From assembly GCA_030390025.1 (NCBI GenBank), contig CM059432.1, forward strand, positions 27,034,001 through 27,098,000: 64,000 bases of DNA, given 5' to 3'. Every line of letters begins with the position of its first letter. The stretch's first letter is position 1. This stretch comes from Squalus acanthias. Taxonomy: Eukaryota. This document shows, piece by piece, positions 1-64,000 of this stretch. The translations under genes were made by a program, and so were the position numbers. A model generated the notes under the pieces. It saw only the letters and a program-made list of their open reading frames with translations, ran no database searches and was not told the DNA's origin.

Positions 1-1064
1 CATAGTTTGCCTGGATAAATGTGGTCTTGTTCTTGATCTTCAAAATAGTTAAATTGCCTCTAATTGTTTTCCCATGAGCGCATGGTGAATCTATTGCTAC
101 AGGTAGTAAAATTTCAGTCAAAATCTGTTATTACCACCCCCTCCCCAGCAGCTCAGTTGATCCTTTACTGAATGATGCCCAGGCTTCTCCTGAGACTTGA
201 ATTAATATCCCCCAAATAAAAAAAAAATTGGAAAGGATAGAGCTTGGAAAATGTATAGGGTCATATCTTTAACTCTCAGTCTAGGCCGAGAAAATACCAT
301 CAGGACATGCTATGGTGAAATGTGATGAAATCTTGCCTTTCTGTGCAGAGTTCTGCAGTGGGGCTTGGCTCATCAAAGTTGCTGAGGTCCCTTCTGCCTG
401 TGGAGAGGCCAAGGTACCCTCTGCTTGTGGAAGTGGATGACAACACTAAATGAGACGACAACAAAGTGATTGTATTCATCCTTTCTGAATAATAAGACAA
501 CGAGTCTTCATCTGAAACTGTACAATTACATTTCAAACAGTATATGATTATTAATGGTTGGGAATGAATGATGCCTTCATTTATTTAGGTGAATCATGAT
601 TTATGAGTCTGCCTCTGTGGCAAGGGAGGTGCTGGTGTTCGGAAATGTGTTTATGTACAATTCACTATCGTGAAGGAAAGTAATGGAAAGAATCTTGCTA
701 CTTGATTCAGCGCCAGCGTTAATAATTGAGATAGCTGATTATCACGTGTTCCAAATGAATTTATTAAAGTGACATCAGCCGCAGAACAAAGTTTAAGTGG
801 TGTATGAATGTCATGTAATTTGATGTTGAATGGCAGCCTTATATTCACTGTTTTCCTTCTAATCATCCGTTAACCACATGACTCAATGTATTATTAATCA
901 TTCAATTAGCAGGCGTCAATTAAATGCTGTCAGAGACTTTCATAAAATGTCAGGCAGCACAGCAATATTAACAACTGATAAATGGAGGACTTGTGGTTTC
1001 TAACAACTTGTGCTGGGGGCCAGACTTGATCCTGTGACATTACTATTAACTCTCCACATCCCAC

Positions 1065-1230
1065 CAATGTTCCCTGTAAGCTGCGCTTTGTTCTGCGCAG
1101 TCTGTTTCTTTTCATGCGTGGCCCCTTCAATTTCTGCGCATGTGAGGTATTTACAATGTAAAAGCCAGTGAGCGGCCTGCGCGGGACCTTTGAGATTACT
1201 GCGTGGCCATGCACCTTCGGGGGAATTTTG
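1065..1230. mobile_element. hAT-type MITE (about 165 bp family)
   Basis: Starts CAATGTTCCC, ends GGGAATTTTG; 8-bp TSD CATCCCAC/GATCCCAC; homologous to 19293 and 63067 copies. Confidence 0.8.
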
Positions 1231-1261
1231 GATCCCACATGGAGGCATTTCACATGAGGTT

Positions 1262-1491
1262 TTTATTCTTCATTCTCAGGATATGGGCATCGCTGGCAAG
1301 GCTGGCTGGCATTTATTGCCCATCCCCAGTTGCCCTTGAGAAGGTGGTGGTGGGCCTTCTCCTTTGAACTGTTGCAGTCTGTATGGTGAAGGTGCACATA
1401 CAATGCTGTTAGGTAGGGAGTTCCAGGATTGTGACCAAGTGACGAAGAAGGAATGGCAATATATTTCCAAGTCAGGATGGTTTGTGACTTG
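1262..1491 (-). mobile_element. 3' end of LINE family B (CR1/L2 group)
   Basis: Reverse complement of the 3' terminus at 2755-2989 (roughly 80 percent identical by eye). Confidence 0.85.
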
Positions 1492-2989
1492 TGCTCCAGA
1501 ACTAGCCGCGCCTCTAACCAAGCTGTTCCAGTACAGCTACAACACTGGCATCTATCCAACAATGTGGAACACTGCCCAGGTGTGTCCTGTCCACAAAAAG
1601 CAGGACAAATCCAATCCAGCCAATTACCGCACCATCAGTCTACTCTCAGTCATCAGCAAAGTGATGGAAGGTGTCATCGACAGTGCTATCAAGCGGCACT
1701 TACCGATAACCTGCTCACTGATGCTCAGTTTGGGTTCCGCCAAGACCACTCGACTGCCGACCTCATTACAGCCTTGGTCCAAACATGGACAAAGGAGCTG
1801 AATTCCAGAGGTGAGGTGAGAGTGACTGCCCTTGACATCAAGGCAGCATTTGACCGAGTCTGGTATCAAGGAGCCCTAGTAAAACTGAAGTCAATGGGAA
1901 TCGGGGGGAAAACTCTCCACTGGCTGGAGTCATACCTAGCACAAAGGAAGATGGTTGTGGTGATTGAAGGCCAATCATCACAACCCCAGGACATCGCTGC
2001 AGGAGTTCCTCAGGGCAGTGTCCTAGGCCCAGCCATCTCCAGCTGCTTCATCAATGACCTTCCCTCCAAGTTAAAGTCAGAAATGGGGATGTTCGCTGAT
2101 GACTGCACAGTGTTCAGTACCATTCACAACTCCTCAGATAATGAAGCAGCCCATGCCCGCATGCAACAAGACCTGGACGATGTTCAGGCTTGGGCTCATA
2201 AGTGGTAGGTAACATTCGCGTCACACAAGTGCCAGGCAATGACTATCTCCAACAAGCGAGAATCTAAACACTGCCCCTTGACATTCAACGGCATTACCAT
2301 CACCGAATCCCCCACCATCAACATCCTGGGGGTCACCATTGACCAGAAACTTAACTGGACCAGCCACATAAATACTGTGGCAACAAGAGCAGGTCAGAGG
2401 CTAGGTATTCTGTGGCGAGTGTCTCACCTCCTGACTCCCCAAAGCCTTTCTACCATCTACAAGGCACAAGTAAGGAGTGTGCTGGAATACTCTCCACTTG
2501 CCTGGATGAGTGCAGCTCCAACAACACTCAAGAAGCTCGACACCATCCAGGACAAAGCAGCCCGCTTGATTGGCACCCCCTCGAGCACCTTAAACCTTCA
2601 CTCCCTCCACCACCGGCGTACCGTGGCTACAGTGTGTGCCATCTACAAGATGCACGGCCGCAACTCGACAAGGCTTCTTCGGCAACACCTTCCACCTGCG
2701 ACCTCTTCCACCTAGAAGGACAAGGGCAGCAGACGCATGGGAACACCACCACCTCCAAGTTACACACCATCCTGACTTAGAAGTATATTGCCGATCCTTC
2801 ATCGTCGCTGGGTCAAAATCCTGGAACTCCCGACCTAACCGCACTGTGGGAGTACCTTCACCACACGGACTGAAGCAGTTCAAGAAGGCAGCTCACCACC
2901 ACCTTCTCGAGGGCAATTGGGGATGGGCAATAAATGCTGGTCTTGTCAGCGACGCCCACATCCCATAAAAACGAATTAAAAAAAAAAAG
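1486..2989 (+). mobile_element. 5'-truncated non-LTR retrotransposon, family B (CR1/L2 group), RT pseudogene with A-rich tail
   Basis: ORFs 1364..1801, 1453..2208, 2239..2715: [39 protein letters not shown]; frameshifts and a stop. Confidence 0.93.
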
Positions 2990-3184
2990 ACCAATCGTAT
3001 GAGAGATATTTGAGTCATGGGGTTCACATAGATGAAACAGTTCAGCAGGACACAACAAGCAGCCACAGTAGAAGCAATACTTATATTTTATATGGTTGGA
3101 TACATGTGCACATGTACATGCAAAATAAAGTAATGATTGTGCTGACAACTTTCTGCTTCCTTGTTTTGCAATGCTTCTATTCAG

Positions 3185-3272
3185 GATAAGAAGACTTATA
3201 CTTGCCCTGTCTGTGAAAAATCCTTTTCTGATGATCGTCTGATCAAGTCTCACATCACCACATACCATCCAG
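3185..3272 (+). CDS. ZFAT: ZFAT coding exon (1st in window), C2H2 finger DKKTYTCPVCEKSFSDDRLIKSHITTYHP
   Basis: ttcag acceptor, gtgagt donor; 88 nt, phase 0-1; matches remembered vertebrate ZFAT segment DKRSYSCPVCEKSFSEDRLIKSHIKTNHP. Confidence 0.95.
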
Positions 3273-3689
3273 GTGAGTTATCACATCTGCACCACCAATG
3301 AGTCTCATTTAAGTGATGGATAAAGTTAATCTCTGAACTGAGGTGTGTTACACTATTTTGTCTTTTATTTTGTACATTCAAGGTCAGGTTAATGACTCGA
3401 GGGGCATATAGAAAAGTCTTGCATTTTGAATTAAATACATATAAATCCAAGATTGAAAGTTGAGTGACACTTGCTAAGTTCAGTGATCATTGTGAATCGA
3501 AGCTCGTTCATTAGTAACTGCCAGTTTCTTCACAGGGACGCTATTACAATTCATTAATTTCCTTGGTAAGGCCCATCAACTACCTGTTATTTTTAAAGAG
3601 GAAATATCCTTGTTTTGTCATGAGTTAACTGATCTCATCCAATGCAGTAGTTGGGATGCCACATTTATCTTCAGTAGCCCTAGGCTAAA

Positions 3690-6600
3690 GTCATAGAGTC
3701 ATAACGGCACAGAAGGAGGCCATTCGGCCCATCGAGTCTGTGCCGGCTCTTTGTGGAGCGATCCAGTCAGTCCCATTCCCCCGCTCTATTCCCATAGCCC
3801 TGCAAGTTTATTTCCCTCAAGTGCCTATCCAGTCTCCCCTTGAAAACATGGAGTGTGTCCGCTTCCCCCACTTCCGTCGGCAGCGAGGTCCAGGTCCTCA
3901 CCACCCGCTGTGTAAAAAAGTTTTCCTCACATCCCCCCTGTATCTCTTGCCCAAAACCTTAAATCTGTGTCCCCTAGTCCTTGTACCATCAACTAGTGGG
4001 AACAGCCTTTCCCCGTCTAGCCTATCCAAATCCGTCATAAACTTGTACACCTCTATCAAATCACCCCTCAACCTCCTTTGCTCGAATGAAAACAAATCCA
4101 GCTTCTCCAACCTGTCCTTGTAGCTAAGATCCCCCATCCCCGGAACCATTCAGGTAAATCTCCTCTGCACCCTCTCAAGGGCCTTCACATCCTTCCTAAA
4201 GTGTGGTGACCAGAACTGGATGCAGTACTCCAGTTGTGGCCTAACCAGTGCTTTATAAAGGTTCAGCATAACTTCTCTACTTTTGTACTCAATGGGCTGG
4301 ATTTTGTCTTGGGGTCGTGTTATCCGCATTTCGTGTTCCCCCCCCCCCCCCCGCCCCCGACTCCAGATTAATGTGGATGAATAATGCAATTTTCACTTAA
4401 TTGGGCGATTGAGTTCCAGCATGTGGGAACCCATGAACTAATTAGTGGTTTCAGTCTGAAAGTCGCCTCGGACACTGACTGCCTGGCCTCACGGACTGTG
4501 TGTGTGTGACCGACCCACTCCTCCACTGACTCACTCCTCCACTCACTCACTCCTCCAAACCCGACTCCGGGTCATTCAAAATCCAGCCCAATACCTCTAT
4601 TTATGAAGCTCAAGATCCCATGTGCTTTGTTAACCACTCTCTGAATATGTCCTGCCACCTTCAGGGACCTGTGCACATTAACTCCCAGGTCCCTCTGTCC
4701 CTGCACACTCTTTAAAACTGTGCCATTAAGTGTATATTGCCTTTCCCTGTTGCTTCTGCCAAAATGCATCACCTCACACTTCTCTGTATTAAATTCCATC
4801 TGCCACTTGTCTGCCCATTCTGCTAGCCTTTCTATGTCCTGTTGCAGTCGATTGGTATCAACATCACTGTTTGCCACACCCCCAAGTTTGGTGTCATCGG
4901 TAAATTTAGAAATTCTACTCTGTATTCCAATATCCAGGTTATTTATATATCAAAAAAAGCAGTGGCCCCAGCACTGACCCTTGGAGAACACCACTGTCCA
5001 CCATCTTCCAGTCTGAAAAACAGCCATTTACTACAACTCGCTGTTTTCTGTCCTTAAGCCAGTTCCTTATCCAAGCTACCACTGACCCACGTATTCCATG
5101 AGCCTCAATTTTGTTAACCAGCCTGCTATGTGGTACTTTATCAAACGCCTTCCTAAAATCCATGTAGACAACATCCATTGCATTCCCTTCATCAATCCTC
5201 TCTGTTACTTCATCAAAATATTCAATTAGATTTGTCAAACACGATCTGCCTTTTCCAAATCTGTGTTGGCTCTCCTTAATTAGCTTGAATCTCTCCAAGT
5301 GCCTGTTAATTTTTTTCATTGATTGTAGTTTCTAAAACTTTACCCACCACTGATGTTAAACTGACCGGCCTGAGGTTACTAGGATTGTCCTTACACCCTT
5401 TCTTGAACAATGGTGTCACATTTGCCACTTTCCAATCCTCAGGCACCTCCCCCTCATCTAGGGAAGATTGGAAAATTATGGCAAGTGCTCCCGTTATCTC
5501 CTCCTCCAATTCCCTTAGCAACCTGGGATGCAAGCCACCTGGACCAGACGACTTGTCCACTCTAAGCTTACCCAGCTTTTCTAGTACATCCTGTCTATCA
5601 ATTTTCACCCCTTCCATTGCTTCTACCTTTTCCACTTCTACCGATATTTTGTCAGTATCCACCTCCTTAGTAAACACCGATACAAAGTATTCATTCAGTA
5701 TTCTAGGCTTGCCCTGCGCCTCTAAGCATATATCACCACCTTTGTCCCTAATAATAGGCCCCACCCCGCCTCTTACTGCCCGCTTACTGTTTGCATGCCG
5801 GTAGAAGATTTTTGGGTTCCCTTTTATGTTAACCGCCATTCTACTCTCATATTCTCTCTTTGCCAATCTTTTTTTCATCTTCACTTCCTCCCTCAACTTA
5901 TTGTATTTGGTCTGGTTCTCCCTTGAAGAATTCACCTGACATGCATCATACACCCTCTTTTTTTGTTTCATCGTCTTCTCTATCTCCCTTGTCATCCAAG
6001 GAGCCCTTGTTTTGGTTCCCTTACCCTTCCCTCTTGTTGGAATGTACCTAGCCTGTACTTGGAACATCTCCTCCTTAAAGATCACCCATTGTTCCGTTAC
6101 AGTTTTTCCTGTCAGTCTTTGGTTCCATTTTACGCTGGCTAGATCCTTTTGCATCCCATTGAAGTTAGCCCTATTCCAGTTTAGAAGTTCCACTCTAGAT
6201 TGTTCCTTGCTCCTCCCATTGCTAATCTAAATCTTATGATCCGATGATCACTTGTACCAAAGTGTTCTCCGACAGACACTTGGTCGACCTGGCCCACCTC
6301 ATTCCCAGCACCAGATCCAGCAATGCCTCCTTCCTAGTTGGGCCAAGAGCATACTGGTCAAGGAAATTTTCCTGAACACATTTCAGAAATTCCTCCCCTT
6401 CCTTTCCCTTTACCCTAGCATCATCCCTATTGATATTTGGGTAATTAAAGTCCCCCAATATTACCACTCTATAGCTCTTGCATATCTCTGCGATTTCCCT
6501 GCAGATTTGCTCCTCTACCTCCCTCTCACTATTTGGAGGCATGTAGAATATCCCCAATAGTGTGATCATACCCTTTTTGCTCCTCAACTCTAACCAAATG

Positions 6601-8260
6601 GATTCTGTCCTTGTCCCCTCAAGAACATCCTCCCTTTCCAACAATACAATGTCTTCCTTAATCAGCACTGCCACCCCACCTCCCTTTTTTCCTTCCCTAT
6701 CTTTTCTGAACACCTTGTACCCTTGAATATTAAGTGTCCAGTCCTCACCGCTTTTAAGCCACGTTTCCGTTATTGCCATATGGCTAATTGTGCTTGTAGC
6801 TCACTAACCTTATTCACCACACTTTGTGAATTTATGTACATACATTCTAAACCCATTTTTGAATTTTTCGTAGTCTCTCTTAATCTGCTCCTCTCTAATA
6901 TGGTACTACTTCCGTCTCTAATACTACTTTCTTCTCTAGTACTATCCAACACACTCACTCTTTTATGCACCTTATTCCTCCTTTCTACTCCTATATGTTG
7001 GTATCCATCCCTCTGCCAAGCTAGTTTAAACCCTCCCCAACAGCACTAGCAACTCTCCCCACGAGAATATTGGTCCCGGCTCCGTTGAGGTGTAACCCGT
7101 CCGGCTTGTACAGGTCCCACCTTCCCCAGAAATGGTCCCAATGCCTCAGGAATCTAAAGCCCTCCCTCCTGCACCATCTCTCCAGCCATGCATTCATCTG
7201 TTCTATCCTCCTATTCCTGTACTCGCTAGCACGTGGCACCGGGAGTAATCCGGAGATTACTACCTTTTGAGTTCCTGGTTTTTAATCTCTTTCCTAGCTC
7301 CCTATAGTCTGCCTGCAGGACCTCCTCCCTCTTTCTGCCTATGTCGTTGGTACCGATATGGACAATGACCTCTGGCTGTTCACCCTCCCCCCCCTCACCC
7401 CCCATCAGAGTGTCCTGCAGCCGCTCAGTGACATCCTTGCCCCTGGCACCAGGGAGGCAACATACCATCCTGGAGTCATGCCTGCATCCACAGAAATGCC
7501 TGTCTGTTCGCCTAACTAATGAATCCCCTATCACTATTGCTCTTCCACTCTTCTTCCTCCCCCCTGTGCAGCTGAGCCACCGGTGGTGCCGTGGCCTTGG
7601 CTCTGGCTGCTCTCCCCAGAGGAACCATCACCCCCACCAGCTTCCAGAACTGTGAACCGGTTAGTGAGCGAGATGCACTCTGGGGATTCCTGCCCTACCT
7701 GCCTGGTCCTCCTTCTCTGGTGGTCACCCATTCACTCTCTGCCTGCACATTCTGAGGCTGCGGGGTGACCACTTCTACAAACGTGCTTTCCAAGTATTTC
7801 TCAGCCCTCGCGGATGCACTGTAGTGACTCCAGCTGCCGCTCAAGCTCCGAAACCCGGAGCTCGAGTTGCTGCAGTTGGTGACACTTCCTGCACGCGTGG
7901 TCATCCAGGCTACGCGAAGCATCAGGATTTCCCACATGGCACAGGAGGCGCAAATCACGGGACTGAGCTGCCCTGCCATACCTCCTATTAGTTTAACTAG
8001 TTAAGCTATAAATTTAATACAGTCTGTTATAGTTTCCCGCTCCTAGTATAAACCACTATCTTCGTTTAGAGAAAATAAAACCTTAATACTCACCATCCAA
8101 ACACTTACCTGCTGTCCTGTGACGTCACACCTTGGTATTTTTGGAAATCGAGGAAGGTTTGGCCGCCGCTGCCTCCGACTAGGTCGCGCTGTTCCTCCGC
8201 TCTCTGCTTTATGTCCCGCCGCCGCTGCCTCCGATTTAAGAGGGGAAAATAATCCAAGCT
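3690..8260 (-). mobile_element. Near full-length CR1 LINE (decayed): 5' UTR, ORF1 zinc-knuckle/zipper plus SGNH esterase, ORF2 APE endonuclease plus RT, 3' tail
   Basis: ORF1 pieces 7979-7021 (CASC, IGDSLVR, HIGTND, DGLH); ORF2 pieces (ITETW, GDFNYP, LDLV, DFRKAFDKVPH, QGSVLGP, YKALVRPQLEYC, RRLRGDLIEVYK); interrupted by MITE 4294-4589. Confidence 0.95.
4294..4589. mobile_element. PIF/Harbinger-type MITE inserted in CR1
   Basis: Perfect 13-bp TIR GGGCTGGATTTTG/CAAAATCCAGCCC; 3-bp TSD AAT; removal restores CR1 sequence gtactcAATacctc. Confidence 0.9.
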
Positions 8261-9194
8261 TATTACTCCTGATTGCCATCCAATAACATCTACTGGAAAT
8301 GCGTGAGAGTGAACATCGTGAGGAAAAATCGTGTTCGACTGTAAATTCAAATAGTTTGGGTCAAGGTCTAGGTTCGTGCATACAGAATGGCCACTTGGGG
8401 TGCCTTCAAACTATACCCTTTGCATGGGGAGTATTCTTCAAAAGTGTGTAGGGATACAGATGATCCAGTGACTCGTGGACCTGGACAGTAGCCAGCCAAA
8501 GCAAGTCATACTACTTTAAACCAAGGAATCAACGTCAAGGCAGCAGAGTGATCAGCTCTCGCGTGGCATTTGAGTATTCTCCTGGTGGGACATCCTCCTC
8601 TAGGCGGAGCTTCGTTCGGCTCCCATCCACTGCAATGCGGGACCTGCCACAACGTCCCATTTTTATATGGTTCTTGCTATTTGGGGCATGAGTAAATGTT
8701 AATGGAAGTCCCATTTTGTCCAATCATCCACTGCTGCCAGGCATTAATGACGACGAGTTGGCTGTTGTGAGTCACTCAACTTTCCGAGATGTTGAACCAG
8801 GTGTAATTATTTATTTTTCTAGACGATTGGAATGTGTAGGCTTCCCTTATCTGTGTGCATACCCTCTCCAGGCCTTGTGTGTCTCCAATGTTCCCTCTCT
8901 TAGCAATTCCATCTGCCTCAGCAGTCTTTGACCACTTGGTATAATTTCTCAGTCCTGTGGAATTTGCCTCCTTTCTTCCTTAACAGTTTTTGCAAAATAG
9001 AGGCCTACTCAAAACTTCTCGACGCTTTTTCAGTGATTTCTGCATATTGCTGTCTTTTCGTTTTAAATTCACAATCTTGTTAACGGCTTCCCTTCAAGAA
9101 GATAGAAAATGGGAAAAGTTTGGGAGGAAAGCACGAAGGATTAAGGAATGGTGGTGATAATAAATGAGTACTCTATCTCAGTTTGCAGATAAAC

Positions 9195-9858
9195 CATAGA
9201 ATGCTACAGCATAGAGGAGGCCATTTGGCCCATTGTGCCTGTGCCGGTTATTTCAAATAGCTATCCAATTTGTCCCATTTCCCTGCTCTTTCCCCATAGC
9301 CCTGCAAATTTTTCCCATTCAAGTATTTATCCAATTCCCTTTTGAAAGTAGTTATTGAATCTGCTTCCACTACCCTTTCAGATCATAACAACTTGCTGCA
9401 TAAAAATATTCTCATCTTGCCTCTGGTTCTTTTGCCAATTACCTTAAATCTGTGACCTCTGGTTACTAATTCTTTTGCCACTGGAAACAGTTTCTCCTTA
9501 TTTACTCTATCAAAACCCTTCATGATTTTGAACACCTCTATCAAATCTCCCCTTAACCTTTTCTGCTCTGAGGAGAACAACCCCAGCTTCTCCAGTCTCT
9601 CCACATAACTGAAGTCTTGCATGTTGGTACCATTCTAGTAAATCACCTCTGCACCCTTTCTAATGCCTTGACATCACTCCAAAAGTGTGGTGCCCAGAAT
9701 TGGACAATATTCCAGCTGGGGCCTAACCAGTGATTTATAAAGGTTTAGCATAATTTCCTTGCTTTTGTACTCTCTTCCTTTGTTTATAAAGCCAAGGATC
9801 CCAGCTGCTTTTTTAGCAGCCTTATCAACTTGTCTTGCCACCTTCAAAGATCAGTGTA
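9195..9858 (-). mobile_element. CR1 3' fragment
   Basis: ORF 9383..9622 ERLEKLGLFS-RLRGDLIEVFKIMKG; CR1 3' UTR. Confidence 0.9.
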
Positions 9859-9879
9859 GTAATGTAGTAATGAGAATTA

Positions 9880-10215
9880 GAGTACAAGAGGATGAAGTCG
9901 AGCTATTAGTTAGGATAAGTATAGCTAAGGAAGTAGTAATGAAACAAATAGTGGAACTGGAAGTTAAAAAGGCACCAAGCCCTGATGGCATGAATCTTGG
10001 AATAGTGAAAGAAGTAAGAGAGGAAAGAACAGAGCCTCTGGCTTTTAAACTTCCTTGGATATGGAAGTTTTGCCAGGGACTAGAGGGTTACCAATGTAAC
10101 ATCTCTTTTCAAAAAAGGGTGGAAAACATAAATTATGTAACTATTGATCCAGTCACCCTAGCATCAGTAGTGGGTAAGCTTCTAGAGGCCATAATGTGGG
10201 ATAAAATTAATAACT
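9880..10215 (+). mobile_element. Degenerate CR1 ORF2 internal fragment
   Basis: KKAPSPDGM, PVTLASVVGKLLE motifs in ORF 9759..10268. Confidence 0.75.
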
Positions 10216-10469
10216 GCAAGAAATGCAGAACTCCATTCACTAGAATTCAAATGCTGGCAACTTTATAACCGTAGTGAAGTTAACAGCACAGTTGAAGTGC
10301 TGATGTGGCTTCAGGTTTAAGTTTTTAAAGTTTGTTTTGCATTGCTTGCAGTTATACTGTAACCACTGTGAACCTGAAACTTTAAGACTTCCTCGAGGTG
10401 AGTACATTGTCAGTTTTCAACTTGGCTGTAAAATTATACTATTATGATGAACAGAAACTTCTGTACTCA

Positions 10470-10617
10470 AGATTAATAGATTTTTGTTAGGCAAGGGTAT
10501 TAAGGGTTACGGAACCAAGGATGGCAGATGGAGTTAAGATACAGATCAGCCATGATTAATTGAATGGCGGAACAGGCTTGAGGAGCTGAATGGCCGCCTC
10601 CTGTTCCTATGTTCCTA
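10470..10617 (+). mobile_element. CR1 3' UTR/tail
   Basis: cagatcagccatgat-tgaatggcggaacaggcttgag-cctgttcctatgttcct. Confidence 0.8.
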
Positions 10618-10884
10618 CAAAGTCACGAGGAAAGCCTGACAAAACTGAAATTGAAATCTTTGTTATTCGAGCCAAGAAGATGAGAAGGGACATGATTTGT
10701 CTCTTTAAAATGCTGAAAGGTACAGATAATGTGGATGTAAGCAGATTACTTAACTGGAACTGTGAAAACAGATGAAGAGCACAAAATTGGCGGACCTTTA
10801 GCAAAACTAAATATTAAACTTTTTTGCCCCCCCCCCCCCCCCCCCCCTCCCTGGGTAGTAGAAAAATGGAACACCTTCTCGTGA

Positions 10885-11000
10885 AAAGTAGCATTCCCTC
10901 AGTTTTGCATGCAGTATATGTCTGCAAGTCCTGGAGAGCAACTTAAATTCACAACTTTCTGACTCGGAGGCAAGAGTGCTACCAAATGAGCCAAGCTGGC
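10885..11000 (-). mobile_element. Partial tRNA-derived SINE head
   Basis: Reverse complement resembles head of SINE at 16943 (ggctcatttggtagcactcttgcctccgagtcagaaagttgtg). Confidence 0.6.
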
Positions 11001-12635
11001 ACTTGGATATGGTCACTTTCACATGGGATGATGACCAGAATTTATATATATATTAGTTGAAAAAATAACAACAAATTAGAATTAAATTAGAAAGAAGAGT
11101 TATCCTATTTATGTTGGCCTACTTCAAATAAAATGACCAATAGTATCCTTTTAAAAGATGAACTCATGCTCCCTATTTTTAGAAACCACCCAACCGTTTA
11201 TTGTAACATGTATTCCCTCGATAAGTAAGGAAAGTAAATTTAGCAGTCGCAAAATATTGACAACAATAAAAAAAAAACTTTCCAAATCTTGTGACCATTC
11301 TCTGGGGAAGGTGAGGGTGAGGATGAAAGAAAAGTAGGTCTTGTTTTGTTTTTCAATTCTCACCTTTGTCCATGAAGAAGCTCCCAATTGAAAAAGAATG
11401 CATTGGCGTGTGGGTTGAGAATGAAGCTAGTGCTTCACTCCTTGATGGTGCCTGAGTGTTGGGTGTGGGACGCTCCAGTAACTTTCTGAAATGGCCTGAA
11501 GCTGTGGGCCATGACACTGATATTTAAATTTTCTCTGCATTATTTTTAGCACACTGGGTAACACATTCACATTAAATTACTGCATTTGCAATTTCAACCC
11601 AGTTGTTAACCTGTTTAGAATAAACACGAACTTCATGAACCAGTGCACAAAAAGTGGATTGATTTAACTCTTAATCTCCTCTGTGCACTAACAGGAATTT
11701 AAAGCCACAGACTGCCACCATGTTATTTGACCATCATGTTATTTGACCGCAGGGGTGTTCGATTCTGTCCTCACCTGACATGCAGGGGTCGTTGAATAGT
11801 GATGAACAGAGTGGACTTTGTGTTTTTTTTCCACCTCAACAGGTTCACTGAGACAATTATTGTGCTCTAAATGCCACTCTTCAATCAGGTTGTTATGGCC
11901 TCAAGCAGATCAATAAAGGCCTTCTGTCTAATTGTTACCACCTCATCACCTGACTGCATTCCTTTCAGAGAGCTGGCCTTGAAGGATTATTTTTGTAAAA
12001 AGGGTCATTAGACCACTAAGCCTAGAAATTCAGCTACACATTGCCCATTTATTGTGTGTTAAATGGTCTCCTAAGCATCCAATATGGAAGGCAGGAAGCA
12101 TCGCACATTCCAACTGGAAGTGTGCCGCTCAACATATTGGGTCAGGAGCCTACGTCGGGAACATTTGTCGGAGATAACTTATTTAAATTACGGTCCTGTG
12201 TTTTGGATTTTCAAATGCCCCAGCGCTTCACTCACCAGGTGCTGAACTCGTTCAGCACAATGTGGTGCTAACTGGCAGGAAGGCCCCCCATACTTAGCTG
12301 AATGTGCAGCATGGAGTGCTCCTCCCATTCTAAATCTAATTTACTAACACTCTACAAGTCATTTTTTTTAGGTAAAATACACTTTACTTTTTAAAAATTC
12401 TCTTTGATAATTTTCTCTGCTCTTTTAGACTCTTCTGCTTGCTCCCGTCTGAAACTCTTCCTGATTGAGAGCAGGCGTCCACCATAAATGTTCTGTAATT
12501 CACCATTAAATGAGTGTCTCCATTTTGTACACATCTGCCCCTCGTCGTACAAGATTTTAATTTTGAAGGCCATTGCCATTGCCCAACAGGCCACCAAATC
12601 ACTCTAATCTAAACCTTCTTAACATCAATTTGCAG

Positions 12636-12785
12636 AGGTCCCTATGAGCACCATCTCAGAGATTCTGGGGAAACGAGTACAACTAAAAGGGCTGATTGGA
12701 AAGCGAGCAGTGAAATGTCCTTACTGTGACTGCTATTTCCGGAAGAATGGTACCGACCTGCAGCGCCATATCTGGGCACACGAAG
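12636..12785 (+). CDS. ZFAT: ZFAT coding exon 2 in window, (E)VPMSTISEILGKRVQLKGLIGKRAVKCPYCDCYFRKNGTDLQRHIWAHE
   Basis: tgcag acceptor, gtatga donor; 150 nt, phase 1-1; continues frame of previous exon; near-identical to ZFAT. Confidence 0.96.
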
Positions 12786-13114
12786 GTATGAATGCACTAG
12801 CACATTGATAACTTATTTCTTAATTCGGATTTTTTTCCCCCTTATTCTTTCTCCCAAAGGCACTGTGTGTTGCTGGTATACATTTCCACAAGTTCTGACT
12901 GACCTTCCCTATCTCCCCCCAAATAGGGGCTAGACAGTGAAAGTCACCAGGCTATAGAAGGGCGTTTGATAATTGTTGAAATATAGTGACATCACAAAAT
13001 GACGTAAGGTCAGCTGTCCAAGCTACTTGCCCTTGATGCATTGTGGTCCTACTAGCATTGCGACGGAACCACTTAATCGGTTCCATATTTTACTCTTCTG
13101 CTATTTTTAAATTA

Positions 13115-13790
13115 CTATTTGTTCTCAGGATATGGGCGACACTGGCAAAGCTCAATTTTGTTTAACTACCCTTTCCTAGTTGCCCTGCGAAGGTGGTGCC
13201 TTGACCTTGAACCACTAATAGGCCTTTTGACGATAGTGCTCCCACAGTGGCGTTGGGTAGGGAATTCCAGCATTTTGCCCAAGAGTTGAAAGAATGACAG
13301 TATATGTCCAAGTCAGGATGGTGTATGACTTGAAGATGCTGGTGATCCTAAGATCCTGCTGCCCTTGTCCAGTGGTACAGGTTGGAGGGCTCGGAGGTGC
13401 TGTTGAAGTTACTTTGCTGAGTTGCTGCAGTGTATTCTGTAGATAGTGCAGCCACAGTGCTCCAGTGGTTGAGAGGGTGGATATTGAGTCCAGTGCCAGG
13501 GCACCAGTCAGTGTTCTGCTCTGGTTGCAAGCTCCTTGAGTGTTGTTGCTGCTGGACTCATACATGCTAATGATGAGTATGCCAACACAGTCCTGACTTC
13601 AGCCTTGTAGATGATGGAGAGGTTTTGTGGAGTGATGAAGTGAGCCACTCGTCGCAGAGTACCAAGCCTCTGCCTTGCTCATCTAGCCATGCTGCCGCTA
13701 TGTCCAGTCTAGTTGAACTTCTTGTCAATGGTGACCACTGGGATGTTGATAGTTGGGGACTCGATAAGGGTGATGTTGTAGGGCCTGGAT
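13115..13790 (-). mobile_element. Degenerate LINE family B 3' fragment
   Basis: Homologous to 2290-2970 (ESPTINI-VTIDKK, IYKAEVR). Confidence 0.8.
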
Positions 13791-14379
13791 ATTTTCCAGG
13801 TTCTGCTGTGGACTGGTATGGGCTGCTTCATTAATAACAACAGCTTGCATTGATCTAGAGATTTTAATGTAGTGAAACATCCAAAGTGTTTCAATATGGA
13901 GTGATCAACAAAAACTGTACGTGTGCTAGCTTGTTACATTTTTAGCTCGGGTACTGTGACGATTAATGTGGAGCTATCCTAGCAGCAACTTTATTAACTG
14001 TTGAGCTATTTGCTGTGGCATTGCTCATGGTATTATCCTTCTGATAAATTAAGTTGCATTCCAGAGATTCAACTTTTAGTTAGGAATAAAGTCTTAAATC
14101 TTTCCATTTACTTTAACTTAGTAACTCAAATTTTAATTTGCACCTTTCAAATAGTTAGTAATTTCACCGTTAAATTTTCAGTTTTAACTGCAGGTGTTCA
14201 CAGCATCAACTTGCTCATAAATTGAGTCAAAGGCTTGCCCGGGGGTTCAGGCCTCAACGAGGTCCAAGCCTTCAAACTAATTAAAATTTCAACTAGAACT
14301 TAAATTTTGAAATACTTACATTTTTAGTTGTCAAGTTACTTAAACTTTAAGTTGCAGCATTAAAATGGTTAAAGTTATA

Positions 14380-14694
14380 CAGGAAACTCTTGTTTAACCG
14401 GCACCTAAATATCCGGAATTCTCTCTTAACCGGCAAAAATCATACTCCGAAAACTCCTCTCAAATAACTGGCAATGTTGCCGAGTCCGAGTCCGAGTCTC
14501 CCGCGAACGCCGAGTTAGTCAGTGGGGGTAGTTCTCCAAAGTGCCACTACTCGGCCTCCTGGCGCTGTCGGAAGTCCGAACACTGCAGTAACATTAAAAA
14601 TAGCCTCGGTAGATATAACTCTCCGTTATCCGGAACTTTTGATCAGCCGGCACCACGCCGGTCCCGTCGGTGCCGGATACCAAAGAGTTTCCTG
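14380..14694. mobile_element. Tc1/mariner-superfamily (Tigger/pogo-like) MITE
   Basis: TA TSD both sides; TIR CAGGAAACTCTT/AAGAGTTTCCTG with CCGGCAC subterminal repeats; CpG-rich. Confidence 0.85.
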
Positions 14695-15456
14695 TACTGA
14701 AATTTTCACTTTTTGCTGTTGATCGGTCATTGCTAAACAATCTGATTCTCAGATCTGATTGGTCTGTGCTAACCATATGACTGGTATGACATCTGGTTAG
14801 CATATTGACATAGGCCCACTGAGTTGGGTGAGCTAAAATGTCATGCTATTTTCCTGCACACTTAAATTTATCCGTAGAAGTGTCCAGGATGAGCAGATGG
14901 AAATTGATAGATTTTGGTACGGTGTAATCTTGCAGGCCACCATAGGGACACTAGGGATGATGGATGATTTGCCTTTGCAGCCTATTAAACTCAAATCTGG
15001 ATCCTTAAAACCACCCAGCCAAATCTAGTAGATATTATGGGTGGGCAGTGCAGTGGTTGCTTGTTGGTACCTTCAATGAATCTTGGATCGTAGTCATGCT
15101 ATCAAAGATGGAGAATGACCAAGTGGAGGTTAGTCGGTTCCTGTATTCCTACTTCCTGTTTGTGGGGTGGGGAAGACAAGGAATTGTAGAGTAAGGCACA
15201 GGATAGCAAAATTGTTCTGTCCTTCCTCATGGCCTGGGAATTGTGTGCAGTGTGGCTAACCTAAAGAAAAAGTTTGCAAAAATAACTTTATCAAAGTTAA
15301 ATCATGGGTTGGGAATTTCCTTCAAGCTGCTCCTGCTGTACCACCGCAGCTTTGGCAAAATTTCAGTTTTCCCACACGAACCGGGTTTCTGATGCAGTTC
15401 TGGCAAAGTTACGACAGTGGAGTGGAGAAGCCCCAAGGAAATGACCAGCCATAGTC

Positions 15457-16359
15457 TGAGGTTATGCACTTTGGCAGGAAAAATCAGAGAGCAAGTTATT
15501 ATCTTAATGGCGAGAAACTGGAAAGTACTGCAGTACAAAGGGATCTGGGGGTCCTAGTGCAAGAAAATCAAAAAGTTAGTATGCAGGTGCAGCAGGTGAT
15601 CAAGAAGGCCAACGGAATGTTGGCTTTTATTGCTAGGGGGATAGATTATAAAAACAGGGCGGTATTGCTGCAGTTATATAAGGTATTGGTGAGACCGCAC
15701 CTGGAATACTGCATACAGTTTTGGTGTCCATACTTAAGAAAAGACATACTTGCTCTCGAGGCAGTACAAGGAAGGTTCACTCGGTTAATCCCGGGGATGA
15801 GGGGGTGGACATATGAGGAGAGGTTGAGTAGATTGGGACTCTACTCATTGGAGTTCAGAAGAGTGAGAGGCGATCTTATTGAAACATATAAGATTGTGAA
15901 GGGGCTTGATCGGGTGGATGCGGTAAAGATGTTCCCAAGGATGGGTGAAACTAGAACTAGGGGGCATAATCTTAGAATAAGAGGCTGCTCTTTCAAAACT
16001 GAGATGAGGAGAAACTTCTTCACTCAGAGGGTGGTGGGTCTCTGGAATTTGCTGCCCCAGGAAGCTGTGGAAGCTACATCATTAAATAAATTTAAAACAG
16101 AAATAGACAGTTTCCTAGAAGTAAAGGGAATTGGGGGTTACGGGGAGCGGGCAGGAAATTGGACATGAGGCTGAGTTCGGATCGGTCGAGGCCCTGTGGG
16201 TGGCGTAGCGGGCCCAGGGGCTGAGTGGCCAGGTCCTGCTCCTACTTCTTGTGTTCTTTAGATTTGAGGTGAGGATCAGATCAGCCATGATCTTATTGAA
16301 TGGCGGAGCAGGCTCGAAGGGCCGATTGGCCTACTCCTACTCCTATTTCTTATGTTCTT
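15457..16359 (+). mobile_element. Young 5'-truncated CR1 with intact ORF2 C-terminus and doubled 3' UTR
   Basis: Uninterrupted 234-aa ORF 15464..16168; probable TSD ATAGTC (15451-15456, 16360-16365). Confidence 0.93.
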
Positions 16360-16573
16360 ATAGTCCCAAAAAAAAGAAATGCTTATATAGCAGGTCTCTC
16401 CGAAATGTTTCAAAGCATGTCACATGCAATTAAGTACCTTTAGCTGCAGTAATTGTTGTTAAGTAGGTGAACAAGAGCACCATTTTGCACATAGCAGGAT
16501 CCTACAAATGGAAGACCTGTCATATTTACTAACTTTGGTTGGTATTTATCAGCGCTCCAGATTTAAATTCAAT

Positions 16574-16747
16574 GGAGGGTAATTTTCACCATCACCGCCT
16601 AGGTGGTAAACTGGTGGAGTGGATCGCCAGCCCATTGTAGAACCTACCCAATATTGTGTTAATAAAAACTGAGTGGGTTCTTTAATGGGCAGGCAATTCA
16701 CTCTGCCAGTTTACTGCCCCCATGCAGTGAAGGTAAAAATCATGCTC
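16574..16747. mobile_element. Palindromic MITE (Harbinger-like)
   Basis: Arms pair imperfectly over the whole length (aattttcaccatcac-gtaaactgg-cccattgtagaaccta vs gggttctttaatggg-ccagtttac-gtgaaggtaaaaat); AAT on both flanks. Confidence 0.6.
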
Positions 16748-16942
16748 AATAGACTGCAAAGTCTCACCTCCAAGATATTTAACTCCGACTAGAAGACCTG
16801 AGGATAAATTAATATGATTAAAATGAAAGTAAGGCTCAGAAGCGTTTCCGCTCCATCCACACCTCCCCCACAATCGGAGCAGTGTTTATCTAGACTAAAC
16901 TGCTAGTAAAGCCAGCTAATGCTGTGCCCATTGTAAGCTGTT

Positions 16943-17541
16943 GGCTGTGGCTCAGTGGTAGAACTCTCACCTCTGAGTCAGAAAGTTGTGGGTTCAAGTC
17001 CTACTCCGGAGCCTTGAGCGCATAATTAGTGCTGCACTGTCAGAGGTTCTGTCTTTCAGATGAGACGTTAAACCGAGCCCCCGTCTGCCCTCCCAGATGG
17101 ACGCAAAAGATTCCATGGTACTATTTCGAAGACGAGCAGGGGAGTTCTCCCCAGTTGTCCTGGCCAATATTTAGCCCTTAATCAACATCATTAAAAAAAC
17201 AGATTATCTGGTCATTATCAGTCGTTGAATATATTCAAGGCAGAAATCGATAGATTTTTGGATACTAAGGGAACCAAGGGATATGGGGATAGTGCGGAAA
17301 GATGGAGTTGAGGTAGAAGATCAGCCAGGATCTTATTGAATGGTGGCGCAGGCTCAAAGGACCGAATGACCTACTCCTGCTCCTATTTCTTATGTTCTTA
17401 TCAGATTGCTGTTTGTGGGACCTTGCTGTGCGAAACTTGGGTGCCACATGACTACATATTAAAAGTACTTCATTGGCTGTAACGAGCGTTGGGAAGTCCT
17501 AAAGTCGGGATAAGTGCTATATAAATGCGAGCCTTTCTTTC
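16943..17541 (+). mobile_element. tRNA-derived Deu-domain SINE (SacSINE1-like) with CR1 tail inserted at about 17222-17397
   Basis: A box TGGCTCAGTGG, B box GGTTCAAGTCC; central cagatgagacgttaaaccgag-gtcctggccaatattta domain; L2-like tail; insert flanked by TTATCAG duplication. Confidence 0.85.
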
Positions 17542-17795
17542 ATTAACCCCTTTTAAAAGACCTGGATAAATATATGGTTAAACCTGCAATATTGACAAAA
17601 CAACACACTCCCACAGAATTCATTTGTCTATTGAAATAGGAAAAAAACAGAGATTTCATTGCAGAAAACATTATTTTTATTAGTATATATTATGTACACA
17701 GCAACAAACTACCATCAATAAATAGAAAATTTGAGAGTTATATATTTCATGTGGCATATGCATTAAATGCTGCTCACAATTTCTCTTGCCTCCAG

Positions 17796-17969
17796 GAGTG
17801 AAGCCATTCAAGTGTTCAGTTTGTGAGTATGCCACACGCAGCAAGAGCAACCTGAGGGCCCACATGAATCGCCACAGCACCGAGAAGGCACACCTCTGTG
17901 ACTTGTGTGGAAAGAAGTTCAAATCGAAAGGCAGCCTCAAGAGTCATAAGTTGTTGCACACCGCTGATG
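17796..17969 (+). CDS. ZFAT: ZFAT coding exon 3 in window, two C2H2 fingers (G)VKPFKCSVCEYATRSKSNLRAHMNRHSTEKAHLCDLCGKKFKSKGSLKSHKLLHTAD
   Basis: tccag acceptor, gtgagt donor; 174 nt, phase 1-1; ORF 17786..17977. Confidence 0.97.
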
Positions 17970-19292
17970 GTGAGTAATGTCATCCAGCAGAACCTGTTAC
18001 TGCCTGCCTCCCTGATTATACCCTTTGGTCAGCAAGGGCAAAGGCAAGGGCACTTCCAAGTTGCTTTGAGTGCTCAAACGTAACATTGCCCACCAATCAT
18101 AAATCCCTTGATTTGGATATTACGGCCTACAACGAACTGAGATGCCGGAGGATCGATGGAGACTGGTCCTTGGGTTTCATCAGCATACCTGGTTGCTGGC
18201 GCCGGTCTTGCCTTCACAGGCAGCTCCTCCAAGCGAAGACATCGACAGTCAACAGCGGTCCTCAGGCAAGTTCAGGGAGCAGGGATTCTTTTTAAACTTA
18301 TCTGGAGTTAGCACCCACGGGGGGCTACTGAAGAATCCTGACCCCTGCCCTACTCATCGCTGACTAATTTCTCAGTGGGATCCTTCCGTGGGTGTTGGAC
18401 AACTTCAAAAAGGCCCCCATGAATTTAGCAGTGGGACCAGTGCCTGGGCAGATTAGACACAGGCCATCGACACTGCTAAATTGGCATTCTATGCCCTCAT
18501 TTTACACTTGACTAACAGGTTCAATGCGTGTCAATTTCTACCCCTACTCCTTGAGCCATGTGCATGTGACCTGGAAATGGAACACATGTTCTCCAACACC
18601 TCTGTTGCCACAAAGTGTGGATATCCTTGGCCCTTATCTGCATAGGAACATAGGAATTGCTGCACGAAAAAATACCAAGGTGCATCTATCTCAGTAATAT
18701 AATGAAAATGGAGTTGTTGACTAATCATAGCAATCAATCTCTATCAATTAGATAGACTCAGGAATGAAACCAGTGAGTATACTTTACGAACATAAGGAAC
18801 AGGAGTAGACCATTCAGCCCCCACCAGAGGAAATAGATTCTCTGTATTTATCCTGTCTGATCCATTTAACTAATATGAATATAGCTCCAGCGCATTCGCT
18901 GGACTGGTTGGTATGCTTATTACATAGAATTACATGGTTCTGTGCTGCTGCACATTCTATCTTCCAACTGATCCATGCCAGTGTTTATGCTCCACACGAG
19001 CCTCAATCCATGCTACTTCTAGCCCTATCAACATACCCTTCTGTTCCTTTCTCCCCAATATTTTTTTCTAGCTTCTCCTTAAATGCATCTGTTATTCACC
19101 TCAACTACTCCTTGTGGTAGTGAGTTCCACACTCCAATCACTCTCTGGGTAAAGAATTTTCTCCTGAATTACCTATTAGATTTATTAGTATATTTATGGC
19201 CCCGAGTTTTGGTCTCCCCACAAGTGGAAATATCTTCTTTACATCTACCCTATCAAATCCTTTCAGAATCTTAAAGACCTCTATCAAGTCAC

Positions 19293-19455
19293 CAATGTTT
19301 CCGTTAAGTTGCGTGGCCGCGCAGCTGTCTGGAGGTCCCGTGCAGGCCACTTGCCGGCTTCACAATGGGAAAAACAGCACATGCGTGGAAATTTGAATAG
19401 GCTGCACAGTCCATTAACGGGACTGAGCACCCAAAAAAAATTAGGGGTAACATTG
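19293..19455. mobile_element. hAT-type MITE
   Basis: TIR CAATGTT/AACATTG; 8-bp TSD CAAGTCAC/CAGGTCAC inside CR1. Confidence 0.85.
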
Positions 19456-19911
19456 CAGGTCACCCGTCAGCCTTCTATTTTCAAGAGAAACGAGCCCCAG
19501 CCTTTTCAATCTTTCCTGATGGGTATAACCTCTCTGTTCCAGTATCATCCTTGTAAAAAATATTTACATCTTCTACAGTGCATCTAATCATTTTTATAAT
19601 ATGGAGACCAGAACTGTTCGCAGTACTCCAAGTGTGGTCTAACCAAGGTTTTATACAAGTTTAAAGTAACTTCTCTACATTTCAATTCTCTGCACTCCCA
19701 GTGCTTTGTTTGCATTTTTTTTATGGCCGTATTAACCTGTTACTACTTATGGTGATTTGTGTATCTGTACTCCTAGATCCCTTTGCTCCTCTACCACATT
19801 CAGACTCTTATTTTCCAAAGAGTATGTGACCTCCTTATTCTTTCTACCAAAGTGCACCATCTCACACTTATCTATATTGAAATCAATTTGCCAATTACAC
19901 GCCCATTCTGC

Positions 19912-21530
19912 GGCCGCGATTTTACTTACCTCAGCGGGTCCGTGGCGGGCGATGTCAGTGGCGGGTCACAGCCCCGCTGCTGGCTCCATTCCGCTGTGTA
20001 AAATGACTTTCCGTTGATTGGGTTTGTTAAGCCCGCCCAGCGCGTTACCCGGCCCAATTAAAGGAAGCGGGTCTGGTGACGTCATTTCATGACGCGTCAT
20101 CAGCCAGTTTCCTTAAAGGGACCATGGCCACATTTGTCTTGACATTTGTGCTGTCAGTGTTCTACAGCATTGAGGTGCTGCAAATACTGACGATGACTGC
20201 ACAGAGGCAGAGGGCTGCACCCAAGGTCTCCCATGACTCCCTCCATATGCTTATGGATAGAGCCACAGCACACAGGGAGGTTCTCTTCCCTTCCCATGGG
20301 CTGAAGAGACCTCCCCAGGAGACCAACACAGCCTGGTTGCACATTGCACAGGAGGACACAAGCAGGGATGTTGCCAGGAGGACATGGGTGCAGTGCTGCA
20401 AACGTTTCAATGATCTCAGTAGATCACGAAACGTTAGTACAAAGCCACACTCAACCTCCTCCTGCTGTGCCTCTCATCACATCCCCATCACTCTGCCTTC
20501 CCTACCCCACCTCCTCTCTATCTATATTATCACATCCCCAACTCACTAGCCACCCCTCACACTCACCCTCATACTAGTGCAATCATACCAACTAACAACA
20601 CACAAGGGTAGGCACTTGGGTGTTTTATGCAATGTTCATGTAAAGTTTCTGTTAATGTGGTGTCAAACATTGAAATCTTTATTTTCAACACTTTGCGTTC
20701 TTGGGCAGATTTGTATGCACCGTTTGAAGTGGCTTAGTGAGTTGCAGTGAATGGTGAGACATAATGGTAACCCCCGCCCCCCCCGCAATGGTGATGAGTG
20801 TGAAAGGAATGGGTTGGGCATTGTAGAGATGCTTTATGGTGTTGGTGTGGGGTGGTGCCAACCTGGCGCATCATGTGGCAGCCAGGGTGTACAGCATTAA
20901 GTGAAGTAAATCTGACCATTGTGAGGCCATCCCTGGCCTCCCGGACAGCAATGTGCTCGGGTGCTGATGCCCTGAGTCCTGTGCAGCATCAGTTGATTGC
21001 GGAGAATGTTGGTGCTGCCAGTGTGCCTAGTGTTGGGGCTGATCGTGGTGGGATTCTGAGGACCAAGGTGAGAGAGTATAAAGGGCATCCATGTTGATGG
21101 AATAGATGGCAGGTGAAGTAGAGATGACAGAAGCATTCTGTCAATGATGAGAGTTCTTCCAATGAGGTGAAAGTGGAAAGCCTACAGAATGTGTGCTAGA
21201 AATGGAGTGAGAAAAAGCTTCTGCCTGAGGAAAGTGTATATCAGTCAGGTGGGAGCTTTTACTGTACATTTGAAGCTGTCAAGTAATCAGCTGGAGCAAT
21301 GACCACTGAACTCAGGCCTCAGCTTGACAGCCGTGGTCTGCGCACAGCGGGGATCCCGTGGTCATGAAGTTAAAGACAAACGATAAGTGAAAAAAGGGCT
21401 GTTAAGCATCTGGCAACTAGATGCTAATCATGTTAATTAGGTCCCCCGCCGTTGCTGGTCGGGTATGCTCAGCGTTGAAAGACCCGACATTGGGAAAGGT
21501 GCATGGGTGCGATTTGACAGCGGGTTCCGA
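19912..21530. mobile_element. Non-autonomous PIF/Harbinger deletion derivative retaining Myb/SANT exon 1 and transposase termini
   Basis: Left end homologous to 37943-38165, right subterminus to 38960-39215; Myb-like ORF 20193-20432 (+); transposase N- and C-terminal remnants 21092-20897 (-); right TIR deleted. Confidence 0.85.
20193..20432 (+). pseudogene. Harbinger Myb/SANT-like DNA-binding protein exon 1 (80 codons, open)
   Basis: RAAPKVSHDSLHMLM-REVLFP-AWLHIAQE-RTWVQCCKRFNDL; gttagt donor follows. Confidence 0.85.
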
Positions 21531-21740
21531 TTTGACAATCGTATTTCTGATTCCCAAGTCTAAATCGTTTATGTAAGCGGTGAACAATAGTGGTCCCAGC
21601 ACCGATCCTTGTGGAGCACCACTTCCCACCTTTTGCCAATCTGAATAACTACCCTTAACCTCTACTCTCTGCTTTCTGTTTTGTAGCCAGCTTGCTATCC
21701 ATTCTGCTACTTGTCCCCTGATTCCACATCTTTTGACTTT

Positions 21741-22876
21741 GTTTATTCATTTATGGGATGTGGGTGTCGCTGGCAATGCCAGCATTTATTGGCCATCCCT
21801 AATTGCCCTTGAGAAGGTGGTGGTCTTCTTGAACCGCTGCAGTCCGTGTGGTGAAGGTACTCCCACAGTGCTGTTAGGGAGGGAGTTCCACAATTATGAC
21901 CAATGTTCCCTCTTATTTTTTTGGGTGTGCGGCCCATTCACAGAAACTTTACGTTGAAAAAGCCGATCCCGGGCTGCATGAGACTGGCAGAGGCTGCGCA
22001 CCTTATAGACCCAGCGATGGTGAAGGAACAACGATATATTTCCAAGTCAGGTTGATGTGTGACTTGGAGAGAAACTTGGAGGCAGTGGTGTTCCCATGCA
22101 CCTCCTGCCCTTGTCCTTCTAGGTGGTAGCGGTCGTGGGTTTTGGAGGTGCTGTTGAAGAAGTCTTGGCGAGTTGCTGCAGTGCATCTTGTAGATGGTAC
22201 ACACTGCAGTCATGGTGCGCTAGTAGTGGAGAGAGTGACTGTTTAAGGTGGGCTGCTTTGTCCTGAATGGTGTCGAGCTTCTTGAGTGTTGTTGGAGCTG
22301 CACTCATCCAGGCAAATGGCGAGTATTCTATCACACTCCTGACTTGTGCCTTGTAGATGGTGGAAAGGCTTTGGGGAGTCAGGAGGTGAGTCACTCGCTG
22401 CAGAATACCCAGCTTCTGACCTACTCTTGTACCCGCAGTATTTACGTGGCTGGTCCAGTTAAGTTTGTGGTCAGTGGTTACCCTCAGGATGTTGATGCTG
22501 GAGGATTCGACGATAGTAATGCCATTGAATGTCAAGGGGAGGTGGCTAGACTCTCTCCTGTTGGAGATAGTCGTTGTCTGGCACTTGTGTGGTGCAAATG
22601 ATACTTGCCACTTATCATCCTAAGCCTGAATAGTGTCCAGGTCTTGCTGCATGTGGGGAAGGACTGCTTTATTATCTGAGGAGTTGCGAATGGAACTGAA
22701 CACTGTGCAATCATCAGCGAAAATTGCCAGTTCTCACCTTATGATGGAGGGAAGGTCATTGATGAAGCTGCTGAAGATGTTTGGGCCTAGGACAATGCTT
22801 TGAAGAACTCCTGCAGCGATGTCCTGGGGGCTGAGATGATTGGCCTCCAACAACCACAACCGACTTCCTTTGTGCT
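21741..22876 (-). mobile_element. LINE family B 3' fragment containing a truncated hAT MITE (21901-22007)
   Basis: ORFs 22119..22535 and 21938..22213 homologous to 2239..2715; CAATGTTCCC at 21901. Confidence 0.9.
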
Positions 22877-22933
22877 ATTCATGAGTCTACTATGCGGTAC
22901 CTCATCGAAGGCTTTTGAAAATCCAAATATATT

Positions 22934-23463
22934 GGCCTGGATATTCCGATCCCTACGGGTGGGTATGTGCTGTGTACCCACCCGTAGGAACATCGGAAAT
23001 GCCGGTTTCAGGCCTGCTTTTACCAGGATAAGAGTTGAAAAAAGTAAAAAAAAAAAACGTTTATTTTTAGCCCTGTAAAAAACTTTAATTTTTTTCAAAA
23101 AATTTAATTTTTGTTTAAAATACTTAATTTATTGTAATTTCAAGTAATTTTAAAAATGTGATTTTTTTTATTTAAAGTTTTACTATGTTTTTGGGGTGAT
23201 TTCCATTCATATATTTGACAGGTCTTCCTGCCAAGTGTATGAAGGGAGATTCCCTTCTTTGATTGGCTCCCCGTGGCCCACGTGGTCCCAGGGACACTGC
23301 GAACTACATGCGCCTCTGGGATACGTGGGCCCTGCACACTTGGAGTTTGGAGAGGCCCAGCAGCAGAAGCGTGTGCGTCCCAGGAGCCCTCAAGTAAGGG
23401 CGTAGATTTTTCCAGATCGCAGGCCTCCGCCCGCGGGAGGCCTGCAATCGGAAAATACGGGCC
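22934..23463. mobile_element. PIF/Harbinger-type MITE
   Basis: TIR GGCCTGGATATTCCGAT vs GGCCCGTATTTTCCGAT; TSD ATT; empty site aaatccaaatatATTacatc visible in CR1 copy near 62470. Confidence 0.88.
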
Positions 23464-24954
23464 ATTATATCTACTACTTTGTCCTTGTCTACGCTTACTG
23501 ATTTTTTTGAAGAAGTAACAGAAAGGTTGGTCAAGCATGACCTTCCCTTTTGAAATCCATGCCGACATCTTTGAGTAAACATTTCATTATCTTTCCTACC
23601 ACCGACATTAAGCTAACTGGTCTGTAGTTCCCTGGTCTTGTTCTATATCGCTTTTAAATATAGGAATTACATTAGCTGCCCGCCAGTCCTCTGGCACTAT
23701 TCCCTTTTCTAATGAATTTTATATATATGTAATAGTGCCTCTGCTATCTCTAACCTCTTAATATGCGCAGATGCAATCATCTGGACCAGGTGTTTTATCC
23801 TCTCTAAGTTTGATTAGTTTATCAATTATCTTCCCCCTTTCTATCTTAAATATTGTTATATCTTTTTTGATCTCTTCTTCTAATGTCATGTCCATCTTAT
23901 TAGTCTGGTAAATACTGAGGCAAAGTAACTGCTCAATATTTCTGCCATTTCGCTGTCATTACCTGTGAGATTACCTTGTGCATCCCTTAGTGGCCCTATC
24001 CCCATCCTGACATTTGTTTTGTTATTTATGTGTTTGTAGAATATTTTACTATTGCTTTTTATATTCCTTGACAATTTAATTTTGTAGTTCCTTTTTCTTT
24101 CCTAATTGTTTTTTTGACTTCTTTCCTAACCTCTTTGTATTCCATTTCGTCATCATCTCCTTTATTGTCTATATACGTAATGTATGCCTTTTTCTTTAGT
24201 TTCAATTTTCACCTCATCTCTTTATCCTTTGGTGTTTCATTATTGGGTAGTTTGTTCTTGCTTTTTAGCGGAATATATTTCTCTGAACTCTATTGAACAT
24301 TTTTTTTTTAATTTCCCACTGTTGCTCTATCTCTTTGTCAATTTTTTTCCAGTTTACCTTCCGTAGTCCCTAGTTCCATTCTCATTCCCTCAAAATTAGC
24401 TTTTTAGAATGATACAGCACAGAAGGAGGCCATTCAGCCCATCGTGCCTGAGCCAGCTCTTTGGTAGAGCTATCCAATTATTCCCTTTTCTCATAGCCTT
24501 GTAATTCTTTTCCCTTCAATTATTTATCCAATTCCGTTTTGAAATTTACTATTGAATCTGCTTCTACCTGAGATTGAAAGGACCAAATGTCAGAAGTGGG
24601 ATCTGTAACCTTTTTTTAACAGGGTCATGAAGTCAGAATCCCTAAGATTTGCAGCTGTGGAAGAAACTTGCCCTTTCTTATTATTGCTTGGCCCTTCATC
24701 TGATGCTCCCTTCTCAAACTCACTACCTAAATCCCCAGCAGAGGGATGTACCTGTGCTGGTGCTGGTGACAGGTAAAGTGCGTGATGCTGGGTGCTGTGA
24801 GGTGCGGGTTTCTTCAGATGGATTTTGAACTGTGGCTGGTTTTTTGGGGTTGCCAACAGTAACGGAAGAGGAACCTATATTAGAATGCTGGCTGCATGAC
24901 ACCTCTTCAAATAATACTTTATACAGTAATATATTGAGTAGTGTGGAGAGTTAG

Positions 24955-25488
24955 AACATAAGAAATAGGAGCAGGAGTAGGCCATTTGGCCCTTTGAACC
25001 AGCTCCGTCATTCAATAAGATCATGGCTGATCTTCTACCTCATCTCCATTTTCCTGCACTATCCCCATATCCTTTGATTCCCTTAATATTCAAAAATCTA
25101 TCAATCTCTGTCTTGAATATACTTAACGACTGAGCCTCCACAGCCCTCTGGGGTAGAGAATTCCAAAGATTCACCACCCTTTGAGTGAAGAAATTTCTCC
25201 TTATCTCAGGCTGACCCTTTATTCTGAGACTAGGACCCCTGGTTCTAGACTCCCCAGCCAGGGGAAACATTCTCCCTGCATCTACCTTGTCGAGCCCAAT
25301 AAGAATGTTGTATGCTTCAATGAGATCACCTCTCATTCTTCTAAACTCGAGAGAATATAGGCCTAGTCTACTCAATCTCTCCCCATCACAGGAACCAGTC
25401 TGGTGAACCTTCGTTGCACTCCCTCTATGGCAAGTATATCCTTCCTTAGATAAGGAGACCAAAACTGTACACAATACTCCAGGTGTGG
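24955..25488 (-). mobile_element. CR1 3' fragment nested in older CR1
   Basis: [37 protein letters not shown] and 3' UTR. Confidence 0.9.
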
Positions 25489-26699
25489 TCTCTTTTTTCC
25501 AGTCTATTACTTTGGTCTTTGTCTTACTTATGGCTTTCTCAATCACTATTTTCAACCTCAGTATGTTGTGATCACTATTGCCTAGACGTTCCCCTATGCT
25601 TACTTCTCTTATCTGCACTGGTTCATTTCCCATTACTAGATCCAACAGTGATTGCTCTCTTGTTGGGCTTCTTATGTATGGGGTAAGAAAGAAGTCCTGA
25701 ACACACTGTAAAAACGCCATCCCCTTTTCCCCTTTACCTACTTCTTGCCAGTTTATTTAAGGGTAGTTGAAATCTCCCGTGATTATTATTCTATGTCTAT
25801 TACTCATTTCATAGATTTCTTCCTCCACTTCTCTTCCACCATTAGTGGGTCTGTAGAATACCCCTATTAGCATGATTCATCCCTTATCTCAATCCATGTG
25901 ATTCCTTATGAGATTCCTAGATACACATATTTGTGAAATGAAAGTTGTCATAACATACTGTTTCCCAGTGAATAAAGGCATTAAAGTACACCCGAAGCAG
26001 TGATTATCAGACCCACCCGCCCCTCCGAACCAGAGAGACAGAGACAGGCTGGGCACCAGGTTTCCACCATTGGTGCTATCTGAAACGAGGCCCCAAGTCC
26101 CCGCACTGTCAGAGGCCAGGGCCTGGCGGCCCACTGCTGCTGCTTTCCATCCAGGAGCTAGGTACTGAGTAGGGTCCCCAAAAGCTAGCACTCAGTATGC
26201 TCTAAAGAGCATGAATCTAACCTCCATGTTGATTATCAAGCCAAATGCGCACAGAGAGGCCTTACACATTCATGAAAATTGCAGGTGTGCTCCGCAGGAT
26301 GGAAAATCATAGGGAGTGCACCCAAATTTATACCTTTGAGCATCTCTGGAGATCAGCTCTTTCTGGGGGAATCTCCTGATCCTCAGTGTTGACTAATTCG
26401 TACTGCATGGTGTGCAGCTAGTAAGATTCTCAACAGAAAGAATCTATATAAAGGATTAAAAAATAAGTGGGTGATGCAGTATCATTAAGATAATTGGAAT
26501 TTTACCATATAAACCTGCAAGCATAACATAATAATGCTATTATATATAACCTTTAAAATATAAGGGCCAGGACTATCCTCCCAGTGGTGGTGTTCTAGCA
26601 GGGTGGGACTTCAATCACAGCTCACGGCAGAATTCACGCAGCCAAGAGAATACCCCTCTCCTCTATCCCTTATTAATAATTTTACATTGAGCAGAGATA

Positions 26700-27928
26700 G
26701 GAATGTAGGAACAAGAGTAGGCCATTTAACCTGTCGAGCCTATTCCGCCATTCAATGAGATCATGGCTGATCTGTGACCTAACTCCATATACCTGCCTTT
26801 GGTTAACAAAAAATCTATCCATGTCCAATTTAAAATTAAGAATTGCGTTGCATCAATTGCTGTTTGCGAAAGAGTGTTCCACCCTTTACATGTAGAAGTG
26901 CTTCCTAACTTCACTCCTGAAAGGCCTGGCTGTAATTTTTAGGCTACGTACCCTAGTCCTAGACACTCCAACCAGCAGAAATAGTTTTTCTATATCTACC
27001 CTATCAGTTCCCCTTAATATCTTGAAAACGTCAATCAAATCACCTCTTAACCATCTGAATTCCAGGGAATATAACCCTAGTTTGTGTAATCTCGCTTTGT
27101 AATTTAACCCTTGAAGTCCAGGTAGTATTCTGGTAAATCTGCATTGCACTCCCTCCAAGGCCAATATATTCTTCCTAAGGTGTGGTGCCCAGAACTGAAC
27201 ACAGTACTCCAGGTGTGGTCTAACCAGGGCTTTGTATAGCTGCAGCATAACTTCTACTCCCTTGTATTCTCGTCCTTTAAATATAAAGCCCAGCATTCTA
27301 TTAGCCTTTTTGATTATTTTCTGTACCTGTCCATGACATTTTAATGATCTATATACATGGACCCCTAAGTGTCTTTGGACCTACATTGAAATCCATTTGC
27401 CACAGTTTTGCTATTCACTTAATCTATTAATATCTCTTCATAATTTTATTCTTCCATCTTCACTGCTTACAATGCTGCTTATCCTTGTGTCATTGCCAAA
27501 CGTGGATATGTGGCTCTCTATCCCATCATCTAAGTCATCACTAAATATGGTGAATAGATGAGGCCCCAACACAGATCCCTGTGGGACACCACTAGTCACA
27601 TCCTCCCAATTAGAGTACCTGCCCATTATCCCTACTCTGTGTTCTGCCATTCAGCCAATTTCCTAACCAGGTCAATAATTTGCCTTCAATTCCATGAGCT
27701 TCAACTTTAGCTAACAGTCTCTTATGGGGGACTTTATTGAATGCCTTCTGGAAGTCCATATAAATAACATCCCTAGACATTCCCCTGTACACTACTTTAG
27801 TCACCTTTCAAAAAATTCAGTCAGGTTTACCAGGCATTATCTACCCTTTATAAGTCCAATTTTCAAGGTGTTCATTCACTCTAGCCTTAATTATAGAGTT
27901 TAGTAATTTCCCGACACACATTAGGCTA
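26700..27928 (-). mobile_element. CR1 RT/3' fragment
   Basis: ORFs 26886..27296, 27438..27650, 27610..27804 ([21 protein letters not shown]). Confidence 0.92.
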
Positions 27929-28138
27929 AAAACCCGGAAATAAGTGCAGCACATCTGTCAGTTGCTTTTTAACTCAGCTACCTCGTTATAATTTTACTTC
28001 CGGATTTCCCGTACAATCAGCGGCAGCGGGCGTGATATGGCACATGATGCAGTCTCAACTCCAATATTTAAAGGGACACTCCAAACATGCAAGTTAAAAG
28101 AGTTGGAAGTTGGGAAGAAAAGAGAAGCAAGTGGCAGA

Positions 28139-29927
28139 ATGGATTCCAGACGGGCAAAGGCTGCTCCTCGTTTCAGTGACGCCTCCCTGGATGTGCTGCT
28201 GGGGGCTGTGAGAAGTCGGAGAAAGATACTGTTTCCAACGCATGGGAGGAAGTAATCTGTAGCTGACACCAAGTAGGTGTGGTTGGACGTAACGGTGGAG
28301 GCCAGCAGCAGGAGTGTGGTGCAGAAAGCACTTTAGTGGCCTAAGCAGGTCAGGAAAGGCAAGTACAGTGGCACATTCACCTACATCCTGCTCTGCACAT
28401 CACCCCAGCCCCTCACTCTGATTTATCAAGCCTACTCCATCACATCACTCCTCACACCACTTACCTTGCAGGTGCACCTATCCTTCTCTTTCTAGGCACT
28501 TCCTCACATCTCCATCTATCCGTCCACCACTCCCACTCACCTCCCACTCACCCTCATCCTTATGCAATGTCATGCCGCTCCCTCATAGTCACCTTCGCCA
28601 AATGCACTGCATCCATCGGATGAATACATACACACACCCATACGTCGTCTCTTTGCATCCTTGCAGGTGAAGAGAGCACTGAACACCAGGGAGAGGGAGA
28701 GAACCGGAGGGGGCTTTCCAAACATCTCGCAACTGACAAGCACAGAGGAGGAGGCACTGGAGATCAGAGGAGTTTCGGCGTCCTTGGCCATTGGAGATGA
28801 GACGTGGAGCTCACAGCTACCTGGTGACATAAGTAAATAAAAGCCACCCACATGTTATACGGCACTCAGTCCTGTTGACTTGATTTCAACAGTGAGTGAA
28901 ATATGATCATCTTCATAATGATAACTTGCAACTTATTCTTGCCTTGCCAGGACTAATTCATGTCTTTTATCTCCCACAGAGCCTTCACGTGTGCAGCAGG
29001 AATCGGTGAACGTGGAAGGCGACAAGTGCTCCGAGGGGCTGAGTCCTTCTGAGGACTCATTTAGACCATGCACCAGCTCAGATACTCACGCTTCAATGGG
29101 ACCAGTAAGACAGGTTTTCACCTGGTGACTCACACTTCACAAGTGAGCAAGAGCAGATGGCGGAAACAGGGACAGCAGTGGGGATTTTGCGTCAGAGGGC
29201 ACAGCCCACTCCAAGGTCTGCTCAGCTGGACACATGTTGTACCTCGGGGACAATCGATGAAGAGGAGAATCAGCAGCAGCAGGCAATGTGCGATGCACTG
29301 TCAGGCCTTCAAAGTGGAATCACCATGATTGCAGTGAGTGTGGAGGAGTCTACCTCAAGCATGAGGGGGGGTGATGTCACAGACCATTGAGATGATGTCT
29401 TCTTCCATGGATAGAGTGGCCAGCGCCATGGACCAGCATATGCTCCAATCAAGTGAGTCCATGCACGCCTTCAGCACCACTGTGCGGACTCTGGATGCCA
29501 AAATGTCGACCACCTTAAATAAGTTGACAGATACCTTGGCCTTACAGGGCCACACTGATCTGCACCAAAGTGTTCTTCAGCACAGTGGTAGCAGTGACGT
29601 GCGGCTGGGTCATGAGCGGGATGATGACGAAAGGGGTCATGGAAGTGGGGACTCCACTCAAAGTGTTTCCACTTCCCACACATAGCCCACTTTCAGTCAG
29701 TAGCCCACATGCTGCCTCGTCTCCCGATGGCCAAGTCTGCCCCTGCACAGGTACAAGTGGAGCAGTCTTTAGCGGGGTCCTCACGGGCTCCAAAATCCAG
29801 AGGTCGTCTGCCAAGTGCATCTCAGCAGTCAGAGCAGAGATCTGAGCAGCCTGCCTCTACCTCTGCTGAAGCCACACAGGTTGCACCAGTTGGGAGTAGC
29901 AGAAAAAGGAAGAGTAAGGCTTTGTAG
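28139..29927 (+). pseudogene. Harbinger Myb/SANT-like protein pseudogene, three exons
   Basis: Exon 1 MDSRRAKAAPRFSDASLDVLLGAVRSRRKILFP then stops; exon 2 from 28667 VKRALNTRERERTGGG-LTSTEEEALEI; exon 3 after cacag 28979 ending RKRKSKAL*. Confidence 0.8.
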
Positions 29928-30252
29928 TTGCACAAGGGTATACACATGGGTGTCTGAAAACATTCTTTTGCTAAGTTTTTGTTCTTTATTTAGCTCACAT
30001 AAATGTTTTTTTACTACTTTCCCTTGTCTATTCTTTGGTGCTGTGGTGGTAAGTGGCCTAACTTGTTTGATGATGAATGTGAAGACATGAATTAATGGGG
30101 ACCAATGGGAGGGTAGGGGGGCAATGTTCAAGGGGTGGTTGGTTGGTTGCAGGATTGCTTTGTGCCAGTGGCATGGGGCGGGGGAGGTGGGTGGAGAGCG
30201 CGAAGCATTGCTGTTGTGGTTTCTGGTGACATCATGGGTTCACTGGTGCAAC

Positions 30253-31382
30253 CTAAGTGAACCTTGCATTAATAAGGGCATCCCGGGCAGCAGTGTGAGC
30301 AGCTGGGGGTGCATTGCCCTCATCACCACCCTCCTCCTCCTCCTCCTCTTCCTCTTCCTCCTCCAGCTTTTCGCCTCATTCCTCCTACAGGTCCAAGTCT
30401 CGCTGTTGCACAATGTTGTGCAGAGCACAGCAAACCACGATAATCTGGCTGGTGCGTACTCAAGGGTGCCTCTGGATCTGTCCAGGCACCTGAAGCGCAT
30501 CTTCGGTATGCCGATGGCCTGTTCAATTACACATCTGGTGATATGGCATTCATTATAGCTCTGTTGGGCTTCAGTGTTGAGGTTTCAGATGGGTGTCCTG
30601 AGCCACATTTACAGTGGGTATCCCTTGTCGCCTAGCAGCCACCCACTAAGTCTGCTTCCAGACCTGAAGAGATCAGGGAGCTTGGACTGCTGCAGGACAA
30701 AAGCATCATGACAGCTGCCCGGGAATCTTCCGCACACCTGCATAAACGTCTTTTTGTGGTTGCACACCAGCTGCACATTGATGGAGTGGAAGCCCTAGCG
30801 ATTGACGAGTACTCCTGGTTGTTCTGTGGGTGCCGTGTGTGCCGTCGATTGGCACCCTGCACCTGTGGGAAGCCAGCCAGAGCCGCAAAGGCGAGCGCCC
30901 ACTGGCATCATCAGTGGCAAAGTTGACATAATTGCCAGCCCTGGCAAACAACCCGTCAGTCACCTCTCTTGCATTTGTGGGCGGCCAACTGGGAGATCCG
31001 GCATATGCCTGTGGCAGAGCCCTGGAAAGATCCAGAGACAAAAATGTTGAGGGTGGTGGTGACTTTGACAGTCACTGGTAACGCGTGGCCACCAGGTCTA
31101 GCAGGCAGCAGGTCTTTTTCTAGGAGGCTGCAGATGTCTGCCACCACCTGGCGTGACATCCTGAGCCTCCTGAGACACTGGTGTTCAGACATGTCCAGGA
31201 AACTGAGTTTCTTTCTGTAGACCATTTTGTGACTAGTGCCTCCTGCAAAATGCATCTCTCTGCTGGTCACCTCTCTGCTGTGCAACTACAGGTCTGTGAG
31301 CAGCAGGCTCCTGTGGGTGCTGTTGCTGGTGATCTTGGTCCTCATCTGACATCCAATTTAAGGCAGCATAAATGGCACCCAT
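30253..31382 (-). pseudogene. Harbinger (HARBI1-like, DDE) transposase pseudogene
   Basis: [78 protein letters not shown]; multiple frameshifts and stops. Confidence 0.92.
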
Positions 31383-32065
31383 CCTGATGTGCTAAAGTAA
31401 GCGTCCAAAGTGTAGAAAGTATCCTCTCAATTGTACAAAGTAATCTCTCTGTAAAAGTACTGTGAACAAACCCTTTCCCACTAACAGGTAAGAAAGCAGT
31501 TGTGAGTATTGAGTATTTATTGGCATCTTTAACTGAGATTGCTTCAGACCCCTCAATTACTACTGTGGTTTCACTGGCAAGTTTCAGGAAGCCCAGGAAA
31601 CCCTGGACCCAACATTAAACTGAAAACATGTGTCAATATATCTCTAATTGAGCAATTAGCATATGGAAATTGACAACCCGCCTCTCCCGAACCACATCCA
31701 AACCCACATCTAGTTACTTACTAGGGAGTCCTACTCTCCCCAAATTCTTAACTTCCTGCTCTGTTCACAAAGCACGCAGTTCACGTTGTGATCTGTGGTT
31801 GCGCTCTGTGCCTCAGATGTGTAACTATTTGTTTCAAATAACTAATGTTTAATTCAAATCATTTTTGTCTGCTTGGCCAGAGCTGAGAACCTTTATAAAG
31901 ATTCACATCACTTGGTTCTGTGTTCATTTTAAGTTTGTTTTGTTTTATTTAATTGATGAGAAGACAAGCATCAATTACAAGCAATTTTCTGAGTGGCATT
32001 TTGCCTGCATAAATTATTGATTATGTTCTTTCCTTCCTCACACTACTTGTTTTCTTGCCCTGCAG

Positions 32066-32154
32066 GTAAACAATTTAAATGTACAGTGTGTGACTACACC
32101 GCCGCACAAAAGCCAAACCTCCTTCGACATATGGAGCAGCATGCTGCCTTCAAG
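32066..32154 (+). CDS. ZFAT: ZFAT coding exon 4 in window, (G)KQFKCTVCDYTAAQKPNLLRHMEQHAAFK
   Basis: tgcag acceptor; ends AAG|GCAAGA (GC donor); 89 nt, phase 1-0, fits phase-0 start of next exon. Confidence 0.94.
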
Positions 32155-32974
32155 GCAAGAATTATTTGCCTAGAATAAATTCTTTTGAGACATTTACTAT
32201 ATGACCAGTGATAGTTTGGCAGTATTTCCAGTGAAGGCTATTATCAGTGACCCTAGACAATGTTATCAGTAAGGATGTAGACTCATTACCAGTGAGAGTT
32301 GGACAGTGATGGTTACTAGGCAGTCGTATTGGTGACTTGTCAAGAATATTGTGAATGAGAATGTATATTGTATCATGATTGATGGTTGGGCAATCTCACC
32401 AGCTATGAAATGTTGACTGAGCTGGGATTGAGTGCTGCTCCCTCTGAAAAGGAATGCTTTCCAGTTTCCATGAAGCAAGTCAAAGAGGCTTCGATGGCCC
32501 TGTAGTGTGCTTTCTCTTCCTGCGGGAAACCCCAATCCTCCTTGGCAACTGCTCACAATGGCATGATTGAAATCAGGAGATCACAGTGGCGCAGACCCAT
32601 ATCCCATTGCTCCTCGGTAGAGCATCGTTCCTGAGAGTAACTCTGAAGCAAAACATTAGTTTATGGTCCTCAACTAAAGTGGATTAACAATAGGGTGTGA
32701 GCCATACTTCCTGTGAAGGTAGGGCGGTACTCTAAGTAAACTCACACTTGTTGCTGTTACCCTTGATGTTGTGATTGCTGTTACTGTTGGCAGAAACCAG
32801 GAATCAAGTCCCATAATGCAGGACACACCCAAGGTTGAAAAGGGTAAATGACAAAACATGATAAATCAGGAAGTCATGGTTAGGTGATGCCAAACCTCAG
32901 TTAAAATAACATAGGAGGAAGGAGAGACTGAGGGATGTAAGGATTTTTATGATTTTGGGTTTTTAGGAAAGAAT

Positions 32975-33676
32975 AGGGGTGCATGAGCAGAGAGACCTGG
33001 GGGTATATGTGCACAAATCGTTGCAGGGCAGGTTGAGAAAGTGGTTAAAAAACCATACGGGATCCTGGCCTTTATAAACAGAGGCATAGAGTACAAAAGC
33101 AAGGAAGTTATGATGAACCTGTATAAAACACTAGTTTGGCCAATTCTGGGCACCACACTTTAGGAAGGATGTGAAGGCCTTAGAGAGGGTGCAGAAAAGA
33201 TTTACGAGAATGGTTCCAGGGTTGAGGAGCTTCAGTTATGTGGATAGACTAGAGAAGCTGGGGTGGTTCTCCTTGGAGCAGAGAAGATTGAGAGGAGATT
33301 ATATAGAGGTGTTCAAAATCATGATGGGTCTAGACAGAGTAGATAGAGAGAAACTGTTCCCGTTGGCGGAAGGGTCGAGAACCAGAGGACACAGATTTAA
33401 GGTGATTGGCAAAAGAACCAAAGGCGACATGAGGAAAAACTTTTTTATGCAGTGAGTGGTAAGGATCTGGAATGCACTGCCTGAAAGGGTGGTGGAGGCA
33501 GACTCAATCATGGTTTTCAAAAGGGAATTGGATAAGTACCTGAAGGAAAAAAATTTGCAGGGCTACGGGGAAAGGGCAGGGGAGTGGGACTAGCCGAAGT
33601 GCTCTTGCAGAGAGCTGGCACGGGCTCGACTGGCCGAATGGCCTCCTTCTGTGCTGTAACCATGCTATGATTCTGT
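32975..33676 (+). mobile_element. CR1 3' fragment
   Basis: ORF 33171..33455; 3' UTR and ctatgattct tail. Confidence 0.92.
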
Positions 33677-34414
33677 GGGCTAGAAATTGGCCTCCTTTGC
33701 ACCTCTGGGGGGCGATAACGGGGCGCTAATGACTTACCGACCAGGCACGGCTAAAGAAACGACTCCCGCAAAATTCAATGGGGAGGTAGCGCCGGCGGTA
33801 AAACCTACTGCCACGATCTCCTGCGCCCCGGAGATCGTGATGTCATCCAATGCGCATTGCCCCGTTACCGCCCCGGATCCTAAATTTGCTTCCGCCCCCT
33901 GCAGCTTCGCCGGGCGTCAGCAACAGCAGCTGCAGGAGGCGTTGTGACCTCGGCTGGCCACTTGAGCGGTAATTAAGGGGATTGGTGGTCAGGTAGGCCA
34001 AAAAAAAATTCTCGCCCCTTTGTGCTGTTTTTTTTTATTTTTCATTGCCGCGATTGATCAGCCCTGCACTCTTAGAGTGCTTGGGGCTGCTCCTCGCGGA
34101 TCGTGGGTGCCATCGCCGACCCATCCCCAGCCTTACCTTTAACTGCTGTGAGCATTGGCCCGTCCCTTTAAGGGAGGGAAGGAGCCTGCGAATCTGGCAG
34201 TGCTGCACGGAACATTGATCAGCGCTCTGCCGATACCGCCCCCTCACTCCCTTTAGCGCTCTAAGGGAATTGGTAGCGCTTGATTTAGCGTGGCACTTTC
34301 CTCTTGGAGTGCTACAACTGAATTTCGCGGGAGCCTCTCATCATTAGCGCCTGGCAATTTTTCTGCTTCCAAAGTTTTAGCGCCCCAAACGGGGCTATAA
34401 TGAATTTCTCCCCC
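33677..34414. mobile_element. GC-rich PIF/Harbinger-type MITE inserted in CR1 tail
   Basis: TIR GGGCTAGAAATT vs GGGGGAGAAATT; TSD TGT; internal TAGCGCC motifs shared with 53998 and 58544 copies. Confidence 0.85.
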
Positions 34415-34447
34415 TGTGAGTCTAATGAATTAGAACAGGAAACACTT

Positions 34448-34731
34448 GGGGATAGAAATTGTATCTTGTTGCACCTGTTTTAGAGTCATAAAATGGGCGT
34501 AACAAGGCCCAATTTCGGGGACCACTTACCTGAAGGCAAGCAGACCAAAATTCGTTTTGTGAGATAGGCGAGCTAGCCTCTGGAGAGACGGCAGGTGTCA
34601 TCAGCTCACCAAACTTAATGAAATGAGGCCTATGGCCTAATTTTGTGCCAGCCTCATTCCTCCTTGGGCTCGTTTCAGCTGCACAGCACCGATTCTGGGC
34701 CCAAAATCAGGCCCAGATGAATTTTTACCCC
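34448..34731. mobile_element. Harbinger-like MITE
   Basis: GGGGATAGAAATT...AATTTTTACCCC; subterminal gcacctgtttta/aaaatgggc hairpin also at about 61993-62020; TSD unclear. Confidence 0.55.
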
Positions 34732-35344
34732 TCAATGTCAATGCAGTGAGGATTCGGGGAGGAGGAACAGCATGTAGCATGCCATATTTGTAATGTAAAA
34801 GGAACGAGAGAACAAAGTCCAGAAAAGCACTAGTATTGATAAAATAAAAAGTTTGGAGGGGCAGAGCGAGAGAGAGAGGTTGAAGACTAGGGACCTGATT
34901 TTCCTCCCTCCCTGTGTCCAGGCACCAGATAGGTGCAGTATGTTTCCATTATGCTGCATCAGGTCATTTGCCTTATTGCTTGATGTTCTTGCTGATTCTG
35001 CTGCCATTGGACTGGTACAGATTGCAGTATTGCTTAGTTGCTGTTCGTGCTCTGGTTCCTAGTCTGATGGCTTTTGCCATCATATTTCTTGGTGATTTGA
35101 CTGTTCCTGTTGGAGTCGCTGGTGGGGTGGCTATTTCTATTGTGGGTACTGGTGCACTTGCTTTTGCTGATGACGGCCTCGGTAGAATTACTTTTATAGC
35201 TATTATTGTGGTTGCTAGTTATTGTGCTTGGGATGTGGTTGCTTTCTGATTGTTGTTGCAACTGTTGGGGTTCTTGATGCAGTTTTTGTTCAGCTTTTTT
35301 GCAGTTGCTACTGCTATCCCTGTTGTCGGTTTAGATATTACTGT

Positions 35345-36118
35345 TTTGGGGAAGGCTAACAAGACAAGGGAATACACAATAAATGGTAGGATACTGAGAA
35401 GTGTAGAGAAACAGAGTGACCTTGGAGTGCATGTCCACAGATCCCTGAAGGTAGCAGGACAGATAGATAAGGTGGTTAAGAAGGCATGCTTTCCTTTATT
35501 AGCCGAGGCTTAGAATATAAGAGCAGAGCGGTTATGCTAGAACTGTATAAAACACTGGTTAGGCCACAGCTAGAGTACTGTGTACTGTTCTGGTCACCAC
35601 ATTACAGGAAGGATGTAATTGCACTAGAGAGGGTACAGAGGAGATTTACGAGGATGTTGCCAGGACTGGAGAATTTTAGCTATGAGGAAAGATTGGATAG
35701 GCTGGGGTTGTATTCTTTGGAAGAGCAGAGGCTGAGAGGAGACTTGATTGAGGTGTATAAAATTATGAGCAGCCTAGATAGAGTGGATACGGAGGACCTA
35801 TTTCCCCTAGCAGGTCAATAACCAGGGGGCATAGATTTAAGGTAATTGGTAGAAGGATTATAGGGGAGTTGAGGAGAACTTGTTCCACCCAGAGGGTGGT
35901 GGGGGTCTGGAACTCACTGCTTGAAAGGGTGGTAGAGGCAGAAACGCTCATCACATTTAAAAAGTACTTGGATCTGCACTTGAAGTGCTGTAACCTACAA
36001 GGCTATGGACTAAAATCTGGAAAGTGGGATTAGGTTGGATAGCTCTTTTTCGGCCGGCACAGACACGATTGGTCGAATGGCCTCCTTCTGTGCTGTAAAT
36101 TTCTATGATTCTATGATT
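35345..36118 (+). mobile_element. CR1 3' fragment with canonical tail
   Basis: ORF 35486..35821; ends ttctatgattctatgatt. Confidence 0.92.
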
Positions 36119-36154
36119 ATCCCTGTTGTTGGTACAAATGTTGTTGGTGCAGAC

Positions 36155-36924
36155 TTTTTTTTTAAATTTGTTTATGGGATCAGGGCGTCGCTGGCAATGC
36201 CAGCATTTATTGCCCATCCCTAGTTGCCCTTGAGAAGGTGGTGGTGAGCCGCCTTCTTGAACCGCTGCAGTCCGTGTGGTGAAGGTACTCCCACAGTGCT
36301 GTTAGGTAGGGAGTTCCAGGATTTTGACCCAGCGACGATGAAGGATCAGCGATATACTTCTAAGTCAGGATGGTGTGTGACTTGGAGGGGAACTTGGAGA
36401 TGGTGGTGTTCCCATGCGCCTGCTGCCCTTGTCCTTCTAGGTGGAAGAGGTCGCAGGTTTGGGAGGTGCTGCCGAAGAAGCCTTGGCGAGTTGCTGCAGT
36501 GCATCTTGTAGATGGTACACACTGCAACCACGGTACGCCAGTGGTGGAGGGAGTGAATGTTTAAGGTGGTGGATGGGGTGCCAATCAAGCGGGCTGCTTT
36601 GTCCTAGATGGTGTCGAGCTTCTTGAGTGTTGTTGGAGCTGCACTCATCCAGGCAAGTGGAGAGTATTCCATCACACTCCTTACTTGTGCCTTGTAGATG
36701 GTGGAAAGGCTTTGGGGAGTCAGGAGGTGAGACACTCACCGCAGAATACCTAGCCTCTGACCTGCTCTTGTTGCCACAGTATTTATGTGGCTGGTCCAGT
36801 TAAGTTTCTGGTTAATGGTGACCCCCAGATGTTGATAGTGGGGGATTCGGCGATGGTAATACCATTGAATGTCAAGGGGAGGTGGTTAGACTCTCGCTTG
36901 TTGGAGATAGTCATTGCCTGGCAC
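36155..36924 (-). mobile_element. LINE family B 3' fragment
   Basis: Close homologue of 2230-2989 on opposite strand; T-run marks tail. Confidence 0.92.
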
Positions 36925-37127
36925 CCGATCCAATTAGATGGAGCGGTTCTATCGATATATTTCTTAATTCTATAGATATCTTTCTTAAGGCTAAAGGGAT
37001 CAAGGGATATGGGCAGAAAGCAGGGACAGGGTACTGAATTTGGAAGATCAGCCATGATCTCATTAAATGGCGGAGCAGGCTCGAGGGGCCGAATGGCCTA
37101 CTCCTGCTCCTATCTTCTATGTTTCTA
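36925..37127 (+). mobile_element. CR1 3' UTR/tail
   Basis: gatcagccatgatctcattaaatggcggagcaggctcgaggggccgaatggcctactcctgctcct. Confidence 0.85.
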
Positions 37128-37137
37128 TCTCCAACAA

Positions 37138-37535
37138 GATGTTGCTGCTATCTGTTATTGGTGTAGATGTTGCTGCTATCTGTTATTGGTGTAGATGTTG
37201 CTACTATCTGTTGTTGGTGTAGATGTTGCTGCTATCTGTTATTGGTGTAGATGTTGCTGCTATCTGTTGTTGGTGCAGATGTTGCTGCTATCTGTTATTG
37301 GTGTAGATGTTGCTGCTATCTGTTGTTGATGTAGATGTTGCTGCTATCTGTTGTTGGTGTAGATGTTGCTGCTATCTGTTATTGGTGTAGATGTTGCTGC
37401 TATCTGTTGTTGGTGTAGATGTTGCTGCTATCTGTTATTGGTGTAGATGTTGCTGCTATCTGTTATTGGTGTAGATGTTGCTGCTATCTGTTGTTGGTGT
37501 AGATGTTGCTGCTATCCCTGTTACTGGTGTAGTTG
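37138..37535 (+). repeat. 28-bp minisatellite, about 14 copies of GATGTTGCTGCTATCTGTTRTTGGTGTA
   Basis: Period 28 (37141, 37169, ...); highly homogeneous; ends about 35 nt before exon at 37570. Confidence 0.97.
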
Positions 37536-37569
37536 CTGTTACTAGTAATGCTCTCCTTATTCACTTCAG

Positions 37570-37708
37570 CCTTTTCGATGTGCGCTGTGCCACTATTCCT
37601 GTAACATGGCTGGATCATTGAAGAGGCATTACCACAAGAAACACCCCAATGATGAATATGTCAATGCTGGGACTGGTGTGCTAGCTCAGGAGAGTGTGAC
37701 GCAACAAG
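37570..37708 (+). CDS. ZFAT: ZFAT coding exon 5 in window, PFRCALCHYSCNMAGSLKRHYHKKHPNDEYVNAGTGVLAQESVTQQ
   Basis: ttcag acceptor, gtatca donor; 139 nt, phase 0-1. Confidence 0.95.
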
Positions 37709-37942
37709 GTATCAAGAGCTTTGCTTTGAAATAATGCATGCAGCTTACAGTAACGTAGATTACTGAAACACTTTTTGTAGTGAAAATAATTTTTCAGTGT
37801 GCCAATTCATTCTCACTCTCCGTTCTTCTTTAAATCCTCCCTCTCATAGCATCCAGGAATATCCCTGTTCCTGGTTGGTCCTTCTGGCCATTCTGATCAT
37901 CTTGCATTTCTCAGGGTCTCCAGTTGGATTCTCTGTTTCCTT

Positions 37943-39295
37943 GGCCAGAATTTTCCTTACCTTGGCAGGTCCGGTGCAGCCGGTAACGGTGGCGTGTCCC
38001 GACCCCGCTACTGGCTCCATTGCGTTGTCCAGAATGAACTTACCTTAATGGGGCCTACTGAGCCCGCCCAGTGTGTTACCTGACCCAATTAGATGGAGCG
38101 GGTCTGGTGACGTCACTCATGACGCGTGTTAAGCTGGGATCCTTAAAAGGACCATGGCCACATTAAATTTTAAGTTCAATCTAACATGGTGGGTGTTGAA
38201 TCTTTACTGTACAATCATATAATAAAAGTTATGAGTGACAAAGAAATATTTAAATAATTAAGTAATATGACTCCATCTACAAATATGATCAAGAACATAA
38301 TTAAAAAGTACATTAATTGTGAAGTTATTGGTGCTATAGTCATAGATCTATAGACTTTTATATCAGTAACTGGTACAAATAAAAGGTGTGTGTGTATAGG
38401 TAATACATAAAATTAAGCAGATTTTAAATGTAATTGTAAAGGGGTGGATTTATAATCTTATGCAAGTTCAGCGAAACAGCTACGGAATCCCTGACAAACA
38501 GTGTAAGTGGTGCTTACAGTGTGTTTCTGGGATTTCTGCAGCTCTTCCGTTGAAGTTAACAATTGACAAGTGAGAGAACCTCCGCAGAAATTCATGCTAA
38601 AGTCTCAGACTGAAAAATTAAATTAGTTATATTCAGGGACTGAAAGCAAATTGAACCAGTGGAATGAGCGATGGAATTAAATTGTTACGGTTGATGACTT
38701 GATTTAATGTGTAACTGGACAATCACAGTATACTGTGAGAAAAACCTGACCAGAAACAACACAACATTTTATTTAAATGGTATATGTCATTTTTTTATAG
38801 TGCAGGTCAATTCACTGCAATTACTGTTGCGTTGGAAGGCAACAGCCGAGAATGGCCAGCGAAAAATTAACATTTATCAGTAGCTTTTCAAGTAGTACGG
38901 AATCTCTATCAATGTGTTAGCTGATGTAATCAGCATGTTTTTATTTTGGTTTGTTTTCCATGCTGTCAAGTAATCAGCTGGAGCAATGGCCACGGAACTC
39001 ACGCCTCAGGTTGACAGATGTGGTTCCCGAGCTGTGTGAATCCCGTGGCCATTGCAGGGAAATTTAAAAAGTAGGAGGGAAAAAGACTCTTAAGTGCCCT
39101 TAAAGTACCTCAGAATGATTTCAATTGGGTCCCCTGCTGCTGCAGGTCGGGTTGGCTCTACGCTGACAGATGCACCTGTGGGAAAGACACGTGGGAGCGA
39201 GTTGACAGCGGGTTCTGTACCCGCTGTCAAAAAAACAACTTACCCTCCTGACCTGCCACTGATCGTGCCCGCTACCACCATGGAAAATTCAGCCC
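37943..39295. mobile_element. Non-autonomous PIF/Harbinger element with AT-rich core
   Basis: 14-bp TIR GGCCAGAATTTTCC vs GGGCTGAATTTTCC; TSD CTT both sides; subtermini shared with 19912-21530. Confidence 0.9.
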
Positions 39296-39337
39296 CTTGT
39301 CTCTGTCCTTCTACATCTGATAGCATCCTACAATATT

Positions 39338-39458
39338 GAGGTAGAAATTTGACTTGGCCAGTAGTGCAAAGAGGAACTGAATGTCAGGTGGGTGTATAAC
39401 AGCCAGCCGATGCGGTACCGCCCACTTTGTGCTACCGCCCAAGATGAATTTCTACCCC
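39338..39458. mobile_element. 121-bp Harbinger-type MITE
   Basis: TIR GAGGTAGAAATT vs GGGGTAGAAATT; TSD ATT both sides. Confidence 0.8.
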
Positions 39459-39554
39459 ATTGTCTCTTCATGATCTATTGCTGTGATCCTTCACTTGGGA
39501 TCCTTAGTTTGTAGCCTTCCTACATCTGAGTTAGATGTTGTGGACTCCATCATC

Positions 39555-39872
39555 TAGGCTGACACAACTGAGGTCGTGCTGTATTGGTGGACATACAAGC
39601 CTTTGGATGCGATGTTAAATCAAGGCCTCCGTTTGGGTGATTCAAATGGCTATTAAATCCCATACCAATTTTTGAAGAACAGGGAGTTCTCATGGTGTCC
39701 TGGCCAATATTCCTCCCTCAACCTACACCATCAAAAACATTCATCTCATTGCTGTTGGTGGCATCTTGCCATATGAAAAACAGCTGCCATATTTTACTCC
39801 AGAAGTAATTCACTATCTGGAACATTTTATGTGGTGCCTTATCAGTTCTTTCAGATGTGAGGTGCTATATAA
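39555..39872 (+). mobile_element. Degenerate Deu-domain SINE
   Basis: ggatgcgatgttaaatcaaggcc-gaagaacagggagttctc-gtcctggccaatattcctccctcaac. Confidence 0.7.
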
Positions 39873-39919
39873 AGATATGGTTCAGCTGATTAACATGTTA
39901 CTCTTTGTATTGTCATAAA

Positions 39920-40070
39920 AGAAAAAAGCTACAGATGTTAGAAATCCAAAACTAAAATAGAAAATGCTAGAAACACTCAGTAGGTCAGTCACTATTTGTG
40001 GAAAGAACAGACCTGTTAATGTTTCAAGTATGGACCCTCCGTGAAAACACTTTCACAAAGCATCTGTACC
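39920..40070 (-). mobile_element. Degenerate Penelope-type terminal repeat fragment
   Basis: Homologous to 42112-42215 (agaaaatgctagaaacactcagtaggtcag-gttaatgtttca). Confidence 0.55.
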
Positions 40071-40419
40071 TTAAATATTATTTTGTTCGGACTCTCCGTG
40101 CCCCAGAAAGTTGACTTCAAAATTCTCATCCTCACTTTAAAGTCCCTCCATGGTCTCTCAGATGCACCCTCCGTTCCTCCAACATCAGGCGATTCTCCTC
40201 GCTCCCTCCATTCGACCATTGATGGCCACATACTCAGCCAATAAACTCCAAATTTTTTCTCCTTTCCCCTTCTGCTCAGCATTCACAGTTTTGTCCTCCT
40301 AATGTTAAGTGCTATGAGACACCTTCCTGCACATGTAGAATGCTGTGTAAATGCAAACTGTTATAGTTGGGGGGTGGGGTGGCAATATATGCCAGATGTA
40401 CCTCTCCTCCATGTGTCTC

Positions 40420-41200
40420 AACCCCTCACTGCCTCTGTGTTGTCCGACTGCTTCTCTGACATTCACTCTTGGATGAGCTACAATTTCCTCCAGCTAAACA
40501 TTGGTAAGACCAAAGCCATCATCTTCGGCCCCTGCCACAAACTCTGCACCCTTGCCACTGATTCCATCCCCCTCCCCTGCTAGTGTCTTGGGCTGAACCA
40601 GACTGTTCACAACCTCGGCATCCAATTCAGCCCTGAGCTGACTTTCTGACCCCATATCCTCGCCAACACAAAGACTGCCTATTTCCACCTCCTGTAATAT
40701 CACCCACCTCCACTCTGCCTCACCTCATCTGCTGCTGAAACCCTTATCCATGCTTTTGTCACTTCCAATAACTTCCATGCTCACCTGGCCGGCCTCCCAT
40801 CCTCTACCCTTGAAAAACTTAAGCTATTCAAAAACTCTGTTGCCTGTATTCTATCCCACACCAAGTTCTGCTCACCCATTACTCCGATCTACATTGGTTC
40901 CCAGTTCCCCGAATGCCTCAAATTTAAAATTCTCATCATGACTTCACCCCTCCCTATCTCTGTACGTTCTTCAGTCCTACAGCCCCTCCAGAACTCTCCG
41001 TTCCTCTGACTCTGGCTTCTTGTGCCCTTTGCCCCACCATTGGTGGTTATGCCTTCCTAAACCTCTCTACCTCTCCTCCTCTCTCTCCTCCTTTAAGACC
41101 TTCTTTAAAACCCAGCTCCTCGATCAAGTTATTTCATCACCCTTCCTAATAGCGCTCTCTTTGACTCTGTGAAGCATCTTTTTCTACATTAAAGGCACTG
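40420..41200 (+). mobile_element. L2 LINE 3' fragment
   Basis: SDIHSWMSYNFLQLNIGKTKAIIFG, LNQTVHNLGI, LIHAFVTS, LHW-FKIL motifs. Confidence 0.85.
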
Positions 41201-42111
41201 TTTCCAATTGAGGATAGCTATCTAACGACCTTTGTTGGAAGTGTGCCATCTGGTGAAGACAGGATCAGACTCCGCTGTGATACCGTCCACTCACCAGTGG
41301 TCTAATAGTCTACAAACACTCATTGCCTAAACTCACACATGAATAACAACCACTTGGCATGGAAAACTACTGGAAATACCAACAGTAACAAAACCTGCTT
41401 TAGTGCTTGGATCTGATGAGCTCTGAGAAAAGGGACCTATCTGAAGTGCTAATGATTTCTCTTAGATGCGATCATCCTGCTGTGCATTTGAAGTGCTAAT
41501 AGATTCTCCTTCAGATGTGAGCACCCTGCTGTGCATTTCTGTCATTTTCTGTTTCTATTTCAGATTTACAGCATTTGTTGTTCTGCTTTTTACTCTCTCA
41601 CTCCCTGGATCTGCCACTTCTGTTTCCTTGAAGATGAAGTTACAGGGTTATCAGGGCGATGGAATTAATTTTAAGGTTGCTCTACCAAAGACCTGACACA
41701 GACGCAATGGGCCACCTGCCCTCCTGTGCTGTATACATCTATGGTAACTTCTGTCTCTTTTGCACTAAAACATGATCGAAAAAAACTCTACATTAAACCT
41801 CCCATTATAAAACATATATTATACAAATCAGAAGACGGTGTATTGTTATTCAATGCTATTAGTACCCATCTAGATTGTAGTATGCAATCACAATACCATA
41901 AGAAAGATGTTATTGCTCTTCAGAGATTGCAACATAGTGACGATGTCAGGAATCTAGGTTATGAGGAAAGCTTAAGGAAGTTAAGGTGTTCTTATTGGTA
42001 ATGAGGACATTCCGAGGCCCTAGCACAAGAATGTTGGGACTAGTTGTATGGCTCAATACCACACGGAATGGTCCATTTATCCACTGAGTCATCAATGAAG
42101 CTTATATAATA

Positions 42112-42430
42112 TAAAATAAAAACAGAAAATGCTGGAAATACTCAGCAGGTCAGGCAGCATCTGTGGAGAGAGAAACAACGTTAACGTTTCAGGTCGATGA
42201 CCTTATGTCGGAACTGGAAAAATGTAGAGATGTAACAGATTTTAAGCAAGTGCAGGGAAAGGGGGAAGAGGAGGAAAGAACAAAAGGGAAGGTCTGTGAT
42301 AGGGTGGAAGACAGGAGTGATTAAATGACAAAAGGTATGATAGTACAAAACAAAAGGAGATGGTAATGGGACAAGTAAAGAAAGAAAAGCTAAGTCTAGA
42401 AGAGGCGTAAATGGGAATGGCAGAATCAAC
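42112..42430 (-). mobile_element. Penelope-type retroelement terminal fragment with degenerate hammerhead motif (42180-42214)
   Basis: Minus strand gtt-CCGACAT-a-aggtc/at c/gacct-GAAA-CG-TT-aac: stems I and II intact, core decayed from CUGANGA. Confidence 0.65.
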
Positions 42431-42462
42431 AGGTGCCATGTGAAAAAATAGGGGCAGAGGTA

Positions 42463-42534
42463 CTTGAAATGCCGGTGAGCGGCCTGTGCAGGACCTCCAG
42501 TTGCTGCACAGCCCACAGCTTAACAGGAACGTTG
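42463..42534. mobile_element. Partial hAT MITE
   Basis: Reverse complement of first 70 bp of 19293 copy. Confidence 0.7.
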
Positions 42535-43449
42535 TATGTTAGTGACTGAACACCTAAAGAAAGAAAAAAGAACTTGCATCTATATAGCGCCTTTCGTGAC
42601 CGCAGGACATCCCAAAGCATTTTCCCGAGCTGCATTTAGGCCAGGTTAACCAAACACATTTGATGAAACTGCTTGTTTGCTGGCCTTGTGGGGGTCATTT
42701 TGACTTTGGACGATTGTGTGTAAACGGGCGATATTGAACCAGCCGCCCGTTAACACCGCTCCCGACATTCATTCCCATTGACTTCACTGGTGATTTCAAA
42801 ACCCATCATGGGATACTCAAACTGTCTCACCCATCTGATGCACTTTCAAAGGACTGAAGTCGGATTGTTATATAGGATCAAAGGGTACATGAGGTAATCC
42901 CAGGGCCATATTACTAGTCGGACTGAATTGTTATTTAGACGGATACCGATACACTGGATCTATGCATATTGATTTATTCCAGACATTCATGGGCTTACAG
43001 TTAGGCAAAGACTGCACAACTTACAGGAGTCAATCCATCATTTCATAACCCCTGAACTCCTTTATAATCTCCCCAAATGGTCCACAAATTATCTCATTAA
43101 TATTCTTAAAATATCTGCATCGTCAAAATGTCATGTTCCTCTTTATAAACAGTGATTATTTATTTGCAGAAATAGTCCTCGAGTCTTTCCTGTTACACAA
43201 TGCATGCATGGCATGAAATAAAAATTATTTTAAGTGGGTCTTTAAAATAGTGAACAAAGAAATTTTGTATGAGATTGAGTATTTATACGCTACTATTCTC
43301 ACAATATAATTTCAAGGCCAACTTGATTTCTATTTTTTGTCCCTTATTCACAGCTCAACCTTTCTTTGCTAAGACTAGAACTTTTTATTGAACATTTAAA
43401 TCCATTTACATAATTCCCATTGCATATTAAGAAGAACAACCATGAAGAG

Positions 43450-43890
43450 AGACTTGCATATATATAGTGCCTTTCACGACCTCAAGACGTTCCAAAGTGC
43501 TTTACAGCCAATGAAGTACTTTTGAAGTGTAGTCACTGTTGTAATGTAAGAAACGTGGCAGTCAATTTGCGCACAGCAAGCTCCCACAAACAGCAATGTG
43601 ATAATGATCAGATAATCTGTTTTTAGTGATGTTGGTTGAGAGATAAATATTGGCCAGGGCACTGGCGAGAACTCCTCTGATCTTCTTTAAATAGTGCCAT
43701 GGGATCTTTTAAGTCCTCCTGAGAGGACAGACGAGACCTTGGTTTAACGTCTCATCTGAAAGACGTCACCTCTGACAGTGCAGCACTCAGTGTGCCAGTC
43801 TAGATTATGTGCTGCAAGTTCCTGAAGTGGGACTTGAACCCACAGCCTTCTGATGATGGAGATGAGGGTGCTGCCCACTGAGTCATGGCT
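43450..43890 (-). mobile_element. Full-length Deu-domain tRNA SINE
   Basis: Reverse-complement homologue of 16943-17541 including B box and tail. Confidence 0.88.
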
Positions 43891-44184
43891 GAGAGCTAAA
43901 ATATGAATACATAATGTATGCTGATAATACATGTGGCAGTCAGCCAGGAGCCCATAGAATTCAATGTCATAATATCTGACAATGGCAAGGGGGGATATGC
44001 TCATCCTCATGACGATACAAATGCAAGTCTTTCTTTCTTTATGTGTCACGTAGGACTGATACCCAAGGGTGCTGGCACATGTATCAAAATGAATGCAAAA
44101 CTACCCCATAACGCAGAGTTAGTAGGCACCACCGTTGTGTCTGTGTATGAATGAATAGTGGCTTAGGTACCTCTGTAGGCAACA

Positions 44185-44668
44185 ACAAAAACAACAACAA
44201 ATTGCATTTATATAGCACCTTTAACGTAGTAAAATGTCCCAAGGAGACGAGCCATATAAGGAGATATTAGGGCAGATGACAAAAAGCTTGATCAAAGAGG
44301 TAGGTTTTAAGGAGCGTCTTAAAGGAGGAAAGAGAGGTAGCAAGGCGGTGAGGTTTAGGCAGGGAATTCCAGAGCTTAGGGCCTCGGCAGCTGAAGGCAC
44401 GGCCACCAATGGTTGAGCGATTTATAATACGGGATGCTCAAGAAGGCAGAATTAGAGGATTGCAGGTATCTCGGGGTGTTGAGGGGCTGGAGAAGCTTAC
44501 AGAGATAGAGAGGGGCGAGGCCATGGAGGGATTTGAAAACAAGGATGAGAATTTTAAAATCGAGGCGTTGCTTAACTGGGAGCCAGTGTAGGTCAGCGAG
44601 CACAGGGGTGATGGGTGAACGGGACTTGGTGCGAGTTAGGATGTGGGCAGCAGAGTTTTGGATGACCT
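44185..44668 (-). mobile_element. L2 LINE 3' fragment
   Basis: ORF 44376..44603 LADLHWLPVKQRLDFKILILVFKSLHGLAP; tail shared with the SINE. Confidence 0.9.
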
Positions 44669-45055
44669 CGAGGGAGCTAGAAAGGGATATTCAGTCTAAT
44701 GGTGTAAAGGAGCTGAATCACACACAAATCTAGGGATGTCGAGCATCAACTGTGCACATTCTAAACAATCAGTCATGCTGTTGAGCTCGGTAGCCCTTCC
44801 AAACCAGTTGCCTTGATTGTGTCATCATCACCCTATCATCAAAAATGTTAAGAGAAATCAAACAAATTGTAAAAAAATTGCGCCTTCGGCTATTAAGATC
44901 TGTGCTCTGGTATTTACTCCTAAATCCCTCTGACTTGTTACATCTCTGCCCACCTTCAGACGTCTTCTCAAAAGCCTTATCTATGGTTTCCTAACTCTTC
45001 TCTGAATGTCTGCTCCTCTTTTGTGAAGCATATTGGGACATTAAAGGCATTGAAT

Positions 45056-45170
45056 AGGGCAGAAAGTACAAGACCCTGCTGCCAGGAAAACGCTTACTAG
45101 ATGCGAACATGGAGCACAGAATCAGGGCTACAATGCTGCACCAGCAGCAGAGTATCGCAATTTCTGCCCT
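45056..45170. mobile_element. Short MITE
   Basis: AGGGCAGAAA...TTTCTGCCCT terminal inverted repeat, ctgctg/cagcag internal pairing. Confidence 0.55.
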
Positions 45171-45736
45171 AAGTCGTTAACGTTTTTTGCAATGAATTTT
45201 CAGAAGGGGTTTTTACTCCTGAAGTCGGCAGGTGAGCTCAAACTTGAATTGTTGATGATCAAAGCAGCTCATAAGTTGAAAAAGAAATAAACAACAGCAA
45301 ACGTTGCTGCAGCAGTCTGCTCGCTGACAGTAGAGACTGTTCTAAGGAGAAGCGTGCCAGGGGAAATCCCATGGGAATGATAATGATGTTTAATTTTTCC
45401 TTCTATCTTAATAATTCTACCCCATGGTAATTGTGGGAAATTAATTGTGAAATAAATAAAGTGTAAGAAACCATTTTGCTGACTCGAAGGTGGTTTCATT
45501 CTCAATATCTGAGCGTAAAAAGTAATGGGAAACAAGCATTGAGATCAAGATACATGAAGCTGGTTCATGCTATTTCACAGTATCGTCATTATCTACCTAT
45601 CTTGTTACATTCTTATGAAATGGTAATTATACACTCAAAAAGCCATAAGAGGCTTTCAGTGTGGCAAAGGCAGCCAGATAAGGTTATTAGCATGTCTTCT
45701 TACAAAAGGTATGTTGTTTTCCTTTTTTATTAAAAG

Positions 45737-45858
45737 GTGGTGTAAAGTGTCCAGTGTGCAGTTTTGTGTATGGTACCAAGTGGGAGCTGAACAGACACCT
45801 GAAAAACAAGCACGGACTGAAGATTGTGGGCAGCATAGAAGGGGAAGCCATAGAGCAG
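45737..45858 (+). CDS. ZFAT: ZFAT coding exon 6 in window, last C2H2 finger (G)GVKCPVCSFVYGTKWELNRHLKNKHGLKIVGSIEGEAIEQ
   Basis: aag acceptor after T-tract, gtactt donor; 122 nt, phase 1-0. Confidence 0.93.
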
Positions 45859-45869
45859 GTACTTATTTT

Positions 45870-46330
45870 CTCACCTCTACTTCTAAAGGTGCTAACCCTT
45901 GCTAGGATGCAGTTGTGGAGGACGCCAGCTGACCTCTGTACCTAGCCCATGGCCATTCTTCATATGTATTTTAATAACAAGTGTTGTTAGGCTCGTAACA
46001 GTAGTCATCAAAGATCAAAGTCAAATCCTCCTCACCTAATATCTACAAACGTATACGATCCAGTGGGGGTCACTGGATCGTGATTCGTAGAGGGCACCGC
46101 TAGCCAGTTGTAGCGCTCCTACTATTGACCTTGCTGAGATTAACTTTCCTACATTACAACAGTGACTACACTTCAAAAGTAATTCATTGGCTGTAAAGCG
46201 CTTTGGGATGTCCGTTATATAAATGCAAGTCTTTCTTTCTTTTAACTAACACAGCATTGATTGGGGATCAAACCTGGTATGTATAACTCAGTACCACACC
46301 GTGAATTAGATTTAGCAATTAAGCCATTAC
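45870..46330 (-). mobile_element. Old SINE-like repeat (second family), decayed
   Basis: Reverse-complement similarity to 57456-57820 and 41220-41380 (gtgaggacagg, catgaagaatggcc motifs); contains a Deu-SINE tail at 46146-46241. Confidence 0.55.
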
Positions 46331-47705
46331 GGGTGCTGTAGGTACTCCTTTAATGGGATCTATTGCAAGACACTCATGTTATCTATATTGGGTTTAGAAT
46401 TGCCAACTGTTTCGCAGTAAAGTTGCCACAGTTACACCATGTATTGCCAGTCATCTCGTATAAATTGCTTTGCACATCAAAGACATACACTGCACAGATA
46501 AGCAGTTTTTGTTTTCCATTCGGAGCATCTCAGTTTGACTCCTGTCTCATTTTTTATATTTTTCCTTTTATAAAAAGTGCTTTGTCTCTGACTTATCCAT
46601 TCGCTGTTAACTAAATCTGTTTAGCAGTTTATGACCCAAAACACAGTTTACTGCGGTATTTATGCTGTAACCTTTTGAAGTCTAGGGACATCACATGATG
46701 TAAGTGGACACTGACCAAGGTTTTCTGTTCAACCTCTGGGGTCCCTATAAATTACTTAGATATTAAATAGCTCACTGCTCTGTGGGAGCGAGGGTGTGTT
46801 CTAAATAGTCTGAGACACTGAAAGTGAGAAAAATATCTGAAGTAAAAACCTGGAAACATAGCACATATCTCTGAAGCCCAGTGGACCGCAGCTTCTAATT
46901 TTATTTCACTGAAATATAATCACCATTATAAATATTGATTTAATGATATCAAAATAATTGAATAATGCAAAGCTGGAGTAAACAATAGAATATAAGTCTT
47001 GTACGGTTTGTCTACACAATCCAAACGCAGGCCCTTACTGGTTTCCAAAGGGTTGGTGAACTCGACGGTAACTTTGGAAAAGTAAATGAGCAAATCGTTT
47101 TACGGCTAAACAATTTTATTTACATGATTGGCACATGTTCATACAACCTTTCTGAAGTAAAGAGTGTCTTTGAGTTCTAACATTGCTCACTCCGTTACAT
47201 TCCTTTGTTCAATCTCTGTACCAATCAGTCTGCATTGCAAGCCATCGTCTCTTGTGATCATGAGTTGCTTCTTAATCATCTGGTAAGTAGCAGAAACATG
47301 CACCTTGAAGGGTTGACGTTGCTTAACCTGTAATGGCACCCCTCTTTTTGCAATGGTGTCCAAAAGGTTTAACTTTACAAATCTTACAGTCTACACTACT
47401 ATTTATGTTCTGATCACCATACCACAAAAAAGATATGCTTGTATTAAAAAGTGTGCAGGATAGAAGAACAAGACTGATCCCAATCAGGGAATGAGCTATG
47501 AAAGATCACTTATATGCACTTGTACGGCATTAATCTGTTTGTTGTTTTAACGGAGGAGTTTATTTTAACGGGGTACATGCTCGCATTAAAATAGCAGACG
47601 GGATTATTATACCAACAATAACACCTTTCATTTACATAGCACTTTTAACATAGTAAAACGTTGGAAACAAAATTGGCTAAGGGATAGAAAACAGAGTTGT
47701 GGTGA

Positions 47706-50700
47706 ATCACAGAATGGTTACAGCACGGGAGAAGGCCTGTTGAGTCTGTACAGGCTCTCTGCAACAGCACTTCAGCTAGTCCCACTACCCCACCCTTTCC
47801 CTGTAGCCCTGCAAATGTATTTATTTCAGATAATTATCCTACTCCCTTTTGAAAGCCGTGATTGAATCTGCCTCCACCACCCTTTCAGGCAGTACATTCC
47901 AGATCCTAATCACTCGCTGCGTAAAAAAGTTTTTCCTCATGTCACCTTTGGTTCTTTTGCCAATCACCTTAAATCTGTGTTCTCTAGTTCTTGACCCTTC
48001 TGCCAATGGGAACAGTTTCCCTCTATCTACTCTGTCCAGACCCCTCATGATTTTGAACACCTCTATCAAATCTCCTCTCAATCTTCTCTGCTCCAAGGAG
48101 AACAAACCCAGCTTCTCCAGACTATCAACTTAACTGAAGTCCCTCATTCCTGGAATCATTCTCTTAAATCTTTTCTGCACCCTCTCTAAGGCCTTCACAT
48201 CCTTCCTAAAGTGTGGTGCCCAGAATTGGACACAGTACTCCAGTTGGGGCCGAACCAGTGTTTTATACAGGTTCATCATAATTTCCACACTTTTGTGCTT
48301 TATACCTCTATTTATGAAGCCCAGGATCCTGTAAGCCTTTTTAACTGCTTTCTCAACCTGCCCTGCCACCTTCAACGATTTGTGCACATATACCCCCAGG
48401 TCTCTCTGTTCGTGCACACCCTTCAGGATTGTACCATTTAGTTTATATGTTCTCTCCTCATTCTTTCTACCAAAATGTATCACTTCACACTTTGCTGCGT
48501 TAAATTTCATCTGCCACGTGTCCGCCCATTTCACCAGCCTATGTCTTCCTGAAGTCTATCACTATCCTCCTCACTGTTCACTCTACTTCCAAGTTTTGTG
48601 TCATCTGCAAATTTTGAAATTGTGCCCTGTACTCCCACGTCCAAGTCATTAATATATATCAAGGAAAGCCGTGGTCCTAGAACCGACCCCTATGGAGCAC
48701 CACTGTATACCTTCCTCCAGTCCAAAAAACAACCGTTCACCACTACTCTGTGTTTCCTGTCACTGAGCCAATTTCATATCCATGCTGCCACTTTCATTAC
48801 GTGGCACTTTGTCGAACGCCTTTTGGAAATCCATGTACACTACATCAACTGCATTGCCCTCATCAACCCTCCTCATCAAAGAACTCAATCAAGTTAGTTA
48901 AACACGATTTGCCGTGCTGGCTTTCCTTAATTAATCCACACTTGTCCCTGATTACTGTTTCTAAAAGCTTCCCCACTACCGAGGTCAAACTGACTTGCCT
49001 GTAGGTTTATCTTTACACTCTTTTTTGAACAATGGTGTAACATTTGCAATTCTCCAGTCTTCTGGCACCACCCCCGTATCTAAGGAGGATTGGAATATTA
49101 TGGTCAGTACCTCCACGATTTCCTCCCTCAATTCCCTCAGCATCCTAGGATACATCCCATCTGGTCCTGGTGATTTATCTACTTTAAGTACAGCCAGCCT
49201 TTCTACTACCTCCTCTTTATCAATTTTTATCCTATCAAGTATCTCCACTACCTCCTCCTTTACTATGTCTATGGAGCATCCTCTTCCTTGGTGAAGACAG
49301 ATGCAAAGTACTCATTTAGTACCTCAACCATACCCTCTGCCTCCATGCATAGGTCTCCTTTTTGGTCCCTAATCGGCCACACCCCTCCTCTTACTACCTT
49401 TTTCCTATTTATATGCCTATAGAAGACTTTTGGATTACCTTTTATGTTGGCTGCCATTCTATTCTCATACCCTCTCTTTGCTCCCCTTATTTTCTTTTTC
49501 ACTTCTCCTCTGACCTTTCTATATATAGCCTGATTCTCAGATGTATTTGCAACCTGACATCTGTCATATGCGCTCTTTTTCTGCTTCATCATATTCTCTA
49601 TCTCTTTCGTCATCCAGGGATCCCTGACTTTAGTTGCCCTGCCTTTCCCCCTTGTGGGAATGTGCCTCAACTATACCTGAACTATTTCCTCTTTAAAGGC
49701 AGCCCATTGTTCCATTACAGTTTTGTCTGCCAATCTTTGATTCCAGTTTACCCGGGCCAGATCCGTTCTCATCCCACTGAAATTGGCCTCTCCCCCCCCC
49801 CCCCCCCCCCCCGCAGTTAAACATTTTTACTCTAGATTGCTCCCTGTCCGTTTCCATAGCTAATCTAAACCTTATGATACTATGATCACTGTTCCCTAAA
49901 TGTTCACCTACTGACACTTGCTCCACGTGACCTACCTCATTCCCCAGAACCAGATCCAGCAATGCCTCCTGCCTCGTCGGACCAGAAACGTACTGATCAA
50001 GAAAGTTCTCCTGAACACACTTCAGAAATTCTTCCCCGTCTCTGCCCTTTACACTATTATGATCCCAGTCTATATTAGGATAGTTGAAGTCCTCCATTAT
50101 TACTACTCTATAGTTCTTGCACCTCTCTGTAATTTCTCTGCAAATTTGTTCCTCCATATCTTTCCCACTATTTGGTGGTCTATAGAATACACCTAGTAGT
50201 GTAATGGCACCTCTATTATTTCTTAACTCTAGCCATATAGATTCTGTCCTTGACCCCTCCAGGACATCCTCCCTCTCCAGCACTGTAACATTCTCCTTAA
50301 CCAATACTGCCACACCACCTCTTTCCTTCCCTATCTTTCCTGAAGACTTTATAACCAGGAATATTTAATACCCAATCCTGCCCTTTTTTGAGTCAGGTTT
50401 CAGTTATTGCCACAACATCATATTTCCATGTGGCTATCTGTGCCTGTCGCTCACTTACCTTGTTTACTACACTTTGTGTGTTCACATACATACACTGTAA
50501 ACCCATCTTAGACCATCCTTTATTCTGTCTTAGTTTGAGCCCACCTAATACCTTACTATTTCTTACTTTAGTGCTCTCTGCCTCTCCCAATCCTTTAAGC
50601 ACTTTATTTCCCCTTTCTAATGTTACATCCTGGTGCCCATCCCCTTGCCAAAATAATTGAAACCCTCCCCAACAGCACTAGCAAATCTCCCTGATATTGT

Positions 50701-51172
50701 ACAAGCCCCACCTCCCCCAGAACTGGTCCCAATGCCCCAGGAATCTAAAGCCCTTCCTCCTGCACCATCTCTCCAGCCACGCATTCATCTGCGCTATCCT
50801 CCTATTTCTATACTAGCGCGTGGCACCGGGAGTAATCCGAAGATTGCTACCTTTTGAGATCCTGCTTTTTAATCTCTTTCCTAGCTCTCTGAAATCTGCC
50901 TGCAGGACCTCATCCCTCTTTCTACCTATGTCATTGGTACCGATATGGACCACGACCTCTGGCTGTTCACCCTCCCCCCCCCTCAATGTTCTGCAGCCGC
51001 TCGGTGACATCCTTGACCCTGGAATCATGCCTGCGGTCGCAGAAACGCCTGTCTGCTCCCCTAACTATCGAATTCCCTACCACTATTGCTTTCCCACTCT
51101 TCTTCCTCCCCCCCACTGCACAGCTGAGCCACCCATGGTGCCGCAGACTTGGCTCTGGCTATAGTCCCCAGA
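47706..51172 (-). mobile_element. Long CR1 copy (ORF1 esterase part, endonuclease, RT, tail) inserted antisense into another CR1
   Basis: ORFs 47839..48105, 48130..48534, 48985..49248, 49269..49670, 49693..50313, 50393..50602, 50813..51028 (HIGTND). Confidence 0.94.
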
Positions 51173-51572
51173 GAAATGGCTGCTTTTTGGAGTGGAGGGA
51201 GGTATACAGTGGTGTTCCCAGGGTTCCGTACCAGGACCACTGCTGTTTTTTGACATACATTAATGACTTGGACTTGGGGGTACAGGGCACAGTTTCAAAA
51301 TTTGCAGATGACACAAAACTTGGAAGTGTAGTAAACAGTGAGAAAGATAATAATAGACTTCAAGAGGACATAGGCGGAAGGTGTGGACACATGGCAGATG
51401 AAATTCAACGCAGAAAAGTGTAGAAGAGTGATGAGAGACAATACAAGCTGAAAGGTACAATTTTAAAGGAGGTGCAAGAAGGGAGAGATGTGGGGGTATT
51501 TGTGCACAAGTCTTTGTAGGTGGCAGGACAGGTTAACAAAGCATATGAGATCCTGGGCTTTATAAATAGAGG

Positions 51573-51798
51573 TCATGATGCGGAGATGCCGGTGTTGGAC
51601 TGGGGTGGACAAAATTGAGAGGTCGCACAACACCAGGTTAAAGTCCAACAGTTTTATTTGAAATCACAAGCTTTCGGAGCTTACTACTCCTTCGTCGGGT
51701 GAAGTGACTTCACCCGACGAAGGAGTAGTAAGCTCCGAAAGCTTGTGATTTCAAATAAAACTGTTGGACTATAACCTGGTGTTGTGCGACCTCTCAAT
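51573..51798. mobile_element. Penelope-type inverted terminal-repeat insertion (hairpin element)
   Basis: 14-bp TSD TTTATAAATAGAGG (51559-51572, 51799-51812); 95-bp arms 51611-51705 and 51707-51801 with one mismatch. Confidence 0.85.
51710..51748 (+). ncRNA. Minimal type-I hammerhead ribozyme motif (core variant CCGACGA); mirror copy on - strand at 51664-51702
   Basis: Stem I UCAC/GUGA; core C-C-G-A-C-G-A; stem II GGAG/CUCC; GAAA; palindromic AAGCUU stem III as in PLE dimeric hammerheads. Confidence 0.7.
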
Positions 51799-52371
51799 TT
51801 TATAAATAGAGGCATAGAGTACAAAAGCCAGGAAGTTATGCTAAACCTATATAAAACACTAGATCAGCCCCAGCTGAAGTACTGTGTCCAATTCTGGGCA
51901 TCACACTTTAGTAAGGACTTTGGAGAGGGTACAGAAGAGATTTACTAGAATGGTTCCAGGGATGAGGGATTACAGTTACGTGTATAGACTGGAGAAGTTG
52001 GGGTTGTTTCCTTTAGAGTTAAGAGGCGATTTGATAGAAATGTTTAAAAATGAAGGGTTTAGATAGAGTAAATAAAGAGAAACTGTTTCCAATGGCTGAA
52101 GGGTTGATAACTGGAGGGGACTGATTTAAGGTGATTGGCAAAAGAACCAGAGGGAACATGAGGGAAAAACCTTTTTACACAATGAGTGATTAGGATTTGG
52201 AATGCACTGCCTGATAGGGTGGGGTGGTGGAAATAGTTTCATTAGTAGTTTTCAAAAGGGAATTGAATTAATACTTGAAGGAGAAAAAATTGCAGGGATA
52301 TGGGGTAAGAGCCAGGGAGTGGGACTAACTTGATTGCTCTTTGAACAGCTGGTGCAGACTTGATGGGCCGA

Positions 52372-52660
52372 AATTTGACACTGAGCCACATAAGGTGATA
52401 TTAGGACAGATGAAAAGAGGTAGGTTTTAAGGAGTGACTTAAAGGAGGAGAGAGAGGGGGGTTTAGGGAGGGAATTCCAGAGCTTAAGGCCAAGGAAGCT
52501 GAAGGCACAGCCACCAGTGGTGGAGCGATTAATATTGGAAATGTGCAAGAGGCCATGGATGAGATGAGCTTGAAGAGGGCATGATGGGAGATAGGAGAGA
52601 AACTAGAGAAAGATGCGAGTTCAGGGCTTGGGCAGGTGGGAACATAGTAAGTAATATCAG
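52372..52660 (-). mobile_element. L2 3' fragment
   Basis: GGCAFSFLGLKLWNSLP-FKSLLKTYLF in ORF 52252..52548. Confidence 0.75.
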
Positions 52661-53009
52661 AAACAGTCATTTCTAGCTTAGAGCAGCTTAAGCTTTATAG
52701 TCTGCGCAGAATGCAGGCAAGTTTCATTAAAAGAAAAGTGAGGAGTGCAGTCTAGGTGGTTCGTGCCCATGCTGTGTATCAAGCAAGAAAGTTTTGGGGA
52801 AATAAAATTGAACATTGACCACTCCTGTCAGTCCAACAATACTGCTCATCAATGAGAAGAAATGGTAATTACTGCGTAATTTTGAATGAGAGGAAGTGGT
52901 TGAGGATATAAGATAGAAACAGGAAAATTACACCAACAAATGGGAATTTTTCTATAATCATTTTGCCATAAAATAATACTATTTTGGGGGGGGTGGGGTG
53001 CATATCACA

Positions 53010-53670
53010 AAACCTTGAAGGTGGCAGGGCAAATTGATAAGGCAGTTTAGAAAACATATGGGGCTTTGTAAATAGGGGCATTGAATACAAAAGCAAGTCA
53101 TGCTAAACCTTCACAAATCACTGGTTAGGCCTCAGCTGCAGTACTGTGTACAATTATGGGCACCACACTTTAGGAAGGATGTCGAGGCCCTAGAGAGGGT
53201 ACAAAAGGAGGTTTGCTGGGATGATAACCAGGGATGAGAGAGTTCCGTTAAGTGGCGAGATTGGAGAAGCTGGGATTGTTCTCCTTATAGCTGAGAAGGT
53301 TAACGGGAGACCTAATAGAGGTATTCAAAATTATGAAGGGTTTTGATAGAGCAAGTAGGGAAAAACTATTTCCTCTGGCAAGTGGGTCAGTAGCCAGAAG
53401 TCATAGATTTAAAATAATTGGCAATAGGACTAGAGGGGAAATAAGGAGAAAGTTCTTCACACAAAGGGTTGTTAAGATCTGGAAAGCGCTATCTGAAAGT
53501 GTGGTGAAATCAGATTCCATAGTAACTTTCAAAAGGCAATTGGGCATGTACTTGAATGTGGACTAATTTGCAGGGTTATGGGACTAAATTCGACAGCTCT
53601 TTCATAGAGCTGGCACAAGCATAACGGGTCGAATGGCCTCCTTCTGTGCTATAAGATTCTGTGATTCTAT
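53010..53670 (+). mobile_element. CR1 3' fragment
   Basis: ORF 53333..53566; gattctgtgattcta tail. Confidence 0.9.
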
Positions 53671-53997
53671 TTTCTTAGGGGATAATGGGTGAATTAGAAT
53701 CATTCCAAAAGGGTTAGAGAAAGATGTGTGAGGACATCTATGAGTAACATAAATCAATGTGCCCTGGGCACAATGTGCATTCTAGTGAAAGTCTGGAAAG
53801 TGTAGGTGAGATTGGTTAATTGATGGCTTTCTCTTGGATATGTTTGTGTCCTTGCCAATGCTGAACACTGAACATTCAAAGAAAACTGAATTTGATAGCT
53901 CTCCCAAGTGTGGAGTTTATGGATAATTATCAACAAATAAATTAAGACCAAGGAAACTGTTGGAGCAATATGTATATGTCTGTGTTTATGAAACTTA

Positions 53998-54648
53998 GGG
54001 CGAAAAATTGGGTTGATTTGCGCCTATACGAGGAGCAAATCCCCTAGCGCCCAGGCGCGGCACCGCTAATGCCTCCCGTGAAATTCAGCGGTGGCGGTAG
54101 CGCCCCGCGGTGCTGCACCACCGGCGATGACATCATCGCTGTGCGCAGTACCCCCGTTCGCGCCCCGGCCGCAAACTTGGGTTGCGCCCACTGACCTATC
54201 GCCGGACAATATGTCCGATAGGATCAGGGTGGCGTTTTTGCAGCCGCGGCGGGGCTATTAAAGGGCAGGTGTCAGGCGGCCATTTCTTTTGGGCCGACTG
54301 CCAGCATCTGCCCCCTTCCCCTTTTTTTCTCTGGTTGCTCGCTCAGCCCGGCACTCCTCTTGAGTGCCGGGCTGTTTTCACGGCACCCCGCTCCCCGGTG
54401 GTCTTGCAGGGCCCCGGTGCGCGCAGCACTAGGCCCCTCCCCTTGAATCGTGGGAAGGAGGCCTGCAATGATGCGGCACTGCGTGGCACTGTTGCACGTA
54501 GCGCTGCGATATTCAGTTGTAGTGTCACAAGAAGGAGGTGGAATGCTTCCAGAATTTCAGGCGGAGGGACGCTAATTTTTTGGGGTGCTAAAATTAGCGC
54601 CCAAGCGACGTTAGCGCCCCAAAAGGGGCGACACGGAATTTTTCCCCC
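53998..54648. mobile_element. GC-rich PIF/Harbinger (Tourist-like) MITE
   Basis: TIR GGGCGAAAAATT vs GGGGGAAAAATT; canonical TTA TSD on both sides. Confidence 0.92.
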
Positions 54649-54762
54649 TTAATGTTAATAAAATGTAAACCCAAGTTGATCTAAGAAGAGACCTGAAAGA
54701 AAGTTAAGGGGTAAGGTGAAAATTGACCCAGAGTGCTTTCACTCGGGTTCAAAAGGAGGAAA

Positions 54763-55352
54763 TGTTAGAATATTGACCATTACTAGTTGACCATCTTCCC
54801 ATCAGACCCTGCCTTGTATACAGCAAGTTAAAATGTCCTTGTGACGTACTAGCTGAGCTTACAAATAACAGGTTTTGTTTTGGAACAATCTGTAAAGAAC
54901 CAGACACTTTCTGATGAAAGAAGTGGACAATAACAAGCTTGTAAGACAGAGATGGAGGTCGAGGAGATGAGGAGTTGGTAGCGTGGCGTCAGCTTGGTGG
55001 GATAATAAGGACAGAGATGCGTAGGTGCAGCCAAAGTAGCCCAATAGTATAAAGGTAGAGCCTGTTCCCTCCAAATGTTTGAGCTCTCAGGACTGTTGGA
55101 AGTCCATTTACCTGAATGGTAGCCCACGAAGGGGCAAATCGATCATCTTGAGCTTCGTGGATGAAACAGGTTGTATTAATTGCTTTTCATTTAATGTAAT
55201 ACTATAGAACAGTTGTATAAGAACAATTCTGTTATTAGTCAATGTATATTAAATCTTGTTGTTTAAAACCACTCGGGCCTGAATCACAGAGGTTATTGTT
55301 ACAGGATTAACAACTCTTTGTTGCGACCGTAACCACGGGAAATCCACTAACA
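54763..55352 (+). mobile_element. Possible solo LTR
   Basis: TGTTAG...CTAACA termini; CCAAT 55041, TATAAA 55048, ATTAAA 55248; no clean TSD. Confidence 0.4.
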
Positions 55353-55868
55353 AGAGGTAAATGTTTGGAATAATATGCCGAGCAAATTAATACTGGTGAA
55401 AACATTGAGGTTATTCAAATCCTGACACAAGAACAGTAATACTTGCATTAATGAGATGTAATGCTGTTTGCTTTAATTGATACTATACCACACAATTGGG
55501 AGCAGTGGATCTCCCATTCTACATTATAAACGATGGCAAGCTGTGAGTGAGTAATAGAGGTTTTCTCTCAACAGCAACCTAACGTGCTTCTCACAAGCGA
55601 GAAGACATCTCAACGCACTATAAGGACGCTGAGCAGGAGGGAAAAAAAGAAAACTGAAGACGGTCAGGTTGGGTGGGAGTGGGGGCGCAAAGACATGGTC
55701 GAAGAGAAGGATTTTAAGGAGGGAAATCAATGGAAAGATAGGGAATTAAGCAGGAAGTTACAGAGAACAAAAGCAGTTTTGGAGTGGGGGGACAGGGTAG
55801 TAGTCTAGTATAAGAGGAGCGGAGACATGAGGCTGGAGGAAATCTATTACTGTTGATGACATAGGTGA

Positions 55869-55922
55869 GAAGTCGCACAACACCAGGTTATAGTCCAACA
55901 GTTTACCGGCATCTCCGCATCA
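55869..55922. mobile_element. 54-bp collapsed remnant of the Penelope-type hairpin element
   Basis: 15-bp TSD TGATGACATAGGTGA; insert is the arm start plus the accggcatctccgcatca terminus of the 51573 element. Confidence 0.85.
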
Positions 55923-56736
55923 TGATGACATAGGTGACCAAGGAGTGGCATTGAGGGGATCTCACTTATGAGCTGGAGTGCTCTTCATTTTTATAATGCG
56001 GCTGATGGGATAGAGGACACGGAAAAGTACACAATAAGAACCGAACAAATCAACAGCATGGGAGTTGGTTAAAATGTTATTCTTTAACCTCTGGGACCTG
56101 GATTCATATCTGCTACGTTTGGTGTGATGGGCCTCCTCTCAACCCAGTCCCTAGTGGATGCAAGAACACAGTACGAAATTGCCTGTAACTTTGCACAAGT
56201 TGGCAGTTTGATATGAAGGATACCACATGGATGACTGGAATTGTGAATGGAAGCATCTGATTGAGGCAATAAAGGATTCTTTTCTGAGGCATATTGTTGT
56301 AACAGAAGTGGAGGAGCCTTGTGACTGTGCAGTACCTGATTTGATGCCGATAACAAGAACTTGCCGAGTGCCTTTCGTGGATTCAGTAGACGATGTTTGG
56401 AAGTGGAAGTAGGTAGTGAAGCAGATGTAGGGTTTGAAGCTCAGCCTAGGAGAAAAGCCAGGAAGAGGGATAGCACTGTTTAATATGGTGAAAAGTTTCA
56501 GCCAGTAGCCAAACAGAGCGGCTTCAGTCTGAAAGGATTATTGTTGAAGAAATGAGGGAATTTTACCTGGCGGCTATCCTTAGAGTGCTTGATATTAACA
56601 CTGAGTAGGAAATTATGCAAAAAAGTTACATTCACTCACCCTAATAATCACAAGAAATTCATACTTTTTTAATTGGAAAAAAGCAATATATTTTGAAGGT
56701 AGTGATTATGGATATATTTGTGTTTGTGTGCAGCAG

Positions 56737-56863
56737 GTTCTTGAAGCTCCCCCAGAGCAGACTCAAACACAGTACTTTCACATAGCAGAGAGTGAAGAGG
56801 ACATCCAGGGCACTCAGGCAGCTGTGGCAGCTCTTCAGGACCTGCGGTACAACACAGAGAATG
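56737..56863 (+). CDS. ZFAT: ZFAT coding exon 7 in window, VLEAPPEQTQTQYFHIAESEEDIQGTQAAVAALQDLRYNTEN (alternative start 56734 adds Q)
   Basis: CAGCAG acceptor, gtgagt donor; phase 0-1; QGTQAAVAALQDLRY motif of ZFAT C-terminus. Confidence 0.93.
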
Positions 56864-57455
56864 GTGAGTGAAGGAGTTCAACTCTGGGAACTTCCTGTTA
56901 TGACTAACTCCGTTCGTAGTAGAGAAGCAGAGTGGCCAATTATTTGTGAATTAACTTGCTTTGCATCAATTCTGGGCCCAGTCGGGTATTAGATAATGAA
57001 TAACTAGGAGCATTTTAATAAAGTAGCTACATAGTGATGGGTTCAGAGCATATTGTTAAAGTAAAGCTGGAGCAGTTTATTGGTGTCACCTGGGTCTTTT
57101 TTATGACTTTACCCGACCTGTGCACGCACGTTCAGGGAATTATGTATTTCGGTCCACAAACCTAATTTTCTGGTCATGGTTTTTCTGTCAACATTTGCCT
57201 TTTGTCACAGTGTATTTGTAAATGGCAGTGTGGATTGAGTTTCTAAAGTCTCTGTCCATTGTCATCCCCCCCAAAAAAAATGTATTCACTTAGTGTGCGC
57301 AAGACCACGGGCGGTTTACTAGTTTTATATAAAATCCTAAAATGCTGGAAATGCACAGTATTTGGAAGCTTAACTTTTTGGTGTAATCCTTCGTCACTGA
57401 AGTTAATCCTCTCCGGTATCGTACTTGGCAATTAAGAAAAGTTGATTCAGTCCAT

Positions 57456-57820
57456 TGGTAGTTCAGTGAGCAGAGGCACCTTACACTAAGCCAAACAAAC
57501 CAGAAGGTCCCAATTTGATTGCTGGGGTGTGAGGTGTGCCAAGTTAGCTGATTTCTGCTGCAGGCAGCAGCTGGGGTGCTACTATTAGCCTGAGTCCCAT
57601 AGAGCTAGAGAGGGAAAACTAGCCAGAGTTCCAGCTCCCGTGCACGTGTCTATGTTGGGTGAGGACAGAGTCGGGCTCGGCTGCGCTGCCTTCTATGATT
57701 AAGTGGCCAAGATGTGTTCAGTGTCTAGGTTCACGCATGCAGAATAGTATTTGAGCACTGTTGATGCCTGTAGAATTGTGCCCAGCAATTAATCCATGCT
57801 GTCTGGCGATGAAGGGGAAG
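57456..57820 (+). mobile_element. Old SINE-like repeat (second family)
   Basis: tRNA-like head, agttagctgat, gggtgaggacagagtcgggctcggctg, gtctaggttcacgcatg motifs recurring at 41220-41380, 8365-8400 and on - at 11750-11860, 12830-12960. Confidence 0.6.
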
Positions 57821-57874
57821 AAATTAGCAAAAACAAACATTACTGATTTTATATCTGTTGTTTCTTATTCCTAG

Positions 57875-58002
57875 GGGATAGAATGGATTCGACAGCTGTA
57901 AACATTCTTCAGCAGATCATCGGTTTAGCTCCAGAGCACCATGACGGTGCCGTTGCTTCTGTGGTTACCATGGCACCCGGCACATTAACAGTTGTGGAAC
58001 AA
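57875..58002 (+). CDS. ZFAT: ZFAT coding exon 8 in window (probably penultimate), (G)DRMDSTAVNILQQIIGLAPEHHDGAVASVVTMAPGTLTVVEQ
   Basis: cctag acceptor, gtaaga donor; 128 nt, phase 1-0; TAVNILQQII and ASVVxMAPGT motifs of ZFAT. Confidence 0.94.
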
Positions 58003-58483
58003 GTAAGATTTCCATTCTCTTTTATCTGGAATTAACTCATGCAGCACTATAATGTTAATTGTAAAGTAAAGCTCACTCCACTCTGCCTCAATCTCAGAAG
58101 AGTACTGCCTGCTGCATGAATGTGGCATTTCTATTTCACACATTAATGGTCCGAATGGTTCTTCAGTTAGTGCTGTATTAATGGCAGCTTTATGCTGTGG
58201 ACATACACCCACTGGGAACTGAGATGCAACTGCCCAGGTCATTAGCTAGCAGAGAGAGGAGACTGTCTTTTCATCAATCTGGGCTGGGTTGGAGCCCATG
58301 TTCCAGAGGTGAATGTTTTATCTCACTGTGCCACCCAGTCATAGCTTCCAAAGTTATGGTGCCAATGCACTATGTGCCTTCTTAGCTGTAATCTCCCTCT
58401 CCAACACACACATACGTGTGCAATGCTCTGTCACAAGGAGGTTATAAAGTGGTGGCGAGATGTTTCCCGATATCTAGGTGTGA

Positions 58484-59600
58484 GCCTTAGTGGTTGCCTC
58501 CGAGTCAGTAGGTCATGGGTTCAAGTACCACTTCAGAGACTTAGGGGGAAAAATTCGGTTGATTTACGCGCAAAGCAACTAGCGCCCGGGCGCGGCGCCG
58601 CTAATGCTTCCCGCGAAATTCAGCGGGAGGTTAGCAACGGCGGTAACCGTTAGAGCCCAGCGTCGCGGTGCCTCCAGCGATGATGTCATCGCCGTGCACT
58701 GCGCCCCTGCCGCGATCTTCGGTAGCGCCCCCTGACTTACCGCCGGACGCTATGTCCGACAGGGTCAGGGGGGCGTTCGTGTGGCTGGGAAGGCACAAAT
58801 TAAAGAGGAGGTGTTGGGTGGCCTTGGTTACTGGCCGCCTGCCAGCACCTGCCCCCATTGCTGTCCTCGACCTCCTGTGAAGCCCCCCCCCCCCCCCCCC
58901 ACAGCGTGGTGCTGGCTGCGCTCTGTGACCCCGGCACTCCGACCCTTGGTGGCCCAGCTGGGCCCCGGGTTGCGCTGCGCTAGGGTCCTCCCCTTTAATA
59001 AGGGGAGGAAGGCCTGCAGTACCGCAGCGCGAAGTGCCGCGATATTTACTCTCAGCACCCTAAGAGGGAGGCAGGGCGCTTCCAGTAGCACCCCGCCTCC
59101 CTCTTGGGGCGCTACCAGTGAATTTCGGGCGCTGGGGTGCTAACTTTTTTGGGGTGCTAAAAGTAGCGCCTTGGCGAACTTAGCGCCCCAAAGGGGGCGC
59201 GACCCAATTTTGCCCCCTTGAGCGCATAACTTAGGCTGCCACTCCAGTGCATTGTTGAGGGAGTACTGCACTGTCAGAGGTGCTGCCTTTTGGATGAGAC
59301 ATTAAACTGAAGTGCTATCTGCCTTCTCACCAAAATTCCTGGTACAATTCTAAGAAGAGCAGTGAAGTTCTCCTTGTGGCCTGGCCAGCATTTATCCCTC
59401 ATCCAACACCACCAAAACAGATTATCTGGTCATTTTCCTCATTGCTGTTTGTGTGACCTTGCTGTGTGCAAATTGGTTGCCATGCCTGCTTGCATTACAA
59501 TCCTGACTACTCTTTAAAAGTACTTCATTTGGCTGTGGGGAGTTTTTGGACATTTTGAGGTTGTGAAAGGCACTATGTAAATGCAAGTTCTTTCTTTCTT
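58484..59600 (+). mobile_element. Deu-domain tRNA SINE split by a MITE
   Basis: B box gggttcaagtacc at 58517; body resumes at 59218 (ttgagcgcataac) through tail. Confidence 0.85.
58544..59217. mobile_element. GC-rich PIF/Harbinger MITE (same family as 53998)
   Basis: TIR GGGGGAAAAATT vs GGGGGCAAAATT; TSD TTA/TTG; collinear with 53998-54648. Confidence 0.9.
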
Positions 59601-60299
59601 CAATAGTGTGAATCTTAATGTTTTACAATTAGTCACTTCTATTTTGAAAATAGCACTGGTGGTCTCCCAGGAATAGGGGTTGGAGACTTCCATATGGTGC
59701 AGGGTTTCTTACATTGGACTGAATCTGTAGCCACCTGGCTCACTTGTGCTGCCAGTTCCTCCTTGACACTTGAATTCTCTATATGGATGGTGAGTTGGTC
59801 CCAAGTCCCAACCTGCTTGCAGAGTCTCAATGCGCATCTCAAGACAGAAGCAGTTTTACACCAAGCCCAGTGCAGGCAAGCACTATTGAGTGTAAAAGAT
59901 ACTTCTCTGTTGATACAGCTTTGCAATACTTGCCACCAGTGAACATCCTTAGACATCGGGTCTGAAGCATTGCAGATGGTAATTCTGGGCTCGCCCCATT
60001 AGGGACTCTCCTACACCTGTTTACGCTTTGGTTGTAACGTACAAATAAAATGATCATAGAATGGTACAGGACAGAAACAAGCTATTCAGTCCATCACTGT
60101 GCTATTTTTTCTCCACCTGAGCCACATAATTTAATCCTACTCTCGTACTTGCTGCCCATACCCTTTAATAATCCTCTTTTAAATAAACCAATGGAGGCTA
60201 CGGGTCTCCAGCGTTAAAATGGGGAATTGGCGGGAATGGAGCAGGAAACGGAACAGCTCCATTTTAACTACTCTCATCCCCCTATCCGACAATCAGGTT

Positions 60300-61775
60300 C
60301 CACTATGGAAATCGTGGATGCATTGCTTGTCGTCTTCCAAAATTCTATAGATTATAGAACAGTTCCGGCAGATTGGAGGGTGACAAATGTAACCCCACTA
60401 TTTAAAAAAGGAGAGAGAGAGAAAACTGGGAACTACAGACCGGCTAGCCTAACATCAGTAGTAGGGAAAATGCTAGAGTCTATTATAAAGGATGTGATAA
60501 CAGGGCACGTAGAAAATATCAACGGGATTAGACAAAGTCAGCATGGATTTATGAAAGGGAAATCGTGTTTGACAAACCTACTGGAGTTTTTTGAGGATGT
60601 AACTGGTAGAATAGATAAGGGAGAACCAGTGGATGTGGTGTATTTGGATTTTCAGATGGCCTTTGATAAAGTCCCACATAAGAGGTTGGTGTGCAAAATT
60701 AAAGCACATGGGATGGATTGAAAATTGGTTAACAGACAGGAAACAGAGAGTAGGAATAAATGGGTCTTTTTCGGGGTGGCAGGCAGTGACTAGTGGGGTA
60801 CCGCAGGGATCAGTGCTTGGGCCCCAGCTATTCACAATATATATCAATGATTTGGATGAGGGAACCAAATGTAATATTTCCAAGTTTGCTGACGACACAA
60901 AACTAGGTGGGGTTGTGAGGAGGATGCAAAGAGGCTTCAAGGCGATTTAGACAAGTTGAGTGAGTGGGCAAATACATGGCAGATGCAGTATAACGTGGAT
61001 AAATGTGAAGTTATCCACTTCAATAGGAAAAACAGAAAGGTAGAGTATTATTTAAATGGTGATAGATTGGGAAATGCTGAATTACAAAAGGACCTGGGTG
61101 TCCTTGTACACCAGTCACTGAAAGCAAACATGCAGGTGCAGCAAGCAGTTTGGAAGGCAAATGGTATGTTGGCCTTCATTGCAAGAGGATTTGAGTACAG
61201 GAACAAGGATGTCTTACTACAGTTATACAGGGCCTTGGTGAGACCACACCTGGAGTACTGTGTGCAGTTTTGGTCTGTTTACCTAAGAAAGGATATACTT
61301 GCCATAGAGGGAGTGCAGCGAAGGTTCACCAGACTGATTCCTGGGATGGCAGGACTGTCATATGAGGAGAGATTGGGTCGACTAGGCCTGTATTCACTAG
61401 AGTTTAGAAGAATGAGAGGGGTTCCCATTGAAACGTATAAAACGCAGGGAGGATGTTTCCCCTGGCTGGGGGGTCTAGAACGAGGCATCACCGTCTCAGG
61501 ATACGGGGTAGGACATTTAGGACTGAGGTGAGGAGAAATTTCTTCACTCAGAGGGTGGTGAACCTGTGGAATTCTCTACCACAGAAGGCTGTGGAGGCCA
61601 AGTCACTGAATATATTTAAGAAGGAGATAGATTTCTAGACACAAAAGGCATCAAGAGGTATGGGGAGAGAGCAGGAATATGGTATTGAGAGAGGATCAGC
61701 CATGATCATATTGAATAGCGGAGCAGGCTCGAAGGGCCGAATGGCCTACTCCTGCTTCTATTTTTCTATGTTTCT
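60300..61775 (+). mobile_element. CR1 RT and 3' end
   Basis: ORFs 60227..60721, 60633..60950, 60956..61531 (NYRPASLTS, QHGF, FADDTKL). Confidence 0.94.
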
Positions 61776-62189
61776 AAGAGCAGAGTTTACTTACCTTGTC
61801 CCTTTAAGGATTGCTGGTTAGGCCGCTATAGACCCTGAAAAGCTAGTATTTTATCAATTTCACCGGGTCCTAAAACAGGCGTTAGGCCACTGATTAGTAT
61901 ATGCATAAACGCTGTTTAAAACAGACTCCCAGGGTGCCTAAGTAGCGCCTGATACAATTTTTCATTAACTTCAAGGGTGAATTGGTAGTTTTTGCACCTG
62001 TTTTACGCCAGGAAAATGGGCACAATGCATACCAATTTCTTTCCCATTGTCTATTAATTAATAACAATATCCTTCCTTCCTTCTCTATCTCTCCTGAAAG
62101 ATCCTGTTTGGCATATTACTTAGCTGTTCAATTTTAAGGAGATGGAGTATCTATTACAGTTCTTTTGCTCAGCTGTAGGTACTCCCGGG

Positions 62190-63290
62190 TCAATGCAAGA
62201 CGTGCTGTTATCTTGGGACAATTTAGAAATTGCACTTCCGATTTCCGAGTCCAAATCGTTAATGTTAATTGTGAACAACAGTGGTCCCAGCACTGATTCC
62301 TGTGGAACACCACTTCACACCTTTTGCCAGTCTGAGTAGCTACCCTTAATCTGTGTTTTCTGTTTTGAAGCCAGCTTGCTATCCATTCTGCTACCTGTCC
62401 CCTGACTCCACATCCTTAGACCTTAGGCATGAGTCTACTATGCAGTACTTTATTGAAGGCCTTTAGAAAATCCAAATATATTACATCTACTGCATTACCC
62501 TTGTCTATTCTTTGTTACTTCTTCAAAGAATTCAATAACTTTGGTCAAGTTCGACCTTCCCTTTGAAATCCGTGCTGACTATTCTTTATTATATTTTTGG
62601 TTTCTAGATATTTTTCTATTACATCTTTGAGTAAAGCTTCCATTATCTTTCATACCACCGATGTTAAGTTAAATGGTCTATAGTTCCTTGGACTTGTTCT
62701 ATTTACCTTTTTAAATATAGGAATAACATTAGCTGTCCTTTGGTCTTTTGGCCCTGTTCCATTTTCTAATGAATTGTTATATGTAATAGTACCTCTGCTA
62801 TTCTCTTCCCTAACTTTTTTTTAATATGCACAGATGCAATCATTCTGGACCAGGGATTTTATCCTCTCCAAGTTTGATTGGTTTATTAGTTATATCTCCC
62901 CTTTCTATCTTGAATGTCGTCATATCTTTTTTGATTGCTCCTTCTAATGTCATGCCCACCTTGTTAGTCTCTCTGATAAATACTGAGGCAAAGTAACTTC
63001 AACATTTCTGCCATTTCACTCTCATTACCTGTGAATTCAGCTTGTGCATCCCTTAGTGGTCCTATCCAAAGTTCCCGTTAAGCTGTCTGGAGGTCCCGCG
63101 CAGGTCGCTCGCCGGCTTTTAAATTGGAATAAACCCGCCTGAGCAATAACTTGAATGGGCCGTTAAAGGGGTCGCGCACCCAAAAGCAATTAGTGGGAAC
63201 ACTGTTCCTATCCTTATCCTGATTTTTCTTTTATTTGTGTCTGTAGAATACTTTACTATTTCTTTTTAAGTTCCTTGATGATTTAATTTA
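62190..63290 (-). mobile_element. CR1 internal fragment, same subfamily as 18925-25910 host
   Basis: Collinear with 21540-21740 plus 22877-24080. Confidence 0.88.
63067..63204. mobile_element. hAT-type MITE
   Basis: CAAAGTTCCC...GGGAACACTG; 8-bp TSD GTCCTATC/TTCCTATC. Confidence 0.82.
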
Positions 63291-64000
63291 ATGGACGCGA
63301 CTGCTGACAACAAAAAGCCGTTGCGCATGCGCAGTGGTTTTTTTTGGTTGTTGCCGGACTTCCCACAGATTGATCAGAGAGGATGGGGTAAAGAGATCAC
63401 TGCTGCCAAACTGAAGAAAATAAAAATGAGAAGTTTGATCGCTGCTGCCAAACTGAGAAGAAAATAAAAATTAAAAGTTGAAATAATATTTATGCGCTGC
63501 CGAACTGAGCCGAGAGAGAAAGGAGGGGAGGGGAGGGGGTGGGGAAAAGTGATCGCTGCTGCCGATCTGAGGCAAGAGAGAAAGTTAACATTTATGCATT
63601 GCTGAAAATAAAAATTAAAAGCTTAATTGGTTAACGTTAACATTTATGTGCAGAATGCTTCCGGTTCGTTGGCAGCAGTCACTCTCATTTAATATGCTTA
63701 ATCCCATATCCTATAGTAATCAGAGCTAAACTCTGTAGGGAGGATGTATTTAAATCATCCACGTTAAAGTTTTGAATTGTCTTTAAAAACATACTGTATA
63801 GCAGCATTAAAAACCCCTGCACAACACTGTTCACAATCCTGCCTTAAAGGCAAGAATTACATAAATTAAATTGTAATTACAGAAAGAGTGCATTAGCAAA
63901 AGTCTTTAGCTCTTACCTATTCAGAAATGCACAATATTCATGATTAAAGCTGAGCCAGTAAATCCTTAAGGTGATAAACAAACTTGTCATTGACTAGGCT

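Follow-up and report, generated by a model that had tools for sequence, protein, structure and literature searches.

Penelope-like elements (for background, see the accessible part of PMC6155905) insert with an inverted 5'-truncated copy beside the element and with a tail of 30–40 bp that is frequently confined to one end (Craig et al. 2021, PMC8557442, accessible text); a tail of that length is also reported by Frangieh et al. (2024, PMC11167929). How the inverted and tailed ends form is stated to be undefined in the accessible text of the former study (PMC8557442). For head-to-head palindromes accompanied by duplications of 8–10 bp, self-priming has been proposed, perhaps with antisense RNA or DNA as template (Arkhipova et al. 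2013, PMC3846280, accessible text). The Poseidon protein of the anole was found in vitro to cut and extend both strands of AT-rich DNA, from two start sites, one on either side of the tail, that share no homology with the cut DNA; uncleaved RNA serves as the template, and ribozyme cleavage is not needed (PMC11167929). Minimal hammerhead ribozymes of metazoan Penelope-like elements are described as inactive when single and weak as dimers, and they occur as opposite-strand pairs 100–700 bp apart (Cervera and De la Pena 2014, PMC4209133, accessible text). Hammerheads with the U4C change are considerably less active in vitro, although a viroid tolerates it (PMC3088659, accessible text). Finally, non-autonomous derivatives of Penelope termini exist and, as non-LTR retrozymes, have been reported in the one cartilaginous fish sampled (bioRxiv 10.64898/2026.07.22.740005, accessible part).

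The locus considered here lies in a 64-kb stretch of the Squalus acanthias genome, hereafter the window, and consists of a 226-bp insertion that is most likely the dead, truncated end of a Penelope-like retroelement, its two arms probably copied from one template molecule in a single insertion event. Two arms of 95 nt each (51611–51705 and 51707–51801) face one another across a 1-nt spacer, G51706, with a single mismatch, A51641 opposite A51771. The left arm, taken together with the spacer (51611–51706, − strand), reads as a 5'-truncated terminal repeat continuous with a 38-bp one-sided extension (51573–51610, − strand), which we interpret as the Penelope tail. The right arm (51707–51801, + strand) is the inverted copy without a tail and ends at the family's internal boundary. 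Two AT-rich 14-bp direct repeats, at 51559–51572 and 51799–51812 (+ strand), are identical at all 14 positions and bound the insertion within a host LINE; the right arm runs 3 nt into the second of them, sharing its first three bases. The insert carries no ORF. The near-perfect palindrome, the extension, the duplication and the coding-free character that a preliminary description had reported were thus all recovered from the window sequence. Elsewhere in the 64 kb, the longest inverted repeat with at most one mismatch and a spacer of at most 20 nt measures 16 bp, and under the same settings shuffled sequence gave 11–12 bp in each of three shuffles. The palindrome is predicted to fold into a 94-bp duplex of −182 kcal/mol (z-score −27.8), a stability that none of 200 shuffles equalled.

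The host is the decayed 3' region of a LINE reverse transcriptase (51190–52372, + strand), whose frame is interrupted by the insertion, with LGFINR to the left of it and FINRGIEYK to the right. That the site is an AT-rich LINE target with a duplication held up; the accompanying name CR1, given by its motifs, is a presumptive label. After computational removal of the insert, blastn against the window gave 10 matches, two of them to the locus itself, and five of the eight others, all to further LINE copies, cross the site uninterrupted. In all three DNA-type sequencing runs, contigs depart from the reference after 51572 and continue with the letters of the window's right flank (68, 124 and 157 contigs). 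Because other LINE copies cross the site without an insert and contigs continue into the right flank, the 14-mer is a true target-site duplication. Pfam searches of five LINE-like frames found RVT_1 in two, one of them in the related copy at 60218–60718, and no family in the other three, which include the host's own frame. Other copies in the window are 66–77% identical to the host LINE. Set against this figure, the single difference between the arms over 109 paired positions (0.5% per base, 95% interval 0.01–2.6%) bears out the suggestion that the insertion is, by its sequence, young relative to the host LINE, although arm-to-arm conversion could hide its age. LINE reverse-transcriptase remnants densely fill the introns of ZFAT, the gene in which the locus lies (1435–2205, 60218–60718 and many others).

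The closest relatives of this arrangement are the insertions in the accessible texts of Craig et al. (2021, PMC8557442) and Arkhipova et al. (2013, PMC3846280), with which the shark copy shares the head-to-head inverted 5'-truncated copy, the one-sided tail of 30–40 bp, the target-site duplication, the AT-rich target and the location inside another retroelement. It differs from them in that truncation on either side has left only the terminal repeat and no ORF, that the arms meet without offset and that its length is only 226 bp; its 14-bp duplication is also longer than the 8–10 bp of the rotifer examples (PMC3846280, accessible text). Compared by description only, the Anolis carolinensis Poseidon element PAc resembles the shark copy in its AT-rich target and in a hammerhead that lies upstream of two ends, one on each side of the tail (PMC11167929). 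The distances from predicted ribozyme cut to the two ends, 57 and 95 nt in the shark copy, are on a scale similar to those of PAc (PMC11167929). Whereas the PAc ORF starts inside the ribozyme, the sole ATG on the sense strand of the shark element lies at the tail's outer end (51574–51576, − strand; PMC11167929 for PAc), where it may represent the start codon of the missing ORF.

Assignment to the Penelope-like class, in particular to its endonuclease-bearing (EN+) members, is most likely correct and is based on four structural features: an inverted 5'-truncated terminal copy placed head to head, a tail on one end, an AT-rich target-site duplication and membership in a dispersed family. The tail itself is 38 bp long, stands at the same end in a second copy described below and is reflected in both tailed and tail-less ends in relatives. 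The Penelope-type origin proposed earlier is therefore supported by anatomy and literature, in an insert that has no linked ORF. The layout as such is not new: opposite-strand pairs of minimal hammerheads 100–700 bp apart and the inverted copy with tail were both already in print (PMC4209133 and PMC8557442, accessible texts), and the palindrome adds a further truncated insertion to a class already known. A literature search by title and start of abstract, with subscription papers and repeat databases outside its scope, returned no description of the shark family. Pattern scans of public metagenome contigs, prokaryote genomes and viral contigs, collections not expected to contain shark DNA, gave no matches. 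Two other classes were considered and rejected. For a MITE of DNA-transposon type, the inverted repeats should be flush with the duplication at both ends; here a 38-bp unpaired tail is left over, and the second copy lacks matching ends. A non-LTR retrozyme would require two or more hammerhead-bearing units in head-to-tail order, and only one head-to-head pair is present.

Relatives of the element were sought in contigs from four of 24 listed sequencing runs, compared with positions 51400–51735: X5 and X15 from organism A (X15 being only guessed to be RNA), X6 from organism B and X13 from organism E. The best run of the relatives reached a 0.33 share of query words, no RNA data set was listed as a carrier, and all statements on the family refer to short contigs of these relatives. 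The family is present in three of the four runs (X5, X6 and X15); X13 contigs gave no cover on the element, which we do not take as absence. In X5, summed depth rises to 5.7 million on the element as against 0.32 million on the LINE flank, a figure that is not a copy number; X15 has one opposite-strand joint (51610/51680), in a single contig. The tail end, before 51575, meets unrelated AT-rich flanks in 67 contigs of X5 (agreement 0.39) and 19 of X15 (0.42). Such flanks in numerous contigs from organisms A and B, together with two insertions within 64 kb, mark a dispersed repeat. Among the 15 of 23 joints listed, tail-less ends at 51613–51617 are joined to flank-like sequence ending at 51562–51571 in seven contigs of X5 and three of X15. 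These other copies appear attached by their tail-less end to an AT-rich LINE motif 1–10 nt from the 51572 junction, which suggests that the family possibly hits the same motif repeatedly as a target site; the matched sides are short, at 21–30 nt.

The relatives also polarize the few variants. At 51641, T makes up 97–98% of summed depth in X5, X6 and X15 (40 of 51 variant rows listed, none beyond 51641), and because T dominates there, the A51641 of the left arm is the derived base of the mismatch. G at 51621, which both arms share, is the minority base, A accounting for 71% in X5, 72% in X15 and 97% in X6. In X5 and X6 the loose-end consensus extends across 51706 and beyond it as non-palindromic letters; the spacer G51706 is accordingly templated rather than foreign. 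Alignments of the relatives break in loop II of the hammerhead motif. Among the 24 of 608 loose-end consensus rows listed, four span the ribozyme core (20, 23, 24 and 15 contigs, median length 11–16 nt, agreement 0.53–0.75, with only part of the contigs reaching position 4), and all four have U4, so that in those relatives C4 is not what the family normally carries. In these rows position 7 is C, A or G, and stem II still pairs while loop II varies.

A second, shorter insertion of the same family lies about 4 kb from the palindrome, at 55854–55937 (+ strand), between 15-bp direct repeats (55854–55868 and 55923–55937). It joins an inverted piece, equivalent to about 51616–51654, to the last 21 nt of the tail and lacks the hammerhead. 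Its tail end is identical to that of the palindrome, its internal end is about 5 nt off, and it too overlaps its own duplication by 3 nt. The two pieces do not overlap one another, and the copy has a different centre and no long palindrome; at the position equivalent to 51621 it carries A. Common outer ends with another centre and no long palindrome fit mirror arms made anew at each insertion. It may equally have started out as a palindrome whose centre was lost afterwards; loss by exact deletion between 9-nt repeats was rejected, because the junction has 4–5 extra bases. A 16-mer scan of the window revealed no third copy, the seven further isolated matches being single or triple 16-mers that look like chance.

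Each arm encloses a motif resembling the minimal type I hammerhead, UCAC-CCGACGA-A-GGAG(uaguaag)CUCC-GAAA-GCUU-GUGA. The right-arm motif (51710–51748, + strand, sense to ZFAT) comprises a 4-bp stem I, the core CCGACGA, an extra A, stem II, GAAA and a palindromic AGCU, with C4 at 51715 and a predicted cut after 51744; the left-arm motif (51664–51702, − strand, antisense to ZFAT) has C4 at 51697. Stem I, a stem II with G10.1-C11.1, the extra base after A9, the GAAA, the palindromic remnant of stem III and a UH cleavage site are all present. The canonical core C3-U4-G5-A6-N7-G8-A9 is departed from at position 4, where each arm has C. Across the two strands of the 64 kb, a pattern scan returned these two sites only, one per arm, which agrees with the preliminary description of a motif on both strands. 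Rfam had no match over the 64 kb at the gathering threshold, and at E up to 10 over 291 bp it gave seven weak matches (five miRNA hairpins and two sRNAs), with no hammerhead model among them. A microRNA precursor was rejected as well, the best scores, 84 and 47 bits, falling short of cut-offs of 200 and 93 respectively, in keeping with generic hairpin scoring.

With the motifs in the accessible text of Cervera and De la Pena (2014, PMC4209133), those of the shark share the short stem I, the extra base between 9 and 10.1, G10.1-C11.1, the palindromic 15.2–16.2 and the want of a real stem III. They differ in having C at position 4 in both arms, in lying about 10 nt apart rather than 100–700 bp, and in a stem II of 4–5 bp as compared with the 7–8 bp given for Schistosoma (PMC4209133, accessible text). 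Sharks are not named in the results or discussion of that paper; its supplements, or those of the bioRxiv preprint (10.64898/2026.07.22.740005, accessible part), may list shark motifs. In the isolated arm stem I is weak, with a pair probability of 0.13–0.15 (z −1.4), and stem II has 0.9; in the context of the palindrome the values of both stems fall below 1e-18, and to force the hammerhead fold would cost 69 kcal/mol. These predictions support the earlier proposal that the long hairpin masks the ribozyme. The window holds no same-strand hammerhead partner by pattern scan, and any transcript of the locus would carry one sense motif together with its exact antisense, so that the dimer route is closed in cis. 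The ribozyme is predicted to be silent here, lacking a same-strand partner for a dimer fold, bearing U4C and buried in a 94-bp duplex. On general grounds, the duplex is a plausible substrate for Dicer or ADAR editing. Just 3' of the hammerhead, at 51754–51759 (+ strand), lies an AATAAA that is mirrored on the left arm; it is sense to ZFAT in the right arm and is paired in the predicted hairpin.

C4 and the minority base G51621 are common to both arms, and the inner ends of the arms coincide within 1–2 nt. These common variants and coinciding ends argue that the arms derive from one molecule; they do not separate the two copying routes by which this could have happened. By the first, which we hold to have about an even chance, two nicks would have primed on one RNA. 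The element's GIY-YIG/RT protein would nick both strands of the AT-rich site, 14 nt apart; from one nick, reverse transcription would start at the tail end (51573), and from its counterpart some 38 nt upstream, at an internal site (51611–51614) primed through a 3-nt microhomology, much like the two in vitro start sites of the anole Poseidon. Both copies would stop at the same point, 3–4 nt upstream of the hammerhead, and be joined head to head, gap filling would yield the duplication, and one change, either later or during copying, would account for the arm mismatch. The microhomology at the internal start, which we infer from the two junctions only, contrasts with the non-homologous start sites of the anole study (PMC11167929).

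The second route leaves the identity of the insertion the same and, for this sub-step only, is a serious though less probable contender. Here, a cDNA primed at the tail would fold back near 51706 and copy itself, the hairpin being resolved at the tail boundary by an endonuclease or by annealing to the second nick. A centre without deletion or foreign bases and the presence of C4 and G51621 in both arms are what such copying would leave, and there is precedent in the self-priming proposed for palindromes of this kind (PMC3846280, accessible text) and in the endonuclease resolution proposed for the tail (PMC8557442, accessible text). However, fold-back copying needs a separate reason for stopping at the family's fixed internal boundary, whereas two-site priming gives that stop directly (PMC11167929); it needs an added deletion for the second copy, whose pieces do not overlap; and contigs of the relatives have tail-less ends also at the LINE position where the palindrome has its tail end. 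Homology in stem I as the fold-back primer was rejected, as it would give a large spacer.

The choice between these routes bears on the origin of C4, which had been assigned to the template. Relatives have U4 in the four listed core-spanning rows, and a first-strand error, which under fold-back could have been a single one, or arm-to-arm conversion would also leave C4 in each arm. C4 in both arms shows that the arms have one origin; its presence in the RNA template is one of three options, since a first-strand error copied by fold-back or a later conversion between the arms would also give it, and it need not have been there.

A bolder extension of two-nick priming, which we consider improbable, is that fold-back stumps record the copying itself: both nicks would prime on one molecule at two fixed starts, and an antisense double-stranded template edited by ADAR would yield A-to-G changes shared by the arms. 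Scored against the relatives, the two arm-shared changes (51697 and 51621) are both A-to-G on the antisense strand before G; two transitions are too few to count as statistical evidence, and in organism A the variant G51621 is common. If the idea were true and the bias held over thousands of copies, genomes would furnish evidence that Penelope elements replicate as the antisense-template model has it, and palindromes in introns could return edited templates with a dead ribozyme to the family. The single locus matters little; its value is as one of many natural records of how Penelope-like elements build inverted ends, and shark genomes with very many short young insertions would permit a cheap test by comparison of arms, centres and junctions across copies.

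Quite unlikely, in our estimation, is the reading closest to the hairpin unit first proposed, a non-autonomous hairpin of MITE or retrozyme type whose entire palindrome would be transcribed and inserted anew. It would suit the coding-free, duplication-bounded insert with its near-perfect arms, and non-autonomous derivatives of Penelope termini are on record (bioRxiv 10.64898/2026.07.22.740005, accessible part); retrozymes resemble the shark insert in being coding-free, carrying a type I hammerhead and deriving from a Penelope terminus. Mobilization as a unit is nevertheless not supported by the second insertion, which has common outer ends but another centre and no long palindrome. Past 51706 the X5 and X6 consensus continues as non-palindromic sequence, and just three of 8,100 X5 contigs fit two places, although short contigs may hide palindromes. 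Retrozymes, moreover, are head-to-tail repeats with at least two same-strand ribozymes, in contrast to the one head-to-head pair of the shark (bioRxiv 10.64898/2026.07.22.740005, accessible part), and the RNA of a palindromic unit would be almost fully double-stranded.

The locus lies in the ZFAT pre-mRNA, as had been suggested: eight exons on the + strand map to shark ZFAT protein, and both insertions fall within an intron of about 10.9 kb (45859–56733, + strand, boundaries approximate) between exons at about 45737–45858 and about 56734–56863. The exon 3' of the element is 82–100% identical to elasmobranch ZFAT over 44 aa, the best match being a sawshark cluster. It is very improbable that the hairpin is a host-adopted double-stranded RNA element which regulates ZFAT via ADAR editing, Dicer products or intronic polyadenylation at the AATAAA (51754). 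Its place in the intron and a predicted fold into a 94-bp duplex of −182 kcal/mol would suit such a role, but the insertion is young, belongs to a large repeat family and stands about 5 kb from either exon, and the Rfam matches to miRNA families, far below threshold, reflect the hairpin only. If ZFAT were affected at all, it would be through incidental double-stranded RNA, to the overall load of which long intronic palindromes may add. That the palindrome is an assembly fold-back artefact is hardly credible: inverted Penelope structures do trouble assemblies (PMC8557442, accessible text) and no contig of the relatives spans the locus, but beyond the 14-bp duplication the host LINE resumes in register, the two sides are not symmetric, the arms differ at one base and the second insertion has matching ends.

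Several other features of the window deserve mention. In 57874–64000, the last mapped ZFAT exon ends at about 58002 (residue 1135 of 1216), and the C-terminal remainder was not found in the window at identities of at least 70%. On the − strand, 30243–31285 holds the broken frames of a DDE transposase-like gene, which is presumably Harbinger-like; one of five frames tested matched Pfam DDE_Tnp_4 (E 5.7e-05), just under the curated cut-off. Older, imperfect inverted repeats, several of them GC-rich and 76–82% complementary where listed, occur at 16606–16714, 39337–39459, 45055–45171, 54000–54650 and 59040–59201, and are possibly remnants of MITE type.
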